A stretch of 64,000 nt of DNA from Paragordius varius (taxonomy: Eukaryota; Animalia; Nematomorpha). This document shows positions 1 to 64,000 of the stretch, in pieces. Both the position numbers and the translations under genes were made by a program. Location: assembly GCA_964247055.1 (NCBI GenBank), contig OZ176052.1:10788001-10852000 (forward strand), in the 5' to 3' direction. Each line of letters starts with the position of its first letter. Position 1 is the stretch's first letter. The notes beneath the pieces were generated by a model, which worked only from the letters and a program-made list of their open reading frames with translations, was not told where the DNA came from and did no database searches.

Positions 1-39
1 TTTAACAAAATAAATTATTAAAAGGACATTTTTAAATTA

Positions 40-2188
<2,149 letters not shown>

Positions 2189-2609
2189 TTAAGGTAAGAT
2201 TTAAATATATATGCAATGTATAAAACAGTTAAAATCAAATCAAAAATGACAATCGATAATTATAAATGAGCTGGGGTAGTTATCCTTCACACTAAGGATA
2301 AAACAAATACATAATTGTTACTGATCAAGTATACATAATTATTAAGTGTTATAACAATTTTGTTGCAAAAACAACAGATGATATTTTACGCAAATAATTG
2401 GATCAAATGAAAATGTTTTGCATTATAAATTTTTATACTTGTGTCTTCGTCCATGTTGTGAAGTTTGATGTGCATTAAATGCAAAAAATTTGGTCAAATA
2501 TTCGATCGGATGGGTTTTTCAAAACTCAAATTTAAATCACAGGTGTGGTTATAAATGACCGTTACTATTCATTCATTCATCGTAGTTGGGCGTAATTATT
2601 CTATTTACC

Positions 2610-2837
2610 ATGAAGGAGTCTCAATTGCAACATTATCAGCGTTTGGCTGAAAAGTACCTCAAAACAATCATTAAATTTGCTGAAGCCAACCCACAACGCT
2701 TTTTATTATACGTGGTAATAGCGCTTTTGCCTATTTTTTTGATCAGTGCTTACTTGTCAAGCAAGGCAAAACAGGAAAGAAAAAAAGAAACAAGACGCAG
2801 TGGAAGAAATATTGGTAAAGACAAAAAATCAAAATAA
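2610..2837 (+). CDS. SMIM15: SMIM15/UPF0542-like small single-pass membrane protein
   Basis: Intronless ORF MKESQL...KFAEANPQRFLLYVVIALLPIFLISAYLS plus a Lys/Arg-rich tail. Resembles the SMIM15 pattern ([28 protein letters not shown] + basic tail) from recall; no search run. Confidence 0.7.
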   Translation: MKESQLQHYQRLAEKYLKTIIKFAEANPQRFLLYVVIALLPIFLISAYLSSKAKQERKKETRRSGRNIGKDKKSK

Positions 2838-2888
2838 TTATGAATTTATTAATTGATACACAGCCATATATTTTATAATAATTATTTT

Positions 2889-3833
2889 CTACAATGTGCA
2901 CGTATCCTTGAAATCATGTATCCACTTTAGACCATCGTTTGTATTACCTTAATAATTAACATCAATGCATTCGTTTATACTTTTTGGTATGTATTCCAAC
3001 CCAATAAATTTGCCATAATTTAAATTTTTTAACAAATCAAAAATATATTTATATGATATTTCTCCTGCCGTATCCGGTTCGTTTCGTAATGGTACTTGGG
3101 ATATTTGCATATGGCCTACAGGTTTAAATTTCATATTCAACCAATTAAAGGGAAAAGCGTATTAATGGATTCCGTTAGATTACCTTGTATCCTTTGCAGG
3201 TGATACATATCTAATTGTAATTTGATACGTGGATCATTTACTCGTTTTATAATTCTTTCCGCTAAAGAAAAGAATTAAAAAATAATACCTTTAACAAAAG
3301 AATTCATAAAGTAATTTGGAACGGCTTGTGAGCATATAGGTTCAATAACTCCTATCATATCGAATTCATTTAAAAGTTTGGTTGAATATTGCAAATTTTC
3401 AACCATCGTTTGTTCCATTTCATCCAAAAGTTTGGCATCGGGGTTTTGTGGAATAAAACCAGCCAATATATGCACACTGAAGTTTAAATTTTGGTGGTTA
3501 ACCTTTTACAATCTAATTCTTTTGCATATTCCAAGGCTTTGGCAAAGAGTGTTTTAAATCTTTCTTCCATACCTGGAATGGCTGCCAGTCCCATTTCATT
3601 AGCGTTTCCTTATTATTATGAAAAATATTAAAAAAACCTCTGGGCGTATTTATCAAGACGTGTTTTAATCCTATATCATTAATATGTTTTAATTGTTCAA
3701 AAGGGATTCCATAAGGGTCAGGGTTTTCAACATACCTAAATCCGGCGGATTTGGCTGCTTTGTAGCGGTCAATTATGGTTCCATGTTCTTTGAACAGAAA
3801 ACCCATGTTTGCACACAATTTTAGCTTACTCAT
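2889..3833 (-). CDS. HYI: Hydroxypyruvate isomerase, 6 exons
   Basis: MSKLKLCANMGFLF...GVIEPI...KLQLDMYHLQRIQGNL...IGHMQISQVPLRNEPDTAGEI...IGLEY. Five GT-AG introns (3609-3637, 3477-3502, 3262-3288, 3116-3141, 2948-2980; 29/26/27/26/33 nt) restore one continuous frame ending at TAG 2889. Confidence 0.93.
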
Positions 3834-4012
3834 CAGTTATAACGTTAAATTTAAAAATTAAGAAGGTTAAAAAATGAAATTACGAAATAAGTATGTAACA
3901 CATGATATTTATTGTTTCATTTACGTATCATATTTGTATAAAAATTTGTGGATGCATTGATAAATTAAAATATAATTATTTATAAATATATCACATATAC
4001 AAAAAAATAAAA

Positions 4013-7000
4013 TTAATGATGGAATGATTTTCGCACTATCCGATCATTTAGTGGCTGAGGTTCTCTAAATATATTGCACATGGTTTTGCATTTCCCCGTT
4101 TCGTCCAATTCGCTCGAATACAATTGGAATAAGTGCTTTAACTAAATATAAAATATAACGAACCAGATTTTAGAAATATGAAAAAAACGATATGTCCTAT
4201 AATATAGTTAATATTATGAAAAATTGACAATATTATCATGATTTTATGGTGTTATTTTGAAATAAAAACTACAGTTTCAAAGCATTTGTGTACATAACTT
4301 GGGCCCAAACGATCTTAAATTAGTATGCCAAATACTAATGGTAAAGTTATGTCATTTTTCCGCCGTGAATTTTTAATTTTGTAGCTATAAAAAATTGTAC
4401 TTGTTAATTACTTTTATTATTTTCCGCTATAAAAATCAACCAATTTCGATTGCATATCATTAATTAATAAAAAAATCGTTATTAACTACCAATCAATAAC
4501 TATTTTTTTAAAAAAAAGTTTTAAGAAGCAAAATCAATGTTATATAATAATAAAATTAACTGATTTTTACCTCGAATTATGAGTTAAAAATTTTGATGTT
4601 TTTATGTGAGGAGAATTAAGAAATGTGTCTCTTTATAATATATATAACATTTTAACTTTAAATTTTTGAAAATATAAACTTTTTAATAAAACCTATCTAT
4701 ACATCTCTCAAATGTTACTTGATTGTTGGAAATTTCCATAGGGTTCTTTAACAGTATCCAGGTGACTGATTCACTAAAAGGCGGTGTTGTTAAGGAACCT
4801 GGATAAGTCCAATACTCTGAGATATTTTCTATAAATTGAAAACAATATAATAAATAAAAATATCAATGGATCAAAAACTAATTGAAAACCGAAATAATCT
4901 AATTGCACTTAACAAAATATAATCTCGTCCCCATTTACTAAACAATTTGAAACATTATTACCATATAAATCGCCAACTATGTAATAAATAATCCATATTA
5001 AAATCAATAAGGAATGAAAAAAATTATTTGTCAGAGGCATATTTAATTCATTCTTTTGAGACAACAAAAATAAAATCAACGTAATTCTGGCTCACGTATA
5101 ATTAAAATCAAGGCTCAACACAAATGGCTTCGCGGGTCGCATACGAAAAATATATGGCCCATAATAAATATTTTGTTGGATTTCAAACATAAAACTGTAC
5201 CAAATATACGAACACATATAACAATATTTATTTAGCCGATTTCTGCTAGTTCAATGCCAAAATTTGAAATGGATTTTTTTTTGAATTGTTTGTTCACGAT
5301 ATCAATTTTACTAAGAAGATTATTTTATAAATAATATTTAAGCAAAATATGGAATTTCCTAATTATTTGGTGTATGGTGTAATTTCACAAATTTTGTGAA
5401 CCAAAACAAAAATCTAGGAGTGCCGCATGTTGGTCACCCCTGATGAAACTATGCAAAACACCAAGATAAAGTCTTTCCATAACTATTAAAATATTGACCT
5501 GGTTGGATTAGGCAACAATATAAAGACAAAATACACACACCTATTTGCTAATCAACTATATAATCATTATTAGTACAAATCAACGAATTCCTCCTATAAT
5601 CGTTGAATTATTAGCGTTGAAAGAATAATATTGATCAACATATGCTCTTTCTTGCAAGGATTGAGGGATAATAATTTAAATATTTTGCCCAAAATTTTGA
5701 AATTGTATGATAAGAGTTTATGGTTTTTTATGGAAATGGCTTAAAGTTAAAAATATATTATAAATAGGTTTTTAGATTAAATTTTGGCTTGATTGTTTCC
5801 TACGAATTTTACATTAAATGATTTTAAAATTGTTAATCTATAAATAAAAAATAAACAGTTTAGAGTCTCTTTTTTCCTTTTTTATTAGAGGGTAAGGACT
5901 TAAGTTATATTAGTTTCGGGGTTGGAACTCTGGCACGCAGTGTGAGAGTCCAACCTACCTACTATACCATGTCCATACCCTAATATTTTATTACTATTAA
6001 ATGCAATAAATTGATCAAATATCTAAAAATATTAGGAATGACTTTCCTGTCTAAAATATAATATATTTATAGGAAATAAATTATATACCTGGTAGGCAGT
6101 GTCTTAAATTTAATTCTTTGGTGACAATTTTTGAATCTTGATAGTTTTGTATGTGCGATAATTGGCTAATAATTTTATCCAGTTCTGGGTTGGATTGTCC
6201 TAACTATATATCAAACATAATGTTATGTTTTAAAATCTGGGTTTTCGAAAATTGGATAAATTAAATTTTATATATAGATTATCTTGATATCATTAATTAA
6301 TCAAAACATCAATGGTTTGAAGCGGTTCAATTTTTTTAAAAGAAAATATTCCATAAAATTTGTTTACCTTAAGAAATACGCCCACAACAGACAAACCGTT
6401 ATAGTAATTGGATGCATCATTCATGTTTGAAAAATATTCAGAGTTCCAATGAACAAAATGTACCTTATCAAAAAAAATATTAATTGTATTTAATGTGTAA
6501 CATATTAAATTAAAAATCCTTAATCCATCATTTAAAAACATTTTAATCAAGTGTTAATTGGGCGCAGTATACCTCTCCCTCGTAAAGTTTTCCATTAATT
6601 CTGTGTTCAGATCCCTTTTTATTTTCGGAACCCCAATGGAAGTGAAAATGATCAAATCGGTAGGCATTTGACAAGGGACCACTTCTTATAACTATATAAC
6701 GTAGCAATTTTAATTTTGTGCACAGCGTTTAAATATTAAATGATTAGATATTAATATAGAAAGTATTTGAAAAGTCTAAAAACTGTCTATGACGAGGCCT
6801 TCAAAAAAATTGGGCATATTATAAACAAATTTGACTTAACTACATAAATGAAAAAAAATGACATAAAATAGCATAAAATAATTTTACATAAATCATCTTG
6901 GTGTAGCGGGAAAATCTTTAGGGTTGTTCCATCATTCAGCATGCGAAAAGCTTCAAGCTTGGCATAATTGACATTCAAGGGATTATCCTGGTCTAAGTGT

Positions 7001-7137
7001 GCATCATACCGGGCCTGATTAGTTTTAATATCGATTGGGGATTGAAAATGACCCGTAGATTTGGGGTAACGTGTGGCCCATTTTGATGCTCCTTCAATAT
7101 TTTTATTATGATTAAAATTTAATTTTTGAATATCCAT
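4013..7137 (-). CDS. CA: Alpha-carbonic anhydrase, cytosolic type, 6 exons, 272 aa
   Basis: Exons 7137-6888, 6691-6573, 6463-6368, 6203-6089, 4828-4719, 4141-4013 sum to 819 nt with consistent phases. Motifs QSPIDI, HFHWGS (Zn His), [30 protein letters not shown]. No signal peptide. Confidence 0.95.
5109..5442. mobile_element. Small hAT-type MITE (CAGGGGTG..CCAAC terminus), in a carbonic anhydrase intron
   Basis: Right end GCATGTTGGTCACCCCTG and internal TTCGCGGGTCGCAT, shared with copies at 15813-16101 and ~17850-18588. Left end degenerate. Confidence 0.55.
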
Positions 7138-7315
7138 AAATACATGTAAAATAGGATAGAATATTTTATGGATTGATATATTTATATATTTACCTAATAA
7201 ATTACTTATTAATTATATCATTGTGTCACTTTTTCTATTGTAATTTATACCCATCTATTAAATCTGATCAAACCTGTGTTTGTTAATTATAAAAGTTCTT
7301 TTATTTACCAATTTA

Positions 7316-7350
7316 ATATATATATATATTATATATATATATATATATAT
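7316..7350. repeat. (TA)n microsatellite upstream of carbonic anhydrase
   Basis: Near-perfect TA run seen directly. Confidence 0.9.
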
Positions 7351-9062
7351 TGAGGTATAATAATTATACTAAAAAAGATATTAAGTAATCATACATAGCA
7401 TATTTTCTGAGAAATCGATATATATACTTATAAGAAAAAGTAGGCATTATTTGTAATTATACATTATTTGTAATAATTATCGCGTATTAACTATTTCTAA
7501 TGTCTCTCGTCAAATTTAATGACTCACCAAATATCCCAATACATGCTAATCTTGAAATATTAATTTTTAAATTTGGATTGTTGTAAAAAATGAATCTAAT
7601 TTTTATACAAGCACATTTAACTGACATTCTTGATTATTGGACCATTTCAAAGCATGACTGATTTTATTTTAAAATGTATACCTCTAATTTATTATAATTT
7701 TGTTTTTTAACCATATAGTAGGGATAAAAATAGGTTTATAATTTATAGGGTTTGATGGCCACTTGCTATCAGGTCTTAACATATCAATTTTAAATAACTA
7801 TGTATATTCTCAGAATTCAATATAAATTTTTATAAACAAAACAGGTGAAAATATTTACCATGAAAGAATTTACCGACAATCAAATTAAAAAGTTGAATTT
7901 GACATTGGGCCACAAGTTTAGAATAATTGTAAAATTTGTAGTGATTATGAATATTAGTATAATTATTAACGAGTATATTATTGCACCTTGTTAATTGATG
8001 TATAAAAGATTTTTGTAGCGCATATATATTAATATTACAATTATATAGCACTTTTAACATTCTAAAATATTTTATATTCAAAAACTTAAAAAAGTATATA
8101 TATTTAAACAATAAAAAAAATAAACAAAAAGTTTGATATATATTTACATATCAATTTAATTTAATAAATTGTGTTTATATTTATTTATTTTTATATAAAT
8201 ATGGATAATATCAGAAGGTCACCACCACATTGCATGTGGTAATATATGTAAGTAAATAGATTGAAATAGAGTATTGTCGCGATCAATCATAATACCATAA
8301 CAACTTTTTTGTAAAACTTTATGCCAAAATTTTTTTTAGCAATGTAATATATTTTAATTTAGGAATTGTTGGATACTTTCGATATCAAATTCATCAAAAG
8401 TCAAAAAATATCAATAAAACAATAATACTGCTATTTGTTATATAGTAGAAGGAATTAAATTTTTTGTATTGGCAGTTGTTAAACTCAGAACAATATTATA
8501 AAGGAAAATTAAGCTTAAAATGATGATGAAAATACCTAAATTTAAACTGAAATTACAAAGTGATTCGGTCACGATTGTTAGCGTTCATCAGTACGACACT
8601 ACTATTGGTTTTAATTGATTGTGTTTAAAATTCCCATTACCGACTTCATTTATACCAAACTTACCAAGTAAATAAACAATATTTTGTAAAAACTACAAAT
8701 AAAATAGTTGTGTAGTACTGATGGTGGATCACAAGCACAAAACTCGTTTGCTACTAGACGAAGGGTTTAGCATATCATTTTGTTTCAGTTTAAATTTAGG
8801 TTTAATTCCTTATATTTTCGTTAACAAATTGTCACTATATTAAATAATAAGACGGCCAAAACTGTGTGACATCCTTGTAATTTAAATTGTAATTTATATT
8901 ATAATGATTAGCTAAAACGATGAGCATCTTCATAACAATTTGGGTCATTCGAATAAAGCCGTTATTTTAAAAATAAAAAAAAACGGTATACAAATGCAAT
9001 ATATTCAATTAAGTTAGTAATCTCAGTATGATTTTTTGGCGTCTACTTTCATCACTCCATGA

Positions 9063-9500
9063 CATTTTGGGGTAGTCTTTTACCAGAGCGATTTGATCTT
9101 GATAAGTTTTTAAGGTATTGGGCTGAATTTAAAAATATGTTTTCTTTAGCCTTTAAGGCGCATAATACAAAATTTTTTTTAAATGTAAAATCGTAAAAAA
9201 ATCTTCATCTCAAGTTTTTTCGCCGCCATTTTTTTCTTTAAATTTATTTAAATCGCTAATATAATATTAAGATAAATTTATATGATGGTTAAATGTAATT
9301 ACATAACTAACTTTTAAGCTTTGAGTTTGTTAATGATATTAAAATCAGCTGTTTAGTTCAACCGTGTTTAGAAGTCATAAAACTGCAAAAAACATAAGCT
9401 TTTTATCTAATACATTAAGACAATGTTTGATAAAATTTAAACTAAAATAACTTTTCAAAACAGTAGTTTAATTACGGGGATATGTAATTACCCCAATATG
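9063..9500. mobile_element. ~440-bp MITE with CATTTTGGGG terminal inverted repeats
   Basis: Ends CATTTTGGGGTAG / TACCCCAATATG. Internal motifs (CAGAGCGATTT, GGCGCATAATACAAAA) recur at 18017-18453, 52048-52550 and as fragments near 28035, 41040, 48760, 49570 and 62900. Best-preserved ends are TA-flanked. Confidence 0.65.
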
Positions 9501-12500
9501 TCGAATAGGACATAAAAGTTAAAAGTTTTCACAGAGTGTTAAATAATATAAATATCTAACTATTGTATTTATTTATATTTAAATGCTTTAACTGGTTAAA
9601 AAACAGATAACTGCCGATTGACAATTTTCTGTTTCAATAAGTTTAGGAAAGGTTTACATTTATTAATAAAAGCTGTATCTTGTAGTACCGTAAATTGTGC
9701 GATTTAAGCTAAAAAATAAGCAATGTCAATTCGGTTAAAAAACAGTCAACTGCCAATTAGCTATACCGTTTCTTACATTAGATCAATAAGTTTAGTTGAG
9801 GTTTAAAAAACCTAATGTAACAGTAAATCATACAATCTAAATAATATAATCACTTATTTAATTTAATTCAATTCTAACACTGAAAATATTATCATTGCTT
9901 AAAAAATATTAAAGTATGGATGTACTTGACTATATTTGATGTTTTAAAATGAACAAATTTAATAGCTTTTCGTAGTTGTTTTGCTTTTGGCAAATCCAAC
10001 TAATTTTTCTGATCATAAACGGTTTTAGGTTAAAATAATTTTGGCTCCAGTTCCATGTTTTCAGTTTAATGGTTCGACTTTCGCTTCCTTTTTTAAAAAA
10101 AAATAGGAATTCCCATTATTTATATACAATGTGTGATGAAATTTTTCAAAAATAGACGCATAGAAACCGATCAAATTTGTTTTATACTGCTTTTTGCAAA
10201 ATCGAAGAACAGGATCATAATTTAGAAATAAATAATTATATAAGGATTTTGTAATAAAAATATTGAAAAATTAAAAACAAATTATTTTTGTGGAACTACG
10301 CGGTTCCAAAAAAAAACGGTTTCTGTAATCTCTATAAAAACGATTCGAAAGATATCAAGATATTTCTTTAGATATGTCTTACAAAAAAAATATTTCACCA
10401 TTTCAGAAACTTCGCTGTGAATTACAGAGACCTCGGGGTTTATTAAAATTTGGGCGCTAAAATCAATGGTGTCGAAATTAGATACTAGTTCATATAAATT
10501 GCAGTTTATATATTTTTTGTTTGGCTTGGCATATGAAAGCTTAATCATTTTTAAAAATATTATTTATTTAATTTTTGTGGAATGGACCACTAGTTCACTG
10601 GGCACATTTCAAAATAACTAATTTTCTAAAAAAGTCATTTTAGGGATTAATTTTTTTAATGTTACAAATTTTTGATGACATATATATCTTTTTCGTTTAT
10701 TAAATATCATGTTTCAAAATTATCCCAGTGCAGCTAAAATGTGTTTAAAATTTGGTGAAGATATCGATTTTTTTATCTTTCTAGGTTTTGGATAAAATAA
10801 GTTGTAATAATAAAAGAATTACAAAATTCTTTAAACAAATCGCCTCTCAGTTTATTATTAATGAATACCATCCTTATTTTTCTGTAGGAATATAATTTAT
10901 AAAATATTTATAAACTTATGTTAAGGTATAATGATACTGTTGTTAAACAAGCCTCGTGTAAAAATTAAACTGCTAAAAATTTCATTGAAAACTTTTAGGG
11001 TTTTATTTACGTTCTACATTTATAAATATATTTATTAATTTTCTTATTAGATAGCTAATTTGCATACAAAGGGTGAAAATATTAAGTATGGAGTGACCAA
11101 TTTTAAAGAAAATTATACAGAGTATTTAATGTTTCAATATTTAATTATTACATAAAAGTCAATTGTCAATTATGGAGTGATAGATTTTACGCGGTATGGA
11201 TTATAATTTAGTTTATTCCCAAAATATGAACAGACGCTAGTTTCTACTGGAATGCCACATTAATTATAAAATGCCATATTATTTAAAATATAAGCTCGGC
11301 AATAGTTTCATATAAATCTCAGGAATTCACTGTGCCAAACAAATTTTTCCAAGGGTTATAAACTAAGTTTGCCAAATTTCTGTAATTACAACCATTTTTA
11401 AAATCTTATCTTTATTTGATTGACCAAACATCATAAAGCATTAGAAGCCATGTGATTGAACTTAAAGCCAGGTCATGGTTTTAATGAGATGGGTAAATCA
11501 TAAATCATCATTATATTTATAGCTCAAGAAAATATTAAAATTATATGTAGCCACATTGTTTCGGCTTATTTATATGGCTCATTCACATGTTATACATGCA
11601 GTCGTTCATGGTCATAACATTTATGATTCCAACAGCCAAATGTATTCCCTATATCAAACAAAATAATCTTAACTCGTTCAAATTGGGTCGCACAGTTTTA
11701 ATGATGATATTTTGCAATTCATTAAAATTTGATTAATATTTAATATTCGGGTCAGACCAACCCTTATTTCTGCAATATTTGTAATTCATACTTATATTTT
11801 ATATAAATTTTGCACATTAGTTAGTCAAATCCAAATATTTTTGTTCATTTGGCAATACAGTAGTGTATGGGTAAAAAACAACAAATGTTTGAAATTACAA
11901 TGTTTTTTCTTCTCTTACAACATTCAATTAATAAACATAGACAAAATTTGTTTTTTATCATACGCTAATGTTTACCAAATGACTAAAAATGTGCATAGTC
12001 TATATATGATAAATATAAAGATAAAATATACCATCAGCGTCCCCATAACCCCAATCTTTCAACAACTTACTCATTTGAATATTATTGTGCAAGGATGTCA
12101 GAAAAATGGTAATGCAAAAAATGGATTTTAGATATTTAATGATCTCTAATAAGCCAAATTTTTGACAATAGATGCTGTTGAATATTTTGAAGCATACTAC
12201 ATATATCTTTTAAAGGTGTGAAATATTTGCTCATTATTTATTGCAGACGGCCAATTTTATTTCCGCGTACATTGTATAGAAATGTAATAAAAATATTATA
12301 TGATTAGTATATATTGTATGCGGAATAGCATTGACTCCTTTTTAATGAGGATTTCCCAATCATTATTTTTAATAATTTGTGTGTATATTTCATTCGTAAT
12401 ATCTTTTCCAGAGAAAACAGAATGTGAGAAAAAAGATTTTTTTAATTCCTCTCTGGAATTTTCGGTTTAACCAACAATTCTAAAATATTATATTGTATGA

Positions 12501-12913
12501 TAAAAAATGCTCCACCTTTTACATATTGGTGTATATGTATAAGGAAATTTTTCCTTCTAATTAATCCTGAGATGTATGGTTTTTGTGTAAATTATATTGA
12601 TGATAAAATTTATTTTTAAGAAAATACTATAAATCTCACCTATATATTTATTTAATATTGTATATGAATGATTTTTACCAAAAATTATTAGGTTTTTAGA
12701 TTAATATATTACACTTTTTTGTTGTATCTATTACCATTGATTTCTAAACATCATATCATACACACTATTTTCTATCGAACATAAAAAAACTTTTATATAC
12801 ATTTTACAAGATTAAAAAATATACAAAATCTTTGAAAATCAATACGTATGACAATGCCTTGTAGGAATATTTTTGCTAAAATATTATCGTATAAAATTTA
12901 TAAATGTATTTAA

Positions 12914-12916
<3 letters not shown>

Positions 12917-12945
<29 letters not shown>
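12917..12945. repeat. (TA)n microsatellite
   Basis: Perfect TA run seen directly. Confidence 0.9.
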
Positions 12946-12948
<3 letters not shown>

Positions 12949-13642
12949 AGATTTTTCAAGATTTTTAAATATTTTCCAAAATTTTTGGGATATTTTAATT
13001 TAATTAATAATTAAACTCGTTCGTCTTAAAACCTAGTTTTTTTATTTGACATTATAAAATATTTTACAAATTTTGATACAGATTTTTTCCATTTTTCTAT
13101 AAATCATTCTAAAAAATTGATGCAAGTTGCTTACTTTGTACATAAAATTTCTGTTCCATTTCCCAGTCAAAAAATCGTTTTCCCAGTCAATATAAACATT
13201 TTCCCAGTCAATAAAAACATTTTTTCAATCTATAAAAATGTTTTCCCATTCAATAAAAACGGTTTTATTTTTGATCATAAATATGAAAACAATATAATAA
13301 TTTTTAACCATTATCAGCGTAATATTGGGATATTATTTTTTATAAAAACACAATTATTGAATGACAATTTTTCCAATTATATTCCAGTGCACAATCATTA
13401 ATGACTTATTCTTTTAAAGTTATATTTTTTGGAATTTGAGATATTTTTAAGATAATATTTTTTTTATCGATGGTTGGCATTAATATTTGCGGCTAACTTA
13501 TAAAATCTATAATTACGCATGAAATAATAAAATTTATAAAAATATACCATTTTTATCTCAAATTTTTTAAACATGTCAAGTTTGTCGATAAAAATACGGT
13601 CGAAAAAAAATTTTTTAGATAAAAACATTTTTGATTTAAAAA

Positions 13643-15800
13643 TCTATATATTTATACAAATGAAAAATCGTGTCTTTGAGACAATTATCCGAAAAACGTG
13701 TTGAACAATTCGATTTCAAATATAATTTTTTACTTATTTATGATTGCGCCGAACATAGTCGGCTCGCTTTTTTAATTTAGGCCCTCTTTTTAAGTGTTCC
13801 CCCCTTAAAATGCCACTTTTTTCAAAAAAAACCAAGTCCTCATAAATAACTTTTTGAATCTATTTTTCGCCCAGGTATGAGACCGTAAAAATTTAATAAG
13901 GATTCCAAATATTCCCTGTTAAAAGGCGAAAATTTTGGTCATGCGTTTTTTTATATTGGCTGCTGCCCCATCATATCAAAATAGCGTGCCTTTGGGGCTA
14001 ATCAGACAACCTATCAGGCCATATGAGTTCAATAGGTGCTTAATATATTACCCGTAACAAGGCATATATTTAGGTGGTACGGTTTTTAAAATAACCGTTA
14101 ATTAGGCCCCTCTCACCCCGAAAAAGCGCCACCATAGAATAATTTTTAGTTTTGAGGCAATTTTTCCAAAAACTAATGAGAGCATATGGAATCAATCACA
14201 ATTACAGGTATTCTCCTAAAAAGGCAAAAATTTTAATCACGCGCTTGTTTGTATCAGCCTGTGGGTAGGGAGCTACCCGCCTAAAACTGCCCCAACATAT
14301 TGAAATTACGTTGTTTAGAAGTTAATTTAAAAACTTATTAGGCCATATAAGTGTAATAAGGGCCTCAAATATTACCCGTAAAAAGGCAAAAATTTAAGTC
14401 GAATGGTTTTTTCAAATTAGCCGTTAATTAGGCCCAATACGCCCTAAAAAATGCGCTATCATTTAGCTATTATTTGAAGCCATTCTTCCAAAAACAATTA
14501 AGAATACAAGGAATAAATGATTTCCATGTATTCCCCTATAAAGGCAAAATTATTTATCCAACGTCTTTTTATATTGGTCTCTGGATAGGGGGCTACCCGC
14601 CTACAACAACTTCACCATATCGATACAGCTTAACTTTGGAGGCAAATTTTAGAAAACTTATCAGGCCATATGAGTTCAAGGGCTTGAAATATTATCCGTA
14701 AAAAGGCAAAAATTGAAGTAGAGCGGTTTTATTATATTACCCCTTAAATAGGCCGTTACTCTGAAAAATGCGCCACCATAGATTTTTGGTTTTGAGCAAT
14801 TTTTTCGAAAATCCCACGAGAGCCTATGAAAACAATCATGATTCCAAGTATTAACCGAATTAAGGCAAAAACTTTAATTGAGCGTTTTTTTGTTTCGCCC
14901 CTGATTAGGGGGCTATCCGCGTAAAATTGCGTCATCATATCGATACAGCATGCCTTTGGAGCCATTTTTCAGAAAACCTAAGAGACTAATAGAAACATAT
15001 GGAATCCATGATAATTCCAGATATTCCCCATATAAAGGCAACGATTTTGCCCAACGCTTTTTTGATACCTGCCCCTGGGTTAGAAGCTACCCGCCAAAAA
15101 TAGCGGCACTATATGTAAAGTGCGTTGTTTTGGAGCTAATTTACAGAAATTTATGAAGCCATATGAGCTCATTAAAAGCTTGAAATAGACGTTTTATTAT
15201 TAGCCGTTAATTTAGGGCTTTTATGCCCTAAAAATACGCCATCATATAAGGATTTTTTCAAATTACCTAGTAGGCGATGGTATTAAAGAGGATGATTCTA
15301 AATATTAGCCCTAAAGGCATATAATTTAACTCATCGATATAGGTCTATGGGTATGGGTCTACCGGTTTAAAACTGACACGCCATACAAAAATGGGGTGGT
15401 TTTGGAGCTAATTTCAAAAAAATTTAAGGAACCTTACGAGTGTTAAACAAATTTCTGATTTGATTAACATTTCCTTTAAAAAGGGACCACAACTCATCCT
15501 TTTGATCCCAGCTGTGTGAACACAATTTCAAAATAAAACTTTTAATATGATTTCGACGAAAGTAAAATAAATCAATGATCGTTGAATGTTAACTTTATAA
15601 GGGACAGTTTAAATATGGCCAGTTTCGAGTAAACAATATTTGAGCCTATGCAAAAACCCATAAAAGAATAATTAAAGACATTCTTTTTATTAAATATGTT
15701 TTTTATTATTTTTTATCTCCATTACAACTATTTCTTGAAAATTATCTAAAATAATTATCGGTCAAACTACATCACAGCGAAGCGTGACAGGGCCAGCTAG
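13643..15800 (+). mobile_element. Non-autonomous Helitron with internal 160-bp tandem array
   Basis: 5' TCTATATATTTATA after an A; 3' hairpin TCACAGCGAAGCGTGA, then GGGCCAGCTAG followed by T (A^T target, no TSD). No Rep/helicase ORF. Confidence 0.85.
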
Positions 15801-15812
15801 TATTTTTTAAAA

Positions 15813-16101
15813 AAGGATATTCCAACACAATGTCTTCGCGGGCCGCATTTTTAACAAAGGCTCGGCGTTACGCATTCGAAATATATACGGGCATTTATAA
15901 ATAATTTATTCGATTTTAGACATAAGACTGTGAAATACAAACACAATATAACAATTTTTTTAATTCCTATGTAATATACTCGTTCAGAATAATTGCGTAA
16001 GATATATGAATTTTAATAAAGTTTTGTGGGCATATTTTTGCATATGGATTTCCAATTTCGTGGGCCGCACAAATCTTGAAGGGCCACGTTGGCCACCCCT
16101 G
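15813..16101. mobile_element. Small hAT-type MITE copy
   Basis: Right end GGGCCACGTTGGCCACCCCTG; TTCGCGGGCCGCAT near the left end. Confidence 0.6.
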
Positions 16102-17849
16102 GACCAAATATATATTATATAAGTTAGGTAAAATTTATTGTTTAGGCAATGTGAAGTGTTAAATGACCTTTGAGATAAAAATGGTATATTTTTATAAATT
16201 TTATTATTTCATCCGTAACTATGTATTGCCGAAAATATTAATGCGAACCATCGATAAAATAAAAATATTATCTTAAAAATATCTCAAAAAAAATAAAATT
16301 TAAATAGAATAATAAGTCATTAATGATTTTGCACTGGATTATAATTGGAAAAATTGTCATTCAACAATTGTGTTTTTTAAAAAAAAATAATATCCCAATA
16401 TTACGCTGATAATGGTTAAAAGTTATTTATATATCTTGTTTTGATATTTATCATCAAAAATAAAACCTTTTTATTCACTGGGAAAACGTTTTTATTGATT
16501 GGGAAAATGCTTTATTGACTAGGAAAACGTTTCGATTTTCTGGTAAAGCGTTATTTTGACTGGGAAATGGTATAAATTAAATTAATTGGTTTTTTTAACC
16601 AGGGAAACCATTAAATACTATTTACTCAATTTTATCTTAAAAAATCATACGATTTTATTGGCGTTTTTTATTTAGTGGGTAGTCAAAAAATAGGAATATC
16701 TTGATACATTATAATACTAGTAAATGATATTCTTTAAAAACTAAAGGCCTAAATTGAAATTGATGCTTGTTTAATAATAATAAGCTCAAAAAATAGATAA
16801 ATTTTAGATTAAAATAGTTCAATCTCAACCTATTTCAGGGCCATTATTATTTTACTTTTTACAAAATTTTGGTTTTTTGAATTCCATGGTCAAATTCAAT
16901 TTGATTTTAAATAGAATGGAAAATTAGGACAATCAAACTGTTGAAAGTTTGTGTTTCTTATATTCTTTCTAAATTTTTGCCTCAAGCTATATAAGAATTA
17001 TCAACTCATCTTGGATAATATTTTTTATATTTTTCGGTGCATCAATGTTATGACGTAAAAAATAATCCATTTCAAAAGTGTGCAGTTATTAAGATTGATA
17101 GACCATATAAAATTTATCCAAAATTTTTTGCCTGGCAATAATTTGACAGCATTAAATGAGTGCATGAGCTAAATGATAACCCTTTGCTGTTTTTCTCCTA
17201 ATTATGTAATTAATGCTTCACTTCAATCGTGTTGTGAAGCTGTCCCAATTTTTATTAATAATAAACTGTATAAAAATTAATTTTTACTTAATACATGAGC
17301 ACAATTTTCAATTGTTTTATTTAAAATAACTCTCAAAACATTAGTAAATTTAAAAGATTATTCTTTGCATAAAAAATTACCAATAAAAAGGTGAAAAGGT
17401 CCTAAAGTGTTAAATTTTAACCCAAACAACTTTCAAAACAGGTGATTGTTTAATAGTTTGACCTCTGGTGTAGAAAACCCAGAATGTCATCACGGACCAA
17501 ATAAATAAAATGTACGAATAAAAAAGTAAATAATTAACATCAGAAGCTCACATCATCAGCAATTTTTTATATTTGATATTAAGGTGAGCTTTAGGTTCGA
17601 AAGTTTGGAACTTCCAATTTTGGGCTTTACATATAAAACTCAAAATATGGCTTTTTTACATAGAGGAACAACGTTTGATAACTTGATTTTAACCAGAACC
17701 ATTAAAACAGTAATAATCTATAATTTTGAATATCAGGGCTAAACTAGGCCATAATGTAAGCGTCTACATAAAAAAAATGTAAAAGTTTTTCAACAATTTG
17801 GTGGCATATTTTTAAATTAGACCCAATATCATAGATCAAGTCTACATAA

Positions 17850-18588
17850 ATGGTTTGTAGACCGCATATTTGATTCAATCAGGCAGCGCCATTTTAAAAA
17901 AATGGGCATTTATTAAAAATTCATTATATTTAACACATAAAGACTGTAAAATGCAAGATAGCAATTTTTCTAGTTCCTCACAATTGGATAGAATAATTTA
18001 GAAAAATTGCTTAAGTCATTTTTGGGGGTTATATATCCCAGAGCGATTTATTTAAACATTCCAAAATTTCTGGCATTAGGCCGATACAAAAAATATGCTT
18101 ATAGTTTTTTAGGCGCATTATACAAAAAACATTTTTTGAAAAAATGTAAAATTGTAAAAATTTCTCATGTCAAATGCCCACATTATTTTGTTCATAAATT
18201 TAAATCGTTAATGCAACAGGAAAATAATTGTATATTATAATTTGAAAACGTAAATAATTAACTTTGAAAAGTTCAGGCGCAGAAAATAATTCATATATCT
18301 TAAAAAGCTTTTCGTTTTAATCGTGTTTTAAAGCTGTCACAATTTTAGTCTTTAGAAGTCATAAAACTATAATTATTTTTAAACTATAATAACTTCCAGA
18401 ATTGTAGTTTATTTACGAAAGTGAGTTATGGGATATCAAACTACCCCAAAATGTATACCAAGACAAAAAAAATAATGAAGCACTAAAAAATTATTTTAAA
18501 TGAGAATTTGTCAGCATATTTTTGCGAAATATGCAAAATTTTTCGCGGGCCACAAAAGTCACGGATGACCGCTTGTTGTACACCCCTG
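17850..18588. mobile_element. hAT-type MITE interrupted by a CATTTTGGGG-family MITE (18017-18453)
   Basis: Right end TTGTACACCCCTG. Segments homologous to the 5.1 kb and 15.8 kb copies lie on both sides of an inserted element ending CTACCCCAAAATG|TA. Left boundary approximate. Confidence 0.55.
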
Positions 18589-19035
18589 TTATAGATTAAT
18601 GATACTCAAACCGCGGCTCACGTGGCAAAGGCGGTTAAAATAGCATTTATAGCCTTTTTTATATACGTATTTGGAGTTTAAAGATCTGCAAATAAGTCGA
18701 ACAGCTGCGAAATTTATCGCTATTACATGGTGCACGTCCTTTGGGACAAGATACATTTTTTTCAGCCCTTAAAAATTTTTGGTATATGTCACTAAATGAA
18801 ATATTATGGTCCTACGGCAGAAAACTATCCCACATGATAAAAAGGGTTTAAATTTGCCATCGGAAATTTTAAGGGCTTAATAACAAAATTTGGTTTATAC
18901 GTTTAAATTACTTGTTTATAATGATCAAAAAGATAAATCTTTCTTTAAATCTTTTATTTTTTTTGCAAGTCCATAATTTTGATACTAAATCATATAAACT
19001 GTAATATTATATTAAGAGTTCGAGAAACCTCCCAT

Positions 19036-21271
19036 ATGGAACTTGATTTCTCTGGTAAATCTGCCCTTATTACAGGTGCTGGGCGGGGAATTGGAAAAGA
19101 AATCGCCAAAGCCCTTAGTAAATGTAACGCAACAGTATATGCCTTATCTAAAACAGAATCTAATTTAAAAGATTTGTCCAAAGAGGTATAAATAATAATA
19201 AATTAGGATCCAAAAATTAAAACTATTGTTTGTGACGTGACCAATTGGCAGGATACATCCAGTAAAATTGAAAAAATCAGTCCTGTGCAATTGCTTGTCA
19301 ACAATGCTGGAATAGCAATATTACAACCATTTCTTGAGATTGATAAGAATTCAATTATTACGTTTACTTTTTTTTATATAATTTTGTAAGTCAATTCGAT
19401 GTTAACTTTAATGCCGTTGTCAATGTTAGTCAAGTAAGTCTCCTAAATATTTAGGCTGTGGTTCATCATCTTTTAAGAGATGGTAAAGTTGGCAGAAATT
19501 TAGGTTCCATTGTAAACATATCGTCTCAGGCATCTTTAGTTGCTACACAAAATCATACAATATACAGTGCAACCAAAGGAGCATTGGATGCTTTTACGCG
19601 CTCATTGGCACTTGAACTTGGGCCAAAAGGGGTATTTATCTCAGTGTTATATTGACTATGTATATTTACGCATCTAAAAATTTAGTTTGCATAAATTCAA
19701 CATCTGCTTGGAAAAATATATGTTAACTTTTAGATTCAACACATTCATCTCATTCCAATTCTTGGGGTCTTTGGAGGCTTCACTATTTAAAATCAACAAA
19801 TACTTCTAAAAAATTTGAATTGCAAAATTTTGGTTTTTTATAACATTGATGCACGGAAATATAAAAAAAGATTCATTTAAAAAACGTCATTTTATGGATA
19901 AATCCTAAAGTAAAAAGTTTTTCGACATGTGTCATTAGTATAAAAATGATTTTAAATAAAAAATTCTGTTTGTATCAATGCCATATGAAATTTAATTAAT
20001 AATGTATTTAATTTTAGTGTTAAAATCAAATTTTGTAAAAATGTTGCAAAATAAAAATGGCGTTGGAGTAGTTTGATGTGAAATTTTTTTTAAAACTAAA
20101 TTTTATTTAGATATTTTGACTTATTTATATAAATTTAAATAGGATAGGAGCATGAATTTAAATTAAACCGTTTCTTTTAGTAGTTTTTAAAATTATCAAA
20201 TTATATATGATTCGGGGTCCCTAGATACCACAATTTGAATAAAATTAAAAGGTTAGTATTAACAGTAAGCTTTTATATAATAAGGTCGATTTTGGGTGAG
20301 TTTGATTAATTTAAATGTTAAGTCAACTACTTTTATGGGTGTGCCCTATTAATTGAATTTTGATATCTGAAGAAACTCGTTTCTAAATGTTGATTACAGT
20401 CAAAAATACCTTTTTAAAATTATTGCCATATTATTTCAAGGATAAACGGATTTTTGAACAACTTAAATTTAAAAGAGAGTGTGAAGCTTATATGCCAGAA
20501 AAAATAATTTAAGCATAAATTTTCTCCATATAATGGAAAAATAGATGTAGCTATCTCATAACTCCTTGCCACAAATTATTTTATTTAGCTTGTAAAAGGT
20601 TAAAACTCATTCTATGAAATGTTAAACTTCTATAAAAAACATTTGTTAAAAATGCAATTAATTATGATTTAGTAAATTAATTATTTATATATTCATTTGA
20701 CCCCCAATTTTTTTGCATTGTGAAGTATTACTTACTTTATCTAATAACTTGAGTCCGACTAAACTTAAACGGATTTAAAAATTTGATATACTACCACATA
20801 TCGATTCTGGAATTACAAATTTACATATTAAAAAAGAATCGAAATTTTTAACTTAAATTGTATAAAATTCATCTTTTATTTTGCCTAGATTAGAGTTAAT
20901 TCAGTAAATCCTACTGTAGTTATGACTGATATGGGAAAAGCTAATTGGGATTCTTCTAATCCTTTGACGGAAAAAATGCAAAACAGTATTCCATTAAAAA
21001 GATTTGCTGGTATATTTAGAATGAATATTTATGGTAAATATGGATAAAAAAATTATTCAAAAAATTGAATTTATCGCATCTTAGCCAAATTTACTACTAT
21101 ACATTTTAAATTATGAGAAATAACTTGACATATTTGTAAAACATTATTTTATTTTATGGTTTTTTAGACGTTGAAGAAATAGTAAATGCTGTTTTGTTTT
21201 TGCTCAGTGATAAAGCGAGTATTATAAACGGTGTTAGTTTACCATTAGATGGCGGTTTTACTATCCAATGA
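19036..21271 (+). CDS. DCXR: L-xylulose reductase / dicarbonyl reductase (SDR), 6 exons
   Basis: [77 protein letters not shown], ending [10 protein letters not shown]. Introns 19186-19206, 19362-19390, 19434-19454, 19632-20888, 21010-21167 (21/29/21/1257/158 nt). Confidence 0.96.
19733..20245 (+). mobile_element. Degenerate piggyBac-like MITE inside DCXR intron 4
   Basis: Collinear with the 61976-62510 element (CAACACATTCAT, AAAAATGGCGTTGGAGTAGTTTG, GGGGTCCCTAGATACCACAATTTGAAT). Boundaries approximate. Confidence 0.6.
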
Positions 21272-23176
21272 AATAGCGTTTTAATTTTATTTATATTGAT
21301 ATTTTAATAAATATATCACAAACTATAATTGCATATAAACCATTATTTTTTGTATTTATTTAACAAGCAACAATATATGTTAAATCGAATTCAAATTTGG
21401 TAATTGTTGACATTTGAAAATTGTTCGGTAGATTTTTTTCTTTTATGAAGAATAGTTAAAATATATGCAAAAAGGCGTGGAACCGATGTACAATATGTTT
21501 TACTAAGTTTTGAATCTCAAAACCGCAAAATTTTTCAATCTGTTATTACAATATTATAGACTTTAATAATAGCAAAATAAAATGGTGTAGATTTTATATT
21601 TTTATGGGCCAGCGATAAAATTATACCAAAGTTTTAATTTAATTGTATTGAAGATTTATGTATTTCACAAAAAGTTTTAGATTTTGCCCTATTTCAAGTT
21701 CTACAGTCGATTTAGGTCTCCTAAATTTATTTGGAAATTTTAGCTTTAATTTTATTCAGCGGCCAAATGCTGTAATGATTATACAATTAATATAACGCAG
21801 CGTCCACAAAAAAATAACATGATAAAATATTTATATTCTGATAGGAAAATGTATCAGGATTATCATGGTCTTTTTGTTTTGGCCATTACGAGTGATTTAA
21901 GAATATTTAAAATTTGTGGTAAGTGCTCCATATCAGAAAATGGAAAAATTTGTGCATTTTAAATAAACTTTTGAGGCTTCATTCCAAAAAATACTAATAA
22001 TATATATATGAAAAAACAAAACATCATTTCTAAAAATTTTGAATTTTTAGATGCGGGCTTCAAAAGTACCAATGTTTTTCTTCTCTGTGCTTATCCTCTT
22101 GAAATAAAGGCAAAAATACCAGCATTGCGCAATAAAAATTTGTAATCAATGCTAATTTTGGTATCAAAATATTTTTTTTAAAAAATGCATGCCTTTTTTC
22201 AAAAATTTAATTTTTAACTAAATTTTGTTTAAGCGTATCTCATACTATTTTGAGACATGATGGAAACCTAAAAACGCTCTAAGATATTATAAAAAAACTT
22301 TTTCTTTAAAATTCGATTATGCTAAACATTTCTCTCAAAATTTTGATTGAAATTCGTTTTCAAATTTATGTCAAATATATTGTTTTTTTGCAAAAATTCA
22401 CCAAACTAATTTTGGACGTAGTGTAATCTATAGACATAAAGGACTATAAAAAACATATTTTTAATCGTTTTATGCGATCAACTGCTTAATAGAGAATCAA
22501 TATGCTTTCCAAAAAATCTTAAAATAAATTCAAAGGTGAACCAAATCGATATAATGGTACTCATATTAGTGTCATCCAATTATAAAAATATACAAAGTTT
22601 TCCGGTTTCATTTTTAAATACCATTTAGAAACTTTTTACGAAATTAGGATACTTACAATAACTGTCCGCCGTTCGGTAAAAATATATACAAGTTATATTA
22701 GTAGTTAACCTCCTACTTAATTATATTATGCCAAAATAAAATGTAAATTTTAAATAAAAACCGAATGAAAATCATTCGACCTACTATTTTATTCTCAATA
22801 ATATTTTTAAAGATGAACTATCCTGACTGGTTTTTTAATATGTGGAACCAAAGCTTTATAGAAATTTGACTCGGAAACGAAATCGAAAACGGTCATTTTC
22901 CACAAACTAATTGCGATTTATGAAATCATATGAGTTTATTACAAAAAATAATTTTATGTGATGATTTAGGCATAAATTTGTAGGGTGCTTCCCATATTTT
23001 TTTATATGTTAAAACCCGTTCATGTCAGAGTGCAAAATTTAGGTAGATAATTGCTTAAGTCGAGTTCTAACTCTTGAAAATTAAAATAAATAGTTTATTT
23101 TGTCTTTCCCATGCTATTTCTTTTAAAATTTTTATACATTTACCAAATTCCTTCTTTACATTGTCCAACCATCTTA

Positions 23177-23304
23177 ACATTTCGATTCGAATTGGGGTAT
23201 CTAAATAGCCCAGACTAATAGTATTTTTAAAAAAACTACTGAAGGAACGGTCTTGATTTAAATTTTTGCTTCTATTTAATAAAAATTCTATAAAAAAGTC
23301 AAAA
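23177..23304 (-). mobile_element. Terminal fragment of piggyBac-like MITE, abutted by a Helitron
   Basis: TTAA|CATTTCGATTCGAATTGGGGTATCTAAATAGCCC matches the right end of the family. The Helitron 5' TC begins at 23305. Confidence 0.6.
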
Positions 23305-23745
23305 TCTATATATTTATAAAAATGGAAAATGCTGGCTTTGTGATCTGGTACAGGAAAACCGGTAGACCCAATCAAATCCAAATATCGAAAAAATATAATC
23401 ATTAATGAATGCCCCGACAATAGCTTCGCCCTTTTTTTGAAATAGGCCCCCAGTTCGGGCCCACCCCGTATGAAAAACGGGTTTTTTTTGAAAAACGTGT
23501 TGGACCATTCAATTTCAAATATGATTTTTGTTTACTTATTTTCGATTGCGCCGAACATAGTCGAGTCACTTTTTTGATTTAGGCCCTCTTTTTACCCGCT
23601 CCCCCCGTAAAATTCCATTTTTTTCAAAAAACAAAGTCCACAAAAATGATTTTTTAAATCGATTTTTTGCCCTAGGTATGAGACCGTAAAAATTCAATAA
23701 AGATTCCACGTATTCCCTGTTAAAAGGCAAAAATTTTAGTCTACC
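23305..23745 (+). mobile_element. Helitron 5' portion (3'-truncated copy of the 2.2-kb family)
   Basis: A|TCTATATATTTATAAAAATGGAAAATGCTGGC, followed by sequence collinear with 13660-13940 and with the reverse complement of 27620-28033. Confidence 0.75.
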
Positions 23746-23837
23746 GTTTATTTGATGATAGATGCTGAGTAAGGAGTATCTATCATATGTATAGCATGTT
23801 AAAAGATATATGGATATTAATACATTATTTATGGTAA

Positions 23838-23991
23838 TCTATATATTTATAAAAATGGAAAATGCTGGCTTTGTGATCTGGTACAGGAAAACCGGTAGAC
23901 CCAATCAAATCCAAACTTCGAACCCCCCCTCTCCCCCCCAGAAGTCCGAAGGACTTCCTCGGGCTGCGTAGCAGCACGAGATTCACGCTAG
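23838..23991 (+). mobile_element. 154-bp mini-Helitron
   Basis: A|TCTATATATTT...; hairpins GAAGTCC-GAA-GGACTTC and CTCGGGCTGC-GTA-GCAGCACGAG; ends ATTCACGCTAG|T. Confidence 0.8.
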
Positions 23992-25760
23992 TATCTAAAT
24001 AAATATTGTTTTCATATGGGGTATATAAAATATTTTCATGGTCCAACGCATATATTCCGATAGATTAATGTATAAAGTAATCATGTTGCTTTTATTTTAA
24101 GCTATAGAAACTCATTTTAATTACACTTTTGTGCTAATTGCTCCATATACAACAATCGCAAAGAGCACAGATTAAGCTAAATCAAGCGTTGGTGAAAGTT
24201 GGATGCTTCATTCCAAAAAATATCGTTAAAATATAATAAAAACTCCATTTAAAACGGAAAAATAATTATTATATAATTTTTTAGATATGGGCTCCGAAAG
24301 TCTCATTTCAAAAATGGGCTTCTTTCTTGAAAATAAATGCAAAAATGCCGAGATTGGTGATAAAAAAATTGCAATCTCGAGTCTCACACCAAAAAGTTAT
24401 ATTTAAAAAAATTCATACTTGGCTCAAATGATAAATTTTTAGCAGAATTTTTGAAGCGTATGAATGGTAGCTAGAAACGTTATAAAAAACACAATAATAA
24501 AATAAATACTTTTTATAAGTTTGATGATGCTGAACATTTCTTTCACATCAGATTTTTGGTTAAAAAATTTTTCGTCTTATAAATAAAGTTTTTCGCAAAT
24601 AATCTACTTAAATTTGAATTTCAACACGACCAGAATTTTACCCAAAAATAACCGGCGGGCCGCATATAAATTTTTTTTATTTTCTTTACTACTTATTCCG
24701 TTTTATAGTTATAAAAAATTTAGCTCATATAATTAAATTATGTTTCAGTGTATTGTTATCATGATCTAAAACTGTTTGATTACCATGGATATTCTAAATT
24801 ATATTTCCTCATCAAAAGTGGGGCCTTATCAGTGGTAAGTCTAAGGTGTGATCATATAGTCGAGGTCCACTTTTTGCATTATTGTAAAAAAAACTTCTCC
24901 AAAGATTGTGATTTTTAGTTTTAATGTTGAATTCTGCCATGGTTGCATTAAAAATCGATTTACAAATGCGATCATTTTCCAACTTTTATCTAGGGGTGTG
25001 AAGGTCAACCTTAAAAAATCCGACGAACTGATAATAAACAAAACGCCTTCGAACTCTGGATGTGGAGAAAACTCCTGAAAAATAAAATGGACGGACAAAA
25101 TAACTAACAACACAATTTTAAATAAAATCAATCCCGATATGTCACTGTTTGGAATGTCCATCCGCAGCAGACTATCCTATTGTGGCCACATTCATCTAAT
25201 TCACTGGTAAAATCCTTGATGTTGGCAATCATTTTAATTTTGCCAAAAAGTATCATTTCATTTGCGCTTCATAATAAAAGACCCATAATTTTTGTGGTAT
25301 AAAAGTATTGTACTCATATATAAAATCATTGTTGCGATGTATGTATTCTGCACTTTCCTTAAGGAAGGTGTTATATAGTTATTTTTTTGCTTACGACGGC
25401 AATTTTTTTTTGTGAGGATAAATCGTATAAAATAAACTGCTTTTGGTTGGCATATGCTAATTTTATTCTAAATTTATCAAACAAATTTTTAATTAAAAAC
25501 ATTTTACTCTATTATTTCAACCTTGTCTAAAAAGTTTTTGTTGCTCATTTTCAAAAAGACAATTTTTATGCAATTTTTATTGATCGCTATGGTGTTAAAA
25601 ATGAATGATTCTTTTATTTTATATTATAACCCAAATAACATAAAATTAAATGAAATCCGAAAAAATATAAAACATTTTTAACAAGAGTTATGTCTAAATT
25701 GATTTTATGGTGGCGAAAATTGAGCGATGCATTTAAAAAGAAACAATTTTTATTAAATTA

Positions 25761-28033
25761 CTAGCTGGCCCTGTCACGCTTCGCGGTGACGTAGTCTCAC
25801 CGATAATTATTCTTAATTATTTGCAATAAAAAAATAATAAAAAACATATTTAATTAAAAGAATGTCTTTACTTATTCTTTTACGGTTGCATAGGCTCAAA
25901 TTTGTTTACTCGAAATTGACCATATTTAAACTGCCCCTTATTAATATTATTAACTATGAATGGATTTATTTTAAGATTTTCGTTTTACAAAATCATGGTT
26001 AAAATTATTTTGAAATTGTGTTCACACAGCTGGGATCAAGGGATATAAAAAGTAAATTATTTGTGGTTCCTTTTTAAAGGAAAGAAGGATATTATACAAA
26101 TTCCCCAGAAATGTATTTAACTGAACTCGTATGACTTCTTAGTTTTTTGAAAATTAGCTCCAAAACCACGCCATTTTTGTATGGCGTCTCAAATTTAAAC
26201 CGCTAGACCCCTACCCATAGAACTATATGGAAAAAGCGCTGAGTCAAATTCTTTGCCTTTGTAGGACAAATATTTGGAATCATCTTTGATACCATCGTCT
26301 CATGGGTTAAACTAAATAATCGTTATATGATGTATTTTTAGGGCATAAAGGCCCCTAATTAACGGGAAAAAACGCCTGACCCTTTTCACCAAGTTACCGT
26401 TAATATTTCAAGCTTTTAATGAGGTCATATGGCTTCATAAATTTTCTGTAAACTAGCTCCAAAACAATGAGATTTCTATATAGTGCCGCAGTTTTTGGGG
26501 GGTAGCTTCTAACCCAGGGGCAGGTATAAAAAAAGCGTTGGGCAAAATCTTTGCCTTTATATGGGGAATATCTGGTATCATGGATTCCATATGTTTCTAT
26601 TAGTCTCTTAGGTTTTTATATAATGGCTCCAAAGGCATGCTGTATCGATATGGTGACGCAGTTTTACGCGGGTAGCCCCCTAATCAGGGGTGAAACAAAA
26701 AAACGCTCAATTAAATTTTTGCCTTAATTCGGGTAATACCTGGAATCATGATTGATTTCATATGCTCCGTGGGATTTTCGAAAATTTGCATTAAAACCGA
26801 AAAATCATTCTATGGTGGCGCATTTTTCAGGGCAACGGCCTATTTAAGGGATAATATAATAAAACCGCTCTATTTGAATTTTTGCTTTTTTACGGATAAT
26901 ATTTCAAGCCCATATTTAACTCATATGGCCTGATAAGTTTTCTAAAATTTTCCTCCAAAGTCAGGATGTATCAAAATGGTGGTGCATGTTGGCGGGTAGC
27001 CCCCTATTCAGAGGCCAATGAAAAAAAGACGTTTAAAAAATTTTGCCTTTATAGAGGAATACCTGGAATCATCATTCATTCCATATGTTCTTAATAGTTT
27101 TTGTAAGAATACCTTCAAAACTAAATATTAGTTCAATGATATCGCATCTCTTAGGGCGTACAGGGCCTAACTAACTTCTAATTTACAAAAAACCATTCGA
27201 CTTGAATTTTTGCGTTTTTACGGGTATTATTTGAGGCCCTTATTACACTTATATGGCCTAATAAGTTTTTGGAAATTAACTTCTAAACAACGCAATTTCG
27301 ATATGGTGGCGCAGTTTAGGCGGGTAGCTCCCTACCCAGAGGCTGATACAAAAAAAGCGCTCAATAAGATTTTTGATATCTCATTAGTTTTTGAAAAAAA
27401 TGTCTCAACTAAAAAATCATTCTATGGTGGCGTTTCAGGGCGTGAATAACTGCTAATTTTAAAAAACCGCACGACCTAAATTTTTGCATGTTAAGGGTAA
27501 TATTTTAAGCACCTATTGAACTCATATGGTCTGATAGGCTTTCTGAAATTTACTCCAAAAGGCACGCTACGATATAACGGGGCAGATTTTAGCGGGTATC
27601 TCCCTACCCAGCAGCCATATAAAAAACGCACGACTAAATTTTTGCCTTTAAACGGGGAATACATGGAATCCTCATTGAATTACGGTCATATACCCTGGGC
27701 CAAATAGAATAAAAATTCTTTGTGGACTTTATTTTTTAAAAAAATGGCATTTTACGGAAAGAGGTAAAAAGAGGGCCTAAATTAAAAAACCGAGCCGACT
27801 ATGTTCGGCGCATCGAAAATAAGTAAAAAAAAAATTATTAAAATTGAATGGTCCAACACGTTTTCCGGAAAATTGTCTCAAAGACACGATTTTTGTGGAC
27901 TGGTGTTTTCAAAAAAACCCGTTTTTACACGGGGTGGACCCGAACTGTTTCGCTATTTGGATTTGAATGAGTCTACCGGTTTTCCGGAAACAGATCACAA
28001 AGCCACCACTTTCCATTTTTATAAATATATAGA
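25761..28033 (-). mobile_element. Non-autonomous Helitron, inverted sister of 13643-15800
   Basis: On the plus strand it begins A|CTAGCTGGCCCTGTCACGCTTCGCGGTGA and ends ATAAATATATAGA|T. It has the same 160-bp array in reverse complement. Confidence 0.85.
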
Positions 28034-28260
28034 TTACCTTTTAGGGTAGTTTTATATCACGGAGCGATTTCGAATTCGATACCGTTAAAAAGCTTTTGAA
28101 ATATTTGGTTAAATTTAAAAATATCCAGTCTTAATCTCTCTGGTCGCATGATTTAAATTTTTTAAATAAAAACGTAAGAATCAAAAATTATCTAATGTGC
28201 CGCCATTATTTTTCTTTTTTTGAAATGGCTTCAGCAGTTAAATAAATATATTTTTATTAA

Positions 28261-28560
28261 CACTTCGATTCATTTTGGAGCATCTAAATACCCCAAACTA
28301 AATTAAAGTAAAAATTTAAAAAAATACTACTGAAGGAAACAGTCATAATTTAAATTTTGGCTTCTATCCTAATAAAAATTATATAAATAAGTTAAAATAT
28401 TTTAATAAATTTCGTTTTGAATAAAAGTTCCATGTCAAACTACTTCGATGCCATTTTTTTGCAAAGTTTTTGCAAAAAATCGTGTTCATTTATTTTTCAA
28501 GGTATAATTAAAGCTAATTTTTATTTAAATTACATCACCTTATAATGATTTCAAAAACAT
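28261..28560 (-). mobile_element. Partial piggyBac-like MITE
   Basis: TTAA|CACTTCGATTCATTTTGGAGCATCTAAATACCCC terminus, plus the reverse complement of AAAAATGGCGTCGAAGTAGTTTG at ~28436. Inner boundary approximate. Confidence 0.6.
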
Positions 28561-29597
28561 TTTTACAAAGTTTTAAAATTTATTGATTTAAATTTCCGTT
28601 GTAATTCAATTGTGTTTTGGAGTTCCAATTTTGAATTGTAGAACTGTGTAAACCGCACAATGGCAACATTACATTAACCTGATTTGGCCATAGATTTTGT
28701 AAATATATAAAAGTTACTTTATTGATTTTATAAGAATTAAGTGCTTATGAAAACAACAAAGATCTCGCCGTTTTATATAATGTGATACTTAAAGATTTTT
28801 GTATATGCGTAACAGCCAGGTTTTCGGTAACGTTGTTTCCCATAATTAGAAAAAATATTTAAAACGGCTCGAGAAAAATTTTTTGTTGATTAGTTTAAAA
28901 AATGAAAAATAAAGGCTGTTCTTCAAATGCAGGACAACAATGTTTGATTATTAAATTTGATAAAAACACAAACATTTTGCATGTTAGGCTCTTGAGCGCA
29001 AATCTATACCAAAATATATTGACAACAAAAAAGTCTATGAAGTATCATTATAATAAAGAAATTATTTTTTTGCGGCCGTTAATATTGTCCAAATATATTT
29101 TGAAATTTATATATTTTACAAATTTCTTACTCTGCTTATATAATTGTTAACGGATTAATATATTTCTAAAAAAAAATTATATTTATCATTCAACAAAATT
29201 AGTTAGAATTAGCAAAAGACCTTGATGATAGATCCCTCTAATATTAAAGTGTATTAAAAAATGTAATACCCACGTCGCCACTGTCCACAAAAAACACAAG
29301 TCAATGGTGGTTTAGTGACATCCGTCTAGTTGCGTCGGGGGTCGGGTTTACTTCTATGGATATAATGATAAGTTTTATAAGGACATGTAAATAAAATTAA
29401 GATATATCTGGCATTTTATAAGTAAAATAATATCAAGTATATCCTATATATGTTTAAACTAATATTGAAAATTATTTTTTAAAAATATATATAAGTTACA
29501 GTCATGTATGTTTAGAATTGTCAGATATACGTTTTTAATTGATTTTACTTTGTTTTTAATTGTTTACAATAAATAAGCTATTATTTAATGCTTAAAA

Positions 29598-30847
29598 ATG
29601 CGCATGTTGAAAGTTGACATATCAAACATTAAAACAATTAAAAACGAATTATCATTTAAAAACGAATATCTGTCAATTGTACATATACATGACTGTAATT
29701 TACCCGAAAACACTTTCACAAAAATAATAGAGATCAATGATAACCTTGTTTCCATTCATTCATTACGCCGAATTTACAAGGCACGTAAATGTGTCAATCG
29801 GAACTTTTGGGCCATATTTTTAATTTAATTGAAGATTTTGACAGTTTATACAATCAATTTCCCCATACAGTAACATAATTTTTATATTTAGTATAATCAT
29901 CCATTATTTGTTTCGATGAATGAAAAATCTAAAGCCATTAAACATTATTTGTAAGATATATATGTTATAGTTAGATCCACTACACACATTAATCCTAAAA
30001 AACAACACACAGATTTAGAATCCATAAATAATGCATTTAAAAGAGTTTCTATAGATATATGTTATTCAGACGTATTTAAAAAAATACTACAATCACCCGA
30101 TCAAGATTGGCTCCTCCCTAGTCAGGTATTAATTTATTGATTTTTTTAATATAAATTGGAATATTATTCGTTATTATTTTACAATTTATTAAAATATAAT
30201 TTGGAACCTGAATTTTTACGTTTATTTATATCAAATGAGTCTGTGTACCTTTTGGTTTGGTAAAAATAATTTTACTTTTGCCGAAAAAATTTTGTATTGC
30301 CCATATAATATAAAATTCTGGTTATATATCGTTTATACATATAAATTAAAAATTTGTTTGCGATGGGCATGCAAAATCGTGTAGGGTCTTAAACTCTTTT
30401 AATGTTAAATGCTTTCCTTTTGACCTAAAAGGGTTGTGAGCCATTTTAACTATATTATCAAAAATTTTTACAAATCAGTGATAATAAAACTGTATATTAA
30501 AAATTAATTATTTTTTTAAACATTTCTATTTTAACGATTATTTTAAATTTGAATTATATTGAGATTATGTATAATATAAAAAAGCTTTATAAATCTCATC
30601 TTTTTACATTTGAACTTAATAATGCATAAATTGAAAAATATCTATGTTCAAATCCTTAAAGCCTATTTACATTAGTATGATTGATATTGTTTAGGAAATC
30701 CAGAATGTTCCTTTTGTCACGAAATCTCGTACTATATCTACGTCATCTCAAGATTCTTTTATATTATTAAATTCAAAGGAAGAAACAGCTGATTTAAATG
30801 AAAGCGCCGATGATGAAAACCTTTACGATTTGTGCAATGATGTTTGA
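29598..30847 (+). CDS. Hypothetical protein, 5 exons, 194 aa
   Basis: Exons 29598-29784, 29835-29869, 29892-29950, 29975-30125, 30695-30847 (585 nt) are joined by GT-AG introns of 50/22/24/569 nt with all phases consistent. Ends ...QSPDQDWLLPSQEIQNVPF...ESADDENLYDLCNDV*. No family recognised. Confidence 0.55.
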
Positions 30848-33800
30848 ATAGAGCTTCTTCTCTTGATTTTTTTATTTTTATACTTTTTTTACAAGAAACG
30901 CAATAATATAACGGTAACAAATATATTAAACCCTAGTATTCGATTGCTGGTATATTCAGTGAAGTTCCCAATCGATCTCATTTTGATAAACATTTTATTT
31001 TTACCACCTAAATAATATATCCTAAATAAATTTTTTATATCATTTATGTTATATTATTATGTGATATTTTTATTACTGGATTTTATAGGATTCTTATCAT
31101 CTTTTTAAAAAACAATACTTTTTTACTAAAGTTAGATAAAAACCTTATTTAAGATATGTCTATTTTTGTAAAATATTTAAATTCTTAATTTATATTTACA
31201 GGGATTTTCTAATGACCGGTAATTATTAATATTGAAATGCGCATGGCTTATTTGAATTGAATAACTATTTTTCATATTTGATATCCGAACGGAATCAAAA
31301 AATGTGCGTTTGCTAAAAGCGTTGTGGTTGAAAAAATGATGCTTTTGACTGAAAAATGGTATATTCATATATTTTTATTCTATTATCCATTTTTTTATAA
31401 TGCTTTTTTTATTAGGTCTCCCTCCTAAAAAATTTTAGTTGTAATATTTTTAATGTTTTGTAATTGAAATTGAGTAAATAGAGAGAACAATGAAATCTCA
31501 AATTTTTTAATTTTGAGCCTTTGTATATTAATTTTAACTAAGATGCCTAGTCACTATAATAATAGGTATAATAGAAGAATATAATATTTTTTAATTTAAG
31601 ATAATTGAATATTGTATTTCATATCTGGCTGCGTGTTTTCAATCGATTTTTCGATTGCTTTGACATAGGTGTCATTTGATATCATTCCCCACGGTACATT
31701 CAAATTTTGTGGCGCCCCATGAAATCTAAAATATAAATTATTCTACCATTTTATGTAAAATTTTAAATTTAAAATGAGATATTTGTCATATAAATCTTAC
31801 ATTAGTTGATTTTTGTGAAAAATAGATCTAATGGGTTGTCTAAACTAACTCAATTATCCATCAGGATATATACAATTACTTCTTCAAGAGTGTTCTTGAA
31901 CACTTTAAATTCGTCCTTGACTTCGAGTTGGGGTTTAAATTTTAAAATCATATTTTTTGCATGTATTTTTTATTTTATTATTTTTTAGCCTAATTTTCTT
32001 TATTTATTATTATTTATTCATTTAAAAATAAATATTATTCAAAAACCACTTTTTTCAAACTAATTTTTTTTCCAATTTAACAAAATTATTAACTTTTGAA
32101 TGTTTTCAATGAAAAATTGCAAATAATAACTCAGAATTATATAATTTTTAATTAGGTGTTAAAATTTTTAAATAATTATAAGAAATTAATAAAGATATAC
32201 GGTTTCTCAATGATTTAAAGTTTATATTGATTTAAAATATATGTTAAAGAATAGAAAATAGGCTAAAAACGATAAAATAGATGAATGATTTATCATTTGA
32301 TTGATAAAAGTTAAAAACAAAACAAAATAGTCAAAAGACCAACTTGAAGTGTTCAAGGACCAATTTGAAGCGTTCTTGGACCAACATGAAGTGTTTAAGG
32401 ACACTTTTGAAGTGCAAATGGTATATGAACTTTAATAGAGGCTGGATGGATAAATGGTTGAAAGATAGGGGTGCTGAACAGAAGTGTCCTGCATACGACC
32501 TAATTCCTCCTAATAACCGTATATCCATTTGCTAATTTGAAATATTTTTATACGTTTTAAAGAAATAAAAACTCTGTGCAAACCTCTATTTTTTCGAATA
32601 ACGGTAAAATAATTATACCATATATCTCTTCCACCAAAACATATTGAAATTGAACATTATTAGTTATTAACTCTGCAACTTAATTTCTAATGAATGATTA
32701 TTAATGCAAAACTTTTTTATTCGCTTCTTTGCATAGTACATGTGCCTATATTTTCATTCATGACAACTAAATATTAAATAAAATTTATCGATATTTAAAA
32801 CTATAACAATGTTTATCTCTTTAAGACATGTCAAACGATATTTTAAATCTATGCGCATAATTTTTGTCCTTATGCAATTACAAACCCTAAAATTATTCGC
32901 TATCATCGAGATAATAATTGGAAAAAAAAATAAAAATACAATACCTAATTAACTCTCCCATATCCAATCTATATTCGCGTTCCTCCACACGTCTCAAGAG
33001 GCTATCAGAGATAATAGTTGGTCCCCAATATTCTGTTCTACACAATGTATAATAAAAGTGTTGATCTCTTGCATTAGAATTTTAAATCCGTAAACCAGAG
33101 ATAACACCTGGAAAGCGTAATTTATTCCGGTCCCGTCTCAAGTCAATTTTCCGGTTTTGTCACATAATTTTTTTATTGAAAAACGGGTATATTCTTTTAA
33201 ATGTGTGTTTTGGCCAGTTTCTTTTCCATCAATTTTAGATTAATAATTTCAGTTCATTTTAAAAAATTTGCAAATATAGTTTTTCTAGGGTGGAGCTAAC
33301 AGAATATAAACGGCTAATGTTAATTGAGACTTTTAACTAAAATATTTGAAAAGAAAATCGATAACAATATTAAAAAAAGGTTTAGCCTTGTATTAATCAA
33401 AAGAAAATCCCAAGATTAGTTCCGTTTCTAATCCTTCATATACACTAAGTTTTATAATTATTTTTTAGAGTTAATCTCATTATATCAAGTTTTCATATGT
33501 AAATACCTATTTTGTTGATTGGTTTTATCCTCAATCACGTGCCACTTGGTCATGGGATCGCCTGGAATTGTCTGACCACTGTTACCCCCTAAAATACAAA
33601 TCTCTAATTTCTTAGCATTCGAATCGACGTTGATAGGCATTAATAATATTAAGTTTAAGATTTCAACAATCAATTAATTAATAATGTATTATTAGGCGTA
33701 TTGTGTATACGACAATATAATTTTAATATATTTATCTTAATAATATTAACCAGTTTTGAATAAATTGACTACAAACTTAGGATTGTTGAATTTTCTTATT

Positions 33801-34020
33801 AAGATAAATATTTGGAAAGAACATTGAAAGCTAAGAACATGTTTCAAAACTACTAAATTTAAATTCATCTAATCTTTTGACGGGTTCCAAGCCTCTTACG
33901 GATGCCAGTATGTTTGCAAAATGTATATTTTAATTTGACCTCAAAGTTTACTTTTAAAAACACTAACTGTTATGGAAAAACTAATTCGAGTTCGAGACAC
34001 TTTGATATTAGATATATGGA

Positions 34021-37000
34021 TAAGGTGACCAGACGTCCCGCTTTTTCACATTTTGTCCCGCTTCCCGCTACGTTTTTAAAATGTCCCGCTTTTTCACGAT
34101 TATATAAAAAAAAATTTTTTAATACAAATAAATTTTTTTTATCCGTTTAAATTTTTTATCATTAAAATCTATATAAATTTTAAATTAAAATTTTTTATTT
34201 TTAAGTTAAAAGTATTTTTTTTTTGAATTTATATCATATGATTACAAACTTTCCTTCCTACTACTACTGTCATTAGTATCAAAAAGCCAAGTTAATACCA
34301 CAAATCTCTAGATTAATGGACAAATTGATACCACAAATTGGTACATTACACGTTTATTCCAGAAAATTAAGGTAATATAATATTTATTATACCAATATTT
34401 TAGTTTTATTACTTGCCAACATTATTAAAAAGCCAAATTAATACCACAAATCGGTAGCTTAAAAAACAAATTTATACCACAAATCGGTACCTTACACGTT
34501 TATTTCAGAAAATTAAGGTAATATAATATTTATTATACTAATAGTAGTTTATAAATATGAGCACAAAAAGAGGTTGTAAATTCAACAATGAATTAATGAA
34601 AGATTTTCCTTAAAAAAACGAAAAATGAATCATCTGTTAAATATCTTATATGCGAGGGGGAATTTACCCTAGCACATGGCGGCAAGCATGATATTACAAA
34701 GCATATGGAAACACAGAAACATAAAAAATGTTTAGATATGGCGGCATCATCTTACAAAATGAGCGTTTTTTTCGAAAAACCGCTTTTGGAGAGGAAGAAA
34801 AGAATTCGGCACTAGCTGAGGGCGTGTTATCTTTTCACGCTGTTAATCACAATCATTACTTTAGATCTATGGACTGTACCTCACAGGTTATTCGCACGTT
34901 ATTCCATAAAAAATTTACATGTGCCCGTACAAAGGCTGAAGCTATTGTGTGCAATGTCCTTTCGCCACATGCATTTTCTGAAATACAGAAAGATTTGATA
35001 AAAATTAATTTCTTATCCTTATACTCTGCTGCATCAAATCACATGGAAACAAAATTATTTCCCACTTTAATTAGATATTTTTATCCAGAAACCGGAGAAT
35101 TAAAATTTTAGTTATATTTCTCTTGGTGAAAATTCCGACATAATATTTACTTCAATAATGGATATTCTAGAAAAAAATAATTTAAAAGACAAAATTATCG
35201 CATATTGCGCTGACAACACCAATACGAACTTTGGTGGAAAAGCAAGGAGGGGAACAAAAATATTTTTCATAAATTAACAGATAATCTTAATCAAAACATT
35301 ATTGGCGTTGGGTGTGCAGCGCATATAATACACAACGCTATTCAAACAGCTGCTGATTTGTTACCCCTAGATGTGGAAAATGTAGTTGTTAAAATATATT
35401 CCTATTTTTATATATACACGGTACGTGTTGAAATGCTTAAAGAATTCTGTCAGAAGTTCAATATCAAAAAATGCTTGGATGTTGTAAAACTCGTTGGTTA
35501 GCTTTTATGCCAGCTATCGAAAGAATTTTAAAAATGTATGATCCTTTAAAATCTTTTTTTTATCACAGGACAAATGTCCTACAACTTAAAAAAGTTTTTT
35601 GAAAGTGATTCTTCAAAAATAAGGTTAGAATTCTCACATAATCAAGCTTCTCTCTTTCAAAATGTTATCAAATATATAGAAGGTGACAAAATTTCGGCAA
35701 TCGAAGTAGCCAATGAAGTTAGTAACCGAAAATTCCAATGTCAAGAACGGTTAGAAAATAATTTTATACCATTAACCATCCGCAATATAATAAATAATTT
35801 AGAAAAACAAGGCTTAATAAATCGCCAAGATATCCTGTACCATATAAAAATGTTTTATACAAATTGTAAAGATTATTTGGAAGACTGGACGACGCAATTC
35901 GATGAAATTGATTATTTTCATTGGATAACATTAAAATCAGAATTTAATTGGTGCGATTTTCAAAAATCAATTGATTATATCTGCTCCCAAAAATTCTCAA
36001 AAAGTAATCTTTCAGAAAATGATCTTTTTGAAGTATCATTAGTTAAAAGATATATTAATAATGAAAAGCTTAAATTATGGACAAAAGAAAAATATACAGT
36101 AGAATAGAAATGGTTGGAAATATTTCATCATTTTGAAGCCAACTATATTACATACAATAATATTTTAAAAATTGTGGAATTCGCACTATCTTTACTTGGA
36201 ACCAACGTTGCTACTGAGCGCGTTTTTTCCACAGTAAATCAGGTGTGGACATAAAATGTTAAAACTTTAAAGGCCGTTTTATCTGTAATTTGACAAATTC
36301 TTGTGAAGACTTCTACAATATTTTAAAAATGATGACAATCTGCTTAAACGCACTCACTCATATACCAAAGAATAAAATATTTTCTTATTTTATAAAGTTT
36401 TTATGTTAAAAAATAAACAAAATTACTTAAAATATTGTATAAGTCTTCATAATTTGTCAAATTATATTTGAACACACATAATGGCTTTTATTCAACATTT
36501 AAATTTGATTCCGTGTCCTTACTTAATTTACTGTGGAAAAACGCGATAGCAGTGGTTCAGGTAAAGATAATGCAAATTCTACAATTAAAATATTATTGTA
36601 TGGAACATAATTTGTTTAAAAATGATTATTTTAACCATTTCTATCCTACGTATTTTTTTCTGTTGTCCATAATATAAGTTTTCATTCAATATATTTATTT
36701 AATAATGAGACTTCATAAAAAAGTGTCATTGTGCACCGTCTTGTCTTCCAAATAATCGTTTCTATTTGTATAAAACATTTTTATATTCTGGCTATTCATT
36801 GAGCCTTGTTTTTCTGGATGCTTTATAATATCGCGTTTAGGTAATGGTATAAAATTATTTTCTAACCTTTTTTGACTTGGAATTTTGACCTTTGTCCTGT
36901 GATAAAAAATAGGATTCTAGGAGATCACATTTTTATAAATATTTCAATCGCTGACAAAAGAGCTAACCAACAGTTCTACAATATCTAAGCATTTTAACAT

Positions 37001-37398
37001 CTATATTTTCCACATCCAGGGGTAACAAATCAGTAGCTGTTTGAATAGCGTTGTGTATCTGCCAATAATGTTTTGATTAAGATTATTCGCTAAATTGTTA
37101 AAAATATTTTTTGTGCCGCTTCTTGCATCACCCAGCGCACTTTGTGATGATTTCGTCTTTATTATTTTTTTCTAGAATTTTACAATCACTTCACCCTTTG
37201 TTCGTGCACATGTAAATTTATTGAATAAAATACAAACAACCTGTGAGGTTGAGGTACAAATTTTTTTATATTTATAATGTATTTGTGTTAACAATAAATA
37301 ATTACAATAAATTTTTTGTATAAACTTTTTGGTTGTACCCCCCAATGACCCCCCCTTCTCGAGTCCCGCTTTTTCCTTCAAAAAATCTGGTAACCTTA
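34021..37398 (+). mobile_element. hAT (Blackjack-like) DNA transposon, copy 1
   Basis: TIRs TAAGGTGACCAGA / TCTGGTAACCTTA; perfect 8-bp TSD TATATGGA (34013-34020 and 37399-37406); subterminal GTCCCGC and AATACCACAAATC repeats. Confidence 0.93.
34557..36373 (+). pseudogene. Frameshifted hAT transposase
   Basis: MSTKRGCK start, BED-type finger remnant (..CEGEFTL.HGGKHDITKHMETQKH), CARTKAEAIV, CADNTNTNFGG, GCAAHIIHN (CxxH), TRW and a TERVFS dimerisation region, split over several frames with stops. Confidence 0.9.
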
Positions 37399-39096
37399 TA
37401 TATGGATGATGCTATGCAAACAGAAATAACAAAAACTTTTTCTTACCGTAATTATAATGTTTTGATTTTTAAACCCATTTAATGAAGTAATTTACTGGTA
37501 CAATATTAATGGATTCAAGTGAGGTAAGGTTATATTAAATGGTCATTCTTATTTTTATGTCTGAAAAGAGGAAATGTTTTTGTGAATTAGATTTCCCCAC
37601 TAAGGTGGGAATAAGCGAATTCAATTTTCCGGAAACCTTGCATTTCAAATAAAGCAAAGATTTATACATTTTAAGTTTTAACAGAGCACAACATCAACTA
37701 CTATGTGTTAGTCCTGCTCAAATGAGTGAAAAAACAATTAATTATAACTAATTATTATAAAACCTGAAGGCCCAGATAAAGGTTTTAATTTCGATATACA
37801 AATACTTATTGGAAATGGAGCAATGAATAAAATCCTATCAATACTCAATTGATAAAAACTGCTAGATATAATCAGAAGTGAAATGTCTAAAAATTATAAC
37901 GGAACTAAACATTTAATGACTCAAGAACTGCTCTAGCCATTAGCAATGTACCTATTCACTCATGGGGAAAAAAGCGTTTTAAACAATACAACAAATGATT
38001 TTAAGATATATAAAGTCCTGTTTATTAGTATTTAAAATAAATATATCTTGTTTATTTTCCGAAATTCTTTGCACGCGGTTGTATTTTTATATCATGGCTG
38101 CCTTATATTGTGATAAAATAAACCCCATGCTTATTTTTTCTATTCCATCCATATTAAACGAAATATTTGTTGATATGAAATCGCCTCAAGTTTTAGCAAA
38201 TATAAAATTTCGATTTTATATTTATTTCGATGATTTTTTTGGACATTTGACCTAACTAAAAAAATTTAGTTTAAATGATATGGAAAATATTTTTAATAAA
38301 CAGCATTAAACTAATAAAATATTTTTGGTTCATTAAAAGCCTACATTTACACACTATTGGAAAAAATTATTTGCATAAGACGTGTACCAAATTAAATTTT
38401 AATTACACGTATGAAATGAAAACGTATAAGGTAAATAAACAGGTAGTGTGAACTTTCTTAAATTGCAATCTGTTATGTACGCACTGTATAAATACAAAAT
38501 ATTTATTTAATATTAAAAGTTAGGTACGCGTGTAAAGGTTTTGATATGAATTCATTACCCACCTCCAATAAACTGTATGTTATATTTTATGTATTTACAT
38601 ATAGAAAATTCAATTTATATATTAAAAAATATAAAATGCCATTTTAGATCGTAAAACTAACACAATTATTTTGTTTTCAAATAAAATATTTTTTAAAAAC
38701 TTCACAAATAAATACATGTCTGGCACAAGCCGATATACAATATAATTGTGTATGGAGCTCTAAGATATAAAATCGGAACAATGCACCAAATTAATTTGCT
38801 AACTTAAAAAAATAATTTATATTTTTACTCAAATATATGTGGTTGGTCATGTTTGCAATAAATTATCACAGGAAAATAAAAAGGACCCCCTTATGTACAT
38901 GAAATTAAAAAACTGTTATAAATTGCATGGTAGTTAAAACCATTTTTATTGGGAACATATTTTATATACAAAATATTTTGTAAAATTAAAAGAGCAAATT
39001 GTGTGTGTGTAGTGGATAAAAAAAGGAGACAATATGTAAATGAAATTCACAATCGTTTTCTGTTGCAACAGAAAACAAATTGACGCCATTCATTAT

Positions 39097-40638
39097 TTAC
39101 AGTTCGTCGTGGCCTTCTTCGGTGGGAATGGGTGGAGTGCTTTTTTCATCATCGTCCAAATCTTCATCATCTTCCTCCTCATCGTCTTTAGCAGGAGGAG
39201 GAGGAGCTTCTTTCTTGCGTTTTTCTTCCTCGGCATCATCAATCTCTTTTTTGGCTTTCACTTCACATTCCTGCATAAGTAAAATACATAAATATTTATT
39301 GCATATTGATTCTAGTTGAGAGAATCAAGGGTAAAAAATAATGATACATGTTGTTTCTTCCAGGTATCTTTGTAAGAATCAACAACCGATTTCTCGTCAG
39401 TCACAATTATATTATCAATTATGGTTCCGGACTTAACTTGCCAAACATCAAAGCCAACCGCTCCAATATCCTTAAAATGATAGAGTTCCGGGTCTGGTTT
39501 ATAATCTGGATTGTCGATTTCTGGATGTACCCAGGGACCTTTATACTTTGGATTGGGTATTTTCTTTGGTTTCCATTCTCCCTACATTATAATTTGTCAA
39601 AATAAATAAGTATGCAATAGAGTAATATTATACAAAATTACAAAAAGGAATTCACATGTGTTATTATAGCCAAGTTTTGACACTCTAAAACTAAAAGTCA
39701 TAAAGTAACGCCCATGGCCAAATTTTGGAAAAAAATATTATATACCTTGAAATCTGGGTTTGGTATTTTTGGTGCTTCCCAATCTCCATCCATTTCGTCA
39801 TCCCATTCAGCAGGCTTTGTAGCTTTTGGATCAGGAATGTGAGATGGAATTGAGTCATAATCATCGGGTTTTTTATCCTCAGGGTCATCAATTTCGGCCA
39901 CGTCCTCCCAATCAGACGGTTTTTTGGCGTTTGGATCTTTAATTTTTTTAGGCAGTAAAATATCAAATTCGTCTTCGATAGAACCAGATCGTATTTCTTC
40001 ACCATCGATTGCGACAACAAACGTATTATCGGGTTTGAGCGTCAATGTATAAAGATGAGAGAGCTGATCTGACTAAATAAAATTTAGAGAAAAAATAAAC
40101 TTCACATCTCAGATTATTTTTGATCAAATGATTTTTATCATCCTTCCCCTTTGTTAAAATAAAGTGCGTTTTCTTATCGGAACCACAAATATCTGGGCCA
40201 AACATAATATAATATTTGGATGACTCTGTAAATTCCTTCAAATTTGTGCCAGATGGAAGAAATTTTAAATAACCACCCCCACAGTCTATATCTTGTTCAT
40301 GCTTGACTTGAAACTGAATATATATTGTTTTGTCCTTATTATCCAAAACATGATCGAATTTGCGAGCGTAAGAGTAAAATTTGGCATCATCCTTGGTGCA
40401 GAGGCCTCAATAATAAAAAATTTATAATACCTTTTCCTTCAGATTCTTGATCTTTACAGAAGTATTTTCCAGCACTAAGTTCAACAGTACCAAGAGTTCC
40501 CTCTTTAGGTTTTCCAGTAACCCAATCAAAGGTACCTTAATTTATAAAGACATTTATACCAGGAAAAGTTTCTTCTAGATATGTTGTGCTAGATACGGCA
40601 CCAATTAATAAAAAGAGTGCAAAGGCAAAAATTTTCAT
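39097..40638 (-). CDS. CALR: Calreticulin, 6 exons
   Basis: Signal peptide MKIFAFALFLLIGAVSS; VKHEQDIDCGGGYLK; IMFGPDICG; P-domain repeats KPSDWED/KPAEWD/GDWEAPKIPNP; acidic tail ending GHDEL*. Introns 24/25/28/164/77 nt. Confidence 0.97.
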
Positions 40639-40709
40639 GTTGCAAAAATGAAATTTAAGGCGATGCGAAAACACGAGAGGAAGAAAGAAATAAAGCATAG
40701 AGATTTTTG

Positions 40710-40743
40710 ATTGGCCACCAATAACCAATAGATAACAAACACG
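40710..40743. promoter_or_regulatory. CCAAT-box cluster with ERSE-like element upstream of calreticulin
   Basis: ATTGG 40710-14, CCAAT 40718-22, CCAAT 40725-29, then N9 and ACACG 40739-43 (ERSE consensus CCAAT-N9-CCACG, one mismatch), 72-105 nt upstream of the ATG. Confidence 0.45.
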
Positions 40744-41434
40744 GATAGGTTGTAGTGTTTGTAAATTTATATAAAAAATTTTAATACTTTAATATTAATT
40801 AATAAATAGCAGTATGTATGAAGATTTATATTTACTGAAAACTTTAATTTATTTATTATATTTTATATTTTATATTGGTAAAATATTTTCTACAGAAACT
40901 TAATGCAAAAAACTATTGATAAATAATTAAGCCTCCAAATACAATTTAAATGATCAGGTCATTATGAGCAGTTATTTTTAACACTCCATGAGCTTTTGAG
41001 GTTTTGTATTCCAGATCAATTTAAAATTTAAATATATTTATGGTATTATTTAAATATATGTTAGGCCTTATAGGCGCATTATGAAAATATCTAAAAAAAG
41101 TAGATTTGGGAAAAAATCCTCATCACAATTTCACCATTTCTATAAATATATTTAATCGCATATACCACAAGCAAGCACATGTATATATTGTTAGAAAATG
41201 TATATAATTTACTTGGAAGTGTTAACCCCCGATTAACAAAATGCATAAAATCTCGGTTATTTTTAAAAAAAACATTATGGAATGCATATTTTTAAATTAG
41301 GTTCAAGTTATTTTTAAGCTTTTTTTAATTCATTTAATGTGCAACCCCAAAAACATGAGTGTTGTCATGTCTTAACCATGTGTGTTAAAAGTAGTCGAGT
41401 TGTGACTCTTATTTTTCTCAAAAAAATAACCGTT

Positions 41435-42180
41435 TTCCGTTACAGTCGATCTTATGACTTTCGAATTTGGGAAAGTTTAAGATTTGCAACTGGTTTTGGG
41501 ATGTCTAGCCACCGCGTTTTGAGGCGGCCTCTTTTGCCAGTACCATTGAATAAGCCAGAGGATTTCTAGGCAATCGGATTGTAGAATGTGGCCTAGATAT
41601 TTTAATTGCCTGTAGATCACCAGATCGTGCAGAAAAAATTCTGGTTTTATGAAGAAAGTATATAAGAATCAGAGATATGGACATTCCATGAAAAAACAAA
41701 ATTTTTCGGAAGCACCATATTTGAAATGTGTTGACGCGAACTTTGTCGGTGCACTTACATAACCATAATTCAGGTCCGTAAATAGCGACGAGAGAGCAAC
41801 AACGCCTTAAGCATGGCCAATTTGAATGAAACTTTTATGACCGAAGTTAAAATTTTAAACAGCTTTCCTAGGCGCCCTAATTTAAGCCGTGCTCGTATGT
41901 CGGGATCTGAACCGTCAGATGATGTCGTCAGATGCAATTATTGAACCTAAACACTTGCAGTGATCGGTTAAGATGATAGAGGAGGAAATATTGGTAACTG
42001 GGAGGCGTTAAGAATCATTATTTTATATTTAGATAAGCTTAGCTTTAGAGCCATCAACCTTGCTTCGACGGTAGTTCTATTTAAGAGATAAATGTCCGGA
42101 TGTGATTCTGTCAAGAAAACCGTATTGTTGGCGTATTTGCTGATGGAAAGCGGTCGTATTAGCGGTTTTAAATGGTTGGT
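41435..42180 (-). mobile_element. 5'-truncated, degenerate RTE-clade LINE (RT C-terminal half)
   Basis: Frameshifted peptides KYANNTVFLTES (YADD site), ALKLSLSKYKIM, KCLGSIIASD, PDIRARLKLGR, AIYGPELWL, FQIWCFRKIL, LKYLGHIL, GKRGRLKTRWLD appear in canonical RTE order. Confidence 0.85.
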
Positions 42181-45100
42181 GACTATTTATAGTTCGATAT
42201 GGGTTGAAGTTGTTAGGAATTGTTTGGTGTGTGAGATGCGGGTTTGTGCACATGATAGTTTCCGATAATGCCTATGTTTCGTAATAAAACTTCAAAAAAC
42301 ATTACCGAGGGCAAATAATAAACATGTCACCAGTTCTCCCTAACATTCGGGATAGTGGGTTAGTTTAAAATTATTTACACATTAAAACACCATTGCAAAT
42401 AACTAACCGATTTCAAGTTGTCATCATACAAAAATTTGATCATTATATGGCTCCGCAATCTGCAAAATATCCGTCTAATATGTTCGCAAAAGAAATGTTA
42501 ACGCCATTTTTACGGACTATAGGAATATCTAACAAATATTAGATTACGGCTAATTCATCCAATTTTTTATCCGAAAAGGCTCAAATAAAAAATCATATCA
42601 ATCCAGGGTGAATAAAAAACACAATTATGGAAAGAACGGTTATTGCATACAGTAGGTGATTAATCAAACTCTACAAAAACATGCGGATCCATTACGATCA
42701 ACCGGCGTCCCGAAAGAGAATGGGGGTGACGAACTTTTGAAGGTAAGCCAAATAGAAGATCTAGCAGTAGTGAATAGGCAAAGCACAGGCAATGCCTAAG
42801 CAAAAGATAAAGGTACCCAAGTCGAAACAGAAAGGGAAAATGCAACCTATAAAGAACTAGACAGAAGCCGTTAGCAAGAAAGGCATCGGATGTAAGATTT
42901 AAAGAAGAAGATATGTTCACAGTACATAAAAAAATCGAGATATATATTTTCCAATCTGAATCTAATGATGCCTTTAATTTTGAGCCTTACGAGTCATTTA
43001 AAAAAATAGATGTATTTTGTTGGTAATTACTCGATAAGAGATCGCAGAATATGCATATATTATCATACTAAATATATTTTTTGTCACAGCTAAATTTAAT
43101 ACGCATGATATACAGTATTTAAATACAAATCGGCGTAACTGAATGCCCCACAATTAGAATATTAATAAAAAATTACTAAAAATGGTTATCCCAATTTTAT
43201 ATTTCTACACATCATTATATAAATAATACAAATGAGGCGAAATATTTATATATAATTTAGTTTTAGAAAATCCATATCAAACTACTTGACGCCATTTTGC
43301 TTTTATGACTAATTTCAGTGTTTTAAAACCGAATGTGAAGATCCCGCCAATCAGAATGAAATATTATAGGTTTTTTAATTTTCAAAAACAAGAGAAAATC
43401 GAGAGAAAATTAAATATAACTTTATAATAAAATGTTATTATATTATATATAAACTTAATATCATTTATTAAAGCGTTTTAAACTCTTGCCCATGCGAAGG
43501 TTGAAACAATGTTCATACATTCGTTCTTTTGGTGAAGATAAAAAGCTCATCCTACCTTCACTTGCGTGCTATAAAACGAGCATATAAAATTGAGGATCGT
43601 AGGATTTTTAATACTTAATAACTTTTGAACTATATGGAATTTTTGAATTCTGAAAAGTGTTCCAAATAAAGTAAACACTATATTATAATATTTTAGCTGA
43701 CAAAAAATTATTCGGAAAGTATTATCAAATATTTTAATTATATTAGAAGGCATTAAAACTAAATAAATACTTGGGTTTTTACATTAATTAGCTCTAATTT
43801 TTAGTCCAGTATAATTCGTTGGCAATTAAAACTAAAAAATGCCATATAATTACTATCCATCAACATTCGACACTATAGTGGATAATCCTGGGTATATATC
43901 ATATTTTAATCGTCCAAGTAAGTTTCTTAAATCTTTTTTTATCTATTATTTATAGGCTTGGTCTCATATCTCAGACATCATCCAGTCCGAGTCTGGCTAC
44001 TTGTTCAGCGACTGTTCCTCTCAACCTCAAAAAGTACACTCAACATTCACATAAAATAAACATATGATTTAAAAAGAGCCCATTTCGGTGAAGGTAGAGA
44101 CACCTTCACATGGGCCTCTTTAAATATCAGAGAGAAAAAAATAGTACGGACTTAAACGTCAAAATTTAGTCTTTTTCTTTCAACTGAATTTTTGATACAT
44201 ATAAAAAAATTTTAAAAAAATACTAAAAAGGAATTCTATGGTTTAAACCTTCGGCTTTCAGATAGGCTATATTTTTTTTGTTAGTTTTCGCTCTTTCGAG
44301 TACTTATTAGGCTTTTTTTCTTGAGTTGGTTCTTACAAAAAATCCTATATTTATAGCTAGTGATATACTTTATTTTTTAAAATTATTGGTTGTTTTGTAT
44401 TTTTAATTTCAGATGGATGTTGTATAGCCACTTTTAGTAGAATTTACTATTATGGGATTGGACCATTTGTATTTACCTAATCTTTTTATTCAATTTAATT
44501 GTAGAATTTATCTAACTTTATTCTGTGAATTGGTTAATTTGACATGTCAATTTGCCTGGATATTGCTTGCAAATCTCTCTTATCAGGCTTTACGATTACT
44601 TATTGTTATCTTTGCCATATGTGGCATAATTGGATCGCTTGGGGGATATGCAGAGCTTGTGCAGCCGCCCGGATCTATCACATTATACATAAGCTCTTTT
44701 TAGATTTTTAATACTTTGGCTCTTAGCTTGTTTAGTATCTTATTTAATGCCTAGAATTTTGTTATTCATGCATGGAATATTACTTGTATCGACTTGTTCG
44801 TTTGAATATTTAAACATATGTACACGAGGAATGATTGTTATTTTCAAATTAAATACAAATTTAAAAATTAAATTTCGGAAAAATCCTATTGGTGGCCTCA
44901 ATTTTCTTTTTTGTTTTGGCCTTTCCATGCCATTAGGTATTAGAAAATGCAAAAATAATGGGGTGGTGCAAAACCTTGTTGAGCAGTGTTATGAAGTTAA
45001 AAAAAAATTCCAAAAAATTAATATTTGTTATAATTTAAATTATAGTAAAATTTTGATCCATATATTATTGTTTTTCAAAGCATGGTGAAACGGTATGAAA

Positions 45101-45387
45101 ACAGATTAAGTATACTTTTTTGTAAATATTTTGGTGCTTATCCAAAGTTTTGATAAAATTTTAGTAAAATATAAATGTTTGATAAATATAACCCACTAAA
45201 AATTTTAAGTTCCCTACCACATCCGGAGCACAATTTTTGAGGTAAAAATAAATATTACATAAATGTTGTCTCATGATATAAATATGTAAATATTTATAAT
45301 CTTTTATTTATATACGCATAAATAATTCAATAGTTTAAAATCTCATGGTTTACTAAGGGTTTTGGTAGTATGTTGTTTATATTTATA

Positions 45388-48300
45388 TAAGGTGACCATA
45401 TTTTTTGAAGGAAAAAGCGGGACAAATCTGAGAAGGGGGGTCATTGGGGGGTGCAACCAAAAATTTTTATACAAAAAATTTATTGTAATATTTATTTATT
45501 TTTAACACAAATACATTATAAATATAAATTGTACCTTACAGGTTGTTTGTACCTTATTCAATAAATTTACATGTGCACGAACAAAGGGTGAAGTGATTGT
45601 AATATTCTAGAAAAAAATAATAAGGACGAAATCATCACAAAGTGCGCTGAGTGATGCAAGAAGCGGTAAAAAAAATATTTTTAACAATTAAGCGAATAAT
45701 CTTAATCAAAACATTATTGGCAGATACATAACGATCTTCAAACAGCTGCTGATTTGTTACCCCTGAGTGTGGAAAATGTAGTTGTTGAAATCTTTAGATA
45801 TTTTAATCATTTTACACAAACTATATTCCATACAATAATATTTTGAAGATTATAGAATTTGCATTATCTTCTGGAACGCTGCTATTGAACGCGTTTTTCC
45901 ACAGTAAAACTAGTGGGGACACGGAAAAATCAAATTTTATTGTTGAAATTTTAGCTATTTTATGTGTTCAAATATAATTTGACAAATTTTTATGAAGACC
46001 TATACAATATCTTAAGTTTTTTTATTTTTTAACACAAAAACTTTATAAATATAAGAAAATATTTTATACTTTGGCATATTTTATATTTGAGTGAATGCGT
46101 TTTAGCCGATTGTCATCATTTTTTAAAATATTGTATAAGTCTTCACAAGAATTTGTCAATTTATATTTGACAGATAAGATGGCCTTTAAAGTTACAACAT
46201 TTAAATTTGATTTTTCCGATATCCACACCTGATTTACTGTGGAAAAAACGCGCTCAGTGAGGCGTTGGTTCCAGGTAAAGATAGTGCGAATTCCACAATT
46301 TTTAAAATATTATTGTATGTAATATAGTTGGCTTCAAACTGATGAAATATTCCAACCATTTCTTTTCTACTGTATATTTTTCTTTTGTCCATAATTTAGT
46401 TTTTCATTATTAATATATCTTTAAACTAATATTCAGAAAAAATATCATTTTCTGAAAGATTTTTTTGAGAATTTTTGGGAACAGATATAATCAAATGATT
46501 TTTGAACATCGCACCAATTAAATTCTGATTTTAATGTTATCCAATGAAAATGATTAATTTCATTAAATTGTGTCGCCCAGTCTTCCAAATAATCTTTACA
46601 GTTTGTAAAAAACATTTTTATATGGTACAGGATATCTTGGCGATTTATTAAGCCTTGTTTTTCTAAATTATTTATTATATTGCGGATGGTTAATGGTATA
46701 AAATTATTTTCTAACCGTTCTTGACAATGGAATTTTATAACTTCATTGGCTACTTCGATTGCCGAAATTTTGTCACCTTCTATAAATTTAATAACATTTT
46801 GAAAGAGAGAAGCTTGATTATGTAAGGATTCTAACCATATTTTGAAGAATCACTTTCAAAAAACTTTTTGTTGTAGGACATTTGTCCTGTCATAAAAAAA
46901 TGATTTTAAAGGATCATACATTTTTAAAATTCTTTTGATAGCTGGCATAAAAGTTAACCAACGAGTTTTACAATATCCAAGCATTTTTTGATATGAACTT
47001 CTGCATTTTCACAGAATTCTTTAAGCGTTTCAACACGTACCGTGTATATATAAAAATAGGAATATATTTTAACAACTACATTTTCCACATCTGCGGGTAA
47101 CAAATCAGCAGCTGTTTGAATAGCGTTGTGTATTATATGCGCTGTACACCCAATGCCAATAATGTTTTGATTAAGATCATCTGTTAATTTATGAAAAATA
47201 TTTTTTGTTCTCCTCCTTGCTTTTCCACCAAAGTTTGTATTAGTGTTGTCAGCGCAATATGTGATAATTTTGTCTTTTAAATTATTTTTTTCTAGAATAT
47301 GCATTATTGAAGTAAATATTATTTCGAAATTTTCACCGGGTAGTGAAATTAATAAAATTTTAATTTTTACTCCGGTTTCTGAATCAAAATATCTTATTAA
47401 AGTGGGAAATAATTTTGTTTCATGGTGATTTGATGCATCAGAGTATAGGGATAAAAAATAATTTTCAGCAAATCTTTTTATATTTCAGAAAATGCATATG
47501 GCGAAAGGACATTGCACACAATGGCTTCAGCCTTTGTACGGGCACATGTAAATTTTTTATGGAATAACGTGCGAATAACTTGTGAGGTAAAATCCATAGA
47601 TCTAAAGGAATGATTGTGTTAACCGGCGTGAAAAGATAAAACGCCTTCGGCTAATGCCAAATTCTTTTCTTCCTCTCCAAAAGCGGTTTTTCGATAAAAA
47701 TCGCTCATTTTGTAAGATGATGCCGCCATATCCAAACATTTTTTTATGTTTCTGTGTTTCCATATGCTTTGTAATATCATGCTTGCCGCCATGTTCTAGG
47801 GTGAATTCCCCCTCGCATAAAAAACATTTAACAAATGATTCATTCTTCGTTTTGATAAAAGGAAATTCTTTCATTAATTTATCGTTGTATTTACAACCTC
47901 TTTTGTGCTCATATTTATAAACTCTATTAGTATAATAAATATTATATTACCTTAATTTTCTGGAATAAACGTGTAAGGTACCGATTTGTGGTATCAATTT
48001 GTCTTTTAAGCTACCGATTTGTGGTATTAATTTGGCTTTTTGATATGTTAGCAAATAAAACTAAAATATTAGCGTAAATATTATATTATCTTAATTTTCC
48101 GAAATAAACGTGTAAGCTACCGATTTGTGGTATTAAATTATCTTTTAATCTAGAGATTTGTGGTATTAACTTGGCTTTTTGATAATGATGACAGTAGTAG
48201 TATGATGCAAAATTATATGATATAAATTCGAAAAAATAAATATTTTTTAATTTAAAAATAAAAAATTTTAATTTAAAATTGAATAGATTTTAAAGATATT

Positions 48301-48463
48301 TAATGATAAAAAATTTAAACTGATAAAAAAAATTTATTTGTATTTAAAAATTTTTTTTAGATAATCGTGAAAAAGCGGGACATTTTAAAAACGTAGCGGG
48401 ACGCGGGACAAAGTGTAAAAAAGCGGGACTGTCCCGCCAAAAGCGGGACGTCTGGTCACCTTA
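45388..48463 (-). mobile_element. hAT (Blackjack-like) DNA transposon, copy 2, inverted relative to copy 1
   Basis: TIRs TAAGGTGACCATA / TCTGGTCACCTTA; perfect 8-bp TSD TATTTATA (45380-45387 and 48464-48471). Confidence 0.93.
46064..47912 (-). pseudogene. Frameshifted hAT transposase (copy 2)
   Basis: MSTKRGCKYNDKLMKEFPF...KCFLC...KHMETQKH (BED), CADNTNTNFGGKARR, GCTAHIIHNAIQTAAD. Its lesions partly differ from those of copy 1. Confidence 0.9.
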
Positions 48464-48972
48464 TATTTATATGATGTTCTGTATTAAATATATTGTTGAT
48501 TATTGTAAATATCTCAAAAAAATAAAAAACCATGATTTTTATCATGTTATTGGCGTTATAAAGTTAAATTGGCGTAAAAGTTTGAGACGAATTTTTTTTA
48601 ACAATTTTACAATTAGTAAATTTTTTTTGTATAAAGGCCTAAATAAACAAAGCATTTTCTAAAGTTCGGCTTTATACCTTAAATACTTTTTAAGATATTC
48701 ATTCGATTTGATCTGGCATATAAAACAATCTCAAAATAATGGAGTGTTAAAATTAAAATATATCAAGTTTTTGCTGGTGTAATGAAGCCTGGAAGTTCTA
48801 AAGTTAATTATTTACATTTTATAACTATAATACATTGCCTGTTGCACCGCGATAAAATTTATCAAAAAAATGGAGACAAAAAAAGGAGATAAGGATTTTT
48901 TTACAATTCATTTTTTATTTTTTTATAATGCGCCTAAAAGGCTAAAAAAGCATATTTTTAAATTGGGGTTAA

Positions 48973-51905
48973 CACTTGGAGACAACCCATTAATTTCAGT
49001 CCTTCGATTCAAATGGGTAGTTAGATACCCCAGGCTTGTTTAAAATCAAATATTAAAAAAATATGGAATAAATTGAAACTATGGAAAAATTTTGCACTTA
49101 TATAACATTAGTGAACCGAAAAATAAAAAATATATTCAAAAATACTTGACATTACTTAGTCAGAGCCCAAAACATAGGTAAAAATTTAGCCAACATGACA
49201 TGTGACCATAAGGTAAATGTAAAAATAATGCAAAATATACCACTTTTTCTTATATCCATGTTAAATGTGATTTTAATAAAAAAGTAAACTTAATAACCTT
49301 AGAATCGAATAAATACAATGATTTGTAAAAATGATGTTGTATAAAAATGGCGTCCAAGTAGTTTGATACGAAACTTCGTTTCCAAAACAAAATTTTATTT
49401 AGATATTTTGGTCTATGTGTATAATTTTTATTTGGATAGAAGCATAATTTTAAATTGGGACTGTTTCCTTCAGTAGTTTTTTAGAAATATCAATTTAAAT
49501 ATTGTCTGGGGTATTAAAATACCCCATTTTAAATCAAAGTGCTAATACCTAATGATAATTAAATTTTAAATCGCTCTGGAGTATAAAACTAGTCCAAAAG
49601 GTAGAGTATTATGAGTATCTAGCTTTTACCAAAAGTCTTATTTAACAAAATATACGTAAATTTTGCGATTTTCTTATATGGAGCATTCAGCACAAAAATG
49701 TAAATATTAAATTTAATACTCGTAAAGGTTACCGCTTAATTACAACGCATTCATTTCAGTCTTCCGATTCGAATTGGGTCTTTGAGGACCCCAGGCTTAT
49801 TTAAAATCAACTTTAATATAGAACAAATTGAAACCATTGTAAAAATTAGCATTTATAACATTGATGCACCAAAATATAATGACAAACTATTTTATGGATA
49901 AAGCCCAATTTAAAAATATAGCCAACTTGACATATATGCATTAGATACTAATAAAAATAATGCAAAGTAAACCATTTTTTCTGTTTATTTAAAGTTAGAT
50001 GTAATAAACACATGGATACAACACATTCATCTCAGTACTTCGATTCAAATTGGAGTAGTTGGATACCAGGCCTGTTATTAAATACAAAAAATATGGAATG
50101 AATTGAAAAATAGCAAAAATTTGCACTCATATAACATTCATGAACCGAAATATAATAAAACATTCAACAATAATACTTGATATTTATTAAGGGGTTACGA
50201 AAGGAAATTAGCCAAGATGACATGTGTGCATAAGCAAAATACAAAAATAATGCAAAATATACCACTTTTCTGTTTATATCATTGTTATTTGTGATTTTAA
50301 TAAAAAAATAAACTTAATTTTAGGCTTAGAATACAATAATGCAAAATATACCACTTTTCTGTTTATATCATTGTTAATTGTGATTTTAATAAAAAAATAA
50401 ACTTAATTTTAGGCTTAGAAATAACACTTTGATTCAAATTGTGGTGTCTAAATACCCCAGACAATATATATAATTTGATATTTTTTAAAAATTACTGACA
50501 GAAACGACTCCAATTTAAATTTATCCTTTTTTATCCTAAAAATTATATAAAAACGACGAAATATCTTATCCATATCAAACTATTTCGCCGCCATTTTTAT
50601 TCAACATTTATTCAAAATATATTTTTATATAATTTAAAAGCTAAAATTAAAACAATTATTTATTCTAATCATATGTAAAATGATAGAACAGAAAAAAGTG
50701 ATTTATTTTGTATTATTTTTATATTTTGCTAATGCACACATGTCAGATTGAATTAATTTTTACCTTCGGCTTTTACCTTATAATAAGCAATATCAAGTTT
50801 CATTGATGAATTCCTTTTTATATTTGGGTTCATTAATGTTATATAAGTGCAAAATTTTGCCATGGTTTCAATTACTTACATATTTGAAGTATTTATTTTT
50901 AAACACGCCTGTGAATACAACATATTTATTTTAGTCCTTCGATTCAAATTGGGGTAGTTGGATACCCCAGGCCTGTTTAAAATTAAAATCTCTAAAAAAT
51001 ATGGGAGGAATCGAAACCATGGCAAAACTTTGTAACATAAATAAACTAAAATATTAGAAAATTTTATTGAAAATACTTGATTTTATTTATTTTAAGCTAA
51101 ATTTAAAGGTAAAATTTTAGTCAACATGACATGTCTGCAAAGGTAAAATTGAAATAAAATGCAACATAAACTATTCTATATCTATCAATGTATGTAATTT
51201 AAATAAAAAATTAGCTTTGATTTTACCTTTAAAATTACACGAAAACGATATTTTGCAAAAATTTTGTAAAATAAAAATGGCGTCGAAGTAGTTTAAGATG
51301 GAACTTTTTTATCAAAACGAAATTTTATATAGATATTTGGTCTATTTATATAATATTTATTAGGATAGAAGCATTAATTTAAATTGGGACCGTTTCCTTC
51401 AGTATTTTTTTAAAAAATACTAACTTTATGGGGTATTTAGATACCCCAATTTGAATCGAAGTGTTAAATAAACACGATATTTTGCAAAAATGTTGTAAAA
51501 TAAAAATGGCGTCGATGTAGTTTGATATGGAATGTTTTTTCATAACTAAATTTTTTTAAATATTTATGTTTATTTATTTATTTATTAGGATAAAAGTATA
51601 AATTAAAATTAGGACCGTTTCTTTCAGTTTTTCAAAAACTTAAACTTAAATATAGTCTGGGGTATCCCCAATTTGAATCGAATTAATAAAATATTAAGTT
51701 TTTTAGCGTTAAAATAAAAAAAATACGATATTTTGCAAAATTATTGTAAAATAAAACTGGTAAGCAGTTTGATATGGCGATTTTCTTGAAACTAAATTTT
51801 ATTTAAATATTTTGGCTTCTGTATAATTTTTATTAGAATAGAAGTATAAATATAAATTCAATCCTTCTCTTTATCTAGTTTTTTAACGATTCGATTCGAA
51901 ATGGG
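48973..51905. mobile_element. Cluster of piggyBac-like MITE copies: full, partial, inverted and tandem
   Basis: TTAA|CACTTGGAGACAAC at 48973 to ...AAAGTG at 49541; further copies from ~49745 and 50009; an inverted one from 50425; a forward one ending GAATCGAAGTG|TTAA at 51463; then two ~205-250-bp repeats of the 3' part. Confidence 0.7.
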
Positions 51906-52047
51906 GTATCTATGGACTATACAATATTTAAGTTTATATTTTTACAACTTAAATAAACGTAATTTATTTAAAAAATCTTTATTTGAAGTTTAATATGATA
52001 AAAAGTATTTGTATACCACTTTACCTTTTCACTTTTTTGTCCTGGTA

Positions 52048-52550
52048 TACATTTTGGGGCATTTCAAATACGAGAGCTCGATTTCGTATAATAGTTTTGA
52101 AAGGTATTTTATTTAAAATTCAAGTATCAAATTTTTTATCTAATGTAATAGATAAAAAACCTTATTTTTTTACAGTTTTGTGACATCTAGAGTCTAAAAT
52201 TGGGAGATTTCAAACACGATTTGACGAACAGCTGATATTAAAATTAAAATATATCACGTTTTTGCTGGTAAGTGCCCTGAAAGCTTTTTAAAGTTAATTA
52301 GTGACATTTTCTAACCATAACATACATTAATTTTTCGTTTGAATTAGCGATTTAAAAAAATTATATAAAAAAATGGCGGCAAAAAGTTTGAGATGAGGAC
52401 TCTTTACAATTTTGCAATCTAAAAAAAATTGTATAATGCGCTTTAAAGACCAAAAAACGCATATTATTAAATACGGTTTTATACCTTAAATACTTTTTAA
52501 GATATTCGTATTATAAATCGCTCTCAGATATAAAAGTTTTCCAAAAGGTA
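52048..52550. mobile_element. CATTTTGGGG-family MITE copy
   Basis: TA|CATTTTGGGGC start; the interior is the reverse complement of 9063-9500 (AAATCGCTCT, TATAATGCGC). Confidence 0.6.
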
Positions 52551-53634
52551 ATGGGGTGTTAATAATGACATATTAAAATCCACTATAATAAGGTTTTATC
52601 ATAATTACTATTGAAACTAGTTTATTTGACGACACTTAAAGATGTTTGTAAATTTATTATATGTTAAATTTTAATATTATTATACTAAATATAAATATAT
52701 TGATACACAAATTACTAACGGTATCTATGGTTAAATTAAGGTAATAACAAAGGTATAAAGATTCCAGGTAAATTACAAGTAGTGAAAAAATCCATTTTTT
52801 AAATTAAGTATTGTGTGAGATAAAGAAAATATAAAAATTATATATGAGTGAATGCAATAATATATAAATTTGGAATGATAAGATAAATTAAATTTTATAA
52901 AATAAATGCATGAAATTGTACAGTCCCATATAGATACATATATAAGAAATATTTTCAAAAACTATATTTTAATGTAAAAAAATGAAAAAGTTTTAATCAA
53001 TTGATCGTTTGCATTGAACCATGATAAAGTTTATTTGATTGAATAGCCTTATGATTAATTGTAAAAAAAATCCATAGTTTAAAAAAACTTTTTTAAAACT
53101 TAAACTAAATATCAAGAATTTAACAAACATTTAATATTTTAAGGTATATCATGTATAGAGTTGGGTAAGTAGATATTGTTGTTACGACAAGGTATGAGAT
53201 ATCGTTTAAAACCATTTTTTATGCTATTTCCCGGCGTAAGAAAGGAAAAAGATGGAAACCGAAATTTGAAGCTTTGAAAGAATATATCGTTGGGTTTACT
53301 TGTCTTTTTTGGTGTAATGGCATCTAAATTTGGTAATATGTTAAAAATTTGTTTGAATTATCAATAGGAACTAAATTAGATATTGATTATCATAACAAGT
53401 TAAAATTCAATAAAAATATTATTAGTTGTTTTTATTCTTTAAATCTAACTCATAAATATTTTATCCTAAAAAATCAAATTTTTTGAGTCATTTAACTATT
53501 GAACTCGGTTACACAAAAACAGTCCGTTCCAATTCATGAAACATAACAACAAAATATGAAAAATGTCAGATATTTTCAGGCTTTTATAATAATTTACCAT
53601 AGAGATTAAAAATATTATTAAATTATACATATAC

Positions 53635-61518
<7,884 letters not shown>

Positions 61519-61975
61519 TAACAATAAGATTTAAACCATAGTAGATAGTAATAAAATATGTTTTTAGCATGTATATTTAAAATCTATTCCCGGATAACAT
61601 CAATTAAAATATAAACTTTTAATACTAGATAATTTAAATAGGATTCATGGGAATGAGATTTCGAAATGCATAGAGAAGCTATAAAATAAAATAATAAATC
61701 AGGTTAAAAAATAACAATATTGCACAATTTATGATAATAATTTAATTGCGCAAAAAATATCATAAAGAAGAATCTCAAAATACTTTATTTGTTTTAACAA
61801 ATAACAATACAATTATTTAATACTTAAAAACTATTACAAAAATATTAAATTTTAATATATGGCTTTATCAAAAAGGGCTTACCGTAAAATCATCAGGAAT
61901 GTGGTGAACTGATTAAAACATACATTCCCTAGGAAACGATAAAATAATTGGTAATTCGAAATTTACATGTATTAA

Positions 61976-62510
61976 CACTTGGATACAACACACTCATTTT
62001 AGTCCTTCAATTCAAATTGGGGTAGTTGGATACCCCAGGCCTGTTTAAAATCAAATAGTTTAAAAAGTATGGAAGCAATCAAAACCATGGCAAAATTTTG
62101 CACTTATATAACATTCATAAACCGAAATATATAAAAAATTTTATTCAAAAATACTTGATATTACTTATTTTGAGCTAAAACTAAAAGGTGAAAATTTAGT
62201 CAACGTGACATGTGTCAATGCAAAATACACCGCTTTTTCTATTTCTATCAATGTTAGATGTGAATTATATAAAAAATAAGCTTTAGTTTTACCCTTAAAA
62301 TTAAATGAAAACGATATTTTGCAAATTTTTTGTAAAATAAAAATGGCGTCGAAGTAGTTTGAGGTGGATTTTTTTTTCAAAACAAAATTTTATCAAGATA
62401 TTTTGGCATATTTATATAATATTTATCAGGACCGTTCCTTCAGTAGTTTTTCAAAAATTTTTATTTAAATTTAGTCTGGGGTATTAGATACCCCAATTTG
62501 AATCGAAGTG
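61976..62510 (+). mobile_element. Complete 535-bp piggyBac-like MITE
   Basis: TTAA|CACTTGGATACAA ... TTGAATCGAAGTG|TTAA. An inner repeat (TTCAATTCAAATTGGGGTAGTTGGATACCCC) sits ~30 bp inside the left end, mirroring the right terminus. Confidence 0.8.
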
Positions 62511-62577
62511 TTAAAGCAAATGTTTATTAATTTCAATCGACCTCTGAATTTAAAGTTTATATAATATAAATACAATT

Positions 62578-62729
62578 CTAAATTGCTATTTTTAGATAAA
62601 CGGAAAAATACCGGAATTTTGTGAATTATTTTAATATACACTGTTTCTGATATAAATTGCTATTTTTAGATAAACGGAAAAATACCGGAATTTTGTGAAT
62701 TAAATTTTTAATATACGCTGTTTCTGATA
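62578..62729. repeat. Tandem duplication, 74-bp period, 2 copies
   Basis: AAATTGCTATTTTTAGATAAACGGAAAAATACCGGAATTTTGTGAATT occurs twice, near-identical. Confidence 0.9.
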
Positions 62730-64000
62730 ACAAAAAATATTTCATACATACGTTATAAGGTTAAATTTTTGACAAGTTTGGTAAAGCGTTTTTTATGGAG
62801 ATTTGGACCTTGGGGTAAAACACTTTAAGATATTATACATCCATATAATACAATGATTCTATAGATTTTTATCATCTGAGAATTCGATTATCATATATTT
62901 ATATTTTAGGGTAGTTTTCTACCCCAGAACGTTTAAATCAAATAATTTAAAAAATTAAGATATTTGACCAGATTTTCAAGTATGCAAAATTTAACATTTT
63001 TGGCAAATGCTGAATATCTTTTTTTTAAACAAGTGTAAAATCCACAAGATCTTTCATAACAAATTTGCCGCCAGTTTTTGGGTTCTTCAAATTACAAACA
63101 GAATAAGCAAAATTATCTAAAAATTAGATTTTTACAATATTATTTTGCTTTTTAAATGTATCATAAATTTTAAGGCATTTTTTGGAATAAAGCATTTAGC
63201 TTTTATTAAATTTTTAAAAACATAACACTGCGTCCAGAATCAGGGAGTAAAAATATATTTCGATGATATATATATTTTTTTTTTGGAAAATATAGCAGGA
63301 TATTATGGTGCTTTTTGTTTACACGTTTAGATTTAATGTATCAAAAGACTTCTGACTTTATTTAAATTGATATAGTAAACTTCAATTCTCTGATTCAAAT
63401 TTGGAATATTATGGACCCTAGGCCTGTTAATCAAATATGTTTAAAAATATGAAACAAATCGATACCATTGCAAAAGCATGCCCTTATATAGCAATGATGC
63501 ACTGAGACACAAAAAAGGATTCAGTCAAAAAACAAGCTTAATTTATGGATGTACCTAAGGTAACATTTAGTCAAGTGGGCATGTTTACATTAGTTAAATA
63601 AAAAACCACCACTATTTCTGTTTAAAAAAATGTGAGATGTGATTTAAAAAAAACTTGCTTTAATTTTTGCATTAGAATTAAATGAACACGATACGAGTTA
63701 ATGTTATTAAAAAATAACTTCGTTGAAGTCGTATTTATATCATTTTTAATAGGATAAAAGCATAAATATAAATTAATAAAAAAATAAGCAATATTCGAAG
63801 ATATAACCCAGATAATTTTTAGTTTGGGACTTATTATAAAATTATATTATGCTTTATAAAATTTTTATCAACCTGTTTGGTAGAAGCTATTCAATAAACC
63901 AAATTACGTGAATTTATATCAGTTATTATAATTAAATAATAAACCATTTTCATAAAAAAGTTTAATTTTTTTATATATGAGCTTCAATTATATTTTTTAG

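Follow-up and report, generated by a model that had tools for sequence, protein, structure and literature searches.

De novo silencing of transposons is best understood where inverted duplicates of a transposase gene trigger it, and to our knowledge such triggers occur only as fixed loci in plants. The same architecture is found here within a mobile unit of an animal genome, that of the nematomorph Paragordius varius, where it has been copied at least 161 times. The unit is a 3.4-kb hAT element at positions 34021-37398 of the window (the whole 64,000-nucleotide stretch of contig OZ176052.1 that was analysed), and between its own ends it carries a reversed partial copy of its transposase gene, called the mirror arm below. 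The locus raises the questions of how the arm arose and whether it acts on the family that carries it, and it is a natural setting in which to test whether a hairpin of this kind keeps a transposon family in check. Our answer, held with a probability of about 0.7, is that the arm is an old inverted duplicate of the transposase ORF, made by fold-back during repair and carried as passive cargo in a hAT family that is now dead. Even as passive cargo it would be a dated instance of a DNA transposon repaired by fold-back, and it shows that a long palindrome can be transposed and retained for a long time.

Anatomy of the element and its mirror arm

The element begins with TAAGGTGACCAG and ends with CTGGTAACCTTA, and it is flanked by a perfect 8-bp target site duplication (TSD), TATATGGA, at 34013-34020 and 37399-37406. 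The terminal inverted repeats (TIRs) are 13 nt long: the 5' TIR (34021-34033, plus strand) reads TAAGGTGACCAGA, 13 nt common to all 28 copies read, and the 3' TIR (37386-37398, plus strand) reads TCTGGTAACCTTA in the window copy and TCTGGTCACCTTA in the consensus. A related element in a beetle genome ends with the same 13 nt, TAAGGTGACCAGA. The 5' subterminal and untranslated region (34034-34556, plus strand) has GTCCCGC motifs near the end and a tandem duplication of about 120 nt (34277-34397 and 34421-34543, plus strand), and the 3' subterminal region (37306-37385, plus strand) has one GTCCCGC motif. Two distinct ends and a perfect TSD enclose the whole palindrome, as the sequence-only reading had it.

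The transposase pseudogene is a single exon (34557-36375, plus strand) that is collinear with an intact relative of 624 aa and is interrupted in the window copy by stops and frameshifts. It had been thought to end before the palindrome loop (36329-36426, plus strand); by collinearity with the intact relative, the loop in fact contains the last 15 or so codons and the stop codon (36373-36375), followed by the left copy of a duplicated 3' UTR segment (36376-36426, plus strand), and the AATAAA hexamers reported from the loop are indeed there. The mirror arm follows on the minus strand (36427-37257) as the reverse complement of ORF codons from about 607 back to about 109, with four internal deletions and a complementarity of 72-94% depending on the block. 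Beyond it lies the right copy of the UTR segment (37258-37305, plus strand), a direct repeat of about 50 nt that flanks the arm.

An inverted-repeat search resolved the mirror as a collinear reverse-complement series, 34878-36326 against 36427-37249, whose innermost pair (36301-36326 with 36427-36452, 92% complementary) is spaced 100 nt apart. Proceeding toward the start of the gene, the other pairs are 36127-36168 with 36585-36626 (86%), 35842-35896 with 36732-36786 (87%), 35730-35833 with 36783-36886 (80%), 35493-35560 with 36904-36971 (72%), 35328-35395 with 36991-37058 (94%), 35256-35306 with 37061-37111 (88%), and 34908-34948 with 37182-37222 (85%). When the family consensus was compared with its own reverse strand by BLAST, the same five collinear blocks were returned with E values from 1e-14 to 1e-125, a five-block pattern also seen in the window copy. 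At the level of translation, the minus-strand ORF 37172-37381 contains FNKFTCARTKGEVIV and the gene ORF 34728-35111 contains FHKKFTCARTKAEAIV. The description of the arm as a collinear, deletion-compressed reverse complement of the transposase gene was thus recovered by two methods at the places first given for it.

The assignment to hAT, also made in the sequence-only reading, holds on the 8-bp TSD, the short TIRs and a match to the hAT C-terminal dimerisation domain (PF05699, Dimer_Tnp_hAT). This match was obtained in two sister copies, L008 (L008:2523-3191, minus strand; 31.7 bits against a cut-off of 21.4) and L012 (28.9 bits, same cut-off), and in L008 it falls in the region that corresponds to the C-terminal part of the window transposase. 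PF05699 is also present in intact public relatives of 620-635 aa, whose name is given as "HAT C-terminal dimerisation domain-containing". With regard to a putative RNase-H-like DDE catalytic core, single ORF pieces from the N-terminal and central parts gave no significant Pfam match; language-model look-alikes are FAM200/ZBED5 RNase-like and DUF4371 clusters (0.92), and homologues carry PF27046, PF27041 or PF14291. An exact-protein look-up with the 177-aa window ORF returned no public contig, and Pfam matches of two long ORFs of the window were uninformative.

Residues 1-624 of the intact relative all have collinear counterparts in the consensus ORF, whose frameshift sites are polymorphic among family copies; the three frameshifts of our first consensus were partly artefacts of polymorphic homopolymer or indel sites, and majority consensus sequences were used for comparison only. 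No intact ORF was found among 104-150 scored matches, in which the longest stop-free stretch was 400 aa. The family is dead in this assembly today.

Copies with and without the arm

The genome searched comprises 110.6 Mb in 44 contigs and contains at least 40 full-length matches over the whole 3.4 kb at 88-94% identity. Among the fetched loci, 28 copies had both ends; the 13-nt TIR was present in 28/28, and a perfect 8-bp TSD, different from one copy to another, in 24/28. A 34-nt pattern across the junction between arm and 3' UTR had 161 genome matches with up to three mismatches, and a 35-nt pattern across the arm-less junction had 59; the reversed control of each pattern gave 0. In total 39 arm-bearing and 12 arm-less copies were read, and copies differ by 1.3-4.7% from their consensus. 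The window itself holds a second, independent insertion of the arm-bearing family on the minus strand (45388-48463), from which consensus positions 2687-3034 are missing, a 348-bp deletion inside the arm.

The many full copies with TSDs of their own and the 161 junction matches show that the structure is no artefact of assembly. The palindrome was transposed as a whole unit many times, and at least 161 arm-bearing copies exist, in agreement with the earlier claim that the palindromic element had moved as a unit. Since the arm has no termini and is set between the normal ends of the family, the whole palindrome was moved by transposase supplied in trans, or formerly by the element's own.

The arm-less form is seen in the copy L031 (C8), which has its own 8-bp TSD (CATATGCT) and matches consensus positions 1-2471 and 3313-3460 only, so that exactly the arm (2472-3312) is missing; its junction is contiguous at at least 40 other loci. 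The 3' UTR segment of about 50 nt, which starts directly after the stop codon, is single in arm-less copies, and arm-bearing copies have it on both sides of the arm as a direct repeat. The right repeat is nearly identical to the single copy of arm-less elements, and the left repeat differs from it by about eight substitutions and a 7-nt gap. In the junction-pattern search, some arm-less copies had an ORF end of the arm-bearing type.

These borders bear on whether the arm is an ordinary nested insertion: a deletion derivative of the family would have landed back to front in another copy's 3' UTR, and its ends would since have been lost. Nesting is known among hAT elements, and the arm does have the form of the gene with internal deletions. 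However, no TIR-like motif was found at either arm border, both arm ends lie inside the ORF, the borders are identical in all copies, and the duplication beside the arm is about 50 nt long instead of 8 bp, the arm having no 8-bp TSD of its own. The arm is therefore built into the element rather than nested in it, and an origin by nesting, which is largely refuted, is extremely improbable.

Age and origin of the arm

The order of events was studied in a maximum likelihood tree rooted on the metagenome contig L053, which encodes an intact 624-aa transposase and whose DNA is 80% identical to the family ORF. In the resulting topology, (outgroup,(arm,(arm-less genes, arm-bearing genes))), the gene clade is supported at 98/92, and within it the arm-bearing genes at 97/99 and the arm-less genes at 95/98. 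The stem leading to the arm measures 0.135, that of the genes as a whole 0.025 and that of either clade within them 0.013, with terminal branches of about 0.02; counted by site, the arm branch has 66 changes, the gene stem 16, and the two gene lineages 17-25 and 20-22. The split between the arm and the gene lineage precedes that between the arm-bearing and arm-less gene clades, and by the time of the burst that yielded today's copies the arm already differed from the gene by about 15% and had been shortened by deletions.

The kinds of change differ among these branches. On the outgroup branch 58 synonymous and 39 non-synonymous changes were counted, as expected of a working gene; the arm branch has 13 changes of synonymous type and 53 of non-synonymous type, where the neutral expectation is about 20% synonymous. 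An origin of the arm from a long-diverged functional subfamily was considered and is disfavoured, there being no synonymous excess on its branch. The gene stem after the arm's split has 8 synonymous to 8 non-synonymous changes, a hint of purifying selection on the transposase, and the later two gene lineages look neutral. At the 22 sites where the arm-bearing gene and the arm agree against the arm-less gene, the outgroup indicates no joint change (0/22), and hence neither compensation nor gene conversion between the two. Decay after insertion has been alike in arm and ORF, with 2.1% and 2.4% substitutions and deleted fractions of 1.5% and 1.7%, respectively. Tree, site counts and decay together indicate that the arm module is several times older than the copy burst and has behaved as neutral DNA.

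Three copies (L018, L051 and L052) are 8-10% diverged from the others over their first kilobase and 1-2% beyond it, and such mosaics show that recombination or template switching between family members occurs. An apparent sign of purifying selection within the arm-bearing clade, 27 synonymous to 18 non-synonymous changes on the stem of these three copies, was traced to this recombinant 5' kilobase of a diverged lineage, and the stem was not used as a sign of autonomous arm-bearing elements.

We infer the following repair route. While an excision gap or a break was being mended, the new strand would have passed the ORF and gone on for about 50 nt into the 3' UTR, then jumped to the opposite strand some 100 nt upstream (a single fold-back or template switch) and copied the gene backwards; the backward copy would finally have been rejoined to the 3' UTR, so that UTR sequence came to lie as a direct repeat on either side of the arm. 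Strand switch and rejoining would account at once for arm, loop and direct repeat; microhomology at the two junctions is limited to 1-2 nt.

The same tree also admits a different history, in which the arm-less state is ancestral to both gene clades and the arm module, consisting of the arm and the left UTR repeat, was gained later, by recombination or template switching, from a palindromic copy that was old and dead. In the tree the arm falls outside the two gene clades, and the arm-bearing and arm-less genes are reciprocally monophyletic, so that one gain is as parsimonious as one loss; the mosaic copies, and a high divergence whose onset coincides with the left edge of the left repeat, point the same way. 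Such a gain would still require an earlier fold-back to make the donor, however, and deletion between the direct repeats is a simpler route to the arm-less form, one by which the arm-less UTR should also be nearly identical to the right repeat, as is observed. With the left repeat as diverged as the arm and the arm-less UTR resembling the right repeat, loss of the module fits slightly better than gain, and we regard a later gain as unlikely although worth weighing. In the preferred reading, an old fold-back product carried along by the family, the arm is probably tolerated cargo.

Predicted hairpin, possible silencing and known systems

An RNA read through the loop would form a long, mismatch-interrupted hairpin that Dicer could cut. 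The predicted RNA from 34870 to 37262 has a minimum free energy of -888.6 kcal/mol, against about -457 kcal/mol when the arm is dinucleotide-shuffled, and in the predicted fold 709 of the 836 arm bases are paired with gene sequence, forming 90 helices, of which five measure at least 20 bp and the longest 41 bp. By this prediction a read-through RNA would form a very stable, interrupted hairpin. Perfect antisense matches to the gene were found for 20 of 795 arm 21-mers (2.5%), and 67 of 795 match with at most one mismatch. Two AATAAA hexamers lie in the loop, where normal polyadenylation may terminate transcripts upstream of the arm, and three in the right UTR repeat; the left repeat keeps one of these three, and the loss of the other two could make read-through into the arm more likely. 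One Dicer-type gene, one Drosha-type gene and two Piwi-domain genes of the Argonaute family, at C2:3353388-3355921 and C1:12319268-12327742, are present in the genome, so that the core of RNA interference is kept, a point that the sequence-only reading had asked to be checked. A eukaryotic RNA-dependent RNA polymerase (RdRP) gave no match in the genome, in a search run without a positive control, and Nematomorpha have been described as lacking RdRP (PMC13650160).

On this basis the arm could be a built-in silencer: transcripts would pass the weakened polyadenylation signals, the arm would fold back on the gene, and siRNAs made by Dicer would damp the family in cis and in trans. The stability of the predicted hairpin and its longest helices, the Dicer and Piwi-domain genes, and the single AATAAA left in the left repeat all accord with it; if RdRP is lacking, hairpins would be a main source of double-stranded RNA (dsRNA), the family is entirely dead, and there are precedents in plants for both hAT and Mutator (PMC3440606; 10.1101/2020.01.07.897926; 10.1101/2024.06.24.600476). 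Against it stand the neutral drift of the arm with no compensatory change, its divergence and compression by deletion already at the start of the burst, the low fraction of perfectly matching 21-mers, and a decay after insertion like that of the ORF. The arm-bearing form is moreover the commoner one: in the genome-wide count of junctions it outnumbers the arm-less form 161 to 59, a poor fit to the "self-limiting" hAT that had been suggested, and from this copy number any silencing would have been too weak to stop the arm-bearing form from becoming the commonest. Silencing of the Mu killer kind by the arm is thus possible, unsupported and unproven, with the evolutionary signals favouring passive cargo, and as an account of the arm we hold it to be quite improbable.

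A further variant starts from the hint of selection on the gene stem. If a working transposase long coexisted with the arm, the arm may have been useful or at least harmless; the fold-back would have arisen in an autonomous lineage, and an active hAT element would long have carried the antisense arm in its 3' UTR while its transposase was under purifying selection. The arm could then have been a Dicer-dependent throttle in a host lacking RdRP, allowing the arm-bearing family to persist and in the end to outnumber its arm-less sisters. We give this a slim chance, a little smaller than that of the silencer; were it true, it would be a transposon-encoded, Dicer-dependent form of self-control in an animal without RdRP.

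In a limited literature search, by which absence is not proven, we found no description of a mobile hAT element with an internal mirror of its own ORF. The nearest counterpart is Mu killer of maize, an inverted duplication of a partly deleted MuDR (PMC3440606, PMC1563492). Like the present element it contains an inverted partial duplicate of the transposase gene of its own family and can give a long hairpin RNA. Mu killer, however, belongs to the Mutator superfamily and is a single, non-mobile plant locus whose transcription comes from a flanking gene, and siRNAs and heritable silencing have been demonstrated for it, whereas the inverted copy described here lies inside a complete animal element at 161 or more sites, is old and decayed, and is known from sequence alone. 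Within the hAT superfamily, inverted duplications of element sequence are also found in the composite Ac/Ds insertions formed by alternative transposition (10.1101/2020.01.07.897926) and in the Stabiliser loci of Tam3 (10.1101/2024.06.24.600476), and for the Ac composite insertions and the Tam3 Stabiliser loci, dsRNA, small RNAs and repression of the family have been proven (10.1101/2020.01.07.897926; 10.1101/2024.06.24.600476). These are locus-specific rearrangements, involving two elements or flanking DNA, in plants with RNA-directed DNA methylation (RdDM), and they differ from an amplifying unit with one pair of TIRs. Among animal hAT elements, Tol2 resembles the present one in having internal inverted repeats, of about 300 bp and in all copies (10.64898/2026.01.12.699174, citing Izsvak 1999); its repeats derive from an Angel MITE inserted in an intron and are not a mirror of coding sequence, and they are called unique among hAT elements (10.64898/2026.01.12.699174). 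Finally, the Pack-TIR or gap-repair chimeras of animal DNA transposons, for which hAT is the commonest carrier (PMC8277862), have, as is proposed for this element, an internal sequence acquired by template switching during repair and, in rare cases, amplified by transposition; those chimeras capture host sequence (PMC8277862), whereas the element described here carries its own ORF, reversed.

Mosaic and rearranged copies

Three arm-bearing copies of the family, L018 (C2:5554554-5560945), L051 (C3:6196121-6199888) and L052 (C6:5551806-5555570), are mosaic: divergence from the other copies is 8-10% over their initial ~1 kb and 1-2% over the remainder, and within the ORF part of the initial segment the differences are mainly synonymous. 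This pattern implies that they recombined with a diverged lineage in which selection was acting on the transposase.

The ORF-end variant ACCAAAGAATAAAAT, typical of the arm-bearing clade, is also found on some arm-less junctions in the P. varius assembly (G000), namely C3:3806119, C6:4716040 and C7:2989418, where the arm may have been lost secondarily. At C2:4992589-4993260 of the same assembly, the family match is restricted to residues 2-225 within a stop-free 435-aa open frame, and may represent a fusion or a rearranged copy.

Substitutions in the loop and arm, and the 5' untranslated region

In the loop (window 36329-36426, and the same region across 28 copies), post-insertion substitutions reach 4.8% versus 2.1-3.0% elsewhere in the element, approximately a twofold rate; the excess may come from misalignment of low-complexity sequence, or the hairpin tip may genuinely cause it. 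In the arm (consensus 2497-3311), the changes assigned to the arm branch, read in gene-sense orientation, show a strand asymmetry in raw counts, before any correction for base composition, with 16 A>G versus 4 T>C. Upstream of the transposase start, the 5' untranslated region contains a ~120-nt tandem duplication (window 34277-34397 and 34421-34543) that is also present in the family consensus, and its units are 90-93% identical to the consensus units.

Relatives in other genomes

An intact 624-aa transposase, 69% (amino acid) and 80% (nucleotide) identical to that of the P. varius family, is encoded on L053, a metagenome contig of 2199 nt (ENA ERZ504362 NODE_2957) whose sequence ends 26 nt past the transposase stop codon. 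Intact relatives with 45-57% identity occur across beetles, moths, wasps, aphids, ticks, fish and a frog. In the pollen beetle Brassicogethes aeneus (GCA_921294245.1, OV121139.1), the element at L054:2424-4824 carries a 13-nt 5' TIR, TAAGGTGACCAGA, identical to that of the P. varius hAT family; the first 88 nt of the two are 79% identical, and their ORFs share 56% amino acid and 65% nucleotide identity. The family is a candidate case of horizontal transfer between insect hosts and parasite.
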